A stretch of 64,000 nucleotides of DNA from an uncultured virus (IMG/VR IMGVR_UViG_3300017940_000146) (lineage: Duplodnaviria > Heunggongvirae > Uroviricota > Caudoviricetes), in IMG/VR virus record IMGVR_UViG_3300017940_000146; one strand, 5' to 3'. Below are positions 1 through 64,000 of this stretch, one piece after another. The notes below the pieces were generated by a model. It was not told where the DNA came from and searched no databases. It worked only from the letters and a program-made list of their open reading frames with translations. Numbering within the stretch: the stretch's first letter is position 1; the number at the start of each line of letters is the position of its first letter. Made by a program: the position numbers and the translations under genes.

Positions 1-1
1 G

Positions 2-1597
2 GTTGTAGAACAATTAGGTGGTTATTGTGAGGCGGCTTCTTTTAATTGTGTTAATGGAACTTATGAAGATTGGGATTTATGGTTAAGGGTTGTTGAAGCT
101 GGATGGAAAATTGAATCTGTTAATTTACCTTTATTCCATTTTACAAGCCGCGGTCCTTTAGATCGTGATACAAGATATTCTTTAGAACAAGAAGCTACTT
201 GGATTGCACGTATTAAATTACGTCATGAACAAAGAATGAAAGATTTTAATGATAAAATTAATGTTATAGTTTTTTCTAAAGATAGACCAGCACAATTAGA
301 TGCTTTATTAGAAAGTATCAAACAAAATTCTAAAGGAATTCAAAATTTATCTGTTATTTGTAAATATTCAAATGAAGAATTTTTTAAAGGTTATTATCTT
401 GTTGCCACATCTCATCCGAAAGCAAATTTTATTAATCAATCAGAAACGAAATCATTAAAACCTTTATTATTACAGGCTTTAGATCCTTCTAAACCATATA
501 CGATGATGTTAGTTGATGATGATATTTTTTACCGGCAAATGCCATTTATTCCAGAATTAGAAAATAATTCTACATATTCTGTTAGATTGGGTAAAAATTG
601 TACATATTGTTATGCACAAAATAAGGCACAAAATGAAGGTGAATTAGATTTTAATTATTCATTATCTCTTGATGGGAATATTTATAGAACAGAAGATATA
701 CTTCCTAGAATTCAATCTATTGAATTTAATACTCCAAATCAACTTGAAGATAAATTATCACAAACACCACCAATAAAATTGCTTTATGCAAATCATAGTT
801 GTTTAGTTGGAATTCCAAACAATATAGTTCAACATGAATATGAGAATCGTTCAGAAAATGGAGATGTTGAAAAATTAAATAAATTTTTCCTTTCTGGATG
901 GAGGATTAATATTAATGCTATGGATTTTACTTCTGTCCGTGGTGTTCATCAACCCATTTTATATAAATTCCAACCAGCGGAGACAATGGATAAATCTTAT
1001 ATTAAACAATTATTACATTCTTATAAAAATCCAATAGTTGTAGAATTAGGAGCATATAATGGATCAGATACAAAATGGATTTATGATGCTTGTGTTTGCA
1101 CACCAAAATATTTTGCTGTTGAACCAGATCCTAGGCATATTTTTCAATTAATTTGTAATGTTCCTCAAGCTAGAATTATACAAACTGCTATAGCAGATTA
1201 TACTGGTGAAATTGATTTTAATCTTTCAAATAGTGATGATGGGATAAATGACCATTCAAGTTCTATTCTTAAACCTAAAGAACATTTGAAAATGCATCCA
1301 CAAGTAAAATTTGATAAAACAATCAAAGTTCCTTGTATGACTTTAGATGATTTAGTTAAAAAAGAAAATATTGACCATATTAATCTTTTATTTGTAGATA
1401 TCCAAGGAGCAGAAAAAAATCTAATCGAAGGTGGAAAAGAAATTTTGAAAAAGACAGATTGGATTTTTATCGAATCTTATGAAAATGAAATGTATGAAGG
1501 ACAAATACTTAGATCTGAATTATTAAAAATGCTTCCTGATTTTGAAAAGGTGGGAGAATTTACCGATTCTAATATATTGCTACAACGGAAACGATAA
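2..1597 (+). CDS. Multidomain glycosyltransferase (GT2-like C-terminal part plus a second GT-A-like domain) fused to an FkbM-family methyltransferase; 5' truncated by the window
   Basis: Frame 2 is open from base 2 (VVEQLGGY...YEDWDLWLR, a GT2 motif) and runs without a stop into the 236 ORF; FSKDRPAQL..LVDDDIF (DxD-like); C-terminal VELGAYNGSD, VEPDP, VDIQGAE (FkbM). Confidence 0.8.
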   Translation, partial: VVEQLGGYCEAASFNCVNGTYEDWDLWLRVVEAGWKIESVNLPLFHFTSRGPLDRDTRYSLEQEATWIARIKLRHEQRMKDFNDKINVIVFSKDRPAQLDALLESIKQNSKGIQNLSVICKYSNEEFFKGYYLVATSHPKANFINQSETKSLKPLLLQALDPSKPYTMMLVDDDIFYRQMPFIPELENNSTYSVRLGKNCTYCYAQNKAQNEGELDFNYSLSLDGNIYRTEDILPRIQSIEFNTPNQLEDKLSQTPPIKLLYANHSCLVGIPNNIVQHEYENRSENGDVEKLNKFFLSGWRININAMDFTSVRGVHQPILYKFQPAETMDKSYIKQLLHSYKNPIVVELGAYNGSDTKWIYDACVCTPKYFAVEPDPRHIFQLICNVPQARIIQTAIADYTGEIDFNLSNSDDGINDHSSSILKPKEHLKMHPQVKFDKTIKVPCMTLDDLVKKENIDHINLLFVDIQGAEKNLIEGGKEILKKTDWIFIESYENEMYEGQILRSELLKMLPDFEKVGEFTDSNILLQRKR

Positions 1598-1607
1598 ATA
1601 GGAGTAT

Positions 1608-2354
1608 ATGCTAGGTAACCCAGTTTTCAATTTTCATACTATCGAAAAAATTACTAATGCATTTGGATATATTTTTGACGATATTTCTATCCAAAGAATA
1701 GATCCTAAAACAAAAGCAGTTAAAACCATTAAAGTACCTCTAAATCAAGCAGCTAAAGAAAAATGGGGTATTCGTATGGAACAAGATCCAAATGCCGGAA
1801 ATGAACCTTTACAAAAGCATGTAGAAATTGTTTTGCCTAGAATGGCATTTGAATTAACACAAGCACCTCATTTTGATGGAAAAAGAAAATTAAGTTCAAT
1901 TTATTATCGGGTGGCTTCTTCAGGAAATGGACCTTCAGCATTAGTACAATTAAATCCAGTACCAATGTTATTTGATTTTTCATTATATATGCAAGCACGT
2001 ACTTTAAGCGATTCTTATGCTATTTTAGAACAAATTTTACCATTTTTTAAACCAGATTATGTAGTATCTATTGATGATATTCCAGAAATGTGTATTAAAA
2101 GAGATATTATAATAACTTTGATAAATTCTTCTCATAATGATTCTTATGAAGGAAATTTTCAAGATAAACGTATTATTGAATGGCAATTTGATTTCCAAGC
2201 ACAAGGACATATATATCCTCCAATTCGTCAAAAACCTGTTATTACAGATGCTACTGTAAATTTAACAGATACAGGAGCTAGTGTAATTGTTACAGCAAAT
2301 CCAGATACTGGGAATTTGGAAGATCCTTATAATATAGATATTACGGAAGAATAA
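1608..2354 (+). CDS. gp15: Tail sheath stabilizer/completion protein gp15
   Basis: IKVPL..KEKW, LPRMAFE, QILPFFKPDY; upstream of terminase genes as in T4-like synteny. Confidence 0.85.
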   Translation: MLGNPVFNFHTIEKITNAFGYIFDDISIQRIDPKTKAVKTIKVPLNQAAKEKWGIRMEQDPNAGNEPLQKHVEIVLPRMAFELTQAPHFDGKRKLSSIYYRVASSGNGPSALVQLNPVPMLFDFSLYMQARTLSDSYAILEQILPFFKPDYVVSIDDIPEMCIKRDIIITLINSSHNDSYEGNFQDKRIIEWQFDFQAQGHIYPPIRQKPVITDATVNLTDTGASVIVTANPDTGNLEDPYNIDITEE

Positions 2355-2362
2355 ATATTTTT

Positions 2363-2893
2363 ATGGCAAATAGAGGACGGCCACCTAAACAGCCCATTGC
2401 AACCAAAATTACACAGGCATTAAATATGGCACAAGATGAAATAGATGATTTAATGCCATTTGAAGAACAAGAGAAAATTGTACCTGCAATATCTTCACCA
2501 GAAGTTGTTGTAGAACCAGCACCAAGACTTACAAAAGAAGCTTCAGATGATTATGATTTTGCACGAAGTAATTTACATTCATTATTATTAAAAGGAAATG
2601 AAGTTTTAGATGGTATAATGGATGTTGCAAAAGATAATGAACATCCTAGAGCTTTTGAAGTTGCTGGTGTTCTTTTAAAAGTTTTACTTGAAGGAACTAA
2701 TGAATTAATGACACTTCAAAAAGATATTCGGAAAGTTCAACAAAATACTACGAATATGCCTGAAATACTTTCAGAAAAACCAGGAGATAATACATTCATT
2801 TTTGAAGGAACAACAATGGATGCATTGGAATTATTAGAACAGGCTAGAAAGAATAAAGCCGAAAAACTTAAAAGTAAAGAAATAGGAAATTAA
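2363..2893 (+). CDS. gp16: Terminase small subunit gp16
   Basis: DYDFARSNL..HPRAFEV motifs; position after gp15. Confidence 0.85.
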   Translation: MANRGRPPKQPIATKITQALNMAQDEIDDLMPFEEQEKIVPAISSPEVVVEPAPRLTKEASDDYDFARSNLHSLLLKGNEVLDGIMDVAKDNEHPRAFEVAGVLLKVLLEGTNELMTLQKDIRKVQQNTTNMPEILSEKPGDNTFIFEGTTMDALELLEQARKNKAEKLKSKEIGN

Positions 2894-2895
2894 AT

Positions 2896-4416
2896 ATGAA
2901 TCCAAATACGGCAGCATTTCCAACAAATATAGCAACAGATACAACTTTACCAATTGCAAATGATGATGCCTTTTCAAATTTATCTATTGCTTTAACAAGT
3001 TCTTCTGGTACGGCAGCATTTTCAACACCATCAGCATTTATTAATTTACCTTGTTATATTTCTTTAGATAATGAAATTCTTTTAGCTACAGCAACTTCAG
3101 GAACAGGTGGTTTTGTTGTTTCTCGTGGACAACTTGGAACTACACCTGCAACTCATGCACAAAATACAATTGGTTATGGATATCTTTTTAGTCATTTAGC
3201 AAATCAATGGTCGGCCGAAATTAAAGCTATTGAAACTTCTTTAGGAATTAATTTATCTAATGTAATAGGTACATCAGGTACAGCCGGTGGTGATTTATCT
3301 GGTAATTATCCAAATCCTACAGTCGTAACTGTAGGTGGAGCTTCCGCAGGTGATATTGCAACTGCGGCTTCAGAAGCTCATGTACAAAATACAGATACAG
3401 GAACCGATTCAGATACATTTCAAATTGGTATAAATGGCCCATTACTTAATGATGTTGGGGTAGGTTTAGAAGTTAAAGATAAAACAAATTCAACATATCT
3501 TGATTTCCGAGTTAAAAATCTTGTTGTATGGGGTAATTTATCTAGTGGTACTTCAGGTGCTTTGGTTGCTGGTGGTGATTTATCTGGTAATTATCCAAAC
3601 CCAATTTTAGGTTCTGTAGGAACTGCGGGAACTTTTGGAGATAATGGTCATGTGGCTGTAATTACTGTAGATTCAAAGGGTAGAATAATTGCAGCTTCAA
3701 GTGCTGAGATTACAGGTTCTGCTCCTGGTGGAAGTGCTGGTGGAGATTTAACAGGTGATTATCCAAATCCAACATTAATATTAGCTGGCTCAGCAGGTAC
3801 ATATGGAGATACAACACATATCCCAGTATTTGTATCTGATAGTAATGGGCGTGTAGTTTCTGTAACAAATACTTTAGTAACATTTGGTACAGCAGGTGGA
3901 GATTTAACAGGAAATTATCCAAGTCCTTCAGTAGCTACGGTTGGTGGTCAAACTGCGGTTAATATTGCTTCTGCAACTTCAGCCGGAAATCAAGCAACAA
4001 ATATTAATACTCCATCTACTTTAGTTCGGAGAGATACTAATGGAGATTTTGCGGCTAGAAATATAACAGCAAGAATTGTGGCTGGTGGAACCTCTGGAAC
4101 TTATTCACTTGGAGTAGGAGCAGGAACAAGTGGATCAGCAACTATAACTGGTAAAGATGCTGCGGGATTAATTTCTATTACAACAGGATCTTCACCAAAT
4201 ACAGCTTCTCCAATTATTACAGTAATTTTTGGTATTAATTTACCAGCCGCTCCTTCTGCAATCATTTTAGAACCTGGAAATGCTGCGGCGGCCGCTTTAA
4301 CAACTGCTACTCCATTTGTAACTTCTTTAAGTTCTTCTGGATGGGTATTAGAATCAAATTCTGTGGCTCTGGCTGCATTAACTACCTACAATTGGTATTA
4401 TGTAGTTATAGGATAA
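2896..4416 (+). CDS. Gly/Ser/Thr-rich fibre-like or decoration virion protein with four GGDL(S/T)GxYPxP repeats
   Basis: Composition; repeats; VSRGQLGTT..H and TVDSKGRI motifs typical of phage structural proteins; lies in late block. Confidence 0.6.
   Translation: MNPNTAAFPTNIATDTTLPIANDDAFSNLSIALTSSSGTAAFSTPSAFINLPCYISLDNEILLATATSGTGGFVVSRGQLGTTPATHAQNTIGYGYLFSHLANQWSAEIKAIETSLGINLSNVIGTSGTAGGDLSGNYPNPTVVTVGGASAGDIATAASEAHVQNTDTGTDSDTFQIGINGPLLNDVGVGLEVKDKTNSTYLDFRVKNLVVWGNLSSGTSGALVAGGDLSGNYPNPILGSVGTAGTFGDNGHVAVITVDSKGRIIAASSAEITGSAPGGSAGGDLTGDYPNPTLILAGSAGTYGDTTHIPVFVSDSNGRVVSVTNTLVTFGTAGGDLTGNYPSPSVATVGGQTAVNIASATSAGNQATNINTPSTLVRRDTNGDFAARNITARIVAGGTSGTYSLGVGAGTSGSATITGKDAAGLISITTGSSPNTASPIITVIFGINLPAAPSAIILEPGNAAAAALTTATPFVTSLSSSGWVLESNSVALAALTTYNWYYVVIG
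3286..3924 (+). repeat. Four intragenic repeats encoding GGDL(S/T)G(N/D)YP(N/S)P
   Basis: Copies start at 3286, 3571, 3739, 3895; first two are identical over ggtggtgatttatctggtaattatccaaa. Confidence 0.9.
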
Positions 4417-6152
4417 TGAGTACATATTTAGGTAATCCATCTCTTAAAGATACGAATGTTCATGTTAAATGGACACCTCAATTATTTGAAAAATTACAAA
4501 AGTGTGCCGAAGATCCTGTTTTTTTTATTACAAATTATATTCAAGTTGTTACAATTGATGAAGGTGTTACAGATTTTAAATTATGGGATTTCCAGGCCCA
4601 ATTAGTTAAAACAGTCCATGAAGAACGGTTTGTAATTACCGTTATGCCTCGGCAATCAGGCAAATCAACTACATTGGTTGCATATTTTTTACATTACGTA
4701 TTATTTAATAAATATAAAAAAATTGGAATTCTTGCAAATAAGCGAGAAACGGCCATTGAATTATTAGGAAAAATTCAATTAGCATTTGAATTATTACCTA
4801 TGTGGCTTCAACAAGGTGTTAAAGTTTGGAATAAAACTCGTATTGAATTAGAAAATGGATGTATTATTGCAGCTTATGCCACTACGGGCGCATCTGTACG
4901 TGGACAAACTTTTAATGTTATCTTTTTGGATGAGTTTGCTCATATTGATAATAAATTAGCTGATAAATTCTGGACTTCAACTTATCCTGTAATTTCTCAA
5001 GGAACAACTTCTAAAATTATTATTGTTTCAACACCTAATGGAGTAAATCTTTTTCATGATTTATGGGTTAAAGCAAACTTTCCTCATGACCATCCTTTGT
5101 GGAATCATTTTCATGCTCTTGAAGTTCATTATACTGAAGTTCCAGGACATGAAAATCCAGAATGGGCAGAACAAACAATATCAATTATTGGTCAAGAAAG
5201 ATTTGACCAAGAATTTGGATGCGAATTTATTGGATCTGGTGCTACTTTAATTTCAGGACGTTTCTTAAAATTAATAGAAACTTTTCCTCCAAAACATTCA
5301 CAACATTTCTTTGATGTTTGGAAAGACCCTTCATCAACTATAGATGAACCTCATATTTATGTAATTTGTGTAGATACAGCCCGTGGAAAACAATTAGATA
5401 ATTCAGCATTTACAGTCATTGATGTAACAGATTCTCCATATGAAGTAGTAGCTAAATATTGGTCTAATACAATTCCACCAGTATTATTAGCTGATGAAAT
5501 TGTTCCTGTAGCTAAAAGATATAATAATGCTTATATTCTTTTAGAAATGGATGGACCAGGATATCAAGTAGCAGATGATTTACATCATATTCATGAGTAT
5601 GAAAATATTTTAATGGTAGCTACAAAAGGAAGATCTGGCCAAATTTTAGCAACAGGATTTGGAAATGTAGGTAAAAATATTCAACGCGGTGTTAAAATGA
5701 GTACACCAGTACGTAGAACTGGATGCGCCAATTTAAAAACTCTTATTGAAAATAAAAAATTAATTTTTTATGATGCAGATATTAAAGATGAATTGATTTC
5801 ATTTGTTTTAAAAAATGACAAATACCAAGCTGATGAAGGTAAAAAAGATGATTTGGTAATGACACTTGTAGTATTTTCTTGGTTAACAACTCAAAAACAT
5901 TTTAGAGATTTGGTAGAAGCTAAACTTCGTGAGAGTTTACAAGAAGATTATGCACCAAATTTTGAACACGATTTAACACCTTATGGGTGGGTTGATACTG
6001 GAATTGAAGAAGAAGAAGAAATTTTAACTAAAGAATGTGTTTGGAAAAGTGCTCAAAGTGAAATTTGGGATGAATTTTGTAAAAGAGAACAAAGGAAAGC
6101 ATCTATTGATATGGATAGACTTAAAAGATTACAGGAAGTTGGATGGGCTTAA
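4416..6152 (+). CDS. gp17: Terminase large subunit gp17
   Basis: YLGNP start, RQSGKST Walker A, IFLDEFA Walker B, QEFGCEF, DDLVM nuclease motif; ATG overlaps upstream TAA. Confidence 0.97.
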   Translation: MSTYLGNPSLKDTNVHVKWTPQLFEKLQKCAEDPVFFITNYIQVVTIDEGVTDFKLWDFQAQLVKTVHEERFVITVMPRQSGKSTTLVAYFLHYVLFNKYKKIGILANKRETAIELLGKIQLAFELLPMWLQQGVKVWNKTRIELENGCIIAAYATTGASVRGQTFNVIFLDEFAHIDNKLADKFWTSTYPVISQGTTSKIIIVSTPNGVNLFHDLWVKANFPHDHPLWNHFHALEVHYTEVPGHENPEWAEQTISIIGQERFDQEFGCEFIGSGATLISGRFLKLIETFPPKHSQHFFDVWKDPSSTIDEPHIYVICVDTARGKQLDNSAFTVIDVTDSPYEVVAKYWSNTIPPVLLADEIVPVAKRYNNAYILLEMDGPGYQVADDLHHIHEYENILMVATKGRSGQILATGFGNVGKNIQRGVKMSTPVRRTGCANLKTLIENKKLIFYDADIKDELISFVLKNDKYQADEGKKDDLVMTLVVFSWLTTQKHFRDLVEAKLRESLQEDYAPNFEHDLTPYGWVDTGIEEEEEILTKECVWKSAQSEIWDEFCKREQRKASIDMDRLKRLQEVGWA

Positions 6153-6233
6153 AGTCTTGGAAATAATAAATATTTAATGAATTAGAATTAAAACATAATT
6201 GGCAAAAGATTATAAGAATTAAGGAGATACAAG

Positions 6234-8501
6234 ATGGCATTTAATTTATTAAGTCCAGGTGTTCAATTTAGTGAAATTGATGATGATACAACGGTTGTAG
6301 GAACCGCTGAAACTGGTGGTGTTTTGGCTGGTCCTTTTACATGGGGTCCTGCAAATTTAAAAACGCTTGTAGATAGTGAAATTACTTTAAAAAACACTTT
6401 TGGTGAACCTGATAACGATACTTCTGCTACATGGTTTACAGCATCAAGTTTCTTACAATATGGAAATAATTTAAGTGTTGTAAGAGTAATTTCCGCAGAT
6501 GCAAGAAATGCTGCGGTTATTAATGATGGTGTAACATATGTAGAACCTACTGTCCCAGGTGCAGGATATGTTCATGTGCCTACATTACAATTTTCTGGTT
6601 CTTCAGGAGCAGCAGCTACAGTAGTTGTTGCTAATGGAGAAATCGTAGATGTAATAGTTACAAGTTCTGGAGAAGGATTAAGTATTGATTCGCCTCCATC
6701 GATTACAGTTATTCCAACAGGTGGAGATATTATTACTGAAGAAGCGGTTTTAACTCCAGTTGTTGGTTTAAGAATTCAAAATTCAAACGACTATACAACC
6801 AATTTTGCTGCTGGTCAACAAACAGATAGTGGTGAATTTGCTGCCCGATATCCGGGTGATTTAGGAAATGGTATACAATGTTGGATTTGTGATAGTGCAG
6901 AACAATTTGCATTATGGCAATATAAAGGCTTATTCTCTAATCCTCCAGGGACTTCTGCATATACTGCGGCCTTAGGTGGATCAAATGATGAACTTCATTT
7001 AGTATTTGTTGATACTTTAGGAACAATTACAGGAACCCCTGGTGATGTAATTGAATCTTATGCATTTGTTTCTAAAGCTTCAGATGCTCAAGATTCTCAA
7101 GGGAATAGTATCTATTATCCAAATGTTCTTTTCAGTAAATCAAGTTGGGTTTATTGGTTAGATTTTCCGACAACAATTCCATTAAATAATTGGGGATCTA
7201 AAGCTAAGAATACGGTTTTTGATACTCTTTATGTAGCTGGAACGGCTGCTACTTCAACATTAGAAGCTGGTGTTACTGGAATTTTATATACAGCTAGAAA
7301 TGTTGGAAGTGCTGGAAATAATATTACAATTCAATATACAAATCTTGGTACAAATGGAACAAGTGCTAGTGTATCTGTAGTTGGTACAGCTATTAATGTT
7401 ACATTAGGTAATTCAACTTCAGGAACTGCTGGTATTACTACTGCAAACCAAGTTGTAAGTGCAATTAATAATGTTCCTGCCGCGGCAGCATTAGTTATCC
7501 CAATTGTCACAAGTAGTGGAACTGGTGCAGTTTATGCAATAGGTCATACACCATTAACTAGTGGATCAAATGCAATTCAATATGTTACTCTTCTTGAAGG
7601 TGGAAATGATGGAAATAATACTGTAACTGATGGAGAATTAATGTTAGGTTATGATTTATTTAATGTGGATGATTTTTCATTTGGTTTAATTTTGACTGCA
7701 AATTATGATGCAACTGTAGTTGGATATTTGATTACAGAAATTGCAGAAGAAAGACAAGATTGTGTAGTTTGTTTTTCACCTCCTCAAGATGCAGTTGTTT
7801 ATAATGCAGGAAATGAAGCAACAGATATTGTTGCTTATGCAAATACTGTACCATATTCATCTTATGCATTTATGGATGGTAATTGGTCACAGAAATATGA
7901 TAAATATAATGATGTTTATCGGTGGGTTCCAGGAAATGGAGATACAGCCGGATTATGTGTTTATACTGACCAAGTACGTGATCCATGGTTTTCTCCTGCT
8001 GGATTAAATCGTGGTAATTTAAAGGGTGTGGTTTCTCTTGCATGGAATCCAAAACAAGCATATCGTGATGTTTTATATCAAGCAAGTATAAATCCCATAG
8101 TTTCATTTGCAGGTCAAGGACCGGTTCTTTTTGGTGATAAAACATTTGTTTCTAAACCGGGAGCTTTTGATCGTATTAATGTTCGGCGTTTATTCATTTA
8201 TATTGAACAAGCAATATCACAAGCGGCAAAATATACATTATTCGAATTGAATGATGATACTACTCGGACACAATTCCGTGGATTAATTGATCCATTTTTA
8301 CGTGATATTGAAGGTAGACGTGGTTTATATAATTATCTAATTGTTTGTGATGCAACAAATAATACACCACAAATGATTGATGCACACCAATTCGAAGCTG
8401 ATATTTATTTACAACCAGCTAAATCTATTAATTATATTCAATTAAATTTCATTGCTACTCCTACTGGAGTAGATTTCACTGAGATTGTTGGTCAATTCTA
8501 A
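6234..8501 (+). CDS. gp18: Tail sheath protein gp18 with internal insertions
   Basis: LSPGV..EID, FTWGP, PWFSPAG.NRG, FDRINVRRLF. Confidence 0.97.
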   Translation: MAFNLLSPGVQFSEIDDDTTVVGTAETGGVLAGPFTWGPANLKTLVDSEITLKNTFGEPDNDTSATWFTASSFLQYGNNLSVVRVISADARNAAVINDGVTYVEPTVPGAGYVHVPTLQFSGSSGAAATVVVANGEIVDVIVTSSGEGLSIDSPPSITVIPTGGDIITEEAVLTPVVGLRIQNSNDYTTNFAAGQQTDSGEFAARYPGDLGNGIQCWICDSAEQFALWQYKGLFSNPPGTSAYTAALGGSNDELHLVFVDTLGTITGTPGDVIESYAFVSKASDAQDSQGNSIYYPNVLFSKSSWVYWLDFPTTIPLNNWGSKAKNTVFDTLYVAGTAATSTLEAGVTGILYTARNVGSAGNNITIQYTNLGTNGTSASVSVVGTAINVTLGNSTSGTAGITTANQVVSAINNVPAAAALVIPIVTSSGTGAVYAIGHTPLTSGSNAIQYVTLLEGGNDGNNTVTDGELMLGYDLFNVDDFSFGLILTANYDATVVGYLITEIAEERQDCVVCFSPPQDAVVYNAGNEATDIVAYANTVPYSSYAFMDGNWSQKYDKYNDVYRWVPGNGDTAGLCVYTDQVRDPWFSPAGLNRGNLKGVVSLAWNPKQAYRDVLYQASINPIVSFAGQGPVLFGDKTFVSKPGAFDRINVRRLFIYIEQAISQAAKYTLFELNDDTTRTQFRGLIDPFLRDIEGRRGLYNYLIVCDATNNTPQMIDAHQFEADIYLQPAKSINYIQLNFIATPTGVDFTEIVGQF

Positions 8502-8525
8502 GAAAGGTTTTAAGGAGATACTATT

Positions 8526-9110
8526 ATGGCAAGAAGTATTACAGGGTTTCGAGCAGCCTTAACCGGATCTGGTACCAGACCCAATCTATTCCAAATCGTT
8601 TTACAATTTCCTAGTTTAGTTACTGGAGTGGGGGCTGCAAGTGGATTAGTTACACTTTTAGCCCAAACAAGTTCGTTACCAGCGGATAAATTAGGTGAAA
8701 TTGAAGTACCATATATGGGTCGTAAAACTTACTATCCTGGTGATCGTGAATTTGATCCTTGGACAGTAACAATTATGAATGATGAAAACTTCTTAATCAG
8801 AGATGCATTTGAACTTTGGTTAAGTGCATTAAATGCCCATGTTGCTAACATTCGTAGTAATGCAGCGGCTACTCCTGCGGCTTATTGTGTGGATGCTTAT
8901 GTTCAACAATATTCAAAGTTAGATGTTCCTACTATTAAACAATATAAAATGAATGGAGCATTTCCAACTGAAGTAGGTGCAATGGAACTTGATTGGGGAA
9001 CAAACAACACAATTGAAAAGTTCCAATGTACATTTCGGTACCAATGGTGGGATGCTGTATCTGTTAATGGTCCTACAACTGATGGAGATGCTGGTCCTTT
9101 GAACGGATAA
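8526..9110 (+). CDS. gp19: Tail tube protein gp19
   Basis: RPNLF, PGDREFDPWTVT, FPTEVG..ELDW; follows gp18. Confidence 0.95.
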   Translation: MARSITGFRAALTGSGTRPNLFQIVLQFPSLVTGVGAASGLVTLLAQTSSLPADKLGEIEVPYMGRKTYYPGDREFDPWTVTIMNDENFLIRDAFELWLSALNAHVANIRSNAAATPAAYCVDAYVQQYSKLDVPTIKQYKMNGAFPTEVGAMELDWGTNNTIEKFQCTFRYQWWDAVSVNGPTTDGDAGPLNG

Positions 9111-9132
9111 TTAATCCGAATAAATAGATAAA

Positions 9133-9154
9133 GAGGGGAGATTAATCTCCCCTC
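9133..9154. terminator. GC-rich hairpin after gp19
   Basis: gaggggagat-ta-atctcccctc inverted repeat; no U-tract on the + strand. Confidence 0.6.
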
Positions 9155-9167
9155 AAAATAGGATATC

Positions 9168-9260
9168 ATGGCTAAACATCAACACCATTCTGAAGAAACA
9201 AAATTAAAAATGAAAGCCCCTCATAAAAAATATTTAGAAAGTGTGAATCATAATGGCTAA
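9168..9260 (+). pseudogene. 30-codon mini-ORF with a NUMOD3-like motif, probable homing endonuclease remnant
   Basis: MAKHQHHSEETKLKMKAPHKK; HSEETKxKM matches NUMOD3 repeats; AGGA upstream. Confidence 0.55.
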
Positions 9261-10842
9261 AAATTATTTAATGGAGGCATTTCGGTTATTGGGATTTCAG
9301 ATAGGAACTCAAAATCCTATCCAAAAATACAAATCATTTGCTATCCCAGCTAATGTAGATGGTGCCTCACAAATTGCCTCTGGTGGAATTTATGGAACTT
9401 ATGTAGATTTAGAAGGTACAGCTAAAAACGAAGCTGAATTAATTACTCGGTATAGAGACATGGCCATGCAACCAGAGTGTGACCAAGCAATAGAAGATAT
9501 TATTACTGATGCAGTTGTCCAAGAAGATAATCGTCCTGCATTATCAATTAATTTAGAACAATTAGAACAACCTGAAAGTGTCAAAAAGCAAATACATGAT
9601 GCTTTTGATGAAATTCTTAAACTTTTGAATTTCAATGAAGATGGTATGGAAATTTTTAGACGGTGGTATGTTGATGGACGTTTATTTTATCATATATTAG
9701 TTGATCCAGATACACCACAAGAAGGTATTAAGGAACTAAGATATTTAGATCCTAGAAGAGTTCGTAAAATCCGTGAAATTAAAAAGAAATTAGGTGAAGG
9801 TGGAGTTGAAATTGTAGATTCTATTTTAGAATATTACCTTTATAATGAACGTGGAATTGTTAATGTTGAAGCAACAACGGCAATTGGAGTTAAAATTGCT
9901 CCTGATGCCATTTGTTATGTTCATTCTGGTTTAATTGATAGTACACGGAATATGGTTGTAAGTTATTTGCATAAAGCAATTAAACCACTCAATCAATTAC
10001 GTGCAATGGAAGATGCTCATGTTATTTATCGGTTAAGTCGTGCGGCTGAACGTAGAGTATTTTATATTGATGTTGGTAATATGCCAACTAACCGAGCAGA
10101 AGCTTATATTAAAGTTATTATGAATGACTTCCGTAATAAATTAGTATATGATTCTGATACAGGAAATGTTAGAGATGACCATAAATTCTTATCGATGCAA
10201 GAGGATTTTTTCTTACCAAGACGTGAAGGTGGACGAGGAACTGAAGTAACAACTTTACCTGCTGGAACTAATCTTGGACAAATTGAAGATATTATGTATT
10301 TCCAGGAACGGTTATATCAAGCTTTACATGTTCCTAAATCACGTTTAAAATCTGATGGTGGTTTTGGTGTTGGTCGTGAAGCTGAAATTTCAAGAGATGA
10401 AGTTAAATTTTCAAGATTTATTGTAAAACTTCGTAAAAGATTCGATCATTTAATTAAAGAACTTTTGAAAATTCAATTAGAATTATGTGGAGTTATTACT
10501 AAAGATGAATGGGGAGATTTTAGAGATAATATAACTATTGCTTATCAAAAAGATTCGGTCTTTACTGAAGCTAAAGAACAAGAAATTTGGACAAAAAGAC
10601 TTCAATTATTAACTATGATTGACCCAGAATCTCCTGTTGATAGATATTTTTCAAGAGAATGGATATTCAAGAATGTATTAATGTTAGATGAAGATCAAAT
10701 TGAAATTATGAAAGACCAAATTAAAAATGAAAAACCTGAAGTTGATGACGAAAAAGAAAGAATCGCTTCTTTAGAATCTGGTGTATTTGAACAGGAACCT
10801 CCACCAGCACCTAAAAAATCAAAATCGGAGAAAAATAAATAA
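9253..10842 (+). CDS. gp20: Portal protein gp20
   Basis: WYVDGR, YLHKAIKP.NQL, RRVFYIDVGN, EDFFLPRREGGRGTE, RDEVKF. Confidence 0.97.
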   Translation: MAKNYLMEAFRLLGFQIGTQNPIQKYKSFAIPANVDGASQIASGGIYGTYVDLEGTAKNEAELITRYRDMAMQPECDQAIEDIITDAVVQEDNRPALSINLEQLEQPESVKKQIHDAFDEILKLLNFNEDGMEIFRRWYVDGRLFYHILVDPDTPQEGIKELRYLDPRRVRKIREIKKKLGEGGVEIVDSILEYYLYNERGIVNVEATTAIGVKIAPDAICYVHSGLIDSTRNMVVSYLHKAIKPLNQLRAMEDAHVIYRLSRAAERRVFYIDVGNMPTNRAEAYIKVIMNDFRNKLVYDSDTGNVRDDHKFLSMQEDFFLPRREGGRGTEVTTLPAGTNLGQIEDIMYFQERLYQALHVPKSRLKSDGGFGVGREAEISRDEVKFSRFIVKLRKRFDHLIKELLKIQLELCGVITKDEWGDFRDNITIAYQKDSVFTEAKEQEIWTKRLQLLTMIDPESPVDRYFSREWIFKNVLMLDEDQIEIMKDQIKNEKPEVDDEKERIASLESGVFEQEPPPAPKKSKSEKNK

Positions 10843-11015
10843 TGAAAACAAAAATTTATGGGGCATTTGGGCAATTACATGCCAAAAGAAATTATACACA
10901 AGAAGAATTGGATAAAACAATTCATGGGTTAGAAGCTGAAGTTGATATAATGGAAATTATACCCGAAATTTTAAAAGAAGTGAAAATACTAAAGATTAAT
11001 TGGAATTTAGAATAG
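10842..11015 (+). CDS. Small hypothetical protein (57 aa), below the ORF track cutoff
   Basis: ATG overlaps gp20 stop; MKTKIYGAFGQLHAKR...NWNLE*. Confidence 0.5.
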   Translation: MKTKIYGAFGQLHAKRNYTQEELDKTIHGLEAEVDIMEIIPEILKEVKILKINWNLE

Positions 11016-11023
11016 GAGAATAT

Positions 11024-11674
11024 ATGACACCAAAATCCGTTAAAAATATAGTTCTCTCTTGCGAGAATCAGGCACCGTATTCTCTAATCAGTAATGTAGA
11101 TGAAATTCTTACTGAAAAAGTAACGAAAGCCTACAATAAGAAAAAGAGAGAATTAAATTCGAAAGTTTTAACAGAAGGAAAGAAATTATTATTGGAACCT
11201 GAAAAAGATAAAGATCCATATGAATCTTATGAACCTAAGGTCCGTGAAGCTATTGATTATACTGTGGAAAGTGTATTAGAAAATAATCTCGAATTAGAAA
11301 ATACTATCCAAATGGCTGCTAAACAATATGGAATTAAAGAAGAATCTTTAAGAGAATATTTTAACACCTTTCTTGGAGAAACAACAAGAACTGAAATTAG
11401 GGTAGATAGTACTAAATCAAATGACCAAGATTCACAAAGTGGAAAAGGTTTACGGGATGATGAAGATACTAATAAACGCGTTCGTTATGAATCAGTTTTA
11501 GTACTTAAAGATGGACATAGAATGGTTTTAAATGAATCTATAATTAAAAAAATAGATACAGTAATGGAAAATTTAACAGAAGATAATTTAAAATATTTTG
11601 TAGACCTTTTAACAGGTGATAAAACACATTTCCTTAAAGCTGTAGACTTTTGCCAAAGAATGGTAAATGACTAA
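11024..11674 (+). CDS. Putative prohead core/head protein
   Basis: Position between gp20 and gp21; AGGAG RBS before ATG 11024; Glu/Lys-rich. Confidence 0.5.
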   Translation: MTPKSVKNIVLSCENQAPYSLISNVDEILTEKVTKAYNKKKRELNSKVLTEGKKLLLEPEKDKDPYESYEPKVREAIDYTVESVLENNLELENTIQMAAKQYGIKEESLREYFNTFLGETTRTEIRVDSTKSNDQDSQSGKGLRDDEDTNKRVRYESVLVLKDGHRMVLNESIIKKIDTVMENLTEDNLKYFVDLLTGDKTHFLKAVDFCQRMVND

Positions 11675-11693
11675 ATATTAATTGGAGATCTAT

Positions 11694-11972
11694 ATGGTTA
11701 AAACAGATATAATTACAGCTATTGAAAATAAAGATTATTTAAGATCTACTGAATTATTAGAACGGTCATTGTATCAAAAGGCTGGAGTTATTTTAGAAGA
11801 GAAAAAGAAACAAGTAGTTGCTAAAACTTGGAAAGCAATTGATACTCTTCCAGGTTCAGATGAAAAAGCAAAATTAAATGCATCTCGGCGCAAGGCTTTT
11901 AAAGATAAAATGAAGCACCTAAAACATGGTGAAAATAAAGAGCAACACGAGGATGCGAAGGCGGGTAAGTAA
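11694..11972 (+). CDS. Prohead core protein, gp67-like
   Basis: DIITAIENKDY...LEEKKKQV resembles T4 gp67; synteny. Confidence 0.55.
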   Translation: MVKTDIITAIENKDYLRSTELLERSLYQKAGVILEEKKKQVVAKTWKAIDTLPGSDEKAKLNASRRKAFKDKMKHLKHGENKEQHEDAKAGK

Positions 11973-12211
11973 TGTATCCTTATACTCACGTGGTAAATTT
12001 AACGGTTACTACTGCCGGTACTTCCGGATTAGCTAGTGGTGGATCAGCCGGTGCATATAGTGCATTTATGGCTGGTACAAGTGGAGTTATAGTTATTCAA
12101 ACCATTTATGGGGAAACTGCGGGACTTACTGTTGAACCTGGATTCATTTATCCTATTGAGATCCTGTATCTATTATCTTCCAGTGCCGGTACGATTGTAG
12201 GATTAAAATAA
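11972..12211 (+). CDS. Small Gly/Ser/Thr-rich putative virion protein
   Basis: 79 aa, TAGTSG and AGTSG motifs, inside head gene block. Confidence 0.5.
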   Translation: MYPYTHVVNLTVTTAGTSGLASGGSAGAYSAFMAGTSGVIVIQTIYGETAGLTVEPGFIYPIEILYLLSSSAGTIVGLK

Positions 12212-12212
12212 T

Positions 12213-12905
12213 ATGTCTAAAATCATTTTAAATGGTGTTGAAATGGACATGCTAATTGAGGCATGTGATGAATTTCAATTCATAAAAGAAGATCTTAATG
12301 GTAAGACCTACCGTATGATTGAAGGTGTATTTTTACAACAAGAAATAGTTAATAAAAATAAACGTAAATATCCAAAATCGATTATGGAACCAGAAGTAAT
12401 CCGTTATGTAAATGAAATGGTTCTTAAAAATAGAGCAGTTGGAGAATTAGGACATCCTGATGGTCCTACAGTAAATCCTGAAAGAGTTTCACATAAAATT
12501 ATTTCACTTATAAAAGATGGTGATAATTATATTGGAAAAGCAAGAATTTCTAATTCACCATTTGGAAAAATTGTTCAAAATTTTTTGGAAGAAGAAATCC
12601 TTTTTGGAGTATCTTCAAGAGCAGTTGGAACACTTCGGCGTACAAATGGTATTGATATGGTTCAAGGTGATTTCCATTTAGCAACTGCGGCAGATATTGT
12701 TATGGATCCATCTGCACCTGATGCATTTGTTAGAGGTGTAATGGAAAATAAAGAATACATTTTTGCTGATGGATTAATTCAAGAAGCAAATTTAGATAAA
12801 TGGAAAAAAGCTATTAAATTAGCTTCAGAAAATTCTTTACATGAAGTTAGTTTACAAGTTTATAAAGAATTCTTAACGGAAATAGATGACCGTTTTAAGA
12901 TATAG
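12213..12905 (+). CDS. gp21: Prohead protease gp21
   Basis: IEGVFLQ, GELGHP, GVSSRAVG, DIVMDPSAPDAFV. Confidence 0.96.
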   Translation: MSKIILNGVEMDMLIEACDEFQFIKEDLNGKTYRMIEGVFLQQEIVNKNKRKYPKSIMEPEVIRYVNEMVLKNRAVGELGHPDGPTVNPERVSHKIISLIKDGDNYIGKARISNSPFGKIVQNFLEEEILFGVSSRAVGTLRRTNGIDMVQGDFHLATAADIVMDPSAPDAFVRGVMENKEYIFADGLIQEANLDKWKKAIKLASENSLHEVSLQVYKEFLTEIDDRFKI

Positions 12906-12910
12906 ATTTT

Positions 12911-12918
12911 TATAAATA
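12911..12918 (+). promoter_or_regulatory. T4-type late promoter TATAAATA
   Basis: Exact consensus upstream of gp22; gp55 is encoded in the window. Confidence 0.8.
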
Positions 12919-12971
12919 TGGATAAGAGATATTTATCCATTAATTTTGATTAATAGTCGAGGAGACATAGA

Positions 12972-14405
12972 ATGAAATCCTTTAACGAAAAATTGGACGC
13001 GATCCTCAGCAAAAAAAAGACCGTATTGACAGAATCAGAAGAACGTTATGGTACCAATAGTCCTACACAAGTAAAACCTGAAAAAGGTGAAGATGTAACT
13101 AAAGGTGTTATTGATGGTCACGGTAAAATTGATGCTACAGGACCAATTCCTACAGGTGCCGTTGATACATTAAAAACTACTCCAGGTGTTTCACCTACTG
13201 AAGGTCCTACAGGACATCTTCCTACAAATGCAGATTTGCCCCGTAAACAATTGGGTGGAGTAGATAAAGATAATAAAGATCCTGGTTCTCGGGAACTTCC
13301 TCCTACTCCAAAAGTTTATGGTCTTCATGAGGAAGAAGATGATGAAAAAGAGAAGGAAAAGAAAGATCTTCCTCCATTTTTGAAGAAAAAGAAAGAAAAA
13401 GAAGTTAAAGAAGAAAAAGAAGAAGAAAAAGAAACTTCTAATGCCAATAAACGTGCTGGTTATACCGATAAAGCTAAAGGATCTGGAGAAAAAGCTGATC
13501 GGTTAAAGGAAGAAAATGATAATGAAGAAGGTGAAAAAACTCACGAAAAAGATCCTGGTATTAAAGAAGAAGAAGACGAAAAAGAAAGTAAAGCAGAAAA
13601 AGAAAAAGAAGAAAAGAAAAAGAAATTAAAAGAAGAGAAAAAAGAAGAAGAGGAAGATGAAAAAGCTGATAAGAAAGCTGTAAAAGAAGCAACTTCTGCT
13701 CTTTTTGCTGGAGATCCTATTTCTGAAGTATTAAAAGAAAAAACATCTACTATTTTTGAAGCTACTCTTTCTAATAGAATTAAGGAATATCGTAAAACAT
13801 TAAAAGAACGTAATACGAGAAAACTTAATGAACGTGTTGAAGAAATCCGCCAAGAATTGGCAGAAGTAGTAAATGGTTCTCTTGACTTAGTAGTAGAAAG
13901 TTGGGTCAAAGAAAATGAAGTACCTTTGGAAAGTGCAATTAAATCTGAATTAGTAGAATCTTTTATTGGTGAATTAAAACAACTTTTCGAAGAACATTAT
14001 ATTGAATTACCAGAAGAAAAAGTTGATGTTGTTTCTGAAATGGCAAATCGTATAAGTAAATTAGAACAAAAATTAAATGAACAAATCGAAACTAATATTT
14101 CTTTACAAAAAGAAGTTAAAAAACATGAACGTTCTGAAATTTTTGATCGGGTAGCAAAAGGTTTGGCAACTACACAAGTGGAAAAATTGAGAACTTTGGC
14201 TGAAAGTGTTGAATTCACTACACCGAAGAAATTTGAAACTGCGTTAGCAACTTTAAGAGACAATGTAGTTAGTTCAAAAGAATCACCTAAGCCAAAAACC
14301 TTAGCAGAACAGACATTACTGGATAATGCCACTGATACAAAAACTACTACTTTAACAATGGTAGAATCAGTTAAAGCAGCATTACACCAAATGGCTAAAA
14401 ATTAA
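12972..14405 (+). CDS. gp22: Prohead scaffold protein gp22 with long charged N-terminal extension
   Basis: TIFEA, FIGELKQLFEEHYIELPEEKVDVV, KLRTLAESVEF; precedes gp23. Confidence 0.9.
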   Translation: MKSFNEKLDAILSKKKTVLTESEERYGTNSPTQVKPEKGEDVTKGVIDGHGKIDATGPIPTGAVDTLKTTPGVSPTEGPTGHLPTNADLPRKQLGGVDKDNKDPGSRELPPTPKVYGLHEEEDDEKEKEKKDLPPFLKKKKEKEVKEEKEEEKETSNANKRAGYTDKAKGSGEKADRLKEENDNEEGEKTHEKDPGIKEEEDEKESKAEKEKEEKKKKLKEEKKEEEEDEKADKKAVKEATSALFAGDPISEVLKEKTSTIFEATLSNRIKEYRKTLKERNTRKLNERVEEIRQELAEVVNGSLDLVVESWVKENEVPLESAIKSELVESFIGELKQLFEEHYIELPEEKVDVVSEMANRISKLEQKLNEQIETNISLQKEVKKHERSEIFDRVAKGLATTQVEKLRTLAESVEFTTPKKFETALATLRDNVVSSKESPKPKTLAEQTLLDNATDTKTTTLTMVESVKAALHQMAKN

Positions 14406-14410
14406 TGGAT

Positions 14411-14418
14411 TATAAATA
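14411..14418 (+). promoter_or_regulatory. T4-type late promoter TATAAATA
   Basis: Exact consensus upstream of gp23 with TAAGGAG RBS. Confidence 0.8.
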
Positions 14419-14460
14419 TTCCATAATAGTGTATTAAAGAATTAAGGAGAATTAATTAAC

Positions 14461-15819
14461 ATGAGAGACGATATGACCACTGATAAATTGGTTACAAAGT
14501 GGGAAACGATTCTTGATGATCCAAGTTATGGCAAACTTGTTAATCGCCACAAACGGCGTGTAATTGCTACATTAATGGAAAATCAAAGTGAAGATTTTGA
14601 AAAACAAAGCCAAACTTTAAAAGAATCCGCACCTACATTAAGTACAGGAGCCGGAATTGCTAATTTCGATCCTATTTTGATTTCATTGGTAAGACGTGCT
14701 ATGCCTAACTTGATTGCATACGATGTTTGTGGTGTGCAACCTATGGTTGGACCTACCGGTTTAATTTTTGCCATGAAGTCACGTTATACTAGCAAACAAG
14801 GAACAGAAGCATTATTCAATGAAGCCCAAACACAATTTTCTGGTCAAGATCCTAATGGACCTTCTGGACAAGATTGGTTAGGACAAACTGGATCGAATAG
14901 TTTTCCTGGTGCTTCATCTCAATCTGGAACAGATCCTGTATCAACTGGATTCCCACCAGTATCAAGTGTATCTGGTTATACAATCGGTCGTCCTATGACC
15001 ACACCACAAGCTGAAGCTTTAGGTGATGGAGTTGGATCTGATTTTAATCAGATGGCTTTCAGTATTGATAAAATTACTGTGGAAGCTAAAACCCGTGCAT
15101 TAAAAGCTGAATATTCAGTTGAAGTTGCACAAGACTTAAAAGCTATCCATGGTTTAGATGCTGAAACAGAATTGGCTAATATCCTTTCGGCTGAAATCTT
15201 AACTGAAATTAACCGTGAAGTTATTAGAACAATTTACTATGTATCTGTAACTGGTGCAGCACAAACAACTGTTCCTGGAACATTCGATCTTGACATTGAT
15301 GCCAATGGTCGTTGGTCAGTTGAAAAATTTAAGGGTCTTATCTTCCAAGTTGAACGTGAAGCTAATGCTATTGCCAAGGCGACGCGTCGTGGAAGAGGTA
15401 ATGTTATAATCTGTTCTTCAGACGTTGCTAGTGCGTTAGTAATGGCTGGAAAATTAGATTATACACCTGCATTACAAAGTGATTTAACAGTAGATGATAC
15501 TGGAAATACTTTCACTGGTGTATTAAATGGACGTTATCGTGTATATATCGATCCTTATTTTGGTAATAGTGGAACAAATGAAGAATTCGTATTAGTAGGT
15601 TATAAGGGTGCAAATGCTTATGATGCAGGTCTTTTCTATTGTCCATATGTACCTCTACAATTGTTTAGAGCACAAGATCCTCATACCTTCCAACCGAAGA
15701 TTGCCTTTAAGACTCGGTATGCTTTGGCGCCAAATCCATTCTGGTCAGACGCGAATGCTACCCTCCAGGGTAATTCAAGTGCATATTACCGTATGATTAA
15801 AGTGGTCAATCTTCTATAA
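14461..15819 (+). CDS. gp23: Major capsid protein gp23
   Basis: LVRRAMPNLIAYDVCGVQPM.GPTGLIFA, AQDLKAIHGLDAE.EL, YCPYVPL, FKTRY. Confidence 0.98.
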   Translation: MRDDMTTDKLVTKWETILDDPSYGKLVNRHKRRVIATLMENQSEDFEKQSQTLKESAPTLSTGAGIANFDPILISLVRRAMPNLIAYDVCGVQPMVGPTGLIFAMKSRYTSKQGTEALFNEAQTQFSGQDPNGPSGQDWLGQTGSNSFPGASSQSGTDPVSTGFPPVSSVSGYTIGRPMTTPQAEALGDGVGSDFNQMAFSIDKITVEAKTRALKAEYSVEVAQDLKAIHGLDAETELANILSAEILTEINREVIRTIYYVSVTGAAQTTVPGTFDLDIDANGRWSVEKFKGLIFQVEREANAIAKATRRGRGNVIICSSDVASALVMAGKLDYTPALQSDLTVDDTGNTFTGVLNGRYRVYIDPYFGNSGTNEEFVLVGYKGANAYDAGLFYCPYVPLQLFRAQDPHTFQPKIAFKTRYALAPNPFWSDANATLQGNSSAYYRMIKVVNLL

Positions 15820-15845
15820 TCAATTGCCACTGGTTTTAAAATTCC

Positions 15846-15888
15846 GGGGAATTAGGGACCTTAAAATCCTTAATTCCCCATTTTTTTG
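15846..15888 (+). terminator. Rho-independent terminator after gp23
   Basis: ggggaattaggg...tccttaattcccc followed by T7. Confidence 0.85.
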
Positions 15889-15890
15889 TC

Positions 15891-15919
15891 TTGACAAATC
15901 CTTTAAAATATGATATAAT
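15891..15919 (+). promoter_or_regulatory. Sigma70-type promoter
   Basis: TTGACA-17-TATAAT. Confidence 0.85.
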
Positions 15920-15932
15920 AAATAATAGTGTT

Positions 15933-16529
15933 ATGATAACTAAAACAGATCAATCTCAATTATATGGTGCATTAAATCGACAACCAAAAAATGTCAATCC
16001 ATTATATCCCAATAAATTTATTTTTTTCTTAACTAAATTACCAGAATTATCTTTATCTAGTAATAGTTGTAATATTCCATCAATGAATGGAAGTAATTGG
16101 AAACAAGTAACAAGTGTAAATCCTATTCCAAGAAGTGGATTAAATATTGAATTTGAAGAATTAGAAGTAACATTTATTGTTGATGCAGATATGAATAATT
16201 GGAGCGAATTAGCAAATTGGATGTTATTGATGTATATGGTAAAAACCAGTGCTGATTATGAAACTGTGAAATTAGAACAATTACAACCACATGAAGAAGG
16301 TGGTTTAACTTCAGATGCTCAATTGATACTTTTAACTAACCAATCAGTTCCTAATATTGTTTTTTATTTTCGTGATGCTTTTCCAATTTATTTAAGTGGA
16401 TTTCATTTAACAAATGATGTAAATGAACCTATAGCTATTGAAGCTACTGTAAGATTTGCTTATAGTTATTATGATTTTGAAAGTGTAACTCCAACTCAAC
16501 CTGATACAACAGACGATTCTACAACATAA
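15933..16529 (+). CDS. gp3: Tail completion/tube terminator gp3-like
   Basis: N.LYPNKF, FEELEVTFIVDADMNNW, FRDAFP..LS, F.YSYY; position between gp23 and uvsY. Confidence 0.75.
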   Translation: MITKTDQSQLYGALNRQPKNVNPLYPNKFIFFLTKLPELSLSSNSCNIPSMNGSNWKQVTSVNPIPRSGLNIEFEELEVTFIVDADMNNWSELANWMLLMYMVKTSADYETVKLEQLQPHEEGGLTSDAQLILLTNQSVPNIVFYFRDAFPIYLSGFHLTNDVNEPIAIEATVRFAYSYYDFESVTPTQPDTTDDSTT

Positions 16530-16530
16530 A

Positions 16531-16959
16531 ATGACTTTATCTGAATTACAAGCGGAAATTTTACAAGATCTCCGAATTGAACATGACGAATTAAATTATG
16601 AGGCGGTCCGTACTCCTAAAATACATCATAAATATAATAAAATGCTTATGTTAGAACGTTTAGCATTAAAAAAACTTGAAAGAGATTGGGATAAATTATA
16701 TTTAGAACGATGGGAATATTTTAGGAAAAAAGCTCCAGATGAAGTCTATATCAAAAAACCTTTATTAAAAAGAATTGCTGATACCGATGTTAAATTATAT
16801 CTTGCAGCGGATGAAGATCTTCAAAAATTAAGAACCCAAATAGAATCTAAAGAAGAATTAATTGACCTTTTAAAACGCACAATGGATCAAATTGGTCAAA
16901 GAACTTGGCTTATGAAAAATGTTACAGATTATTTAAAGTATTTAGGAAATGAAAAATGA
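16531..16959 (+). CDS. uvsY: Recombination mediator UvsY
   Basis: L.YEA..TPKIHHKY, YLAADEDL, I..R.W.MKN. Confidence 0.85.
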   Translation: MTLSELQAEILQDLRIEHDELNYEAVRTPKIHHKYNKMLMLERLALKKLERDWDKLYLERWEYFRKKAPDEVYIKKPLLKRIADTDVKLYLAADEDLQKLRTQIESKEELIDLLKRTMDQIGQRTWLMKNVTDYLKYLGNEK

Positions 16960-17381
16960 GTTATTCATTAAAATATAATAAAAAACTTTCCAATTCTCCC
17001 TGTCTTCCTCTAATGATGGAAGGATGGAATGAATTAATTAAAATTAAATATGTAGATCCTTTAATAATTTTAAATGAAGATACAATTGGAGATCATGAAG
17101 TCATTTGGATGGAATATAAAAATAAACCAGTAGCTTTAATAACATTTACGTGCCACCCAGATGAAAAATATGCTTGGATTCGAATGACTTTTGTCGAAAA
17201 ATCGCACCGACACCAATATTTATATGAAAAGATGTATGCTAAATTGAAAAAAATAATAATTAAACAAGGTCTTCCAAGAATTTCTGGTGGTATATATTCA
17301 CAAAATAAACCTATGCAAGAGGCCGCGAAAAAGGTAGGTCGCATAATTGAATATTCAGTTTGGACGGAGTTTTTAAAATGA
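16956..17381 (+). CDS. GNAT-family acetyltransferase
   Basis: FVEKSHRHQYLY (motif A-like), N.PMQ.AAKKVG. Confidence 0.6.
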   Translation: MSYSLKYNKKLSNSPCLPLMMEGWNELIKIKYVDPLIILNEDTIGDHEVIWMEYKNKPVALITFTCHPDEKYAWIRMTFVEKSHRHQYLYEKMYAKLKKIIIKQGLPRISGGIYSQNKPMQEAAKKVGRIIEYSVWTEFLK

Positions 17382-17491
17382 AACTTACGGAAGAAAATGC
17401 ACAAAAATTTTGTAATATGGATTCAGAAACGCTTCATGCATTCACCATCTCCGAATCACATTCGCGGCCACAATGACAAGTGGTTTCTTAA

Positions 17492-19054
17492 ATGACATTA
17501 AATGATAATACACTCTATATCCGAAAGAAAGACGAAATTTTCCTAGAAGTTTTAGCTTCAGATAGTATAGTAAATTCTTTATCCGATTTCTTTTGTTTCT
17601 TTGTTCCTGGTTACAAGTTTATGAAGAAATATAAAATGAAACTTTGGGACGGACAAATACGACTCTATAATAAGCATACAGGAGAAATTTATCTTGGTCT
17701 TTTACAACATATTAAAGAATATGCTAGGTTACATGAATATGTAATAGAATATGAAAATGGACAAGATTTAGATGTAGAAGAAGAATTTTCTGTTAAAGAA
17801 GCTTTAGCATTTGCAAAATCTTTAAATATCCATGTAAAACGAGAAGATAAAAATGAAAAAGATATTTTTATTCCTATTGAACCACACGATTTTCAATTAG
17901 ATGCTTTTCGTCATTCTGTCCAATCTTCAAGATCTATTTTATTATGCCCTACAGCATCAGGTAAATCTTTAATCATTTATCTTTTAATTCGATATTATCA
18001 ACAATTTATAAAAGGAAAAATTCTTATTATAGTACCTACTGTAAATTTGGTTTCTCAAATGTTTACAGATTTTGGGGAATATTCTTATGCTGATAAATGG
18101 GATGTTAGAGATGAAACTCATATGATTTATCAAGGAAAAGAAAAAGGAACCAAAAAACAAATTGTTATATCAACTTGGGAATCCATTTATAAATTACCTG
18201 AAGAATATTTTGAACAATTTGAAGTGATAATTGGTGATGAAGCTCATTTATTTAAAGCTGCTTCTCTTATAAAAATTATGAACAAATCCATGAATGCGAA
18301 ATATCGTTTTGGTACAACTGGAACATTAGATGGAACTAAAACACATAAATTAGTTTTAGAAGGTTTGTTTGGACGAGTATATAAAGTTACTACAACTAAA
18401 CTTTTAATAGAGAGAGAAATTCTATCCAATATATTAGTTAATTGTTTAATGCTTTACTATCCAGAAGAAATTTGTGAAAAAATGAAAGGTGCCAAATATC
18501 AACAAGAAATTACATTTTTGGTTGAAAATGAGGCGCGGAATAAATTTATCCGAAATCTTGCAATATCATTAAAAGGAAATACTCTTGTCCTTTTTAATTT
18601 AGTTGATCGTCATGGGAAAATTCTTTATGAATCTATTAAAAATAATGTTATTGATGGAAGAAAAGTATTTTTTATTTCTGGTAAAGTAGATGCGGAAATT
18701 AGAGAAAAATTTAGACAAATTACTGAAAAAGAAAGAGATGCTATTATCGTAGCTTCTTATGGTACATTTTCTTTAGGTGTGAATATTAGGAATTTACATA
18801 ATTTGATTATTGCTTCACCTATTAAAAGTTGTATTCGTTTACTTCAATCTATTGGAAGAGGTTTAAGAAAAGCATCTTCCAAAGATATATTAAATTTTTA
18901 TGATATTTCTGATATTCTCCAATATAAAAGTCATAAAAACCATACCATGAAACATTTTGTAATTAGGATGAATATCTATAATAATGAAAAATTTGATTAT
19001 AAGTTATATAAAGTTAGATTGAAAAGACCCACCCATGGATTGCAATCCAAATAG
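17492..19054 (+). CDS. uvsW: DNA helicase UvsW
   Basis: WDGQIRL, PTASGKS, DEAH, GTTGT, QSIGRGLR. Confidence 0.95.
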   Translation: MTLNDNTLYIRKKDEIFLEVLASDSIVNSLSDFFCFFVPGYKFMKKYKMKLWDGQIRLYNKHTGEIYLGLLQHIKEYARLHEYVIEYENGQDLDVEEEFSVKEALAFAKSLNIHVKREDKNEKDIFIPIEPHDFQLDAFRHSVQSSRSILLCPTASGKSLIIYLLIRYYQQFIKGKILIIVPTVNLVSQMFTDFGEYSYADKWDVRDETHMIYQGKEKGTKKQIVISTWESIYKLPEEYFEQFEVIIGDEAHLFKAASLIKIMNKSMNAKYRFGTTGTLDGTKTHKLVLEGLFGRVYKVTTTKLLIEREILSNILVNCLMLYYPEEICEKMKGAKYQQEITFLVENEARNKFIRNLAISLKGNTLVLFNLVDRHGKILYESIKNNVIDGRKVFFISGKVDAEIREKFRQITEKERDAIIVASYGTFSLGVNIRNLHNLIIASPIKSCIRLLQSIGRGLRKASSKDILNFYDISDILQYKSHKNHTMKHFVIRMNIYNNEKFDYKLYKVRLKRPTHGLQSK

Positions 19055-19205
19055 TTATGATAATTGCGGATCCAATAATAAAAGTTAAGAATGCTGCTAC
19101 AATAATATATACCAATCTAAATGCTAAAATTGCTACCATTATGATAAATTTTCCTATAGCTAATAATGCTAAGATAGCCAATATCATTATAAATAATGTT
19201 GTCAT
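19014..19205 (-). CDS. Small hydrophobic membrane protein (63 aa)
   Basis: Nearly all hydrophobic; own consensus promoter on minus strand; GAGTGG upstream of ATG. Confidence 0.6.
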   Translation of the reverse strand: MTTLFIMILAILALLAIGKFIIMVAILAFRLVYIIVAAFLTFIIGSAIIITIWIAIHGWVFSI

Positions 19206-19308
19206 AATATCCACTCTTTTGGCCTTAATGGTCCTCTTCTCCACATAATATCATCATGTCTATTAATGGCCACTAATACCATGGCCCCTCTTTTTAAACG
19301 ACATGTAT

Positions 19309-19337
19309 ATTATAGCAAGTTTTTTTGTGGAAGTCAA
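19309..19337 (-). promoter_or_regulatory. Sigma70-type promoter, minus strand
   Basis: Reverse complement TTGACT-17-TATAAT. Confidence 0.75.
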
Positions 19338-19395
19338 GTGTTTTTTGAAAATAATTTGGATCTTGTTGGTATTAAAAGAAATATAGACCAAAGGC

Positions 19396-19424
19396 TTGAC
19401 AATTATAGTAAAATTTGCTATAAT
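19396..19424 (+). promoter_or_regulatory. Sigma70-type promoter for gp55 operon
   Basis: TTGACA-17-TATAAT. Confidence 0.85.
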
Positions 19425-19475
19425 GAAAGAACGTTAATGAAATAGAAAAAAATCTTCAGGAATAGGTTACTTAAT

Positions 19476-20114
19476 TTGAAAAAACCCATCAAGGTTTGGC
19501 CAAAGGTTGTTTGGCCAGTAGACAATAAAACTTTCTTAAAAGCTTTCCAAGAATATCTCCCTAAGGTAAAACCTTTACGGAAAAAATATAAACAGAAATG
19601 TAAGGTCCTTTTAAAAAAAGGAATACCTAAGAGTAAATTACCTAAATTTGAAAGACCTCAAACTCCTGAATATAATTATATTGGAGAATGTTTAGTGCTT
19701 ATAGCACAACATCTCACACGTAAGGGATTTTTTAGTACTACGCCATATAGAGAAGAAATGATTGGAGATGCATTAGAAAATGCGGTCCTTTGTTTAGAAA
19801 ATTTTAATCCTAGAAAATATAAAAATCCTTTTTCATATTTTACTCAAATTATGACGTATGCTTTTTATCGAAGAATTTCTAAAGAGGAAAAGCATAAGTA
19901 TATTAAACAAATGAGTATTCGTAGTATGGTAGATTTTTTTGCTACTCAAAAAGGTGATAATGGGGAATATGCTAATACTTTTATCAAATTTATGCGAGAA
20001 TTGCAAAATGATACCATTGAAAAATTTGAAGCAAATAAAAATAAGAAAAAGAAACCTATTAAAAAACAACCCAAAAAAATTATTGGTATAGAGAAATTTA
20101 TGGTATGCAGATAA
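19476..20114 (+). CDS. gp55: Late transcription sigma factor gp55
   Basis: VDNK.FL, YIGEC..LIA, YREEMIGDA.EN, NPFSYFTQI..YAF.RRI.KE. Confidence 0.93.
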   Translation: MKKPIKVWPKVVWPVDNKTFLKAFQEYLPKVKPLRKKYKQKCKVLLKKGIPKSKLPKFERPQTPEYNYIGECLVLIAQHLTRKGFFSTTPYREEMIGDALENAVLCLENFNPRKYKNPFSYFTQIMTYAFYRRISKEEKHKYIKQMSIRSMVDFFATQKGDNGEYANTFIKFMRELQNDTIEKFEANKNKKKKPIKKQPKKIIGIEKFMVCR

Positions 20115-20755
20115 CAGATTTACTTAAAAACAGATTTGTATTTGATGTTGGTTGTAATGTTGGGAGAAAAGCAGAACAATATATGGCCGCGGGGGCTCAA
20201 GTTATAGGATTTGAACCGCAAGAAGATTTAGCAAAATTTACTGAAAAGCGATTAGGAATTACAGTTGAAAATGTAGCTTTATCTAATTCAGTAGGTACAG
20301 CGCCTATTTGGAGAGCAACTGAAAACCAAATTACTTCAATGTCACAAGAATTCATAGGACATACTGGCCATAGATTTCAAGGACACTCTTGGAATAAAGA
20401 ACCAGAATATGTTAAAACCGATACATTAGATAATATGATTGCCAAATATGGTAAACCGTTTTATATCAAGATTGATGTAGAAGGATATGAATTATCGGTT
20501 TTACAAGGGCTTACCAAACAGATTGATATCATTTCTATAGAATTTATGGCAGAATTGATGAAAAATACATTTGCTTGTTTGGATTATGTAGGATATAAAG
20601 ACAGAGAATATAATGTTGTAATTGGAGAAGGACCAAATTTTCATTTTAAAGATTGGGTAGATTATGGTAAAATTAGTTGGATGTTAAATACTTTTAATTG
20701 TAAAAATTTTGATTGGGGAGATGTATATATCAAGAAAAATGAAAAATCCCATTAA
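20105..20755 (+). CDS. FkbM-family SAM methyltransferase
   Basis: FDVGCNVG, GFEPQ, TLDNMI..YGKP.YIKIDVEGYE. Confidence 0.9.
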   Translation: MQITDLLKNRFVFDVGCNVGRKAEQYMAAGAQVIGFEPQEDLAKFTEKRLGITVENVALSNSVGTAPIWRATENQITSMSQEFIGHTGHRFQGHSWNKEPEYVKTDTLDNMIAKYGKPFYIKIDVEGYELSVLQGLTKQIDIISIEFMAELMKNTFACLDYVGYKDREYNVVIGEGPNFHFKDWVDYGKISWMLNTFNCKNFDWGDVYIKKNEKSH

Positions 20756-21809
20756 AGTAATTATTGCCGATCAACATTTTGGTGCTCGTTCTGATAGCCC
20801 CATTTTCTTAGATTATTTCCAAAAATTTTATGATGACATTTTTTTCCCATTTATTGATAAAAATAAAATTACTGAAATAATTGATTTGGGAGATACATTT
20901 GATCGTAGAAAATTTGTTAATTTTTTATCTTTTCAAAGATCTAGGGAAATGTATTTTGATCGATTATTGGAACGAAAGATTAAACTTTATAGTATGTTAG
21001 GAAATCATACTACTTATTTTAAAAATACATCTAAAGTAAATGCTGTTAAAGAATTGTGTGGAATGTATCCTAATATTGAAATTTTTGATACAGCTACAGA
21101 AGTGACATTTGATAAAACAAAAATATTATTTGTCCCATGGATTAATGAAGAAAATTATGAACATTCAATGAAAATGATTAAAACTACAACTGCTAAAATC
21201 CTTATGGGACATTTAGAAATTAAAGGATTTTTGGTAAATCGTAGTTTAAGATTGGCAGAAGGATTGGAAGCCAAAATTTTTAAAAAATTTAAAGGTGTTT
21301 GGTCCGGTCATTTACATCATAAATCTCAAGAAGGAAATATATCATATTTGGGGTCACCTTATGAAATTAAATTTGATGATATGAATGATCCACGAGGATT
21401 TCATACATGGAAATCAGGTACTATGAAATTAGAATTCCATGAAAATCCTTATAGAATGTTTTATAAGATATATTATGATGATAAAGAAAAAACTTTAGAT
21501 TTTTTATTGAAAAAGATTAATGATAAGTACCAAGGTGCTTATATAAAAGTGATAGTTCAAAATAGGATAAATCCACTCTTTTTTGATAAATTTATTGAAA
21601 AGTTATTTAATATGAATCCAGCAGATGTAAAAATTGATGATGATTTACAATTATCTGAGGAAGATGCAAATATGAAAGTAGATTTGACTGAAGATACTTT
21701 AACAATTTTGAATAAATATGTTGATAATTTGGAAATAGATTCAAATAAAGACAAAATTAAAGAAGAAATTAAAATCCTTTATACTGAAGCTCAGGGAATG
21801 GATAGATAA
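20739..21809 (+). CDS. gp47: Recombination endonuclease subunit gp47 (Mre11-like)
   Basis: DQHFG, LGDTFDRRK, GNH, GHLE, SGHLH, YLGSPYE. Confidence 0.95.
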   Translation: MKNPIKVIIADQHFGARSDSPIFLDYFQKFYDDIFFPFIDKNKITEIIDLGDTFDRRKFVNFLSFQRSREMYFDRLLERKIKLYSMLGNHTTYFKNTSKVNAVKELCGMYPNIEIFDTATEVTFDKTKILFVPWINEENYEHSMKMIKTTTAKILMGHLEIKGFLVNRSLRLAEGLEAKIFKKFKGVWSGHLHHKSQEGNISYLGSPYEIKFDDMNDPRGFHTWKSGTMKLEFHENPYRMFYKIYYDDKEKTLDFLLKKINDKYQGAYIKVIVQNRINPLFFDKFIEKLFNMNPADVKIDDDLQLSEEDANMKVDLTEDTLTILNKYVDNLEIDSNKDKIKEEIKILYTEAQGMDR

Positions 21810-22165
21810 TGACAGTTCCAACTTTTACAGCAACAATTTATGTAGGTCTTCGTAGAGGATATACTAATGAAGTAATGCCATTTGAATCAGTTGAGAAATT
21901 TATCCAAGAATGGGTGGATAGAATCAGTATTTGTGTTACTGTTACGAGGACTCAATTTGTATATAAGAAAGGTAATGAACCTGGGTTGATTGTTGGGTTC
22001 ATTAATTATCCAAGATTCCCTTCAGAGGAACAAGATATTAGAATGAAGGCACTTATGTTGGCGGGTGAATTGTTGCATTTTTGTAAACAGATGCGCATGA
22101 GTGTAGTTTTCCCAGATAAGACCATCATGTTATCTAATACTGAAGAAATTGAAAAATATTCTTAA
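21809..22165 (+). CDS. Hypothetical protein
   Basis: ORF coupled to gp47; G.EPG..VGFINYPRFP. Confidence 0.6.
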   Translation: MTVPTFTATIYVGLRRGYTNEVMPFESVEKFIQEWVDRISICVTVTRTQFVYKKGNEPGLIVGFINYPRFPSEEQDIRMKALMLAGELLHFCKQMRMSVVFPDKTIMLSNTEEIEKYS

Positions 22166-22180
22166 ATTATAGGATCAAAT

Positions 22181-22480
22181 ATGAAGATATGTTCTATTTG
22201 TAATAAAAAAAGACGATCTGATAAATTTAGGAAATGGTCTCGTATAACTATAGAGGAATATAATATTTTATTAAAAAAACAAAAAGGAAAATGTGCTATA
22301 TGTAAAATTGATAAGGATCCAATAGGAAGAAAATTTGCTGTAGATCACCAACATAAATCTGGAAAAATTAGGGGATTATTATGTAGTAATTGTAATAGGG
22401 GAATAGGGTTATTACAAGATGATCCAAAAATAATTTTACAAGCTTTTAAATATGTGGAGAAAAATTATGGTAAATTTTAA
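22181..22480 (+). CDS. Endonuclease VII-type (HNH) protein, probably a shortened homing endonuclease
   Basis: QKGKCAIC, AVDHQH..GKIRGLLCSNCNRGIG. Confidence 0.8.
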   Translation: MKICSICNKKRRSDKFRKWSRITIEEYNILLKKQKGKCAICKIDKDPIGRKFAVDHQHKSGKIRGLLCSNCNRGIGLLQDDPKIILQAFKYVEKNYGKF

Positions 22481-24179
22481 AAAAGTAAGATGGAAAAACC
22501 TATTAAATACAGGAGATAATTTTACTGAAATAAATTTACGTGGAGCTCCTACGACATTAATTTATGGTGTTAATGGAACAGGGAAATCAACTGTATTAGA
22601 TGCTTTAATTTTTGGTTTATTTGGAGTAGCTTTTCGAAATGTTAATATTCCAGATTTAATTAATGATACAAATGAAGAGGAAATGATTGTTGAAATTGAA
22701 TTTTCAATTGGTCGAACTAATTATAAAATTCGTAGAGGTTTAAAACCAAGAATATTTGAAATTTATATTAATCAAGTAATGGTAGATCAAGAATCTAAAT
22801 CTCGGGATTATCAAAAATATTTAGAACAATCTATTCTTAAATTAAATCGTAAAAGTTTTACGCAAGTGGTTGTATTGGGATCGGCTTCATTTGTACCATT
22901 TATGCAATTATCAGTTGCCGATCGGCGTTATTTAATTGAAGATTTATTAGATATTCAAATTTTTTCAGCTATGAATATTGTTCTTAAACAACGCATAGCA
23001 GAAATGAAAGAAGAATATATCCTTTTATGTAATTCGATTGAATTACAAAATGAAAAGATAACATTGGTAAAAAGTTATCTCAAAAAATTACAATCAGATA
23101 ATATTAATGCGATTACTGAAAAAAAGAATTTGATATCTGAAAATTTAAAACAAAGAAAAGAAGTTGACGAAAAAATCCAATATATTCAACAAGCTATAAC
23201 TGAATTGATTATGACAACTTCTGAACAAATAAATCTTCAGGAACGTATAAGAAAATTGGAAATAACTGAAGATAAACTTAGAACTAATAAAAATAAAACT
23301 GAAAAAGAACAAGAATTTTATAAAAAGACTGATAAATGCCCAACATGTAAGCAAACTATTGATGATATTTTTCGAAATAGTATGTTGAATGAAAAAGGTG
23401 ATTTAATTAAAGAAATTGAATCTGCTTTAATTAAATTGGAGGGAGAATTATCAGAATCTGAATCTAGGTTAAATGGAATTAAAAAGATCCTTTTAGAAAT
23501 TGAAGAAAATTCTAAAGAGGTAAATAAGTTACAAAGTTCAATTCGTGCAATTGATAACTTTATTGAAAAGGTACAAGAAGATATTAATGAATTACAGGAA
23601 AAAAGTGGAGATACTAAAGAACAAGAAGATAAATTGAAAGATTTATACAAAGAATTATCCAAATTGATGGAACAAAGAGATGAATTAACATCCAAAAAAC
23701 ATTATTTGGATATAATTTCTGTAATGTTGAAAGATACTGGTATTAAAACTAAAATTATTAGGCAATATCTTCCAATTATTAATAAATATGTCAATCGATA
23801 TTTGGCAGCTATGGACTTCTTTGCTAATTTTACAATTGATGAGAATTTTAAAGAATTGATTCATATTCGTGGAAATAAAGAAAGAACATATTATCAATTA
23901 TCAGAAGGACAAAAACTTCGTATTGATTTGGCAATTTTATTTACATGGCGAGAAATTGCTAGATTAAAAAATTCCGCAAATACGAATTTATTGATAATGG
24001 ATGAAATTTTTGAAAAGAGTTTGGATGCATCAGGTGTGGATGATCTTTTAAAGATTATTCAGTTATTAAGTAAGGATGTAAATATTTTTGTTATTAGTCC
24101 TCAAGGTGATTTATTGATTGATAAGTTTAATAATACATTGAAATTTATTGAAGAAAAGGGATTTAGCATTTTGGAGTAA
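22467..24179 (+). CDS. gp46: Recombination ATPase subunit gp46 (Rad50-like)
   Basis: GVNGTGKST, CPTC zinc hook, LSEGQK signature, LIMDE. Confidence 0.96.
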   Translation: MVNFKKVRWKNLLNTGDNFTEINLRGAPTTLIYGVNGTGKSTVLDALIFGLFGVAFRNVNIPDLINDTNEEEMIVEIEFSIGRTNYKIRRGLKPRIFEIYINQVMVDQESKSRDYQKYLEQSILKLNRKSFTQVVVLGSASFVPFMQLSVADRRYLIEDLLDIQIFSAMNIVLKQRIAEMKEEYILLCNSIELQNEKITLVKSYLKKLQSDNINAITEKKNLISENLKQRKEVDEKIQYIQQAITELIMTTSEQINLQERIRKLEITEDKLRTNKNKTEKEQEFYKKTDKCPTCKQTIDDIFRNSMLNEKGDLIKEIESALIKLEGELSESESRLNGIKKILLEIEENSKEVNKLQSSIRAIDNFIEKVQEDINELQEKSGDTKEQEDKLKDLYKELSKLMEQRDELTSKKHYLDIISVMLKDTGIKTKIIRQYLPIINKYVNRYLAAMDFFANFTIDENFKELIHIRGNKERTYYQLSEGQKLRIDLAILFTWREIARLKNSANTNLLIMDEIFEKSLDASGVDDLLKIIQLLSKDVNIFVISPQGDLLIDKFNNTLKFIEEKGFSILE

Positions 24180-24181
24180 TT

Positions 24182-25897
24182 ATGATGGAAAAACATTATT
24201 GGGATAGAAATGATTATATTCTTGAAGATCAATCTATCAATGTAACATTTAAAGAATTGTTACTAATGGATAATGAAGAATTCGAAACGTGGGTTGATAA
24301 GATGCGCGCCCGTGTGCTTGAGGTATGGGATGAATATGGAGTTCCACCATTAGCTGGATCCAATGAATTTGAAATGGAAGAAGAATTCCGTAAGATGAGT
24401 GGAACTCCTGGAATCACTCTTTCACGATATAAACCTAAATCAGGATCTACAAAACCTTATGTTGATGAATTAGATGGAAAAGAAAATGTGATTATTAATG
24501 ATGGATGTATGGGATCATGTGTGAATCAATTTTTTCCAACCATGATGCGTGCTAAAATAAATTATCAAACTAAAGTGACTGAAAAGGGATTTAATGGGTA
24601 TGCAGTTTATGATTTATTCAAAGATAATAGATTCCGAAATAGGATGCAAAAAGGATGCCGTAGACATTTTCGTAAAGATTCATTTTACAAATATTCCATT
24701 TCAATTTTAGCTAATAGTGATATGGGTTTAGTTCCAGCGGCTACTGGTAAAGAATGGGTTCAATTATTCAAAAGAGATTTTGTAAAATTTGGTGAATATG
24801 GATTTTGGTTGAGTCGTGTTGAACCTTCCAAAGAAGGTGAAACAGGTAGTGGTTATACTCAAGTTGATGCTTCAAAATTTTTATGGCTTTCTAAAGCTGA
24901 TATTATTGAATTATTTACATTAGGAATTATAGGTCCAGAACACCTAACTAATTTATTAGGAGAACTTCCTCCAGCTTTCATTAAACCTTTTGGTTCAAAT
25001 AAAAAGATAAAAATATATCTAGATCCATATTTTCAAGCAATGGAACAGGATTTAAAAGAAGAAGAACAATACCATATCCGTTTCTTTAAGAATTCAACTC
25101 GAATTTTTCCACTTGGATTTACAGCATTTAAAATTGGTTATATTCAAGTAGCAGTAAATTTTCCACCAATGGTTGCCAAATATCTTTATGAAAAATATAC
25201 AGACCATATTAAAGATCAACCAGTAATTAACATTTATGACCCATCTGCGGGTTGGGGTGGCCGAATTGCGGGTGCAATGACTGTATTAGATGATAGACAT
25301 ATTCATTATATTGGAACAGATCCAAATACAGATAATTTTATTGATGAACTTGGAAAAACTCGTTACGAGTATTTGGCAGGATTTATTAATAATTCATTGA
25401 AACATTGGGGTTATGAACCACATACATTTGAAGTATTTCAATTAGGGTCTGAAGTAATTGGAAAAGATAAGAAATTCAAAAAATATAAAGGAAAATTAGA
25501 CCTTGTTTTTACATCACCTCCATATTTTTCAAAGGAACAATATAGTGAAGATGAAACACAATCATGTATTAAATTCCCTCAATATGATGCATGGCGAGAA
25601 GGATTTTTACGTCCAACTTTAGAAACTGCGGTTTCTTATCTTAAGAAAAATCGATATTTACTTTGGAATGTAGCAGATGTTTTTTATGGAAAAGAATGTA
25701 TGCCAATTGAACAAGACAGTTCTGAGATTTTGAAATCACTTGGAATGAAATTTGTTGGTGTTGAAAAAATGGTATTAATGAATATGCCGGGTGCGAATCG
25801 CATTGGAGAAGATGGAACCCCTCTTTGTAAGAATTATATCAAAGTATTAGGACGATTCCGGAAATATGAGCCGGTTTATGTGTGGAAGAAAGAATAA
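24182..25897 (+). CDS. Amino (N4-C/N6-A) DNA methyltransferase with large N-terminal region
   Basis: YDPSAGWGGR SAM-binding motif, FTSPPYF catalytic motif. Confidence 0.8.
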   Translation: MMEKHYWDRNDYILEDQSINVTFKELLLMDNEEFETWVDKMRARVLEVWDEYGVPPLAGSNEFEMEEEFRKMSGTPGITLSRYKPKSGSTKPYVDELDGKENVIINDGCMGSCVNQFFPTMMRAKINYQTKVTEKGFNGYAVYDLFKDNRFRNRMQKGCRRHFRKDSFYKYSISILANSDMGLVPAATGKEWVQLFKRDFVKFGEYGFWLSRVEPSKEGETGSGYTQVDASKFLWLSKADIIELFTLGIIGPEHLTNLLGELPPAFIKPFGSNKKIKIYLDPYFQAMEQDLKEEEQYHIRFFKNSTRIFPLGFTAFKIGYIQVAVNFPPMVAKYLYEKYTDHIKDQPVINIYDPSAGWGGRIAGAMTVLDDRHIHYIGTDPNTDNFIDELGKTRYEYLAGFINNSLKHWGYEPHTFEVFQLGSEVIGKDKKFKKYKGKLDLVFTSPPYFSKEQYSEDETQSCIKFPQYDAWREGFLRPTLETAVSYLKKNRYLLWNVADVFYGKECMPIEQDSSEILKSLGMKFVGVEKMVLMNMPGANRIGEDGTPLCKNYIKVLGRFRKYEPVYVWKKE

Positions 25898-26298
25898 TGT
25901 GGAAATTAAAGTTAACCTAGATGAATTTAATAAACTATTAGATAGTATAATTGATTTAATTGAAAATTATGGGAAACATGAAGATCCAAATTCAATTTGT
26001 GTAATTCACTTGGACGAAATGCGAAGACGGCAACAAATTGTTATTGATGCGGTCAAGACATTCCGTCCAAGTTATATCCAGAAAACTAGCTTTTCTGGTG
26101 TTTCCTCTGAATAGCATCAATGAGGACAAAAACTGTAAATACAGTTAAAACGAGTATGACTGTCATACTATTATAGTTGCACGTTTAATGCAAATCTCAA
26201 GTTATTGATTCTAAAGATAAGGAAATTTTCGTATGTTGAGAAACTACGCAAATTTGGGAAAGGATAGTAGAGAAATACAACACTCATAAGGAAGAAAC

Positions 26299-27315
26299 AT
26301 GTTATATGCAAATAGTTTTGATGATGTTTTATTAGTTCCACAAAGAACATTTGGAGGTAGTCGTGATCAAGTTTCATTGGCTACTTCGGTTGCTGGTATT
26401 CCATTAAAATTTCCCATTTTATCTGCTAATATGTCTTCGATTACAGAAACCGATATGGCAATAGAAATGTATAAATTTGGTGGAGTTGGAGTATTACATA
26501 GAATGTGTTCTCCTAAAGAACAATTATATTTACTTCCAAAATATGAAAAACCACCTGTATTTGTTTCGGTTGAAGGGAAATATAAAGAAGCATTAGAAAG
26601 AATTAGATTGTGTGAAAAGTATCATCCCTATGGATATTGTATTGATGTGGCTCATGCTGATTCTCCTGAAGTTGAAAATACAATTTTAGAAATTTATAGT
26701 AAAATTATTCCAACACCTAGATTGATTATAGGTAATTATGCAACTCCTAAAGGTATTGATAATCTTTTAAAAAGGTTGGGAGGTAATTTTCCATTATATG
26801 ATTTATCATTTAAAGTGGGGATTGGAAGTGGTAGTCAATGTACTACAAGAATTGTTACAGGATCTGGTCTTCCTACTTTAGAAAGTATTTTTAGAATTCG
26901 GAAATTTTTTCCTAAAATTAATTTAATTGCTGATGGAGGAATAAAGAATTCTGGTGATATTGTAAAAGCATTAGCCGCTGGAGCCAATTCAGTTATGTTA
27001 GGCCATTTGATTGCTGGGACAAAAGAAACTCCAGGTAATGTGATTAAAGATGATGGAAAATTATTCAAAATATATCGCGGTTCAGCATCGTTTGGACAAA
27101 AATTTGAAGTTCAAAAACAAGGATATATTGAAGGTGAAGAAACATTAGTTCCATATAAAGGACATGTATCTACAATTCTTACTCAATTAATGGAAGGTGT
27201 TCGTTCTGGTTTTTCATATAATGGTGCACGTAATATTGTAGAATTATGGAAGAATGCTGAATTTGTTCAAATTAGTGCCGCGGGTTATCATGAAAGTACT
27301 GCTCATGGCGCTTGA
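26299..27315 (+). CDS. IMP dehydrogenase/GMP reductase family protein, no CBS domains
   Basis: [55 protein letters not shown]. Confidence 0.9.
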
Positions 27316-27340
27316 CAAATTACATAAATCATGTTATAAT
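27312..27340 (+). promoter_or_regulatory. Sigma70-type promoter
   Basis: TTGACA-17-TATAAT. Confidence 0.85.
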
Positions 27341-27435
27341 TAAATTTATGAATGAATATAGTAGAATTTGTCCAAAATGTAAGAAGAAGTTGGTATATTC
27401 ATCTAAAACATGACTACAGCGGGAGGTAGGGCCGA

Positions 27436-27900
27436 ATGACAAAGTACGTTGCCGGTTTTCTTTTCAGTTCTGACGGCTCCAAGGTAGCCTTGATCCACAA
27501 GAACCACGGGCCTGCTTCGGTGGTAGGGCACTGGAATGCCATCGGCGGTAAGCGCACATCCGGAGAGCCTGGGTTGCCAGATGAAAGCGCCAGCGCGGCC
27601 ATGTGGCGCGAGTTCAATGAAGAGGCTGGAGTTGCCGTGGGTTGGACGCTATTTCTCAGACTTTTTGGGAAGGATTGGTCTGTTGAGTTCTTTCATGCCT
27701 TTGACACAACAAAACTGGAGGCTTGCCGCACGCTGGAGTCCGAAGAGGTGCGCATATTCCCAGTTTCGGACCTCCCCAACGTGGTTCCAAACCTTCGATG
27801 GATCATCCCGATGGCGAGAGGCCACCAAGACGATCACGTTTGGCTGTACGAGGTGGAAGAGAAAGAGACTTTTGCGCCATGCGGGAATGATCCAAAATAA
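27436..27900 (+). CDS. NUDIX hydrolase on a GC-rich segment
   Basis: WNAIGGK...E.ASAAMWREFNEEAGV Nudix box; GGAGG RBS. Confidence 0.88.
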   Translation: MTKYVAGFLFSSDGSKVALIHKNHGPASVVGHWNAIGGKRTSGEPGLPDESASAAMWREFNEEAGVAVGWTLFLRLFGKDWSVEFFHAFDTTKLEACRTLESEEVRIFPVSDLPNVVPNLRWIIPMARGHQDDHVWLYEVEEKETFAPCGNDPK

Positions 27901-27924
27901 AATTTTGAAGTCTTTGGAGATTAA

Positions 27925-30126
27925 ATGATAAACATTCAATCCAAAAAGATGTTGGCAAAATTATTAGCTAAAGAAGATTTAACAGTAGTACATGCGGGTA
28001 TTTGTACTGCGTCCTTCGATCCAAAAAGAAGAATATTAACTCTTCCAATTTGGAAAGATATATCAAATGATATATATGATCTTTTTATCCTTCATGAAGT
28101 ATCACATGCATTATTTTCTACACAAGGAGGAAATATATTTACTGAAGCATGTATGTATGTTAATCCTATTCATCCTCGGGCTGCAAAAAGACTTATCAAT
28201 ATTGTAGAAGATTGCCGTATTGAAAAACTTATAAAGATCAAATATCCTGGTGGCCGAAAAGCATTTTTAAATGGATATAAAGAATTAGTAGATAGAGATT
28301 TTTTTGCTACGAAATCTCGTAATATAAATGAATTCAATATTATAGACCGTATTAATGTTTATTTTAAAACGAGAGATTCTTCAATTATTTTTTCTCCAAT
28401 TGAACATGAATTTGTTGATCGTATTGAAAAAGCATTAATATTTAATGATGTTATAGATATTTGTTTTGACTTATATAAGTATGCTAAAGAGGAACAAAAG
28501 AAAAAAAGAGAATCACAAAAGGAAGAAAATCAAGAAGAGAAACAAAAAGAACAGAATGTATCTCAAAAAGAAGATTCTGATGTAATTGATCCCGATTCAG
28601 ATATTGATGAATCTGATAATGAGGAAGATACTGTAGAACCAGAAAAGGAAGAAAATGAAATTAAAAAAGATACTTCCAAAGAAACCAAAGAAACCAATGA
28701 AGACAAAAAATCCAAAGAAACCACTAAAACCGAAAAGGACAATGAATCGGAATTAGATATTCCTATAGAATCGGAAACTGATAAAACTTGGGAAAAATCT
28801 CAAGAAAATTTAATTGATTCTATGGCTAAAAATGTTAAATATTTAGGTATACCTATTCCAAAATTAGATCAAATTATTATTCCTTATTGGGTAGTTCATT
28901 CTGAAATTAGATTATTTTATGATCAAAAACCAAATATGGTTTCTCTTCATACTAATGAATTTGAAAAATTTAAAGAAGAAAATAAACCAGTGGTTGCATG
29001 GTTACAAAAAGAATTTGAAATACATAAAGCGGCCGATGCATACCGTAGAACCCAAATTTCAAATATGGGAATTATCGATCTTCATAAATTAAATAGGTAT
29101 AAATTTGAAGATGATATTATGTTGAAAGTGGCCACTATACCAGAAGGTAAGAATCATATTTTACAAATTTTTGTTGATTGGAGTGGTTCCATGGAACCAC
29201 ATATGTTGGGAGCTATTCATCAATTATTGAATTTGGTTTTATTTGCTAAAAAAGAACAAATTCCATTTGATGTTTATACTTTTGGATCATATGCAACACA
29301 TAGTAAGCAAAATATTTTTTCTTTGGGAATAGAAGCAAACGCGGATGAATTTATACATCATAAAGATGATTTTGCTTTTTTTGCAGGATTTAAGTTACGT
29401 CAAATTTTATCAAGTAATATGTCCGCCACAGATTTTAATGATGCTTGTATTAATTTATTAATGATGGCTTCTAGTAATCAACTTTCTTTACCACCCACAG
29501 ATTTAATGGGAGGTACTCCTTTAAATGAAACCATTGTAACTGCGATAGAGATGGTTAAACCATTTTGTAAGAAATATCAAAAAGTAAATACAATTTTTAT
29601 TACAGATGGTGAAGCAACAACAGATCATTATTATGTAGGTAATGAAGAAGGACATGTATTACCTATTGATTGTAATAAAAATGATATATTTTTGAAAGAT
29701 CCAATAACTCATATAGATTATCCAATTTCGGTATCATCTATGGAAAATACTTCACAATTTTTACAAATTTTCCGTAATCGTACAGGAGTTAATGCTATTG
29801 GATTTTTTATTTCGGGAGATTCTGAAGAATTAAAAAATCATGCGTTTGAAATTTTATGTCCTAAAAGATGGATAGATGAAGATAGCCAAAATAAATTAAG
29901 AGGTGAATTTAATAAAAATGGTTTTATTTTGGCTGATGATATGGGATATAATGAATTTTATATTATTCCTGGAGGAAAAGAATTGAAAATTCATTTACCA
30001 TCAAGTCCGTTTGCGCCAGCAATGCCAATGAGTAATCGTCAAATGGTAACAGCAATGACTGATCATGGATTGAAACAGAGGAAACAACGCGTAGTTCTCA
30101 CTCGGTTTATACGGATGATTTCTTAA
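27925..30126 (+). CDS. CobT-like protein: N-terminal HExxH metallopeptidase-like domain, acidic linker, C-terminal VWA domain
   Basis: LHEVSHALF, NIVEDCRIE, VDWSGSM MIDAS motif, GGTPLNE, FITDGE. Confidence 0.85.
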   Translation: MINIQSKKMLAKLLAKEDLTVVHAGICTASFDPKRRILTLPIWKDISNDIYDLFILHEVSHALFSTQGGNIFTEACMYVNPIHPRAAKRLINIVEDCRIEKLIKIKYPGGRKAFLNGYKELVDRDFFATKSRNINEFNIIDRINVYFKTRDSSIIFSPIEHEFVDRIEKALIFNDVIDICFDLYKYAKEEQKKKRESQKEENQEEKQKEQNVSQKEDSDVIDPDSDIDESDNEEDTVEPEKEENEIKKDTSKETKETNEDKKSKETTKTEKDNESELDIPIESETDKTWEKSQENLIDSMAKNVKYLGIPIPKLDQIIIPYWVVHSEIRLFYDQKPNMVSLHTNEFEKFKEENKPVVAWLQKEFEIHKAADAYRRTQISNMGIIDLHKLNRYKFEDDIMLKVATIPEGKNHILQIFVDWSGSMEPHMLGAIHQLLNLVLFAKKEQIPFDVYTFGSYATHSKQNIFSLGIEANADEFIHHKDDFAFFAGFKLRQILSSNMSATDFNDACINLLMMASSNQLSLPPTDLMGGTPLNETIVTAIEMVKPFCKKYQKVNTIFITDGEATTDHYYVGNEEGHVLPIDCNKNDIFLKDPITHIDYPISVSSMENTSQFLQIFRNRTGVNAIGFFISGDSEELKNHAFEILCPKRWIDEDSQNKLRGEFNKNGFILADDMGYNEFYIIPGGKELKIHLPSSPFAPAMPMSNRQMVTAMTDHGLKQRKQRVVLTRFIRMIS

Positions 30127-30172
30127 TTTTATAATGTCCGCGTTTTTTAACAAGATTCATTAAATAGGGTAC

Positions 30173-30201
30173 TTGACAATTCATTGAAAATATAGTATAA
30201 T
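30173..30201 (+). promoter_or_regulatory. Sigma70-type promoter
   Basis: TTGACA-17-TATAAT. Confidence 0.85.
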
Positions 30202-30219
30202 TAAAGATAGGGGTTAGAA

Positions 30220-30546
30220 ATGTCCAAGAAAAAAGTGGATAATAATTCACCAAAAAGTTTAACAACAAGCCAAAGATTATTTTTAGATCAACTAATTGCA
30301 AAATTTGGAAAGAATGCAAATCTTGTAAAACGTTCTGATTTATTAAAAGCTACAAAAGAGATTAATGGTTTAAAATTTGCACCATCATGGATTAGTAAGA
30401 ATTTAAAGGTTCGTATTCCAGATAAACGGGCCCGATATGATTTGACTGTTCTTTTAAAATTGCCAGTTGTGGCATTTAAAGATGTAGTAATTAAAACGAA
30501 ACCATTGAAAGTTCCAAAGGAGCCAGTTGAACCTGAAGTATGGTAA
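30220..30546 (+). CDS. Basic hypothetical protein preceding the AAA ATPase
   Basis: ORF behind a consensus promoter. Confidence 0.6.
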   Translation: MSKKKVDNNSPKSLTTSQRLFLDQLIAKFGKNANLVKRSDLLKATKEINGLKFAPSWISKNLKVRIPDKRARYDLTVLLKLPVVAFKDVVIKTKPLKVPKEPVEPEVW

Positions 30547-30608
30547 GATGAAAATGATGTAAAAGCGAAACCTTTTGGAATAGAATAAAAAATTGGATAA
30601 TATACATT

Positions 30609-31538
30609 ATGAAGAAGAAAATTGAAAATTCAAATAATTTTATTCCTGAAAAAGACCCAACCTTTGTTCCTTTTGGTTGTTATAATGATGTAAAAACTAT
30701 TATTGATAGTGGTATTTTTCTACCATTTTATATTACAGGTCCCACAAGATCTGGGAAGACATTAATTCCTTTACAGATTTGTGCAGAAAATAAGAAAAAT
30801 TTGTATCGAGTAAATATTACGATTGAAACGGATGAAAGTGATTTATTAGGAAGTTATAAGTTAATTAATGGAGATACAATTTGGGAAGATGGACCAGCAG
30901 TTAAAGCAGCCGAAGATCCTAGTGGTGCACTTCTTTTATTAGATGAAATTGATTTAGGTTCTTCCAAATTTTTATGTATGCAACCTCTTTTAGAAGGTAG
31001 TGGAATTTATATTAAAAAAATTAATCGTTGGGTGCATCCTTGTAAGGGTTTCAATATTGTAGCTACAGCTAATACAAAAGGTCGAGGTAGTGAAGATGGT
31101 AAATATATTGGAACAAATGTAATGAATGAAGCATTATTGGAAAGATTTCCTTTAATGTATGAACAAGGATATCCAAATTCAAAAATAACTGCCAAAATTC
31201 TTAAAAAGAATTTATCAATATATGGTATTGAATCTCCTGATTTTATTGATTGTTTGTGTCAATGGGCAGAAAATATACGGCAAACATATAATCAAGGTGG
31301 TGTAGATGAAACAATTAGTACTGGTCGTTTAGTATATATTGTGAAAGCTTATGCCATTTTTAAACGTAATAGAATTAAGGCTATTCGAGATAGTATTGCT
31401 AGATTTGATTTAAATACTCAAACTAGTTTCCTTGATGTTTATACCAAAATAGATCCAAATGCACAAGATGGACCTGATGATATAGGAAATGAAGATAATT
31501 CACACCCTATTGCTCCGCCAATTAAGAAAACTTGGTAA
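30609..31538 (+). CDS. CobS-like/MoxR-type AAA+ ATPase
   Basis: GPTRSGKT, TIETDESDLLG, LLLDEID, ATANTKGRGSEDG, NEALLERF. Confidence 0.9.
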   Translation: MKKKIENSNNFIPEKDPTFVPFGCYNDVKTIIDSGIFLPFYITGPTRSGKTLIPLQICAENKKNLYRVNITIETDESDLLGSYKLINGDTIWEDGPAVKAAEDPSGALLLLDEIDLGSSKFLCMQPLLEGSGIYIKKINRWVHPCKGFNIVATANTKGRGSEDGKYIGTNVMNEALLERFPLMYEQGYPNSKITAKILKKNLSIYGIESPDFIDCLCQWAENIRQTYNQGGVDETISTGRLVYIVKAYAIFKRNRIKAIRDSIARFDLNTQTSFLDVYTKIDPNAQDGPDDIGNEDNSHPIAPPIKKTW

Positions 31539-31567
31539 TTGACAACCAAATAGAAATATGTTATAAT
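31539..31567 (+). promoter_or_regulatory. Sigma70-type promoter
   Basis: TTGACA-17-TATAAT. Confidence 0.85.
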
Positions 31568-31612
31568 GAATAATGATAAAAAGAAAATTTAGTATTTTGG
31601 GATATATTTAAA

Positions 31613-32056
31613 ATGAATGAAGAATTATGGAAAAAAGAACCGCCTCCAATAGTAAATAATAAACCTGCTATTTGGGATCTTGTATTAAGTGATTTATCAA
31701 GACAAAAATTTCCTCCAGGATCAATACAAGAAAAAACACAATTAAAATTGATGGATGATATTAAATTAAGGGACCGTACAGGATATCATAAGTATGGTAC
31801 AAGACTTCAACCATTCAATGGGCGTGATGCATTAAAAGATGCTTATGAAGAACATTTGGATAGTTTAGTATATATGCGCCAAGCTTTATTTGAAGCAATG
31901 GATACCGTAATAGTTACTAAAGATTCTGAAGCATATAAATTAGTTTTAATGCAACATTATAAATCGGTATTGGAAAATACATTAAGATTGAAATTTATAA
32001 TTGAAATGAAAAAGGAATTAGCTAATGTCTCTATTATTAACACCAATAACAACTGA
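31613..32056 (+). CDS. Putative all-alpha (MazG-like) nucleotide pyrophosphohydrolase
   Basis: G..KYGT.L....GRDAL.DAYEE.LD..VY acidic helix motif. Confidence 0.5.
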   Translation: MNEELWKKEPPPIVNNKPAIWDLVLSDLSRQKFPPGSIQEKTQLKLMDDIKLRDRTGYHKYGTRLQPFNGRDALKDAYEEHLDSLVYMRQALFEAMDTVIVTKDSEAYKLVLMQHYKSVLENTLRLKFIIEMKKELANVSIINTNNN

Positions 32057-32723
32057 TATTTTAAAGAATTTTGCAACTATTAATCAAACATTATTGTTTC
32101 CAAAAGGAAATAATTTGGTAACACGTTCTGTAAAGAAACATACTTTTGCAGAAGTAGAAATAACAGAAAAATTTCCTAAAAGATTTACAATTTATGATTT
32201 AACTCAATTTTTATCAGTAACAACACAATTTGAAAAACCAACATTGATTTTTGATGAAGCTGATGAATATGTTAAAATTAGTGATGAATCTGGTGGTTTA
32301 TCGGTTAAATATCATTATGGAGATGAAGCTTTAGCATATATTCCAGATCCTAAGAAAAAAATAGCTTTACCTAGTACTGAAGTTACCTTAAAATTAACAG
32401 AAGCTCAATTTCGATCAATTACAAATATGGCTAGAACTTTAGGAACGCCTGAATTGGCTCTTGAAAGTGATGGTAAAAAGTTAAGTCTAACTACATTAGA
32501 TAGTAAAAATAGCAGTACAAATACAACCAGTCTTGAAATTGGTAAAGCACCTGCTAAAATTCCTCCATTTAAATTTGTTTGGAAAATTGATTATTTAACA
32601 TTAATTCCAGGCACTTATGATGTTGCAGTATGTAAAGATGGTATTAGCCGCTTTAAACATGAGACTTTACCACTTACATATCATATTGTATTAGAAGCAA
32701 ATGCTAGTCAATATGGTAATTAA
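32025..32723 (+). CDS. gp45: Sliding clamp gp45
   Basis: ILKNFATINQ, F.IYDL.QFLS, IPGTYDV; upstream of gp44. Confidence 0.92.
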   Translation: MSLLLTPITTDILKNFATINQTLLFPKGNNLVTRSVKKHTFAEVEITEKFPKRFTIYDLTQFLSVTTQFEKPTLIFDEADEYVKISDESGGLSVKYHYGDEALAYIPDPKKKIALPSTEVTLKLTEAQFRSITNMARTLGTPELALESDGKKLSLTTLDSKNSSTNTTSLEIGKAPAKIPPFKFVWKIDYLTLIPGTYDVAVCKDGISRFKHETLPLTYHIVLEANASQYGN

Positions 32724-32728
32724 AATGT

Positions 32729-32804
32729 GGAGTTATCTTCTAAATGGATAGGAAGGTGGCCCTTCACGCCACAAATCCGAGTTCAATCCTCGGTAACTCT
32801 ACCA
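32729..32804 (+). tRNA. tRNA-Glu(TTC) with C33
   Basis: Acceptor ggagtta/taactct, anticodon arm gtggc-CCTTCAC-gccac, TTCAA T-loop, encoded CCA. Confidence 0.85.
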
Positions 32805-32845
32805 AAATATTATGGATAATAAATCAAATAATGTGAAAAGGAAAA

Positions 32846-33115
32846 ATGGAAATTATGGCACAAATGAAAATTAATATTAAAACTAAAGAAGTTAAAAAAG
32901 AATCTAGACGTTTAGGATCTATTACATATGGAACAGTATTTTCTGGATATATTGATGGTTTGGGTAATGGAATTTTTCTTTTAGCTGGTGAAGGTGTTTT
33001 TAAATTAGATAAATCACTTCATCCTTTTAATTCTATATATGTAGGTCCTGAATGGGATATTATAGTTAAAGGATACAAGGAATTAAAATCAACCTTGACT
33101 ATTGAAAATGGCTAA
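32846..33115 (+). CDS. Hypothetical protein
   Basis: ORF with AAGGA RBS. Confidence 0.55.
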   Translation: MEIMAQMKINIKTKEVKKESRRLGSITYGTVFSGYIDGLGNGIFLLAGEGVFKLDKSLHPFNSIYVGPEWDIIVKGYKELKSTLTIENG

Positions 33116-33389
33116 ATCTACTAAAAGAAAAAATACAACTTTACATTGCCAATTTTGTGGTCAGAAACGTAAAATGGCTCAATTTTTGGCAATTGATACC
33201 AGTGAACCAGAAAATAAAGAAAAACGTAAAACATATCCCTTTAGTGTAAAGAAGTTCCTTGATTTAATTCAATCAGATCAAGTAGTTAAATTACCAAAAT
33301 ATTATGCAGGAGTTTGTAGTGCATGTTTACAACCTACATATTATCAAGGACAAAATCAAGGAACTAAATTGAAAGTGGTGGTTACATAA
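33108..33389 (+). CDS. Small C4 zinc-finger protein
   Basis: CQFC...CSAC. Confidence 0.6.
   Translation: MAKSTKRKNTTLHCQFCGQKRKMAQFLAIDTSEPENKEKRKTYPFSVKKFLDLIQSDQVVKLPKYYAGVCSACLQPTYYQGQNQGTKLKVVVT
33277..33341 (+). repeat. 65-bp exact direct repeat, copy 1 (copy 2 at 46444-46508)
   Basis: atcaagtagttaaattaccaaaatattatgcaggagtttgtagtgcatgtttacaacctacatat present at both loci. Confidence 0.95.
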
Positions 33390-33568
33390 TGGAAAAATGT
33401 AAAATTTGTGGAGAGAGTGACCAATTATTTCCTGATCGCGCGGGTTATTTTATGATGCTGTAATTCTTGAGGGTGAAATGAAAGGAGCACCATTACTTTG
33501 TAGATGGTGTAGAGATCCTAAATATCCTACAATAATTAAATTGAAAAAAGAAAAGGAAAAAGTATTAC

Positions 33569-34513
33569 ATGATTCGTAAAGAAATTATTTGGGCAGAGAA
33601 ATATCGTCCACGTACGGTAAAAGATACAGTCCTTCCAGAAAACCTCAGAATAATATTCCAATCTTATGTAGATCAAAATATTATTCCTAATATAACTTTA
33701 CATGGTGTTCCAGGAATTGGAAAAACAACTATTGCTCGTGCGCTATGTGATGAGTTGGATGCGGATAGTTTAATTATCAATTGTTCTGAAAATGGTAATA
33801 TTGATACATTGAGAACAGATATTCGTGGTTTTTCATCAACAGTATCTATGACTGGTGGACGTAAAGTAGTTATTTTGGATGAAGCTGATGGGCTTACCAA
33901 GTTAACTCAAGAAGCATTACGGAATTTCATGGAAGAATTTTCTGGAAATTGTAGTTTTATTTTAACTATCAATTTTAAGAATCAAGTAATTGATGCTTTA
34001 TTTTCTCGCTGTCCTATTGTTGATTTTAAACCAACAAAAGAAGAAAAAGTTTCTATGGCCAAACAAATGCATCAACGGATTGCCGAAATCTTAAAGATAG
34101 AAAAGATCCCATTTGAAAATGCAGTTTTAATGCAATTGATTTCGAAATTCTTTCCTGATTTTCGTATGACAATTGGTGTAATTCAAAGATATGCAATTAC
34201 AGGAAAGATTGATTCAGGTATTTTAAGCCAGTTGGCCGATGTTCCGATTAAGGAACTTTTAGCAGCAATGAAAGATAAAGATTTTGGTAAAGTGAGAAAG
34301 TGGGTAGCTAATAACGCAGATAATGAACCCACGCGCATATATCGGCAGTTGTTTGATGTGATGTATGTTCATTTTAAGCCAGAATTCATTCCACAATTTG
34401 TTTTGATTTTGGGTGATTTTCTGGATCAAGCATCACGTAGTTTGGATCAAGAAATTTGTTTGCTTGCGTTTTTAACAACTGTAATGGCAGATGAAGGATT
34501 TGAAGTTATATGA
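33569..34513 (+). CDS. gp44: Clamp loader large subunit gp44
   Basis: WAEKYRP, GVPGIGKTT, ILDEAD, SRC, FPDFR. Confidence 0.96.
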   Translation: MIRKEIIWAEKYRPRTVKDTVLPENLRIIFQSYVDQNIIPNITLHGVPGIGKTTIARALCDELDADSLIINCSENGNIDTLRTDIRGFSSTVSMTGGRKVVILDEADGLTKLTQEALRNFMEEFSGNCSFILTINFKNQVIDALFSRCPIVDFKPTKEEKVSMAKQMHQRIAEILKIEKIPFENAVLMQLISKFFPDFRMTIGVIQRYAITGKIDSGILSQLADVPIKELLAAMKDKDFGKVRKWVANNADNEPTRIYRQLFDVMYVHFKPEFIPQFVLILGDFLDQASRSLDQEICLLAFLTTVMADEGFEVI

Positions 34514-35394
34514 AAATTAAAACTTGTATCCTTGTAGATCCTATGGGCACCTCTATGCATACAGCAGAAGAGGAAGTAGAAACTCATAAAAAAGTATTTG
34601 CTGCTTTAATTTTTCCATGTGAATTGGATGCATATCGGGCGCATTCCGTGGGTGGTATTCAAGAAGGTACAGATTTAGTTATTTACGATTTTGGTGGAAT
34701 GCTGCCAGGAACCTCATTGATGGAAGATAATTCACGGTATTTGATTAAATGGGCTGAAAATAATCCTAATTCTTTGATACTTGTGGTTTCAGATTATACT
34801 TATCGTGTATATGTAAAATATGAAATAGATGAATTGTTTGAAAAGGGGGGTATAGAATTACATAATATAATTTTGGAAGACCATAACAAAGATCATTCAT
34901 TTCCGCAATGGTGGTTAGATGACCATGGTATTGTTATTAGTGGTGATAATCTCGATAAAGCATTTGATGCTTCAATAGATTCACCGACAGAAGATTTGGT
35001 AGAGGAAAAATATGTACCAAAGAAAACTGTTAAGAAAAAGAAAATTGCAAAGAAAAAGAAAGAGCCAAAAGAAATCAAAAATGATCCGGATCCAGTTGTC
35101 AAAAAGCCAAGAGTTCCAGTGGCTACAATTTCTGTCCCAGTTCAAAGAGATTGGTATCCCGGACAAACTAAAGGGACAATGAGATTTAAATTGGCAGATT
35201 GTATGGTAGATGTAATTGAAAATGAAAATACACCAAAAGAAAAACAAGTAGCACATTTCGGTGGAACCTTTTTTGGGTTTTATGAAATTTCTTTTCCCGA
35301 TGGGAATGGTGATTTATGGTCTTATTCAATTCATCCAGAAGATTTTTATGCAGCATTTAAAACAATGCATGAACAATTATTGAAAGAAGGATAA
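34510..35394 (+). CDS. Hypothetical two-domain protein with Lys-rich linker
   Basis: 294-aa ORF inserted between gp44 and gp62. Confidence 0.65.
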   Translation: MKIKTCILVDPMGTSMHTAEEEVETHKKVFAALIFPCELDAYRAHSVGGIQEGTDLVIYDFGGMLPGTSLMEDNSRYLIKWAENNPNSLILVVSDYTYRVYVKYEIDELFEKGGIELHNIILEDHNKDHSFPQWWLDDHGIVISGDNLDKAFDASIDSPTEDLVEEKYVPKKTVKKKKIAKKKKEPKEIKNDPDPVVKKPRVPVATISVPVQRDWYPGQTKGTMRFKLADCMVDVIENENTPKEKQVAHFGGTFFGFYEISFPDGNGDLWSYSIHPEDFYAAFKTMHEQLLKEG

Positions 35395-35484
35395 TAATAT
35401 GACAGAAAAGAAAGTAGTAAAAATGAAAAGACAATCGGGAGATATCCTATCAGATGCGGATGGTACTTGGGAATATATTCTGTA

Positions 35485-35904
35485 ATGGCAGATTTTTTTA
35501 GGTTTTTAGATTCAATTAATAAAACGAAAAAAAATTTACTTGAGGATTCTGAATCAGATCCTCAAATAACTGAAAAAGAATATAAGCGGTATGCGTATGT
35601 GATAAATCGTATATTTGCTCGTTTTCCTGATTCACTTTATTATGCCCAAGAAATGAATAAAAGATCGAGTTTAGATGGTGCTCCTCAATATCTTTTTTAT
35701 CTGTATGGTGTTTCTGCGCGTCCTCGTTTTGCAAAAGGAACAAAAGATGAAAAACCTGAAAATTTAGATTTAGTTAAAGAATATTATTCCTATTCTACTA
35801 AAAAAGCTAGAGAAGCATTGAAAATCCTTACTGAAAAGGATCTTGAATATATTAAATCTCGAATGTATCAGGGTGGTATAAATAAAAAGAAAAATGTTTT
35901 ATAA
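35485..35904 (+). CDS. gp62: Clamp loader small subunit gp62
   Basis: FLDSIN.TKKNL, YVINR, AQEMN, VKEYYSYS.KKA.EAL.IL. Confidence 0.9.
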   Translation: MADFFRFLDSINKTKKNLLEDSESDPQITEKEYKRYAYVINRIFARFPDSLYYAQEMNKRSSLDGAPQYLFYLYGVSARPRFAKGTKDEKPENLDLVKEYYSYSTKKAREALKILTEKDLEYIKSRMYQGGINKKKNVL

Positions 35905-36021
35905 AGATATTTCAGGTCCATCTAAAGACTATTGATCATATAAATAATAATGAAAATTATGAGCCTGGTAATGTTGGGTGGGCCACAAGATCTGAACAAC
36001 AAAGAAATAAAAGGAAAAATT

Positions 36022-36426
36022 ATGTTATTTGATGATATTGGAATTGAAGTCACTTTATCCTCACCGGATGATTTTTTAAAAACTAAGGAAACTTTAACTC
36101 GTATTGGAATAGCTTCACGTAAAGAACCAAAATTATATCAATCGGCACATATATTACATAAACAAGGTCACTATAAAATTCTCCATTTTAAAGAACTTTT
36201 TGCATTAGATGGAAAACAAACGAATTTTTCAGAAGAAGATAAAGGGCGCCGTAATACAATTGCAAATCTTTTGGCAGAATGGGGATTAGTAAAATTGGTG
36301 GATCCAGAAAAATCTAAATCACCTATTACACCAATTAATTTAATTAAAATTTTATCTTTCAAAGAAAAGGAAGGATGGACTTTAGTTCCAAAATATAATA
36401 TTGGAAAACCGAAAAGAGTGATATAA
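36022..36426 (+). CDS. regA: Translational repressor RegA
   Basis: DDFLK.KETLTRIGIAS, LYQS.HILHKQG.Y.I.HFKELF.LDGK, RRNTIANLL.EWGL. Confidence 0.96.
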   Translation: MLFDDIGIEVTLSSPDDFLKTKETLTRIGIASRKEPKLYQSAHILHKQGHYKILHFKELFALDGKQTNFSEEDKGRRNTIANLLAEWGLVKLVDPEKSKSPITPINLIKILSFKEKEGWTLVPKYNIGKPKRVI

Positions 36427-36674
36427 TGTTTGATAATCAAAAAATTTCTGAATTAAAGGAACAAGTAAAGAATAATCCTGATAATGTAGTAAGCCCCAAA
36501 GTAAATGAAATGATGCAGGATATAGTTGAAAAAAGATCTAAAACTCTTTCTACATCTCAATTACTCCGTCAGCGGGCTCAAGAATCATTAAATAATCAAA
36601 TAGATCCTAATATTGTAGAAATGTCAGACCGGCGTTATTCTAAAATTTCTACTGGGTGGAAAAAGCAAAAATAA
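36426..36674 (+). CDS. Hypothetical protein
   Basis: ORF coupled to regA. Confidence 0.55.
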   Translation: MFDNQKISELKEQVKNNPDNVVSPKVNEMMQDIVEKRSKTLSTSQLLRQRAQESLNNQIDPNIVEMSDRRYSKISTGWKKQK

Positions 36675-36677
36675 ATC

Positions 36678-36706
36678 TTGACAAAAATATTGAGGTATGA
36701 TATAAT
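36678..36706 (+). promoter_or_regulatory. Sigma70-type promoter
   Basis: TTGACA-17-TATAAT, ATG 8 nt downstream. Confidence 0.85.
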
Positions 36707-36714
36707 TTTGTATT

Positions 36715-37359
36715 ATGTTGAATAAAAAGAAAGCTAAAGATTATTTTGATTATTCGGTTTTGCATAGTTTTTTAGAATCTAAAGTTGGACAACTTTGGGA
36801 TAAAGTATATTCTGAAATTTGCCATTTTGCTGATGATAAAACTGAAATAGGACAGGAAATTCGTCATCGTATTTTATGGATGGTAGAAAAAAATGTTTAT
36901 ATATTAAATGGTGAAGCATATACTCAACATTCACATTTTCCTAAAATTTATCCTATTGAAGATCTTTATGTAGATCCAAATACTGGTTTTCTTTGTAAAG
37001 GAAAATATAAGAGTAGATCTTGGAAACAACCTCATACAAATGAATTAGAAATTGATTATATTCAAAGTAAATTTTTACCAATAAATTTGGGTTTTGGTGA
37101 TGTATATGACTTTAAACAAATCAAAGGTTGTTGGTTTGTTTATTGGATAACAAAAAATGAAACTACTTATCCAATATATCATAATGGTGTTAAGGTTGAT
37201 GATGGTATCTATATACAGGAGAATTACCATCAACGCCAATTATCCAAAGAAGAAATAAAGAAAAATGTAACACCAAATCTACAAAAAGGAACCAATAGTA
37301 AATTGTATGCTCGGATAAGAACTTACCTCCCAGCATCAGAGTGGAAATTAAATGGCTAG
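36715..37359 (+). CDS. Hypothetical protein
   Basis: FLESKVGQ.WDKVYSEIC, LYVDP.TG.L. Confidence 0.65.
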   Translation: MLNKKKAKDYFDYSVLHSFLESKVGQLWDKVYSEICHFADDKTEIGQEIRHRILWMVEKNVYILNGEAYTQHSHFPKIYPIEDLYVDPNTGFLCKGKYKSRSWKQPHTNELEIDYIQSKFLPINLGFGDVYDFKQIKGCWFVYWITKNETTYPIYHNGVKVDDGIYIQENYHQRQLSKEEIKKNVTPNLQKGTNSKLYARIRTYLPASEWKLNG

Positions 37360-37564
37360 ACAGATTAACGAAACGTTGGAATTAGAAAGAGAGAATGAGT
37401 TATATTCGGATACTCTTTACTTATTGAAAACAGAACTTGGAAAGATCCGGAGAGAATATACTTTGGAAAGTAATACACAATTGTCCTTGATTGATATAGG
37501 CCGCTTGGATGATGATTTGGAATCGCTTGTTCAAGCTATCGAAACCACACTTCTTGGCCTATAA
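37352..37564 (+). CDS. Hypothetical protein
   Basis: Overlapping-start ORF. Confidence 0.5.
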   Translation: MARQINETLELERENELYSDTLYLLKTELGKIRREYTLESNTQLSLIDIGRLDDDLESLVQAIETTLLGL

Positions 37565-37702
37565 AACACATTTTTATGATTTCCAATCGCTCTATCTTGT
37601 TGATTTAGAATGAGATAAAATTCATGGATTTTTGTTTTACTTGAATCTGCGTAATACCGCACCTTTTCTTAACCTTTAAAGAAACCATCAAATAAATATT
37701 TG

Positions 37703-38323
37703 CTATCCACATTGTTTTGTGTAATGTTGTCCTAATTTGGCTATTTGTATTTTCCTTTTGGTTTCTTGTGAGCGTTTTAATCCTGTTTGAGATTTAGACC
37801 TGTTAAATATATGTTCTTTGGAAAGTTTCCGATTAGTTAAAGATTTAGATATTTTATTTTTAGTTTTTTGTGATGGATGTTTATTTAATTTTATTTGTGA
37901 CATTTTGTATATAGTTTCTTTAGAATGTTTTGGTAAATTAATTTTACCTTTACGCCAAGAAATTTTTCCTTTATTTTTCATACCTATTTTATTTTTAGTT
38001 TCTTTAGAATGTTTTCCATGTCCATCTCCACCAGGAGTCATATTATATCCATTAATATTTGTATCAAAATAAAATATACAAATGATTTCTAAATTCTTGG
38101 CTTCGTCTAAAGTTGGAATATTATATATTAGGATTTTATAAGTCCATTGATCCTCATTTGGATATTTTCTAATAGCAGTATCTAATTTGTGTCCATGTTT
38201 AAAATTTTTGGAATGTGAAATTTCTTGTTTCCATCTTTCTTTCATAGTTTGACAAGTATATCCAATATAAGATTTTCCTGATGGACTGGTGTGTTTATAT
38301 ATTAAATAAATAGGTTTAGACAT
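37703..38323 (-). CDS. GIY-YIG (Seg-like) homing endonuclease with NUMOD3 repeats
   Basis: IYKHT..SGKSYIG, RW, GYNMTPGGDG, repeated HSKET..K. Confidence 0.9.
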   Translation of the reverse strand: MSKPIYLIYKHTSPSGKSYIGYTCQTMKERWKQEISHSKNFKHGHKLDTAIRKYPNEDQWTYKILIYNIPTLDEAKNLEIICIFYFDTNINGYNMTPGGDGHGKHSKETKNKIGMKNKGKISWRKGKINLPKHSKETIYKMSQIKLNKHPSQKTKNKISKSLTNRKLSKEHIFNRSKSQTGLKRSQETKRKIQIAKLGQHYTKQCG

Positions 38324-38353
38324 TTGCGTTAGTTACCTCTAATGCTTTGTTCA

Positions 38354-38403
38354 GGGGCCAATGCGGTCTTAAACACCACTTGGTCCCGATAATAATATTT
38401 ATA
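38354..38403 (-). promoter_or_regulatory. Late promoter TATAAATA plus leader hairpin of the GIY-YIG gene
   Basis: tatttata at 38396-38403; hairpin ggggccaa-tgcggt...accac-ttggtccc. Confidence 0.65.
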
Positions 38404-38408
38404 TTCAC

Positions 38409-38437
38409 TTGACATTTCATTTATTTTATGTTATGAT
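38409..38437 (+). promoter_or_regulatory. Sigma70-type promoter
   Basis: TTGACA-17-TATGAT. Confidence 0.75.
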
Positions 38438-38465
38438 AGATGTATCATAAAATAAAGGATAAATT

Positions 38466-39455
38466 ATGAGTAATTTCATTGTTGAAGTGGTTAGAATTGA
38501 AAAAATTGAAAAACACCCCAACGCAGACCTACTCGGAATTTGTAAAGTATTTGATGGATATCAATGTGTTGTTCGTTTAGAAGATTGGAAGAAAGGAGAT
38601 TTGGCTGCTTATCTTCCACCCGATTCAGTTGTTCCAAATACTGAACAATTTAAATTTTTGGAAGGGCATTTAAAAATCAGGGCTAGGAGATTCCGCGGGG
38701 AAGAATCTTATGGTATGCTCATACCTGCGCCTGAAGGATCGGTAGTTGGTGATGATGTTGCTGATATTCTTGGAATTAAACATTATGACCCAGAATTATC
38801 CGCAGAAATTAATTCGGCTCAAGGAGAATTTCAAGATCCTCCACCAATTGATGGTGTAATTTATGATATTGAACCATGGCAAAAATATCGGAATGAATTT
38901 GTGGAAGGTGAAGAAGTTGTAATTACAGAAAAAATCCATGGTGCAAATTCACGGTATACTTTCCAAAATGGAAAAATGTATTGTGGATCGCACTATCAAT
39001 GGAAAAAAATACCAGAACAGGGAAAGAATCTTTATTGGAATGTATTAGAATATTGTCCTTGGGTAGAAGCATTTTGCCGTCTTAATCCGGATGTAATTTT
39101 ATATGGAGAAATTTTTGGTGCAGTACAGAAGGGATTTAATTATGGTGTTACTCAGGAATGTCCTTATAAGTTTAGAGCGTTTGATGTATTCGCCGCAGGT
39201 CAATTTTTGGATTATGACGATGCCCTCGGTGGTGCCAAATCTGATTTTTTGGTACCAGTGTTATATCGCGGGCCATATTCTATAGAAGTGATGCAAAAAT
39301 ATGTAAATGGATTATCTACAATAGAAGGCGCGAAACATATCCGCGAGGGGTGTGTAGTTAAATGTATTAAAGAAAGATATTCTGAAAGGTTACATGGAAG
39401 ATTAATATTAAAATATGTATCTATAGATTATTTGGAGGACAAAAGGAAGAAATAG
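38466..39455 (+). CDS. RNA ligase, DRB0094-like family
   Basis: N-terminal IEKHPNAD.L OB-like domain, TEKIHGAN motif I, YGEIFG, FDV, REGCVVK, LKYVS. Confidence 0.9.
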   Translation: MSNFIVEVVRIEKIEKHPNADLLGICKVFDGYQCVVRLEDWKKGDLAAYLPPDSVVPNTEQFKFLEGHLKIRARRFRGEESYGMLIPAPEGSVVGDDVADILGIKHYDPELSAEINSAQGEFQDPPPIDGVIYDIEPWQKYRNEFVEGEEVVITEKIHGANSRYTFQNGKMYCGSHYQWKKIPEQGKNLYWNVLEYCPWVEAFCRLNPDVILYGEIFGAVQKGFNYGVTQECPYKFRAFDVFAAGQFLDYDDALGGAKSDFLVPVLYRGPYSIEVMQKYVNGLSTIEGAKHIREGCVVKCIKERYSERLHGRLILKYVSIDYLEDKRKK

Positions 39456-39479
39456 CATGTTTTTTCTTTAATGTTTCAC

Positions 39480-39821
39480 ATGAAAAACCAAACAAAAAAG
39501 GCGGCACAAAAAATTGAGGCGAAACATCACCAATGGACTTTTGAAATTCAAGGTAAATATAATCCATCTGGTATTTCTAATTTTTTTGGTAAATTAAAAG
39601 ATGAAGGTGGGAGAGTTATTGTAACTATTCGAGAAAATGAAGATTATAATCAAATATCTCGATTACTTATGACTTCAAAATATTTAACTTCTATTCGAGA
39701 TATGAGAGGTTTAGCTCGTTGGGCATGGGATCGTGGTTTAGTTCAAATGAATAAAGAAGAAAAAGAAAAATGGAATAAAAAGAAAATAGTTCCATTAGAT
39801 ATTAAGGAAGTTTTAATATGA
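39480..39821 (+). CDS. Hypothetical protein
   Basis: ORF. Confidence 0.55.
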   Translation: MKNQTKKAAQKIEAKHHQWTFEIQGKYNPSGISNFFGKLKDEGGRVIVTIRENEDYNQISRLLMTSKYLTSIRDMRGLARWAWDRGLVQMNKEEKEKWNKKKIVPLDIKEVLI

Positions 39822-39943
39822 GAAATTGTGGTATAGTATTTGAAGAAGGTTTAGAATATTATGTGTATGAAGTAGGACCAATTTAGATGAAAAACGGTAC
39901 GATACATATGTCAATGAAATTCCCTATTTTATAAGAAAATATT

Positions 39944-40198
39944 ATGATAAATCAAAAGCGTGAAATATGTAAAGCATGTGCAACAGGTCTTGATAAATAC
40001 CCGCATAATAATGATCCTAAAACTTGTATTATGGGAAGAAAAGATTATATAAGGAATCTTCCACCCGAGAAACAAATTAAACAATTGGTAATTTATGAAC
40101 AATTATCACCAGAAATGGGTGAATATATTAATAAATTAGCCAAAGAAAGAAAAAGAACACCTTTAGAAATTTTAGAAGAAGAAGGTATGGAGGTTTGA
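39944..40198 (+). CDS. Hypothetical protein
   Basis: ORF. Confidence 0.5.
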   Translation: MINQKREICKACATGLDKYPHNNDPKTCIMGRKDYIRNLPPEKQIKQLVIYEQLSPEMGEYINKLAKERKRTPLEILEEEGMEV

Positions 40199-40199
40199 A

Positions 40200-40487
40200 A
40201 TGAAGGTACAAAAGAAAGCAAAGGATTTGAGGGTTGGTGATAGAATTATTGGTTTAACTAAAAGTTGGTTAGTTAAAGACATACAAACAAGCCATTTAAC
40301 TGGAGTTATATTTCCATTACTTACTTTAGTAGATGATAATGGAGATGAAATGAAAATTGAATCAGGTTCAACTGATAGACTTCAGGATCATATTTATGAT
40401 GTTGAAATTCCTGATAATGATCAATCAAAATTACCATTTAAAACAGTAAAGAAACCTATTAAAAAAGTTGCTAAGAAAAAGAAATAA
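40200..40487 (+). CDS. Hypothetical protein
   Basis: GGAGG RBS; AKDLRVGDRI. Confidence 0.55.
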   Translation: MKVQKKAKDLRVGDRIIGLTKSWLVKDIQTSHLTGVIFPLLTLVDDNGDEMKIESGSTDRLQDHIYDVEIPDNDQSKLPFKTVKKPIKKVAKKKK

Positions 40488-40506
40488 TTTAATGGGTTAA
40501 TAAATT

Positions 40507-40779
40507 ATGATACAAATAGAACAAACAATAGAAAAATGGGAACCAAAATATAGTGGTCCTAATTGTTCTGGTATTTGTATATGTGGATGTTCTTGGAGAG
40601 AACACCATTTGTGTATGGTAATGAATTTAGAATATTATGAGGTTACTCATGAAAGTTATATTCCTTGTGAATGTTGCGCTTTTGGATTTAATGAAGTAGG
40701 TGGAATGAAGTACAATGAGGCCACTGGCGAATGGGAAGATCATTGTCACGGATATATAGATGCTGGTATTAATTTATAG
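40507..40779 (+). CDS. Cys/His-rich hypothetical protein
   Basis: CICGCSWREHH, CECC. Confidence 0.55.
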   Translation: MIQIEQTIEKWEPKYSGPNCSGICICGCSWREHHLCMVMNLEYYEVTHESYIPCECCAFGFNEVGGMKYNEATGEWEDHCHGYIDAGINL

Positions 40780-40874
40780 AGGGATGGCAGAGTCCGGTTT
40801 ATTGCGGCGGTCTTGAAAACCGTAGGTGGGCTTAATAAGTTCATCCGTAGGTTCGAATCCTATTCCCTCTGCCA
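40778..40874 (+). tRNA. tRNA-Ser(TGA)
   Basis: Cloverleaf with long variable arm; gcggt-CTTGAAA-accgt; GTTCGAATCC; CCA. Confidence 0.92.
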
Positions 40875-40902
40875 AAAATTATAAAAATATATGAAACATT
40901 TT

Positions 40903-40979
40903 GCCCGTATAACTCAGTTGGATAGAGTAACTGGCTTCTAACCAGTATGTCGGGCGTTCGAATCGCTCTACGGGTACCA
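40903..40979 (+). tRNA. tRNA-Arg(TCT)
   Basis: actgg-CTTCTAA-ccagt; TTCGAAT; CCA. Confidence 0.92.
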
Positions 40980-40981
40980 AG

Positions 40982-41058
40982 TTTTGATGTTCCATACGGA
41001 CGAGGCTGAGGCTGGTAGCCAACCCAGGTGGGAAGCGAGCGGTAATGGAATATCAAAA
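40982..41058 (+). ncRNA. Candidate structured RNA of unknown class
   Basis: 14-bp closing stem ttttgatgttccat/atggaatatcaaaa around a GC-rich core with two small hairpins. Confidence 0.5.
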
Positions 41059-41066
41059 TAAAATGC

Positions 41067-41094
41067 TTGACAATTTTTTAAAATATGCTATACT
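41067..41094 (+). promoter_or_regulatory. Sigma70-type promoter
   Basis: TTGACA-16-TATACT with extended TG. Confidence 0.65.
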
Positions 41095-41120
41095 ATAATA
41101 AAAGAAATACAAAAAGTTTT

Positions 41121-41197
41121 GGCTTGTTAGCTTAAATGGAAAAAGCTCCAGCCTTTTAAGCTGAGAGATTTGGGATCGTACCCCAAACAAGCCACCA
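41121..41197 (+). tRNA. tRNA-Lys(TTT)
   Basis: ggcttgt/acaagcc acceptor; cagc-CTTTTAA-gctg; atypical T-loop ATCGTAC; CCA. Confidence 0.85.
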
Positions 41198-41256
41198 AAT
41201 TCAATTACAGTTTGGACTGTAAATTGATGTTGTTTAAATATAAAAAGGAAAATTAT

Positions 41257-41682
41257 ATGATTAAGTTTGAGACACAAAAATTGGGGAAGGTTGTAATTAA
41301 ATTCCGGCATTTTCTTCCAGAAGTTAGGATCGCAGATACAAATGTAAATTCATTGGTTTCTTTAGCTGATAAATTGCAATTTTTACGAGGGGAAACTCAT
41401 TGTACTTTACAGTTAAATGTTGGATATATGGAAGAACATCCTACACTTCCAGAAGTAGAATTTTTTGGAAAAGCATTTACGCATCCAGTTGATAATTATA
41501 AAAAAGAAACGGGACGTGTTCTTTCTTTAACTAGGGCACTTGAGGAAGCAGTATCAACCCACACTATTATAACAGAATCAGCCCGTGAAGTAATGTCTGG
41601 TTATTATTCTCGTGGTAAAAGTTTTTTGATTGAACCATTAGATGAACAAGCGGTTGCTAACTTGATAAATAAAAATGGTTGA
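41257..41682 (+). CDS. Hypothetical protein
   Basis: AAGGA RBS; A.THP.DNY.KE.GR.LSL.RAL. Confidence 0.6.
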   Translation: MIKFETQKLGKVVIKFRHFLPEVRIADTNVNSLVSLADKLQFLRGETHCTLQLNVGYMEEHPTLPEVEFFGKAFTHPVDNYKKETGRVLSLTRALEEAVSTHTIITESAREVMSGYYSRGKSFLIEPLDEQAVANLINKNG

Positions 41683-42112
41683 AATAAAAGAAAGTTTAGT
41701 TTATAATTTATGGACGGTACATAAACTTGGGTATCCGATTATAATTACTGTAAATAATTGGTTAAATAAAAATGATAATGCTGTAATGGGGAAAGGGGTT
41801 GCTCTTAAAGCTAAAAATACTTTCCCCAATTTATCAAAAATGTTAGGCCAATTTATTCAAAATTATGGTAATAGAACCCATTACTGGAAAGAATTTAATA
41901 TATTTACATTTCCAACTAAAGATAAATGGTGGGAAAAATCAATTTTATCATTAATTATTAAAAGTGGAGAAGAACTTTTAAATTTAGTAAATGAAATGAG
42001 AATTAATGAAATTTATTTACCTAAAGTCGGTTGTGGAAATGGTGGTTTAAAGTGGGAAGATGTAAAACCACATTTAAAATTTTTGGATGATAGATTTATA
42101 GTTATTATTTAA
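41675..42112 (+). CDS. Macrodomain (ADP-ribose hydrolase, DarG-like) protein
   Basis: VMGKGVAL, IFTFPTK..W, LPKVGCGNGGLKWEDVK. Confidence 0.85.
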   Translation: MVEIKESLVYNLWTVHKLGYPIIITVNNWLNKNDNAVMGKGVALKAKNTFPNLSKMLGQFIQNYGNRTHYWKEFNIFTFPTKDKWWEKSILSLIIKSGEELLNLVNEMRINEIYLPKVGCGNGGLKWEDVKPHLKFLDDRFIVII

Positions 42113-42121
42113 AACGGTTGA

Positions 42122-42196
42122 TGCGGGTGAAGTGAACAGGTGTCACGATGGTCTCATAAGCCATAGAGTGGGGATCGATACCCCCACCCGCTACCA
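42122..42196 (+). tRNA. tRNA-Met(CAT), possibly initiator-like
   Basis: atggt-CTCATAA-gccat; 1:72 mismatch; T-loop ATCGATA; CCA. Confidence 0.8.
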
Positions 42197-42199
42197 AAA

Positions 42200-42207
42200 T
42201 ATAAATA
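42200..42207 (+). promoter_or_regulatory. Late promoter TATAAATA
   Basis: Exact consensus upstream of a small membrane gene. Confidence 0.65.
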
Positions 42208-42255
42208 CTAACATGAGATAAGTGTCTGTATCTCCAGAAAGGAGTAAGATATCTT

Positions 42256-42438
42256 ATGCTTCTTCATTTAATTTTTGTGTCTTGTATAGTTCTTGCCTTT
42301 GTTGGTCTTGCGTGGTATTTATTGGGTACTTTGACGATGGACCAAAGAATTCGAGTAGTTATTAATTTTATTTTGGTTATTGGGTTATTAATTTGGTTAT
42401 TCGCGTGGTTATTACCCAAATTGATTTTGTTGATTTAA
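42256..42438 (+). CDS. Small two-TM membrane protein
   Basis: Two hydrophobic helices, AAGGAG RBS, own promoter and downstream hairpin. Confidence 0.7.
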   Translation: MLLHLIFVSCIVLAFVGLAWYLLGTLTMDQRIRVVINFILVIGLLIWLFAWLLPKLILLI

Positions 42439-42442
42439 ATAT

Positions 42443-42462
42443 AGGGGAATTAAAATTCCCCT
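42443..42462 (+). terminator. Hairpin after membrane gene
   Basis: aggggaatt-aa-aattcccct. Confidence 0.6.
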
Positions 42463-42490
42463 TGACATTCTAAATAAATTGTGTTACAAT
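42462..42490 (+). promoter_or_regulatory. Sigma70-type promoter
   Basis: TTGACA-17-TACAAT. Confidence 0.75.
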
Positions 42491-42509
42491 GAATTGAGGT
42501 TGAAAATTT

Positions 42510-42851
42510 ATGTGTTCAGGTTGCTCAAGTATCGGAAGAAACGATCAAAAATGTAGTGAATGCCAGGATGCTATCCGGCGTGCTACTAAAACCAAGAAAA
42601 AGGTTGGTAGTGTTCATAGATGTTTTGATTATCCGAAGTGTAAGAATATGGCATCTGGTAAGAATTTGTTTTGCTCAAAGTGTTGGGATAGAATCCCCAA
42701 ACAACATAAGGCAACAATTAGAGAAGGTACTGAAAAGGGTACTCATACTTTGCGGGTTGTTCCAAGCCGTGAATGGACGGCTACAGCATATGGTTATTTG
42801 GATAGCGCGGCCCGCGTGGTAGTGGCGCCAGTTGATCCGGATGTAGTTTAG
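42510..42851 (+). CDS. Cys-rich zinc-binding hypothetical protein
   Basis: CxxC pairs (CSGC, CSEC, CSKC); GAGG RBS. Confidence 0.6.
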   Translation: MCSGCSSIGRNDQKCSECQDAIRRATKTKKKVGSVHRCFDYPKCKNMASGKNLFCSKCWDRIPKQHKATIREGTEKGTHTLRVVPSREWTATAYGYLDSAARVVVAPVDPDVV

Positions 42852-42925
42852 TGGATGGGCCGGCTGGTTGAGGCACTTGCTCTACAAGCAAGTTTAGTAG
42901 GGTTCGATTCCCTAATCCACTACCA
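42850..42925 (+). tRNA. tRNA-Val(TAC) with C33
   Basis: agtggat/atccact acceptor; cttgc-TCTACAA-gcaag; GTTCGATTCC; CCA. Confidence 0.85.
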
Positions 42926-42937
42926 ATTTTAAAAGAA

Positions 42938-43044
42938 ATGGCATTTAAAAATCCAGAAGATAGAAAACGATGGTTTAGAGTGATGTTCTTTGTGCTAATT
43001 GCCACAGAAAACAGTGGTATGAAGAAAGAAAATTGGGCTTGTAG
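42938..43044 (+). pseudogene. Internally deleted HNH endonuclease remnant
   Basis: N-terminus MAFKNPEDRKRW joined out of frame to DVLCANCHRKQWYEERK. Confidence 0.65.
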
Positions 43045-43109
43045 TTTTAATGGGAAAATATGACCTTTGCAAGGTTGAGTTCCGAGTTCGAGTCTCGGCG
43101 GGTCCACCA
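43035..43109 (+). tRNA. tRNA-Ala(TGC)
   Basis: G3:U70 pair; tgacc-TTTGCAA-ggttg; CCA. Confidence 0.88.
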
Positions 43110-43112
43110 AAT

Positions 43113-43190
43113 TCACTAGATGCCGAGGTGGTCGAGGCGCTAGGTCTGCAAAACTGGTCTTAGAGGGTTCAAGTCCCTCCTGGTGGTCCA
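43113..43190 (+). tRNA. tRNA-Cys(GCA) with irregular anticodon stem
   Basis: CTGCAAA loop; U73; TTCAAGT T-loop; CCA; stem pairs well only with one bulged G. Confidence 0.75.
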
Positions 43191-43210
43191 AATTAGAAAT
43201 GAGGATAATT

Positions 43211-43591
43211 ATGAAAACGGTTAAACAATTAAAAGAATTAGTAAAAGAATTAAAAGAAAATAATAAAGAGTTGTTAAGAGAAAATTTTGATTTAGATGAA
43301 GCCTATCGTGACTTAGAATATTCTTTGGACGAAGCTAATGAAATGGTTGAAAACTTAGAAGAAGAAAATGATGAGTTATTTGAACAAGTTGAATCCTTAG
43401 AAGAAGTTGAAAAGGATTTAATGGATAGAGTTAAGGAAACTGATTTAGCAGTAGACAATTTGATTGAGGATATTAATTTTCTTTATGATCGTAATTCGGA
43501 ATTACTTAAAGAATTAAATTCTTTAACTTGTGAGGCTTGCCGTCCAAGAACAGAAGTGGAAAGTTTAAATAAAGTAGATAAAGCAGAATAA
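43211..43591 (+). CDS. Acidic coiled-coil protein
   Basis: Heptad Leu/Glu pattern; GAGG RBS. Confidence 0.6.
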   Translation: MKTVKQLKELVKELKENNKELLRENFDLDEAYRDLEYSLDEANEMVENLEEENDELFEQVESLEEVEKDLMDRVKETDLAVDNLIEDINFLYDRNSELLKELNSLTCEACRPRTEVESLNKVDKAE

Positions 43592-43595
43592 TTTT

Positions 43596-43687
43596 GTAAG
43601 GTTGGCAGAGTTCGGTTGAATGCGAAGGGCTGTAGCTCCTTTGTCTCTTCGGAGGCCTCAGTGGTTCAAATCCATTACCTTACACCA
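43596..43687 (+). tRNA. tRNA-Tyr(GTA)
   Basis: gtaaggt/accttac acceptor; CTGTAGC loop; long variable arm with cTTCGg; CCA. Confidence 0.88.
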
Positions 43688-43763
43688 GGGACGGAAGTGT
43701 TGCCGGTAAGCACGATGGTCTGTGGAACCATTAGATAGAGTTCAACTCTCTGACGTCCCTCCA
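43688..43763 (+). tRNA. tRNA-His(GTG), abutting tRNA-Tyr
   Basis: atggt-CTGTGGA-accat; gggacg/cgtccc acceptor; CCA. Confidence 0.82.
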
Positions 43764-43858
43764 AAGATTAAAGGAAATATCATGAAAATAAAAGATTTTG
43801 TTGAAAGATTAATAAGATATGATCAAGAACAAGATTATGGAAGAGAATGGTTATAAGT

Positions 43859-44104
43859 ATGCAACATACATTATTAAATACACTTAAATTTGTAAAACAA
43901 ATGAATCAATTATCTGATAAGGAAAAAGATCATTTATTAGTATCACACGGAATTAATAAACGGGCAGCCACTATAAAAGAAGAGGGTGGTATTGCTATTG
44001 AAATGGCTCTTTTTGAAGCAATGGATGAAAATGAATTAACTGTAAAATTAACAGAAATAGAAATTAAAAATGCTAGTAAAGAAGATCCAAGAAAAAGAGA
44101 TTAA
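43859..44104 (+). CDS. Hypothetical protein
   Basis: ORF. Confidence 0.5.
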   Translation: MQHTLLNTLKFVKQMNQLSDKEKDHLLVSHGINKRAATIKEEGGIAIEMALFEAMDENELTVKLTEIEIKNASKEDPRKRD

Positions 44105-44125
44105 AATTTAAATTAAGGAAATTGG

Positions 44126-44908
44126 ATGACGAAATTAATAGTTCTTTCGTTGATGTTTTCAACATTAATATTCGGACAGTTATCGAATGCCGATAAATTA
44201 TATGTGAATAAAGTATTATGGCCAGCTACAACATTATTATATGCTCAAACAGCACAAGGTACAATGGAAATGAAATGTACCGCTACAGCTATTGATGAAG
44301 ATAAAACTACATATACATTTGTTACAGCCGCTCATTGTGGTTGTATAGATGATTCGGAAAAAAAGACAGTTACACCAGAAAAAACATTTTTCTTTATATC
44401 TCCAGATATTCCTGGGGATAAAGTTTATTTAAAAGCAATTCCTAAAGGTTGCGGATATAGGACTAAAGGTGATGATTTTTTCTTATTAACAGTTGATAAA
44501 ACTTTTAGTTTTCCTATTATTCCATTAGGTGAAGATCCTAATTTATTAGATGAAGTAATTAATGTTGGTGGTCCATTAGGAATTGGTAAACAAGTGTTTT
44601 TAGGGTCTGTTTCTAGTACAAGTGTTGATCGTCCTATTGTTGATGATGCCATTCAATGGACTGGAACTATATTATTACAAGAATTTGGTATAAATGGTGG
44701 ATCAAGTGGTTCATCGGTTATTTGTTTGAATCAACATGCTATTTGTGCTTTTATAGTTGGTACTGTAGCACAAACAAGTATGATTGCTATGCCAGTATCG
44801 CGTTTAATTAAATTTCGAAAATTATTAAAAGATGGAAAATATAAATGGTATCAATCGGATCCAGATGCTCCATTACCTGCGGCTACACAGGGTGAAAAAG
44901 ACCATTAG
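44126..44908 (+). CDS. Trypsin-like serine protease with signal peptide
   Basis: TAAHC, GDDF, GGSSGS catalytic motifs; hydrophobic N-terminus. Confidence 0.82.
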   Translation: MTKLIVLSLMFSTLIFGQLSNADKLYVNKVLWPATTLLYAQTAQGTMEMKCTATAIDEDKTTYTFVTAAHCGCIDDSEKKTVTPEKTFFFISPDIPGDKVYLKAIPKGCGYRTKGDDFFLLTVDKTFSFPIIPLGEDPNLLDEVINVGGPLGIGKQVFLGSVSSTSVDRPIVDDAIQWTGTILLQEFGINGGSSGSSVICLNQHAICAFIVGTVAQTSMIAMPVSRLIKFRKLLKDGKYKWYQSDPDAPLPAATQGEKDH

Positions 44909-44915
44909 GATTTTT

Positions 44916-45140
44916 ATGCCATATTACGATTACGTGTGTAGTGAATGCGGAAAGACTTTTGAAATCTTCCAAAAGATGGATGAAGAAGCCAGAGTTTTGA
45001 CCCACGGTGATTTAGCAGAAAATTATGAATTGACAGAAAGTAGATGCCGCGGCCACTTGGAACGGAAAGTTTCTACTTCCGCATTGAAATTTGTGGGCCC
45101 TGGATTTTATGTGAATGATTATCCGAAAAAGAAAGTTTAG
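44916..45140 (+). CDS. FmdB-family zinc-ribbon protein
   Basis: MPYYDYVCSECGKTFE...F.GPGFYVNDY. Confidence 0.85.
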   Translation: MPYYDYVCSECGKTFEIFQKMDEEARVLTHGDLAENYELTESRCRGHLERKVSTSALKFVGPGFYVNDYPKKKV

Positions 45141-45215
45141 GGACCGTAGCTCAATGGTTAGAGTTCTTGCCTGTCGAGCAAGATGTTGACGGTTCGAATC
45201 CGTTCGGTCCCGCCA
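45140..45215 (+). tRNA. tRNA-Asp(GTC)
   Basis: cttgc-CTGTCGA-gcaag; GTTCGAATCC; G73, CCA. Confidence 0.92.
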
Positions 45216-45287
45216 TAATTTCGGATCTTTAAATACAAAAGGTAAGGGAAGGAGATTTATTTTTAAAATAAAAGGAAAAAGTTATTA

Positions 45288-45364
45288 GCCACGGTAGCTT
45301 AATCCGGGAAAGCGGTTGACCTGTAATCAACAGAGAGGGAGTTCGATTCTCCCCCGCGGCTCCA
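45288..45364 (+). tRNA. tRNA-Thr(TGT) with C33
   Basis: gttga-CCTGTAA-tcaac; GTTCGATTC; CCA. Confidence 0.88.
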
Positions 45365-45367
45365 GTT

Positions 45368-45470
45368 TGGTATGGGTACGCCTAGCATACCACAAGAAGA
45401 TGGTCCTTGAGCAAGATCATCTCGCCTCCTTACAGGGTTCTTTCGCGTGAGCAAAGAATCCACTAGGCGT
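45368..45470 (+). ncRNA. Candidate pseudoknotted RNA of unknown class
   Basis: Three hairpins plus 8-bp complementarity acgcctag/ctaggcgt between first loop and 3' end. Confidence 0.6.
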
Positions 45471-45483
45471 CTTTAAAAATCAC

Positions 45484-45512
45484 TTGACAAGCGGCCTTAC
45501 ATACGCTATAAT
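45484..45512 (+). promoter_or_regulatory. Sigma70-type promoter
   Basis: TTGACA-17-TATAAT. Confidence 0.85.
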
Positions 45513-45529
45513 TGTAATTGAGGTTGAAT

Positions 45530-45715
45530 ATGTCAGACTATAAATATGAAATTCAAATGGAAGCAGAACGTCTTGCTGAAGAACGTTTTGGTGTAGATTT
45601 TTACGATTTGCCTGAAAATGAACAGTATAATGTTTTCCTTGATGCTGAGGTTAATTGGTCGGAAAAAAAGGCCGCTCAAGCGGAAGCTGCATATGACCGT
45701 TCACAAGGATTTTAA
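45530..45715 (+). CDS. Small acidic hypothetical protein
   Basis: GAGG RBS; behind promoter. Confidence 0.6.
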   Translation: MSDYKYEIQMEAERLAEERFGVDFYDLPENEQYNVFLDAEVNWSEKKAAQAEAAYDRSQGF

Positions 45716-45716
45716 A

Positions 45717-46901
45717 ATGAAAACATTTCCAACATTATATCATAAAAGTAAAACGGGAGCTTTAGTTCAATGGGATATTTGGACAGAAGGTGATACTATT
45801 ATTACCCGCCATGGACAAATTGGTGGTAAATTACAACTTTCACCCAAAAAAGCTACTCCAAAAAATTTTGGTAAAGCAAATGCCACAACTGCGGAAGAAC
45901 AAGCAATTTTGGAAGCTCAAGCAATGTGGACTTTTAAACGGGAACGAAAATATTCTGAAACTAAAGAAGGTGCTAAAGAAGAAATCTTTTTACCTATGTT
46001 GGCACACGATTTTCATAAAAAGAAAGGCCGCGGAATCGTTTATCCATGTGACCTCCAACCAAAATTGGATGGTGTTCGTGCAATGGCATATTGGGAAGAT
46101 GGCCGTGTAGTATTAGGGACTCGCGGTGGTAAAGAATGGACGGCTCCTAAACATATTATTGAAGAACTTGAAAAAGTAATGCCACAAGAAATGGTTCTGG
46201 ATGGTGAATTATATGTTCATGGAGTTGATTTTGAATCTCTTACTTCATGGGCAAAGAAATATCATGAAGGTGAAACAGAACAATTAGAATATCATGTATT
46301 TGATATGCCAATTAATGAATTGGGGAAACGTGATATTTGGAAGAATCGCTTGAAAAATCTTGAAGCATTTTTTCATAAATTAAACCCTACTAGTCCAAAA
46401 TATGAAAGTGCATATTTGGTTTTAGTACCAACTTATATTGTAAATCAAGTAGTTAAATTACCAAAATATTATGCAGGAGTTTGTAGTGCATGTTTACAAC
46501 CTACATATGAATATGATGAAATTTTTGATTTTGAAAAAACATTTGTGGAACAAGGATATGAAGGATGTATTGTCCGTAATTGGGATGGTGAATATTTATT
46601 TGGCCACCGATCAAGCGATATTCAAAAAGTAAAATCTTTCCAAGATGCAGAATATAAGGTAGTTGATTTCGAACATGGTGTTGGTAAAATGGCTAATTCA
46701 GCCATTTGGATTTGTGAAACAAAAGATCATAAGAGATTTAAAGCTACACCTAAAGCATCGGCGGCAAAACGTGAAGAATATTACCGAGATGGAAAGAAAT
46801 ATATTGGTAAGTTGGTGAAAGTAGCATTTCAAAATTTAACAGCAGATGGTATTCCAAGGTTTCCAAGGGCACTTGGATTTCGGGATAAGAAGGATATGTA
46901 A
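45717..46901 (+). CDS. ATP-dependent DNA ligase
   Basis: PMLA, QPKLDGVR, LDGELY, YHVFD, GYEGCIVR, KVK.F.DAE, PRFP. Confidence 0.95.
   Translation: MKTFPTLYHKSKTGALVQWDIWTEGDTIITRHGQIGGKLQLSPKKATPKNFGKANATTAEEQAILEAQAMWTFKRERKYSETKEGAKEEIFLPMLAHDFHKKKGRGIVYPCDLQPKLDGVRAMAYWEDGRVVLGTRGGKEWTAPKHIIEELEKVMPQEMVLDGELYVHGVDFESLTSWAKKYHEGETEQLEYHVFDMPINELGKRDIWKNRLKNLEAFFHKLNPTSPKYESAYLVLVPTYIVNQVVKLPKYYAGVCSACLQPTYEYDEIFDFEKTFVEQGYEGCIVRNWDGEYLFGHRSSDIQKVKSFQDAEYKVVDFEHGVGKMANSAIWICETKDHKRFKATPKASAAKREEYYRDGKKYIGKLVKVAFQNLTADGIPRFPRALGFRDKKDM
46444..46508 (+). repeat. 65-bp exact direct repeat, copy 2, in frame inside DNA ligase
   Basis: Identical to 33277-33341; both encode QVVKLPKYYAGVCSACLQPTY. 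Confidence 0.95.
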
Positions 46902-47009
46902 TGTTATTTCATGTATATTATTGGTGGAAATTATGAGTGAAGAAAAGGTTGCAATGTATAATGATGGAACGATAGAACCGAGTGTATTATTTAAACATGG
47001 AGTAGTAGT

Positions 47010-47405
47010 ATGTGGATAGGAAAAACGAAATTCCCTGATGTTATAAAACGAACATTCAAACAACCCGCTTTCTTAAAAGATTATGATTCTTATGAAAAAT
47101 ATGATATAAAATGGGATCAGGATGTGTTAACAATACATAATGAAACTGAAAATCGATCGGAAGATGTTTTTATTAGTGATGTATTTTATAAATTAAAAAC
47201 CAAATCAAAATGGGAATATAGTTATTCTTATAAAAGAGTAAGTGGATCTACTAAATTTCCTTGTATTGGTGGTCCTTTAAATGGAAAGAAAGCAATTTTT
47301 AATACTGAGAAATATATACCATATAATTGTAGTTCTCGGTATGGAAGGTGTGAAACAAGACCACCAAAAGGTATATTAATCCATGAAAGTTTTTTGAAAT
47401 TTTGA
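47010..47405 (+). CDS. Hypothetical protein
   Basis: ORF, GGAG RBS, CIGGPLNG. Confidence 0.55.
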   Translation: MWIGKTKFPDVIKRTFKQPAFLKDYDSYEKYDIKWDQDVLTIHNETENRSEDVFISDVFYKLKTKSKWEYSYSYKRVSGSTKFPCIGGPLNGKKAIFNTEKYIPYNCSSRYGRCETRPPKGILIHESFLKF

Positions 47406-47417
47406 TAAATATTAAAT

Positions 47418-47780
47418 ATGAAATCTTATAAAGAAATTTTTAAACAAGCAACGCAAACCATTTTATTAAATATGCATGGTTATGTAGGTCCTGTTAAAGG
47501 GGCTGATGAACATTGGTCTTACCGATTTGATGAAGGGCAAGAAATATTACTTGATCTTCCAGCAAATGAATGGCATTTTGTCCTTGATGGTGTAGTTATC
47601 CAAGTAGGCCGTATGGATGATATGTCTCTTGAAAATTTTTTGAAAGATACACCAATAACTGAAGATAGAGATAAAACAGAACGAGAAGAAAAAAATAAGG
47701 AATTTCGTCGGTCAAAAATAGAAGAACCTTATAATGCTAATGTAAATACTATGGGTACTTCACCAAGTTCTATGGGTTAA
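47418..47780 (+). CDS. Hypothetical protein
   Basis: ORF preceded by late-like GATAAATA. Confidence 0.55.
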   Translation: MKSYKEIFKQATQTILLNMHGYVGPVKGADEHWSYRFDEGQEILLDLPANEWHFVLDGVVIQVGRMDDMSLENFLKDTPITEDRDKTEREEKNKEFRRSKIEEPYNANVNTMGTSPSSMG

Positions 47781-47781
47781 T

Positions 47782-47855
47782 ACCTGGTTCGTCTAATGGT
47801 AGGACAGTGGCCTTTGGAGCCATTAATTGGGGTTCGAGTCCCTGACCGGGTGCCA
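47782..47855 (+). tRNA. tRNA-Gln(TTG)
   Basis: gtggc-CTTTGGA-gccat; GTTCGAGTCC; CCA. Confidence 0.9.
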
Positions 47856-47876
47856 AATTTTGAATTGAGGAATAGT

Positions 47877-48068
47877 ATGGATCAAGAACGAATTAAATTA
47901 TTTTTATTTTTTCTATTGAGAGATTATCTAACAATAGGAGAAATATATGAAATACTAAAAAATGTAGAAATACGTAAGGATAGTGGGTTAAGATTTGTTT
48001 GTACCGAAAATGCCGAAGATATTATGATTTTGGCAGAAAAGTTACAATATCAATTGCGTATTCGATAA
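47877..48068 (+). CDS. Hypothetical protein
   Basis: GAGGA RBS; MDQERIKLFLFFLLRDYL. Confidence 0.55.
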   Translation: MDQERIKLFLFFLLRDYLTIGEIYEILKNVEIRKDSGLRFVCTENAEDIMILAEKLQYQLRIR

Positions 48069-48109
48069 GCGAGGAATCCTGTGGCTTCAAGACCATGAGA
48101 CCATTATAG

Positions 48110-48140
48110 ATTCGGGATTCGCGATTCGCGAATCGCGAAT
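48110..48140. repeat. 24-bp perfect palindrome built from degenerate 7-mers
   Basis: attcgcgattcgcgaatcgcgaat at 48117-48140. Confidence 0.85.
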
Positions 48141-48160
48141 GGGCGCCTCGGATGAGCGTG

Positions 48161-48235
48161 GCGAGGTTGGTATAATGGTTGTGCGCTAGCCTTCCAAGCT
48201 AGTTTATGCGAGTTCGATCCTCGCACCTCGCTCCA
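48161..48235 (+). tRNA. tRNA-Gly(TCC)
   Basis: gcgaggt/acctcgc; ctagc-CTTCCAA-gctag; U73, CCA. Confidence 0.92.
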
Positions 48236-48490
48236 AAGGATAATATTATGAATGTGTATATTTTGCGGCGTAATGATGGATGGATTAAGCCATTTTATTG
48301 TGGTCGTGATACGTGGATAAAAAATAAGTAAAGCTAAATTATACAAACGTCCTGATTATGTTACACAAGCTATTATTTATATTTAAAAAGACCACCAATG
48401 TTATATTGAAAATTATAAATTTTACTTGCTCAAATATGAATTGGTTTTAGATTCTGAAAGTAATTACATTCCCGGGTAGCTAAAGGATCT

Positions 48491-48565
48491 TCTGGTCTAG
48501 CTTAATGGTAAAGCGAAATGCTGTTAACATTTAGGATCTTGGTTCGAATCCAAGGGCCAGAGCCA
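48491..48565 (+). tRNA. tRNA-Asn(GTT)
   Basis: aaatg-CTGTTAA-cattt; GTTCGAATCC; CCA. Confidence 0.92.
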
Positions 48566-48666
48566 AATTTCTTACTTGACAACCAGAATTATTTGTGATA
48601 TATTTAGATTATGTTATTTTGAAGAATTACATCCACATGTGGAACCAATCATTTAAAAGGTAATAT

Positions 48667-49029
48667 ATGTTTAGAATATGGAAACAAACCGAGGAGAAAA
48701 TAACTGGTGAAGTCGATTTGAATTTACCAGAAAATTGGCAAAAATATCATGCGGATAAAGTGGCTTTATTAAGACCGGATTTACGTAATGAATGTGTTCA
48801 ATTTTTAAAAGTTCATTTAAAACGGGAATCAATAGATAAAATTCGTCAAGCGATTGATAATGACCCACAAGAATGGTGGACAGAATATCATTTTGGTTAT
48901 GGGATGTATATTAGAAATTTTTTGAGGGATAATGGTTTTGGTGAAAAAGATTTTAATATTGATAATTTGGATGATTATTGGGTTGGATTAGTAGAAGAAG
49001 CAGTTAAATTACCAAGTTTATATTTATAG
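48667..49029 (+). CDS. Hypothetical protein
   Basis: YHFGYGMYIRNFLR. Confidence 0.6.
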   Translation: MFRIWKQTEEKITGEVDLNLPENWQKYHADKVALLRPDLRNECVQFLKVHLKRESIDKIRQAIDNDPQEWWTEYHFGYGMYIRNFLRDNGFGEKDFNIDNLDDYWVGLVEEAVKLPSLYL

Positions 49030-49045
49030 AAAAGAGAGAAAAAAA

Positions 49046-49273
49046 ATGTCACATAATTTACTAAAAACGATTGTTGTTGTTGAAGGAAAGGATTCTTTTG
49101 ATCTGGATACTAAGGAATCTGATGTAAAACAAAAGGAGTATGTTGAAGATGTCCTTAGTAATTTTAATGAAGGACAAGAAATTTTAGTTGGAGTTTATGA
49201 ATTGGTTAGAACTTATAAATTATCTGCTAATCCTTCAGCAGTTTTGGTTACTACACCAAAGAAAGGGAAATAA
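49046..49273 (+). CDS. Hypothetical protein
   Basis: ORF; similar GVYELV/GIYKLV tail in next reading frame to 49466. Confidence 0.5.
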   Translation: MSHNLLKTIVVVEGKDSFDLDTKESDVKQKEYVEDVLSNFNEGQEILVGVYELVRTYKLSANPSAVLVTTPKKGK

Positions 49274-49478
49274 AACGGAAAATACGTTAATATATAGTGA
49301 TATTGATGAAAATATAGTATCTTCAAATGAAAAAGATTTACAAGATACTGAATTTCTAAATGAACAATTACGCAATAATAGTGGTGATGGAGAAGTGATT
49401 TTTGGTATTTATAAATTGGTAAAAGAAGTTAAAATAATTTCTAAACCAGTTTTGGAAGTATTATAGAAAAGTAAAATT

Positions 49479-49555
49479 GGCCCGGTGGCGAAATTGGCAG
49501 ACGCGGTAGCCTTAGGAGCTATTTTTTGTGGGTTCGAATCCCTCTCGGGCTACCA
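49479..49555 (+). tRNA. tRNA-Leu(TAG) lacking the long variable arm
   Basis: Leu-type D arm TGGCGAAATTGGCAGACGC; gtagc-CTTAGGA-gctat; variable region only T5; A73, CCA. Confidence 0.85.
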
Positions 49556-49580
49556 AATTTTTGAAGGGAGGGGAAATTTT

Positions 49581-49841
49581 ATGGAAGTAAAAGAATATTT
49601 TAAAAAAGAAAAAGAAGTAGCAAGAAAAATAGAAGATAATACAAGAAAATTTAATGATATTGCTTATATGTTGAAAGATATTTCTGATAAATTAGAATCA
49701 ATAAGCTGTAGTAATTGGAAAGATATACTTGATAATTTGAAAAAATATGGTATAGATTGTTCTATATTAGTGGTTTTGGCAGATGAAAGAAAAGAACTTT
49801 TAGAACAAAGATCTTATTTGGAAAATCTTAAAAATGAATAA
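49581..49841 (+). CDS. Hypothetical protein
   Basis: GGAGG RBS. Confidence 0.55.
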   Translation: MEVKEYFKKEKEVARKIEDNTRKFNDIAYMLKDISDKLESISCSNWKDILDNLKKYGIDCSILVVLADERKELLEQRSYLENLKNE

Positions 49842-49982
49842 AACTAAACGTTTTATTATTTATGAATCTAAAAAGAAATTGGTTTCTACTGATACTTATG
49901 AGGAAGCTTGTGATTTTATTGAAAGACTTCTTCCAGTAGAAAGAATCTCAAATTGTTCTATTAAAGATACGGAATTTAAACC

Positions 49983-50855
49983 ATGAGTTATGCATTAATC
50001 CAATGTGATAGCGATGATGAATCACCATTAGCATTTCATATATTGAATTATGTATTGATGCTCCGAAATGCTGAATTGTGTGGAATTAAAGCGGCCGTTG
50101 ATTGGCGCCGAGGATCTACAATTGGTTTATATAAAGATTCAAATGCTCCTATATTATTAGGACCAAATGTTTGGGATTGGTTTTTTGAACAACCGTTAGT
50201 AGAATTAGATGAAGTCTTAGATAATCCACATGATATTTGGCCGCAAGTATATCCATACCCTATTGGTATGGGTGAATATATGCGAAAGTTGAATGATCTT
50301 TTAACATTAGGTCGTATTGATGTTTATAATGTATCTGAAATGGAATTATTAAGGGAAATTGTACCACGACTTGTAAAATGGAGTCCAAGTGTACAACAGT
50401 ATGCAAATATACTTTTTAAAAGGTATAATTTAATTCCAGAAGAAACAATAGCGGTTTCTCACAGAGGAACAAATAAATTTAATGATTTACGAATTAATCC
50501 TGGTTTGAAATTGGTTTCAATTGAAGATTATTTTGGTATTTTAGAGAATTTATTAATAGAACATCCAACATATAAAATTTGGTTTCAACCAGAAGAACAG
50601 ATAATTGCTGAAAAAATGCAGAAACAATTTCCGCAAATAATAATTATGGATGAATTTTATAGAGTACCACCTCATGCACCGATTGATATGCATATTATAT
50701 CCGATTGTGTTAATCCACAATCCGGATATGAAAAGGCACTAAAGGTAATAACAATGATGGTTATGTTTTCTATGGCCAGTATTTTGGTTAAGAATGCTGG
50801 TAATTTATCGGATTTAGCTGCTATTTTCTCAAAAGGAAAAATTATAAAAGTATGA
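49983..50855 (+). CDS. NodZ-like (fucosyltransferase-type) glycosyltransferase
   Basis: NVWDWFFEQP, IAVSHRGTNK resembling the HxRxxDK GDP-sugar motif, SILVKNAGNLS. Confidence 0.6.
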   Translation: MSYALIQCDSDDESPLAFHILNYVLMLRNAELCGIKAAVDWRRGSTIGLYKDSNAPILLGPNVWDWFFEQPLVELDEVLDNPHDIWPQVYPYPIGMGEYMRKLNDLLTLGRIDVYNVSEMELLREIVPRLVKWSPSVQQYANILFKRYNLIPEETIAVSHRGTNKFNDLRINPGLKLVSIEDYFGILENLLIEHPTYKIWFQPEEQIIAEKMQKQFPQIIIMDEFYRVPPHAPIDMHIISDCVNPQSGYEKALKVITMMVMFSMASILVKNAGNLSDLAAIFSKGKIIKV

Positions 50856-51136
50856 AAGATATTTTTGAACGTGAAATTAAAATTGGAGATTATATCGCTG
50901 CTCCCACTTCTAGTAAATATAAAGGAACACATTTAAGAGTTGGAAGAGTTGTCAACATTACAGAAAATGGTAATATTTCTATTCGGGCTCGTATAGAAGA
51001 TAAATGGGATTATAGAATTGGAAGAGCAAAAACTTGGAAAGTAAAAACAGTAACTCTTTTTGTGGCACCATTTATGATTTTGTCTAAAGATAATATCCCT
51101 AATGATATTTTATTAGAATTAGAAAGCGATAAATAA
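50852..51136 (+). CDS. Hypothetical protein
   Basis: MKDIFEREIKIGDYIA start common in phage proteins. Confidence 0.55.
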   Translation: MKDIFEREIKIGDYIAAPTSSKYKGTHLRVGRVVNITENGNISIRARIEDKWDYRIGRAKTWKVKTVTLFVAPFMILSKDNIPNDILLELESDK

Positions 51137-51154
51137 TTGTATAACGCCACTAAT

Positions 51155-51230
51155 AGGGGTGTCGTTTAATGGGAAGGATGGCAGTCTCCAAAACTGTAAG
51201 ACGGGAGTTCGAGTCTCCCCACCCCTGCCA
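51155..51230 (+). tRNA. tRNA-Trp(CCA)
   Basis: aggggtg/cacccct; gcagt-CTCCAAA-actgt; CCA. Confidence 0.92.
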
Positions 51231-51241
51231 AAAGGAATAAA

Positions 51242-51706
51242 ATGGCCACAGTAATAGAAGCACCACACGAATTTGGAATAGCTAATAATAGATTTAGTAT
51301 TTTTCTGGCTGGATCTATTGCTAATGGGACTGCTATCGATTGGCAAGATAAATTAGCCAAAGAATTAGATCGTTTCGATTATATTGTGGTTCTTAATCCT
51401 CGCCGGAAGAATTGGAATCCTAATCTTGGCGGATCTCAATTACGTAAACAAATTACTTGGGAACAAGAGGCAATTAAATTAGCGACTATTGTAGTTTTCT
51501 ATTTTGATCCATCTAAACAAAGTCCAATTTCACTTTTAGAATTAGGACAGTGTTTAGGTAGTCATAAAGAAGTGATAGTATATTGTCCTCCATCATATTT
51601 TCGATTTGATAATATTGATGTAACTTGCCAAAGATACGGTATTAAACCACATGCCGATTATCAACATTTCTTAACAGATATTGTTAATGAAATATCGAGG
51701 TTATAA
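51242..51706 (+). CDS. Nucleoside 2-deoxyribosyltransferase-like protein
   Basis: IFLAGSI..G...WQ, NPRR..W, QITWE, SPISLLELG. Confidence 0.82.
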   Translation: MATVIEAPHEFGIANNRFSIFLAGSIANGTAIDWQDKLAKELDRFDYIVVLNPRRKNWNPNLGGSQLRKQITWEQEAIKLATIVVFYFDPSKQSPISLLELGQCLGSHKEVIVYCPPSYFRFDNIDVTCQRYGIKPHADYQHFLTDIVNEISRL

Positions 51707-52029
51707 TGATAGAAAATCTTACATTTAAAGATTTCCAATCTAAAGTTATTGAAGCTTTATGCCCAGTTATTGTATATTTTACAGCTACTTGGGATACTAT
51801 AGGAATTCAAACACGTAATTATTTAGAAACGGTGAATGAATCCAATTTACATATTGTTAAAGTTTATTCAGTTGATTATGATACTGAAAGAGAATTGGTT
51901 GAAAAATTCTCTGTTAGGAATTTGCCAGATATCTATGCTTTTAAAAATGGAAGATTGGTGGGTGCGGCAATTCATTGCACTAATGATAATGAATTATCTC
52001 TCCTATTTGGAGGAAATTTTTCATGTTAG
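51706..52029 (+). CDS. Thioredoxin-fold protein lacking CxxC
   Basis: PVIVYFTATW, VDYD.E.ELVEKFSVRNLP, FKNG. Confidence 0.7.
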   Translation: MIENLTFKDFQSKVIEALCPVIVYFTATWDTIGIQTRNYLETVNESNLHIVKVYSVDYDTERELVEKFSVRNLPDIYAFKNGRLVGAAIHCTNDNELSLLFGGNFSC

Positions 52030-52808
52030 TAGAAAAAAGGCTTTTAATATATTCTAAAATTCTAATGTATTGTGCCATAGCAGGTGCATTTTTTACTCTC
52101 CCATTTATTATCAATTCTCAGTTGACTTCCTTACAAAATAATGCTACAATACAAATGAATGTATTAAGAACAGATACAATTGCATTGGTAAATAAACGTG
52201 CTGATAGTTTTCAGGAATTGACTACGCAATTATTTGATAAAACGGATAAGAGAGTTGGGAATATCCAGGACGCTTTATTAGGACCTAAACAGAGTTTTAA
52301 AACCGATGTATTCGCCCGTGTGGATAAATTTACGGAAACGGTAGATATTTTATCAGCAAATGTTAATACGCAATTAGGTACTTTTAATGCAAATTTGAAT
52401 GAACAGGAAACGGAATTAAATAAAAATATAGATCAAGTGACAACAGTATATGCTGCTCTTCCGGCACAAGTTGGGGAAAGATTTAATCAACAAACAGATT
52501 GTACTACAAATGGTTTATGTTGGCAAAACATGACAACAGATGTATTAGCTAATTTCCGTTATACAGGGCGTGATATTAGTGATATGACAAAAACTTTTAA
52601 TGCAGGTTTTCCAAGTTTGATGAAAGATGCTGGAAGTATTACAAATAATGTAGATGCGATTACAGGGAATTTTAGAAGATTGACTAATCCTAAATGGTAT
52701 GACCGGCTTATCGGTTATGGGTTAAATGCGGCAGTAATTTATCGAAATTTAAATCCAGTAACAAGTATTGCTTTAACAGGAGCATCATTTCTTTCATCCC
52801 GACCATAA
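52023..52808 (+). CDS. Membrane-anchored coiled-coil protein
   Basis: N-terminal TM helix then long helical Gln/Asn/Thr-rich region. Confidence 0.6.
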   Translation: MLVEKRLLIYSKILMYCAIAGAFFTLPFIINSQLTSLQNNATIQMNVLRTDTIALVNKRADSFQELTTQLFDKTDKRVGNIQDALLGPKQSFKTDVFARVDKFTETVDILSANVNTQLGTFNANLNEQETELNKNIDQVTTVYAALPAQVGERFNQQTDCTTNGLCWQNMTTDVLANFRYTGRDISDMTKTFNAGFPSLMKDAGSITNNVDAITGNFRRLTNPKWYDRLIGYGLNAAVIYRNLNPVTSIALTGASFLSSRP

Positions 52809-52826
52809 TATTTTGAGGATAATTGA

Positions 52827-53180
52827 ATGACAGAATTAGATTATGGAATCCGAAATAAAAAAGGATTTCCTATGTTAGAAACTACTCAGTGGATCCGAGT
52901 TAATAAACAATGCCATTCGCTTGTTGATGAAAATAACAAAGTATTGGCTATAGTCTTCACTAGTTATGATGATGAAGATGGAGATGAAAATTTTATTTGG
53001 GAAGTAGAAGTAAATGATGAAGAATTTGGATCATATATTAGTCTATATTCTGCTAAATTAGCAGTTCAAGAAGCTATTGCAGATTGTGATGCTAGAATGG
53101 AAGCTTCCCGTAAAAAAGCTAAAGTTAAAAAAGATAAAAAGGAAGTTGAAAAAAAGGTGAATGCTAGAAAATGTAAATAA
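52827..53180 (+). CDS. Hypothetical protein
   Basis: GAGG RBS. Confidence 0.55.
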   Translation: MTELDYGIRNKKGFPMLETTQWIRVNKQCHSLVDENNKVLAIVFTSYDDEDGDENFIWEVEVNDEEFGSYISLYSAKLAVQEAIADCDARMEASRKKAKVKKDKKEVEKKVNARKCK

Positions 53181-53685
53181 TATTTTGAAATTTTATAGAT
53201 TATCCAAAGAAGTTCAAATACCTACATATGCCACTGATGGGGCGGCCGCTTTTGATTTGCGGGTATTTTTAGATGGATCTTCAATTGAATGTTATAGAGA
53301 TAATAATGAAGTTGCATTTCAATATGTACCACTTATAAATCCTGAATTGATTTTATGGCCAAACTGGCGTTATAAAATTCCTACTGGTTTAATTCTTGAT
53401 ATACCTGAAGGATATAGAGTTGATGTAAATCTGCGTGGTGGGACTGCTTTTAAAACGGGATTAATCCTTTGTAATTCAACTGGGATCATTGATTGGGATT
53501 ATGTAAATGAACTTTTTATTTGTGTAATGAATACTACAGAAAATTCTATTACCATTCAAAATGGAGAACGTATAGCACAAGCGAAATTAGAACGTAAAAT
53601 CCATAGTGTTTTGGAAGAACTTTACCAACCACCTGGTAAGAAAACTCAAAGAACAGGTGGATTTAATTCAACTGGAATATTTTAA
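53161..53685 (+). CDS. dut: Trimeric dUTPase
   Basis: AAAFDL, IPTGL, GIIDWDY, GERIAQ, RTGGFNSTG. Confidence 0.93.
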   Translation: MLENVNNILKFYRLSKEVQIPTYATDGAAAFDLRVFLDGSSIECYRDNNEVAFQYVPLINPELILWPNWRYKIPTGLILDIPEGYRVDVNLRGGTAFKTGLILCNSTGIIDWDYVNELFICVMNTTENSITIQNGERIAQAKLERKIHSVLEELYQPPGKKTQRTGGFNSTGIF

Positions 53686-53817
53686 TGATCCATCTTGTAT
53701 ATGTTAATTCTAATTTTCAAGAAGTTCCTGAAGGTATAATGCATTTCTTTGGAATTTCTCCAGAATCTATTATGGAAGAGATTGATAAGGAAATTGTTGC
53801 TAAAGTTTTAGAACAGG

Positions 53818-54264
53818 TTAAGTAAGAAACAAAGTTCTTTCCTCTTGTCTGCGGTAAGTTAGTCCAGTACTCACTTTACCTTGAGAATATACCCAACGCA
53901 ATAATTGATCCGCAGCACCTTGGTAATTTTTCTGATTTAGAAGTTTCAATAAAGTAGATGTTTCAAAAGATGCTATACCCATATTATAAGTAAAACTGGC
54001 TAAAGCATCATATTGGTTCTGTGTGAGTGGAACAATAATACTCGCAGCGAATGCGGCCTCAATAGCCGCAATTTTAACCATCATTAGTTCCACAGCTTCC
54101 GCTTGAGTGATGGTCACTCCGGGTACATTATATTTGGCAAGTAATTCTGGTGTATTAAGATTTGTGCCATATCCAATAGATAATCCACCTGCATCGGGAT
54201 AAGCATGATCGACAAATCCTTCAGAATGTTCGATTCGGTTTAATCCATTTTGTGATACGTTCAT
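53818..54264 (-). CDS. Lysozyme (GH24) endolysin
   Basis: SEGF...AYPD.GG.SIGYG, LTQNQYDAL.SFTYN.G, STLLKLLN, GL..RR..E. Confidence 0.93.
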   Translation of the reverse strand: MNVSQNGLNRIEHSEGFVDHAYPDAGGLSIGYGTNLNTPELLAKYNVPGVTITQAEAVELMMVKIAAIEAAFAASIIVPLTQNQYDALASFTYNMGIASFETSTLLKLLNQKNYQGAADQLLRWVYSQGKVSTGLTYRRQEERTLFLT

Positions 54265-54269
54265 GTTAA

Positions 54270-54277
54270 TATTTATA
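54270..54277 (-). promoter_or_regulatory. Late promoter TATAAATA for lysozyme
   Basis: tatttata on + strand, 5 nt from the ATG. Confidence 0.75.
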
Positions 54278-54307
54278 TTGACAAACAATAGCAAATTATG
54301 ATATAAT
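54278..54307 (+). promoter_or_regulatory. Sigma70-type promoter
   Basis: TTGACA-18-TATAAT with extended TG. Confidence 0.75.
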
Positions 54308-54321
54308 ATGTAAATAGAGCT

Positions 54322-54915
54322 ATGTATCTAATTTATAAACATACTTGTAAAATTTCCAAGAAAGCATATATTGGATATACTTATAAACCAATGATGGTCC
54401 GTTGGAAAGAAGAAATTAAACACTCTAAAAATGAAAACCATAAATTGAAAATAGATTACGCTATAAGAAAATATACAAAAGAAAATCAATGGATTCACCA
54501 AATTTTAATTGATAATATTCCTACTTTAAAAGAAGCCTTAAATTTGGAAATACTTTGTATATTTTATTTTGATACCTATAAACACGGTTATAATTATACT
54601 GTTGGTGGAGGTGGTCATGGAAAAAATTCCAAAAAGACAAATATAAAAATATCAAAATCTCTTTCTGGAAAAAAGAAATCAGAAGAACATAAGATACATT
54701 TATCGGAATCTAAAATTGGTAAGCCAAATAATCAATTAGGACTTAAGCGTTCCAAAAGATTTCTAAAACAAAATTCTGAATTACATTCCAAAAATTGGAA
54801 AATAGTTTATCCGGATTTTAAAATGCGAATTGTTAATAATTTATATAAATTTTGTAAGATTCATAAACTCAATTATGATTGTATGTATAAAGTTTCGGAA
54901 GGAAAACACAAATAA
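54322..54915 (+). CDS. GIY-YIG homing endonuclease, paralog of 37703-38323, with probable premature stop
   Basis: IYKHT....KAYIG, GYNYTVGG, KSEEHK; ends GKHK*HKGYKC. Confidence 0.88.
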   Translation: MYLIYKHTCKISKKAYIGYTYKPMMVRWKEEIKHSKNENHKLKIDYAIRKYTKENQWIHQILIDNIPTLKEALNLEILCIFYFDTYKHGYNYTVGGGGHGKNSKKTNIKISKSLSGKKKSEEHKIHLSESKIGKPNNQLGLKRSKRFLKQNSELHSKNWKIVYPDFKMRIVNNLYKFCKIHKLNYDCMYKVSEGKHK

Positions 54916-54947
54916 CATAAAGGATATAAATGTTTTAGGAATTCATT

Positions 54948-57611
54948 ATGAAATTTTACACCAATGTATGTTGTTATGGTTCAAATGTACTATTAAAGGA
55001 ATTTGATAACGGGAAAAGAAAACGGTACCGGATAAAATATCACCCGACCTTATATGTCCCAGGAAAATCTAATTCAGAATGGCATACATTAGTCGGAGAT
55101 CCGGTTGAACCCATACATTTCAATGAAATCAAAGAAGCGCGGGAATTTATCAAAGATCATGCCGAAAATGATCAGTATCCCATCTATGGGAATTCACAAT
55201 TTCAATATAGTTTTATTGCTGAAGAATATCCAGAACATGACCTTGAATATTCATTGAATGCTCTTTGTATTGTTTCTCTCGATTTAGAGCATGAGAACGA
55301 ACAAGGATTTACACAGGATGATGCGAAGATAGCGCGTGAACGAATCAATGTTCTGACTGTTAAAGAATTCAATGTTGATATCTTCCATGTTTTCACATTC
55401 GTAGATGGAAAGAAATATAATAAGAAGAATCATTTTGTTCCAAAATCAAAGAACATTAAGCATTATGAATTTGAAAGTGAAAAAGAAATGCTTTTGGGGT
55501 TCCTTGAATTCTGGAATAAATTAGACCCTGATATTATCACAGGATGGAATTCAAGATTCTTTGATATCCCATATTTGTATAATCGTTTAATGAATTTGTT
55601 TGATGAAAAGACCGCAAAGAAATTATCAACATGGGGAATTGTCCAAGCGGTTTCAGTAGATTTCAATCATAGAGAATGGCAATGTTATGAGATTTATGGG
55701 ATATCTCAAATCGATTATTATCAGATCTATGTTAAAAATATCAAAGATCCAAGAGAAAATTATAAATTGGATTATATTGCCAAAACAGAATTGAAAGGTG
55801 AAGGAAAAGTTGATTGGCGAGAAAAATATGAAACTATGAAAGAATTTTATGAAAAAGATTTTCAATGGTTTACTGAATATAATATCCAAGATGTGAATTT
55901 GATTGAACAATTGGAAAAGAAAGTAAATCTGATTGCGTTAACTGTTGATGTAGCTTATTTGGCTAAAGTGAATTTTATGGATGTTCTCGCGCAAGTAAGA
56001 ACATGGGATGTATTGATCTTTAATTGGCTTCATCAAGAGAAGATTGTAATCCCACAAAAAGAATATCAAGAGAAAAAGGATCAATATGTAGGTGCATATG
56101 TTAAACCACCTAATCCGGGAGTTTATGAAAGTGTAGTATCGTTTGACGTAGCTTCACTGTATCCTAATATTATTCGCGTACTGAATATTGGTCCTGAAGT
56201 TAAATTAACCGACCTGAAAATGAATTTAAATTCTGATGATGTGTTGGCGGAAAATGATAAATGGGAAGAGGCTTTTGGTAGAGCGACAAGTAATAATTGT
56301 ACTAGTGCTTCTAATGGAGTTTTCTATAGTAAGGAGAAACAAAGTTTCTATAGTCGCATGGTTGAAACTATTTTTACTAAACGGAAGAAATATCAAGCGG
56401 ATCTGAAAGCAGCTAAAAAAGAATTAGAAAGATGTACCGATCCAAAGAGAAAAATAGAATTAGAGAATTTGGTTTCCAAATTAGATGTAAAACAAAAAGC
56501 AACTAAAATTTTGCTCAATTCACTTTACGGTGCTTATGGAAATCCTTATTTTCGTTGGTATGATTTGGACAATGCTGAAGCGGTCACAATGACTGGGCAA
56601 TTCATCATCCAATATATTGCGCGTGAATTGAATCGGTATTTTAATGACCTATATAAGACTGAAAATTTAGATTTTGTGATTTATTCAGATACAGATTCAG
56701 TTTATGTAAGTTTGGATAAATTGATTCAGCATGTGTTTAAAGGAAAGAAACCAGATATTGAGACATTGATTAGTTTCTTGGATAAAGTTTGTAAGACTAA
56801 ATTAGAACCATTGATTGATCAATTGTTTTCTCAAATTACAAATGACCTTATCAATGGGATGAAACTTGAAAAGCCGATCTTAAGTATGAAACGGGAAGTA
56901 TTAGCAGACCGCGGCATTTGGGCATCCAAGAAGCACTACGCTTTACAAGTATGGAATTCAGAAGGTGATAATTATTTTGAATGTAATGCTTGCCATAATG
57001 AGTTTTCTGGTCCTTCTGAAAAAGCACCACCTTGTAATGATTGTAAAAGTAAAAATACTAAACGAGTTTCTAAATTGAAAATTATGGGATTTGATCTTGT
57101 TAAATCAAGTACCCCACAATATTGCCGAGATGCAATGAGAAAAGCTGTCCAAATTATGATGACAGGAACACAATTTGAAATGGCAGATTTCATAGAAACA
57201 TTTCGACAAAAGTTTATGAAATTACCAGTTGAAGATATTGCCCGCCCTCGAGGAGTGAATAATTTAAAAAAATGGGAAGATGAAGCAGACACTTATAAAA
57301 AAGGAACAGATATTGGAGTTAAAGCCGTTTTAATTTATAATAAATGTTTAGAGGATAAAAAGTTGCAGAAAAAATATCCTCCAATTACATCATCTGAAAG
57401 AATCAAGTATGTATATTTGAAACAACCTAATCCAATTGATGATCAAGTAATTGCTTTTAATGGTAAATTACCACCAGAATTTGGATTGCATAAGTATGTT
57501 GATTATGAAAAAATGTATGAAAAGACTTTTATAAATCCAATTGAGAAAATTTTAGACCCAATTGGGTGGAGTACAGAAAAAATAGAAGATATGGATAAAT
57601 TTTTCGTATGA
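54948..57611 (+). CDS. gp43: Family B DNA polymerase gp43
   Basis: DLE exo I, TGWN..FFDIPY, YNIQDV, SFDVASLYP, K..LNSLYG, YSDTDS, KKHY. Confidence 0.97.
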   Translation: MKFYTNVCCYGSNVLLKEFDNGKRKRYRIKYHPTLYVPGKSNSEWHTLVGDPVEPIHFNEIKEAREFIKDHAENDQYPIYGNSQFQYSFIAEEYPEHDLEYSLNALCIVSLDLEHENEQGFTQDDAKIARERINVLTVKEFNVDIFHVFTFVDGKKYNKKNHFVPKSKNIKHYEFESEKEMLLGFLEFWNKLDPDIITGWNSRFFDIPYLYNRLMNLFDEKTAKKLSTWGIVQAVSVDFNHREWQCYEIYGISQIDYYQIYVKNIKDPRENYKLDYIAKTELKGEGKVDWREKYETMKEFYEKDFQWFTEYNIQDVNLIEQLEKKVNLIALTVDVAYLAKVNFMDVLAQVRTWDVLIFNWLHQEKIVIPQKEYQEKKDQYVGAYVKPPNPGVYESVVSFDVASLYPNIIRVLNIGPEVKLTDLKMNLNSDDVLAENDKWEEAFGRATSNNCTSASNGVFYSKEKQSFYSRMVETIFTKRKKYQADLKAAKKELERCTDPKRKIELENLVSKLDVKQKATKILLNSLYGAYGNPYFRWYDLDNAEAVTMTGQFIIQYIARELNRYFNDLYKTENLDFVIYSDTDSVYVSLDKLIQHVFKGKKPDIETLISFLDKVCKTKLEPLIDQLFSQITNDLINGMKLEKPILSMKREVLADRGIWASKKHYALQVWNSEGDNYFECNACHNEFSGPSEKAPPCNDCKSKNTKRVSKLKIMGFDLVKSSTPQYCRDAMRKAVQIMMTGTQFEMADFIETFRQKFMKLPVEDIARPRGVNNLKKWEDEADTYKKGTDIGVKAVLIYNKCLEDKKLQKKYPPITSSERIKYVYLKQPNPIDDQVIAFNGKLPPEFGLHKYVDYEKMYEKTFINPIEKILDPIGWSTEKIEDMDKFFV

Positions 57612-58084
57612 ATACAGAAGAAATGATAGAAGAAAATAATGAATATCCGAAATATAAAACATTAGAAGGTGATAATAAATCTCATACAGTAATGGGTACT
57701 ATGACTAGAGGACTTTCATTGGTTAGAGAATTTGAAACTGGAGCAACCAGAGATTTAGATATATCAAAGATTGATTATGAAGCTTGTTTATCTCCAATTG
57801 TATTAGAAGCATTTGGAGAATATATGTTAAGTTGTAGTGTACAAGCGGATGGATCCAAAAGACCTGGAGATAATTGGCAGTTAGGTATAACTTTTAATTC
57901 ATATATTAAATCTTTGTTACGACATGTTTGGGATTTATGGAAATTACATAGAGGATATCCTACAATTGATAAAAAAACTGGTAAACCAGTAAATAAAGAA
58001 ACTGCATTATGTGCTATTATATTTAATGCACAAGGATATTTGCATGAGTTATTGAAGGAAAAATTAAAAAATGGCGTATGTTGA
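57608..58084 (+). CDS. dATP/dGTP diphosphohydrolase-like (DUF5664-type) protein
   Basis: FETGATRD, K.DY, DNWQLGI, SLLRH, LCAIIFNA. Confidence 0.7.
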   Translation: MNTEEMIEENNEYPKYKTLEGDNKSHTVMGTMTRGLSLVREFETGATRDLDISKIDYEACLSPIVLEAFGEYMLSCSVQADGSKRPGDNWQLGITFNSYIKSLLRHVWDLWKLHRGYPTIDKKTGKPVNKETALCAIIFNAQGYLHELLKEKLKNGVC

Positions 58085-58601
58085 ATATTCCTGCAGAAAA
58101 TTTGGATATTTAATTGTTAAAGAATTTTGTTATTATAAACCATATAATGATAAAGTTTGTTCTTGGTGGAAATGTTTTTGTAATGGTTGTCAGAAAGAAA
58201 TAATTTTACCACTGGTTTTGTTTAGAAGAAAGAGAAAAACTATTTCTTGTGGATGTAAAAATATTGAAAATTATAGAAAAGCACATTTAAAACATGGATA
58301 TTTTTCAAGATATAACCATAGAGAAATACCAACACAAAGAAATAATATAACATATGGTTCATATATTAATATGTTGAAAAGATGCTATGAACCAAATGCC
58401 AAAGGTTATAAAAATTATGGTGGAAGAGGTATTTCTGTTTGTAGTAGATGGAGAAAATCTTTTGAAAATTTTATTAAAGATGTTGGTAAAAGACCTGGAC
58501 CTGAATATTCAATTGATCGTATAGATAATGATGGTAATTATAAACCAGGAAATGTTAAATGGTCTACAAGAAGTGAACAAAATAAGAATCGTAGGAAGTA
58601 A
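58071..58601 (+). CDS. HNH homing endonuclease
   Basis: W.C.C.GC, SCGC, M.KRC, YGGRGISVC.RW, SIDRIDNDGNY.PGNVKW. Confidence 0.9.
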   Translation: MAYVEYSCRKFGYLIVKEFCYYKPYNDKVCSWWKCFCNGCQKEIILPLVLFRRKRKTISCGCKNIENYRKAHLKHGYFSRYNHREIPTQRNNITYGSYINMLKRCYEPNAKGYKNYGGRGISVCSRWRKSFENFIKDVGKRPGPEYSIDRIDNDGNYKPGNVKWSTRSEQNKNRRK

Positions 58602-59303
58602 ATGGAACAAATTAAAGAATTAACTGGTCAAGAAATTTATGATCGTGAAGTGTCGGATAGTAAAGCAAGTAATCGCCAAGGTAATTATGAAAAAGGATCT
58701 TGGATAGGTACTTATAGAGGACATAAAATTTTCCCAATTAATCCAGATCCTAATGAAATTGATATTCAAGATATTGCCCATGCATTGGGAAATAACTGCC
58801 GATATACTGGTCATGTGAATCAATTTTATTCCGTGGCACAACATTGTGTAATAGTAAGCGAATTAGTTCAACCAGAAAATGCTTTAGCTGGATTGCTCCA
58901 TGATGCTTCAGAAGCATATTTAAGTGATATTGCCCGACCTGTTAAATATAGTAAAGCACTTGAAGGTTATCGTGAAGTCGAAGCTAAATTAGAACGAGTA
59001 ATCAATGAGAAATTTGGGTTACCATATCCAATGGTACAAGATGTTAAATGGGCAGATGATATGGCCTTGATGGCTGAAGGATATTATCTATTTAAACCTA
59101 TTCCAGATTGGGTAACGGAAAGATTGTCACAAGAGGGATTAGATAAACCTATGATTCCAAGATTTTTTTGTTGGCCTCCTGTAACTGCCAAAGCGATGTA
59201 TATTAAACGGTTTTTAGAATCAAATGGTGTGAAACTATCAATAGCCACTGATGAAGATTTCTTACAAATGGAGAGAATGAATGGCGCGTCCAAAGAAAAT
59301 TAA
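58602..59303 (+). CDS. HD-domain phosphohydrolase (YfbR/5'-deoxynucleotidase-like)
   Basis: DIAHAL...CRY.GH, YSVAQHC, LLHDASEAY.SDI.RPVK. Confidence 0.88.
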   Translation: MEQIKELTGQEIYDREVSDSKASNRQGNYEKGSWIGTYRGHKIFPINPDPNEIDIQDIAHALGNNCRYTGHVNQFYSVAQHCVIVSELVQPENALAGLLHDASEAYLSDIARPVKYSKALEGYREVEAKLERVINEKFGLPYPMVQDVKWADDMALMAEGYYLFKPIPDWVTERLSQEGLDKPMIPRFFCWPPVTAKAMYIKRFLESNGVKLSIATDEDFLQMERMNGASKEN

Positions 59304-60525
59304 AGCAGCAAACAAAATTCAACGGGTAAAGAAACCAAGAGCACCTAAACCTGTAAGAGAAAAGAAGGTACGGGAAAAGAAAGTAAAGCAAACGGCCAAT
59401 ATCGCCTTTTTTGAAAAGATAGCCAAAGCAACAGGAAATGACCTTGCTCAAGCGGCTTCAAATGGAATTATATCAGGCGATGTAACGGGTTGGATTGATA
59501 CGGGTGTATATCTATTGAACGCTCAATGGAGTGGTTCATTATTTGGTGGAGCACCTAACAACAAGATTGTTGTTTTCGCAGGACCATCTGCTACAGGTAA
59601 GACCTATTTCATTTTAGCATTGGTTAAACATTTCTTGGATACGCACCCGGGATCGGGGATCATGTTCTTTGAAACTGAAGGTGCGATTACAAAAGATATG
59701 ATGGTGTCAAGAGGAATTGATGTATCTCGTGTATATGTGATTCCTATCGAAACGGTTCAAGAATTCCGGACTCAATCACTTAAGATGTTGCGCGTAGTGA
59801 AAGAAACAAAACCTTCAGAGCGGCAAGAATTGATGTTTGTATGCGACTCTTTGGGAAATCTTTCTACACAGAAAGAAATGGAAGATGCTGAATCGGGTAG
59901 TGAGAAACAAGATATGACCAGAACCCGGTTGATTAAATCAGCATTCAGAACTATTACATTGAAAATGGGTTTATTAAATATTCCATTCTTTATTACGAAT
60001 CATGTATATAAGACTCAAGATCTATTTTCTCACACAGTCCAATCGGGTGGCAGTGGGCCACAATATGCCAATTCGCTTTCAGTATTCTTGAGTAAGAGTA
60101 AAGATAAAGAAGGAACTGAAGTAGTTGGAGTTATTTTACACTGTAAGTTAGAAAAGGGCCGCTTGACGAAAGAGAATACATTGATTGATGTATCTCTGGA
60201 TTATGCGGGCGGATTAGATAAGTATTATGGATTACTGGAACTTGGATTGAAGTATGAACTATTCAAGAGAGTAAAAGAGAAGAAAGAGAAAACAGCAACA
60301 GAAGGATTTGCGAAACTGAAAGAAGGTAAAGAGAAAGCAAAGAAGGGTGGTAAAATTAGAATTGGTGATAAGGTAGCAACTGAAAAACAGATCGAAGCAA
60401 ACCCAGAGGTATATTTTACCGATGAAGTGCTGAAGGCGCTTGATGTATTTGCCGGTAAAGAATTCAATTATGGTATGACGGTTGAAATGCCGGAGGAAGT
60501 AGCGAGTGAGGTTGAGGAAGATTAA
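59281..60525 (+). CDS. uvsX: RecA-like recombinase UvsX
   Basis: GPSATGKT, FETE, DSLGNL...KE.ED, DMTR, TNHVY, SGGSG. Confidence 0.95.
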   Translation: MARPKKIKAANKIQRVKKPRAPKPVREKKVREKKVKQTANIAFFEKIAKATGNDLAQAASNGIISGDVTGWIDTGVYLLNAQWSGSLFGGAPNNKIVVFAGPSATGKTYFILALVKHFLDTHPGSGIMFFETEGAITKDMMVSRGIDVSRVYVIPIETVQEFRTQSLKMLRVVKETKPSERQELMFVCDSLGNLSTQKEMEDAESGSEKQDMTRTRLIKSAFRTITLKMGLLNIPFFITNHVYKTQDLFSHTVQSGGSGPQYANSLSVFLSKSKDKEGTEVVGVILHCKLEKGRLTKENTLIDVSLDYAGGLDKYYGLLELGLKYELFKRVKEKKEKTATEGFAKLKEGKEKAKKGGKIRIGDKVATEKQIEANPEVYFTDEVLKALDVFAGKEFNYGMTVEMPEEVASEVEED

Positions 60526-60600
60526 GAATTGTTTGACTTTTTGAATTGAAATGAAAGGTGGTTTAAGTATATAATGGATTGATGTGACGAAAAATATTTT

Positions 60601-61137
60601 ATGACTATAGATGATTTTGTTAATGGATTATTTGATTTAAAATATGATAAACATCCTGGAGTAGCAACAAAGAAATATTTAATAAAATGTGATGCTGACT
60701 TTATAGAACAACCAAAAGGTAGTCAAAATTTTCCAGATTTTGATCCTGTTGAAAATATTTTTAAAGAAGGAAAATGCTGTTTTCGGATAGAAGAAAAATC
60801 AAATAAAAAACATGGGATCCATGTAAAACCAATGTATAACGGTCATTTTGTAAAAAAAGAAGATGACGCATTATATACTTATATAACTCCAGATTTTTCT
60901 GTTGCTTTTTTGGGAGAACATATTAGTAAAATTGATGATTATATTATTTGGTTGGAATATATAAAGAAATCTAAAAAACTTGTTAATGAATTTATTCCAA
61001 AATTTGGAGGTTTATTAGTACCTTATTTTCGAGCGACAGTGACACATAAAAAGGGAATTGAATTTTGTTATGGAGAGTTGAACAATGAGGTTATTAAAAA
61101 AGATTTGCATAAATATTTGTATGGGCACATTATATAA
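60601..61137 (+). CDS. Putative PD-(D/E)xK restriction-like endonuclease
   Basis: QPKGSQNFPDF...IEEKS; overlaps downstream MTase. Confidence 0.55.
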   Translation: MTIDDFVNGLFDLKYDKHPGVATKKYLIKCDADFIEQPKGSQNFPDFDPVENIFKEGKCCFRIEEKSNKKHGIHVKPMYNGHFVKKEDDALYTYITPDFSVAFLGEHISKIDDYIIWLEYIKKSKKLVNEFIPKFGGLLVPYFRATVTHKKGIEFCYGELNNEVIKKDLHKYLYGHII

Positions 61138-61867
61138 CGAAGATTGTTTTAAAAGTTTTACCAAAATAGAAAAACATTCTGTGGATTTGGTTTTGATTGA
61201 TCTTCCATATGGTACAACTGCATGTCCTTGGGATTCTATTTTACCTTTGGATAAATTGTGGAAAGAATTGAAATTAGTAGCCAAGTCAAATGCGGCATAT
61301 GTTTTTACAGCACAACAACCTTTTACAACTACGCTTATCAATAGTAATTTGAAATGGTTTAAATATTGTTTAGTTTGGCAAAAACCTAATGGTACAAGTC
61401 CATATCAAGCCAAATATATGCCAATGAAGTGCCACGAAGATGTTGTGGTATTTTATGATAAACAACCGACATATAATCCTCAAATGAGAGAAGGAAAACC
61501 ATATAAATGGAATAGTAAGCGTTCTGGTGGGGAAGCGGGATCAATAAAACAAACTAAAGAAACTCCTATTGATAATGAAGGAACCAGATATCCCATATCA
61601 GTTTTAGAATTTTCACAAGATCGTGGATTACACCCAACTCAAAAACCCGTGGCCTTAATGGAATATTTAATTAACACATATTCAAATCCTGGTGATATGG
61701 TATTAGATTGTTGTATGGGATCTGGTACTACTGGCGTCGCGTGTGTGAATACCAATAGAAAATTTACAGGTATAGAGAAGGATAAGAAAATTTATATTGG
61801 TGCCGATAAACGCATAAAACAAGCCATTAAGGATAAACCTATAGATATAGACAAATTCTTCAAGTAG
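61121..61867 (+). CDS. Beta-class N4-C/N6-A DNA methyltransferase
   Basis: DLPYG motif IV, HPTQKP, VLDCCMGSGTTG motif I. Confidence 0.92.
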   Translation: MGTLYNEDCFKSFTKIEKHSVDLVLIDLPYGTTACPWDSILPLDKLWKELKLVAKSNAAYVFTAQQPFTTTLINSNLKWFKYCLVWQKPNGTSPYQAKYMPMKCHEDVVVFYDKQPTYNPQMREGKPYKWNSKRSGGEAGSIKQTKETPIDNEGTRYPISVLEFSQDRGLHPTQKPVALMEYLINTYSNPGDMVLDCCMGSGTTGVACVNTNRKFTGIEKDKKIYIGADKRIKQAIKDKPIDIDKFFK

Positions 61868-61904
61868 GTTGCTATCCACGCGCCCTTTGTGTTATAATGG
61901 TGTT

Positions 61905-62192
61905 ATGAGAAAAGAATTGAAGAAGTTTAAACTTGAGAAAGCCTTCCATGAATGCGGAGTATCTAAACTAAAACCATTTAATGGTGCTGGTGTAGATTTC
62001 TATTATGAGCCATTTGAACAAGTGGAACAAAATATGCGCAGAGAAGATATGATGAAGAAATTAACTTCTCCACAACAAAATTTTGTAAAATCTTTAATGG
62101 GAGGTGTTTCTATAAAAGAATTGGGTTTGGATAAAGATAAATTAGGATTTATGGTGAAACAAATTCAAAACGAATTACATACAACGGAGTAA
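61905..62192 (+). CDS. Hypothetical protein
   Basis: ATG just after TGTTATAAT. Confidence 0.5.
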   Translation: MRKELKKFKLEKAFHECGVSKLKPFNGAGVDFYYEPFEQVEQNMRREDMMKKLTSPQQNFVKSLMGGVSIKELGLDKDKLGFMVKQIQNELHTTE

Positions 62193-62194
62193 AT

Positions 62195-62503
62195 ATGAAA
62201 AAGAAACCAGTAAAAGAAAATTGGAAGTTAGTGGGCCATATTGGTGTAGATTCAGGAATGTGTTGGATAGGTGATCCATGTTATATTGGTGATGGATTAC
62301 CAGAATTGGATGTTAGTAATGAAAAAGGCCCATATATGAAAAGTTTCAACTATGAAGCGGGCCATGAAGGATTAGGAGTTTGTGTTTCTACAGGATATGG
62401 TGATGGATTTTATCCGGTTCATGCTTTACTTGAAAAAGATGTTTCAGGTAAAGGAAATAGAATTGCTATGATTGTAATTGATTTTCATTTAAATGCTGAA
62501 TAA
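62195..62503 (+). CDS. Hypothetical protein (DUF4241-like motif pattern)
   Basis: GVDSG...IGDPCY, STGYGDGFYPV. Confidence 0.6.
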   Translation: MKKKPVKENWKLVGHIGVDSGMCWIGDPCYIGDGLPELDVSNEKGPYMKSFNYEAGHEGLGVCVSTGYGDGFYPVHALLEKDVSGKGNRIAMIVIDFHLNAE

Positions 62504-62550
62504 ATTGTGAAAGGTGCCTATATAATGTCTAATGTGACCTATGATATGAC

Positions 62551-63138
62551 ATGGTGGAAAATTATATTGAGAAGGGTGTAAATTGGCAGATGTATGTGAA
62601 TAACAATTATACATTAGATCCATTGATCTATAATACCAATAAAGGTCATTTCCTGAAAGCAGATGAATTAGAACATAGTATTGCTGATTTTAGTAACGGA
62701 AAGATCCAGTTTAAAGATGAACAAGGACGAGATCTTTATGTTCCTAAATTTGATTTATATGTTGAAGTGAAATACAGTTCTCATGCTTTATATGGTAAGA
62801 CTGGTTGGAGAGAATGTATTAAGGGAATCCAGTTAATGAAGTTCCGTGGGAATAATCATTACAATGTTTTGCCTGAAGACTATTCCCAATTTATTATGGT
62901 ACTTGAGGAACAGTGTGGTATTCTGGTAAATAAAGATGCTGCTAAAAAATATATTGTAGATGCTGACGATGGTTTATATCTCAAAAAGTTTCCTATTGAG
63001 AAGTCCTATAAATTATTCGGCCCGTTGGCTCCATCAATATCAGAACACCAAAAAGATAAAATAATCCAAGAAAACCGCCACGATATGGAGAAATGCCGTA
63101 TTAATTGGCGTGCAAGACTTGCGAGGTGTAGTAAATGA
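62551..63138 (+). CDS. Putative PD-(D/E)xK nuclease
   Basis: GRDL......YVEVK; start codon uncertain. Confidence 0.45.
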   Translation: MVENYIEKGVNWQMYVNNNYTLDPLIYNTNKGHFLKADELEHSIADFSNGKIQFKDEQGRDLYVPKFDLYVEVKYSSHALYGKTGWRECIKGIQLMKFRGNNHYNVLPEDYSQFIMVLEEQCGILVNKDAAKKYIVDADDGLYLKKFPIEKSYKLFGPLAPSISEHQKDKIIQENRHDMEKCRINWRARLARCSK

Positions 63139-63461
63139 AAAGAATATTACCAGAAGGATATTATACCAATAATGAATCAAATCCTTATCTCGTAACATTA
63201 AATATGGGGCCTTATAAAGGACTTAAAATCCAGGTCGCAGAGAAAATTAAAATTATACCTGTAAAAGAAATGGATTATAGACCAGGACAACCACAGTTTT
63301 GTTATGATTATAGAATTCTACATTATGCAGGGCATAATCCTAGAGAATGTGAAAAATCGAAAGCACTTTCTCGGATAGTAGCAGCTATAGCACTTGAATT
63401 GGTTTGCGAACAAGAAGAAGGTTGGAAATTAACTCCTCAGGAGAACAATGTCAGACACTAG
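63135..63461 (+). CDS. Hypothetical protein at the position of T4 gp40
   Basis: GAGG RBS; L..GPYKG; directly before gp41. Confidence 0.5.
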   Translation: MKRILPEGYYTNNESNPYLVTLNMGPYKGLKIQVAEKIKIIPVKEMDYRPGQPQFCYDYRILHYAGHNPRECEKSKALSRIVAAIALELVCEQEEGWKLTPQENNVRH

Positions 63462-64000
63462 AATAGAAACAATTATCCTCCGCCAACTATTTCATAATGA
63501 GGAATATACTCGTAAAATTATTCCTTATTTAAAAGAGGAATATTTTAAACAGACTCACGAGAAATTAATTTTTACTCATACCGTAAATTATATTGCCGAA
63601 TACAATAAACTTCCAACAATTTCAGTTATTGCTGTATCGATTGAAAAGGAAAATGTAGTTGAAGAAACATATAAAGAAGTATTGGAAACTTTAACAGAAT
63701 TGGAAGATGATAGTGAAAAATTTGAATTAGATTGGTTAATAGATGAGACCGAGAAATTCTGTAAAGATAAGGCACTTGTTTGCGCTGCTTATAGATCTGT
63801 TGCGATTTTGGAAGGGAAAGATAAAAAACTAGATTCAGGTGCGATTCCACATATTTTTGAAAACGCTTTAGCAGTTTCATTTGATCCTTCCATTGGTCAT
63901 GATTATTTTAATGATGCAGAATTCCGATATGATACATTACATGCGGATGAATATAAATTACCTTTTGATGTTTCATATTGTAATAAGGTAACAAAAGGTG
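63448..64000 (+). CDS. gp41: Replicative helicase gp41, 3' truncated (absent from ORF track)
   Basis: MSDTRIETIILRQLFHNEEYTRKIIPYLKEEYF...WLIDETEKFCKDKA...AVSFDPSIGHDY. Confidence 0.93.
   Translation, partial: MSDTRIETIILRQLFHNEEYTRKIIPYLKEEYFKQTHEKLIFTHTVNYIAEYNKLPTISVIAVSIEKENVVEETYKEVLETLTELEDDSEKFELDWLIDETEKFCKDKALVCAAYRSVAILEGKDKKLDSGAIPHIFENALAVSFDPSIGHDYFNDAEFRYDTLHADEYKLPFDVSYCNKVTKG

Follow-up and report, generated by a model that had tools for sequence, protein, structure and literature searches.

The 64,000-nucleotide stretch of DNA analyzed here (the window) is a portion of a 74-kb IMG/VR virus record. Matches to PHROGs revealed the core of a T4-like myovirus (tail sheath, portal, major head protein, gp43-like polymerase, and UvsX-like recombinase), and further matches identified SbcCD-like subunits, a clamp loader, an RNA ligase, and a DNA ligase. 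ARAGORN found 16 tRNA genes in the window, all of them on the + strand. Identical copies of the phage are present in other IMG/VR and metagenome records, and 20 peat/wetland DNA runs contain it; no RNA run is among the 23 runs listed, which speaks neither for nor against expression. To judge from these genes and samples, the source of the element described below is an uncultured T4-like myovirus of peat.

A tRNA-Thr gene (anticodon UGU; positions 45288–45364, + strand), called by ARAGORN and scored at 57 bits by Rfam model RF00005, ends with an encoded CCA at 45364. Further along the same strand lies a sigma-70-type early promoter, TTGACA-17-TATAAT (45484–45512), which matches the consensus at 12 of 12 positions. 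The downstream unit begins with an ORF of 61 amino acids that has no PHROG match (45530–45715, + strand) and continues with the gene for an ATP-dependent DNA ligase (45717–46901, + strand; phrog_114, E 1.8e-76). The entire gap between the CCA and the early promoter is occupied by the element, which forms the 3' trailer of tRNA-Thr.

The features of the element are given here as read on the + strand. A 3-nt spacer, GUU (45365–45367), lies between the CCA and the first helix; it is replaced by GAAAA and by A in the relatives' copies, and it is the predicted site of an endonucleolytic cut that would free the tRNA. Hairpin 1, which we call P1, pairs UGGUAUG (45368–45374) with CAUACCA (45386–45392) around a loop of 11 nt. 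The first three loop nucleotides, GGU (45375–45377), constitute loop 1, and their GG is invariant in 3/3 sequences. The last eight, ACGCCUAG (45378–45385), form the 5' strand of a pseudoknot: they are exactly complementary to CUAGGCGU (45463–45470), the pseudoknot 3' strand, with a duplex energy of −12.2 kcal/mol, and 0 nt separate them from the 3' strand of P1. Within loop 3, the minimum free energy (MFE) drawing contains hairpin 2 (45398–45422), in which 45398–45405 and 45415–45422 form 8 bp, including G45403·U45417, around the 9-nt loop CUUGAGCAA. It is followed by a single strand, CCUCCUUA (45425–45432), whose CCUC(C) motif occurs at the equivalent place in both relatives' copies and presumably resembles the 3' end of 16S rRNA. 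Hairpin 3 (45435–45461), which is kept in one of those copies (c1), pairs 45435–45443 with 45453–45461 in 9 bp, including G45437·U45459, and in the MFE drawing is capped by an inner gc-GUGA-gc segment (2 bp and a GUGA tetraloop). The A/T-rich 13-nt spacer CUUUAAAAAUCAC (45471–45483), in which no U-tract was called, leads to the −35 box, and we read it as an UP-element-like part of the promoter.

An initial annotation of the window had placed hairpin 1, the complementarity between its loop and the 3' end, hairpins 2 and 3, and the GUGA tetraloop at these same positions, and had described the element as GC-rich, as bounded by the tRNA CCA and the next promoter, and as carrying TGAGCAA in hairpins 2 and 3. 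All of these descriptions were borne out. The G+C content is 50.5% in the element versus 31.9% in the window, and TGAGCAA occurs twice in the element, once in each of the two hairpins, and 0 times elsewhere on the + strand of the 64-kb window.

The sequence of the window element alone weakly supports a fold of more than chance stability. Its nested MFE has a z score of −2.19, and 7 of 200 shuffled sequences folded equally well. Hairpins of at least 7 bp whose loop pairs with at least 8 nt downstream occur twice in the window when both strands are counted; the same hairpin-plus-pseudoknot pattern was found on average 0.33 times in 30 dinucleotide shuffles of the window. The main evidence for the predicted fold is its conservation, with compensatory change, in relatives of the phage.

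Relatives were fetched by way of the neighboring ligase, which yielded 10 viral and 80 metagenome loci. In one lineage (L022–L026, identical to one another across the region), the ligase is 74–86% identical to that of the window and tRNA-Thr is 86% identical. Two copies of the element are present there. Copy c1 (L024, 807–922) begins 5 nt behind the CCA of tRNA-Thr and has a P1 of 8 bp with a 10-nt loop, 6–8 nt of which pair just upstream of an A/T-rich stretch and a TTGACT promoter. Copy c2 (L024, 1068–1128) lies about 260 bp beyond c1 in the same loci and, at 61 nt, is the smallest natural form; it begins 1 nt behind the CCA of a tRNA look-alike. The look-alike is a promoter-driven cloverleaf with an acceptor stem, a T-arm-like hairpin, and a CCA, has a GAAA-capped hairpin instead of an anticodon arm, and was called neither by ARAGORN nor by the Rfam tRNA model (E ≤ 10). 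In L023, L024, and L026, c1 and c2 flank an insert of about 260 bp that contains a 10-codon ORF and the look-alike, whereas the window phage has one copy of the element and no insert. A variant of c2 in L030 with two 1-nt deletions was omitted from all counts; it is probably erroneous, because the same contig has frame-breaking indels in coding sequence.

The position of the element is similar in the three copies. It starts 3 nt (window), 5 nt (c1), or 1 nt (c2) after a CCA and ends 11–13 nt before a −35 box, with a total length of 61–116 nt. In L024, c1 and c2 are about 90% alike in the P1-loop segment and in the segment comprising the pseudoknot 3' strand and the promoter. Loop 3, by contrast, measures 69 nt in the window, 82 nt in c1, and 27 nt in c2, with wholly different sequences. 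Hairpin 2, which the initial annotation had treated as part of the element, did not hold up as a shared feature: a different, irregular hairpin occupies that place in c1, and c2, whose loop 3 has a single short hairpin, has none. Conservation of unpaired nucleotides across the three sequences is confined to the GG of loop 1, a (U)CCA immediately ahead of the pseudoknot 3' strand, and CCUC(C), which recurs in the single strand behind the first loop-3 hairpin. Two more distant relatives, with ligases about 60% identical to that of the window, have other arrangements: in L011 the promoter comes immediately after tRNA-Thr, and in L012 the two are separated by a simple G+C-rich hairpin with a T-rich run behind it.

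We aligned the three distinct sequences with MAFFT and imposed a structure consisting of P1, the pseudoknot, and hairpin 3. Standard pairs were present in 64 of 66 pair cells, the two exceptions being the outermost position of P1 (window) and a single position of the pseudoknot (c1). Seven pairs had changed on both sides: two in P1 (of 8 aligned pairs), two in the pseudoknot, and three in hairpin 3, where the window and c1 also differ by one A-U/G·U change. These events are few and come from two lineages, with c1 and c2 being paralogs of one genome. In control analyses, 0 of 500 shuffles reached the observed covariation values, and sliding the structure by 1–3 columns left 0–1 double-changed pairs. 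The nested MFE of c2 itself selects the pseudoknot helix, and a competing nested helix in the MFE of the window element (CGCCU/AGGCG) has no counterpart in c1 or c2. On this comparative evidence, the element is an H-type pseudoknot in which a P1 of 7–8 bp and a second helix of 6–8 bp are predicted to stack on one another, with no nucleotide between them. Loop 1 has 2–3 nt (GG plus 0–1 nt), and the variable loop 3 (27–82 nt) carries one or two hairpins. The initial annotation had named beforehand an absence of compensatory changes among homologs as grounds for refutation; homologs were found, and their pseudoknots do contain such changes. The phage itself added nothing to the comparison: contigs from 4 DNA runs are without any difference over 45130–45560, so there is no population variation to use.

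G·U pairs are present in hairpins 2 and 3 of the window element and in the pseudoknot of c2. They fit a reading of the + strand only, which suggests an RNA read in the same direction as the tRNA. These pairs also bear on the proposal that the element acts chiefly at the DNA level, with an incidental RNA fold and with inverted repeats that serve a mobile promoter cassette as protein operators or as linkers for recombination. L024 carries the cassette twice, on either side of an insert, recombination of the PeSL type is described for T4-type phages (PMC2839356), and the outer four pairs of P1 (UUGG/CCAA) are invariant. The G·U pairs, however, would become C·A mismatches if the opposite strand were read or if the DNA formed a cruciform, pairing has been kept through seven double changes in three separate helices, and the element adjoins a tRNA 3' end in 3/3 cases. 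We consider a DNA-level function very unlikely.

We searched for known families and for further members. No Rfam family overlapped the element at E ≤ 10 when 601 nt was searched, and a search with 126 nt gave just two chance-level matches (13.5 and 8.5 bits); the relatives' copies likewise had no overlapping family at E ≤ 10. Among GenBank phages, megablast gave no match, and blastn (word size 11; 50,697 records) gave matches in 18 records, all of them confined to the tRNA-Asp part of the query. A 17-mer from the P1 loop found six loci in IMG/VR, two in the same phage and four chance matches in unrelated sequence. A degenerate P1-loop pattern found seven, two in the same phage and five that are G+C-rich with non-complementary arms. 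The same degenerate pattern matched at least 120 stretches in GTDB genomes; no further member was found among the matches listed, of which at least 27 had no more than one mismatch at the three free stem positions, and the flanks inspected among those listed were all G+C-rich and coding in appearance. Two patterns based on tRNA-Thr matched 2 and 9 loci in IMG/VR with no new element, and a profile of the small downstream protein matched 3 loci there, 0 of them with the element. A descriptor scan of 89 tRNA 3' flanks from the window and related phages returned four matches (two known copies and two A/T-rich sequences; shuffle expectation, 1.5). A relaxed pattern applied to G001, G002, and G006, which include a 101-kb record of the same phage (G001) and a 175-kb record of a 98%-complete relative, found a single copy, in G001 only. 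Across IMG/VR, the listed GTDB matches, and the 89 tRNA flanks, members were thus found only in the window's phage and in the L022–L026 lineage. The element is a real, new RNA motif, narrowly distributed by these searches, with covariation that is good but thin. The claim of a non-coding, pseudoknotted element belonging to no known family was upheld. The claim of a new class was not supported: such a class would have three distinct sequences from two phage lineages as its basis.

The initial annotation had also noted that the P3 and J4/2 elements of HDV-like ribozymes are lacking, and here our results agree. Such ribozymes are defined by a nested double pseudoknot of P1, P2, P1.1, and a P3 hairpin whose L3 lies between the P2 5' strand and the P1 3' strand, with a catalytic cytosine at the first position of J4/2 (PMC10879173). 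In the element, the two strands of P1 are 11 nt apart and 8 of these nucleotides are engaged with the 3' end. No space is left for P3, which rules out an HDV-like or theta ribozyme fold, and J4/2 is undefinable in an element without P3 and P4. A topology scan, run without a positive control, found 0 matches in the window, c1, and c2, and the HDV-type covariance models of Rfam gave no match at E ≤ 10. A self-cleaving ribozyme of a new class, cutting at its own 5' edge and so trimming the 3' trailer of the tRNA, is a separate proposal. It would account for a pseudoknotted RNA with a 7-bp P1 at its 5' edge that lies directly 3' of a phage tRNA, as theta ribozymes are described to do (PMC10879173). 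Also in its favor are two invariant unpaired motifs, GG in loop 1 and (U)CCA ahead of the pseudoknot 3' strand, and the lack of a match to any known family. Several features fit poorly, however. No Rfam ribozyme family matched at E ≤ 10, and hardly any unpaired nucleotides are conserved. Small self-cleaving ribozymes have conserved cores, whereas the loop that would hold such a core here shows no homology from copy to copy. The spacer after the CCA varies (1, 3, or 5 nt), and P1 begins with U, whereas HDV-like sites begin with G·U. We regard this proposal as quite unlikely. Of the suggestion of a "new ncRNA or ribozyme class" in the initial annotation, the part that holds is that the element belongs to no known RNA family; the ribozyme half is not supported, as nothing points specifically to a ribozyme.

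Several other identities were examined and rejected. The element is not a degenerate tRNA: neither ARAGORN nor Rfam called a tRNA on it, the best local alignment to the 16 tRNAs of the window is a 9-mer shared with tRNA-Asp that 6% of shuffles matched, and c1 and c2 have nothing comparable. Minus-strand micro-ORFs behind the complement of CCUCC are not conserved between copies. Stacking of P1 on the pseudoknot helix would give 15–16 bp, and the 3' strand of P1 ends in NCCA, which invites speculation about mimicry of an RNase P substrate; the CCA in question is paired, no single-stranded CCA follows, and we rejected this identity. A search for antisense targets within the window gave none above chance (best match, 14/15 nt, E = 1.3); the two weak matches (E = 1.3 and 5.3) are both inside the UvsX-like gene.

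The antisense result counts against a second interpretation of the element as an RNA, in which it is a stable small RNA punctuated by tRNA. The tRNA or its look-alike would serve as a processing handle, the pseudoknot would clamp both ends against exonucleases, and the hairpins of loop 3 would act in trans on a protein or RNA, with T4 RNAC and RNAD or small RNAs derived from tRNA 3' spacers as analogs. Consistent with this proposal, both ends of the element are helical: P1 opens it 1–5 nt behind the CCA, and its last structured segment is the pseudoknot 3' strand. Comparison of c1 with c2 shows a pattern of scaffold plus payload, in which P1 and the pseudoknot hardly differ and loop 3 (82 versus 27 nt) is entirely exchanged. 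A unit of L024 with a promoter of its own contains only the non-decoding tRNA look-alike, followed by c2. Internal repeats are present (TGAGCAA twice in the window, GCAGTAAAG twice in c1), and T4 is reported to yield two small RNAs from its tRNA region (PMC3014915). Besides lacking an above-chance antisense target in the window, however, the element shows no conservation of hairpin 2 or of loop sequences between lineages, and it is without an Hfq-type terminator tail. We think a trans-acting small RNA a credible, if rather unlikely, identity, and the main rival of the interpretation that we favor below.

The start codon of the downstream unit lies 59 nt from the pseudoknot, with an A/U-rich stretch in between, which raises a further possibility: that the element is a 5' cap or operator of ligase-operon mRNA read through from upstream promoters, where it would shield the transcript from 5'-end-dependent decay or bind a regulator. 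P1 would leave no more than 0–5 unpaired nucleotides at such a 5' end. A precedent is the T4 gene 32 leader, described as having a pseudoknot 67 nt upstream of the start followed by A+U-rich sequence, on an mRNA that is unusually stable (PMC3014915). Against this, the main transcript would be made without the element, because it would start from a perfect-consensus promoter located beyond the pseudoknot and ahead of the gene. The downstream genes also vary by copy (a 61-aa ORF and ligase, a 10-codon ORF and the tRNA look-alike, or a 127-aa ORF), and by PHROG matches none of them is an ssDNA-binding protein. A leader function therefore seems to us improbable.

The interpretation that we favor, tentatively and with somewhat less than even confidence, is that the element is the structured half of a PeSL-like cassette (structure, A/T-rich stretch, and sigma-70 promoter), has turned into a pseudoknot, and acts in cis as a module for operon boundaries and processing. 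PeSLs of T4-type phages are described as a stem-loop, an AT-rich region, a strong sigma-70 promoter, and a start codon, which act as terminators and mediate cassette indels and recombination (Arbiol et al. 2010, PMC2839356; Comeau et al. 2014, PMC4122927). Our preference is based on what occupies the same slot elsewhere, on the duplicated cassette, and on the presence of PeSLs in T4-type phages. In the window, GGGGAATT...AATTCCCC hairpins lie upstream of other early promoters (before 15891 and before 42462), and in the relative L012 the slot holds a terminator. The two copies around a small insert in the L022–L026 lineage look like the product of a PeSL-type cassette event.

As a boundary module, the element would be co-transcribed with tRNA-Thr, as the 1–5-nt spacing and the absence of a promoter between tRNA and element suggest. 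Its compact fold would end the tRNA unit by attenuating or stopping read-through and by blocking 3' exonucleases. The tRNA would be freed by a cut, probably of the RNase E type, whose position in the short A/U spacer just 5' of P1 the element would set; the released piece of RNA would have both ends locked in helices; and the consensus promoter would restart transcription for the ligase unit. The boundary interpretation is opposed by the absence of an intrinsic (Rho-independent) terminator site among the calls for 45365–45483: the last helix is followed by CUUUAAAAA, with no U-tract. No pseudoknot is, to our knowledge, established as an intrinsic terminator in bacteria. Insulation is also not obligatory in this phage, because the tRNA-Asn of the window runs directly into a promoter with no intervening structure. 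Finally, a plain hairpin would suffice as a barrier, and the apparent selection for two interlocked helices hints at a more specific role.

A bolder proposal is that the element exemplifies a wider, so far unrecognized viral device, a pseudoknot that lies 1–5 nt behind a tRNA, or behind a look-alike retained only as a handle, and itself causes the tRNA-freeing cut. The pseudoknot would either cleave its own RNA or offer a stack of helices acceptable to a host nuclease that processes tRNA. We consider this unlikely. If true, it would mean that phages and giant viruses could complete the final tRNA of a cluster with no need of a further tRNA behind it or of the host pathway for terminator removal.

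T4-type phages have long been known to encode, in their tRNA regions, RNAs other than tRNA whose roles are unknown, and the formation of tRNA 3' ends in phage clusters is poorly understood. A covarying pseudoknot that adjoins a tRNA-type 3' end and a promoter offers a compact, testable object for the latter question, and a bench test is worthwhile because the minimal natural form (c2) is only 61 nt. Should the element prove to direct cleavage or termination, pseudoknots would join the signals that set transcript boundaries in bacteria, and designers of tRNA arrays would gain a small, portable part. If it is merely a decorated terminator, it would be an ordinary cassette with an unusual fold.

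Among known systems, the wcaG RNA motif (RF01761), reportedly described by Weinberg and colleagues in 2010 as a pseudoknot-containing orphan RNA of T4-like (cyano)phages, resembles the element in both of these respects. The wcaG consensus is built of compact blocks of about 30 nt with a conserved GUUUC...UGG and a pseudoknot pairing that we read from the consensus, whereas the element has longer helices, a third loop of 27–82 nt, and other conserved letters. RF01761 gave no match at E ≤ 10 on the window element or L024 and none at E ≤ 1 on the 101-kb record of the same phage (G001), while a positive control, cyanophage syn9, scored 78.6 bits. Given these results and the differences in size and conserved letters, we rejected membership in this family.

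Theta ribozymes are described as tRNA-associated minimal HDV-like ribozymes of gut Caudoviricetes, with a proposed job in tRNA 3'-trailer processing (Kienbeck et al. 2024, PMC10879173). Like the element, they are pseudoknotted RNAs directly behind a phage tRNA gene, and a role in trailer processing has been proposed for both. The element differs in having no nested double pseudoknot, P3/L3, J4/2 cytosine context, or Rfam HDV-type match, and its long loop is not conserved. RNAC and RNAD of T4 are reported as small RNAs from the tRNA region, with no known role (PMC3014915). They too are structured RNAs other than tRNA whose genes accompany those for the tRNAs of a T4-type phage, and like the element they are presumably released from tRNA-containing transcripts. 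By blastn, the element has no sequence likeness to any GenBank phage.

The operator of T4/T2 gene 32 mRNA is described as an H-type pseudoknot with two coaxial helices and an A/U-rich stretch about 60 nt before the start codon (PMC3014915), and the element matches it as an H-type pseudoknot of a T4-type phage with an A/U-rich stretch at about that distance. The gene 32 knot, however, is compact and lies within the leader of the ssb gene, whereas the element is separated from its gene by a promoter and the genes downstream are unrelated and variable. With respect to PeSLs, the differences are that the element is a covarying pseudoknot of 61–116 nt with internal hairpins rather than a simple G-run/C-run stem-loop, that it adjoins a tRNA 3' end and is without a U-tract, and that its sequence is single-copy in the window's phage, the other hairpin-promoter pairs of the window differing in sequence. 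In common with PeSLs, it belongs to a T4-like phage and follows the order of structure, A/T-rich stretch (11–13 nt), strong sigma-70-type early promoter, and start codon, and a plain terminator hairpin fills the same slot in the more distant relative L012. The repeated cassette that flanks a small insert in the L022–L026 lineage may be a further resemblance.

Two distant relatives, L011 and L012, both lack the pseudoknot trailer of tRNA-Thr, and each carries a stretch of ~80 nt immediately 5' of tRNA-Thr (L011 ~2765-2849; L012 ~2385-2462). The two stretches have a closing stem and share the motifs TAACCGC ... TATAA-CTCCTG, and they may represent another small structured RNA. In a 204-kb marine relative (L233, from G003), the sequence (T)A/T-N-GAACTGAAG occurs immediately after tRNA-His, tRNA-Glu, and tRNA-Lys, and behind the first two of these it belongs to a unit of ~80 nt, closed by the complementary GTTCAT or GTTCGT. 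The GAACTGAAG-type unit is a repeated tRNA trailer of a kind other than the tRNA-Thr element.

Beyond the window, the window's own phage (L236, 973-1186, minus strand) encodes a permuted tmRNA of the two-piece type near tRNA-Pro (RF04321, 114 bits), and a second one lies near tRNA-Pro in the 175-kb relative (L231, 3192-3467; RF04321, 97 bits). At both loci, ~130 nt of conserved, structured sequence lie behind tRNA-Pro.

The related lineage that has two copies of the tRNA-Thr element also contains a promoter-driven cloverleaf (L024, 1002-1066), which is present too in L022, L023, and L026. The L024 cloverleaf has an acceptor stem of 7-8 bp, a T-arm-like hairpin, and CCA, and its anticodon arm is replaced by a GAAA-capped hairpin. 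It folds with a z-score of -2.98; ARAGORN did not call it, and it had no match to the Rfam tRNA model at E<=10. Separately, we observed an extra ORF between tRNA-Asp and tRNA-Thr in L024 (~300-720), whereas the corresponding interval in the window is a 72-nt A/T-rich spacer. Judged by eye, this ORF looks like a putative HNH-type homing endonuclease.

Within the window, a tRNA-Cys(GCA)-like sequence adjoins tRNA-Ala on its 3' side (~43116-43190). ARAGORN made no call for it, and the corresponding site in this phage's 101-kb record scored 25.5 bits against the Rfam tRNA model, under the 29-bit cut-off; in relatives, a called tRNA-Cys is found behind tRNA-Ala. The best two antisense matches of hairpin 2 of the tRNA-Thr element in the window (59438-59452, 14/15 nt; 59580-59589, 10/10 nt) are both inside the UvsX-like recombinase gene, and both are at chance level (E = 1.3 and 5.3, respectively).

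A structured, G+C-rich trailer also follows tRNA-Arg, starting 2 nt past its CCA (40980-41060). Its closing stem is ~15 bp long (MFE -29.8 kcal/mol, z -2.6), and the next feature is a promoter with 11/12 consensus matches (41067-41094). This trailer occupies a slot identical to that of the tRNA-Thr element but folds differently, and no pseudoknot was detected in it. Elsewhere in the window, GGGGAATT...AATTCCCC hairpins (~15845-15890 and 42444-42461) stand immediately upstream of the consensus-like early promoters at 15891 and 42462, and one of the two hairpins includes a T7 run. These hairpins and promoters form a PeSL-like arrangement, after the cassette of stem-loop, AT-rich stretch, and sigma-70 promoter found in T4-type phages.
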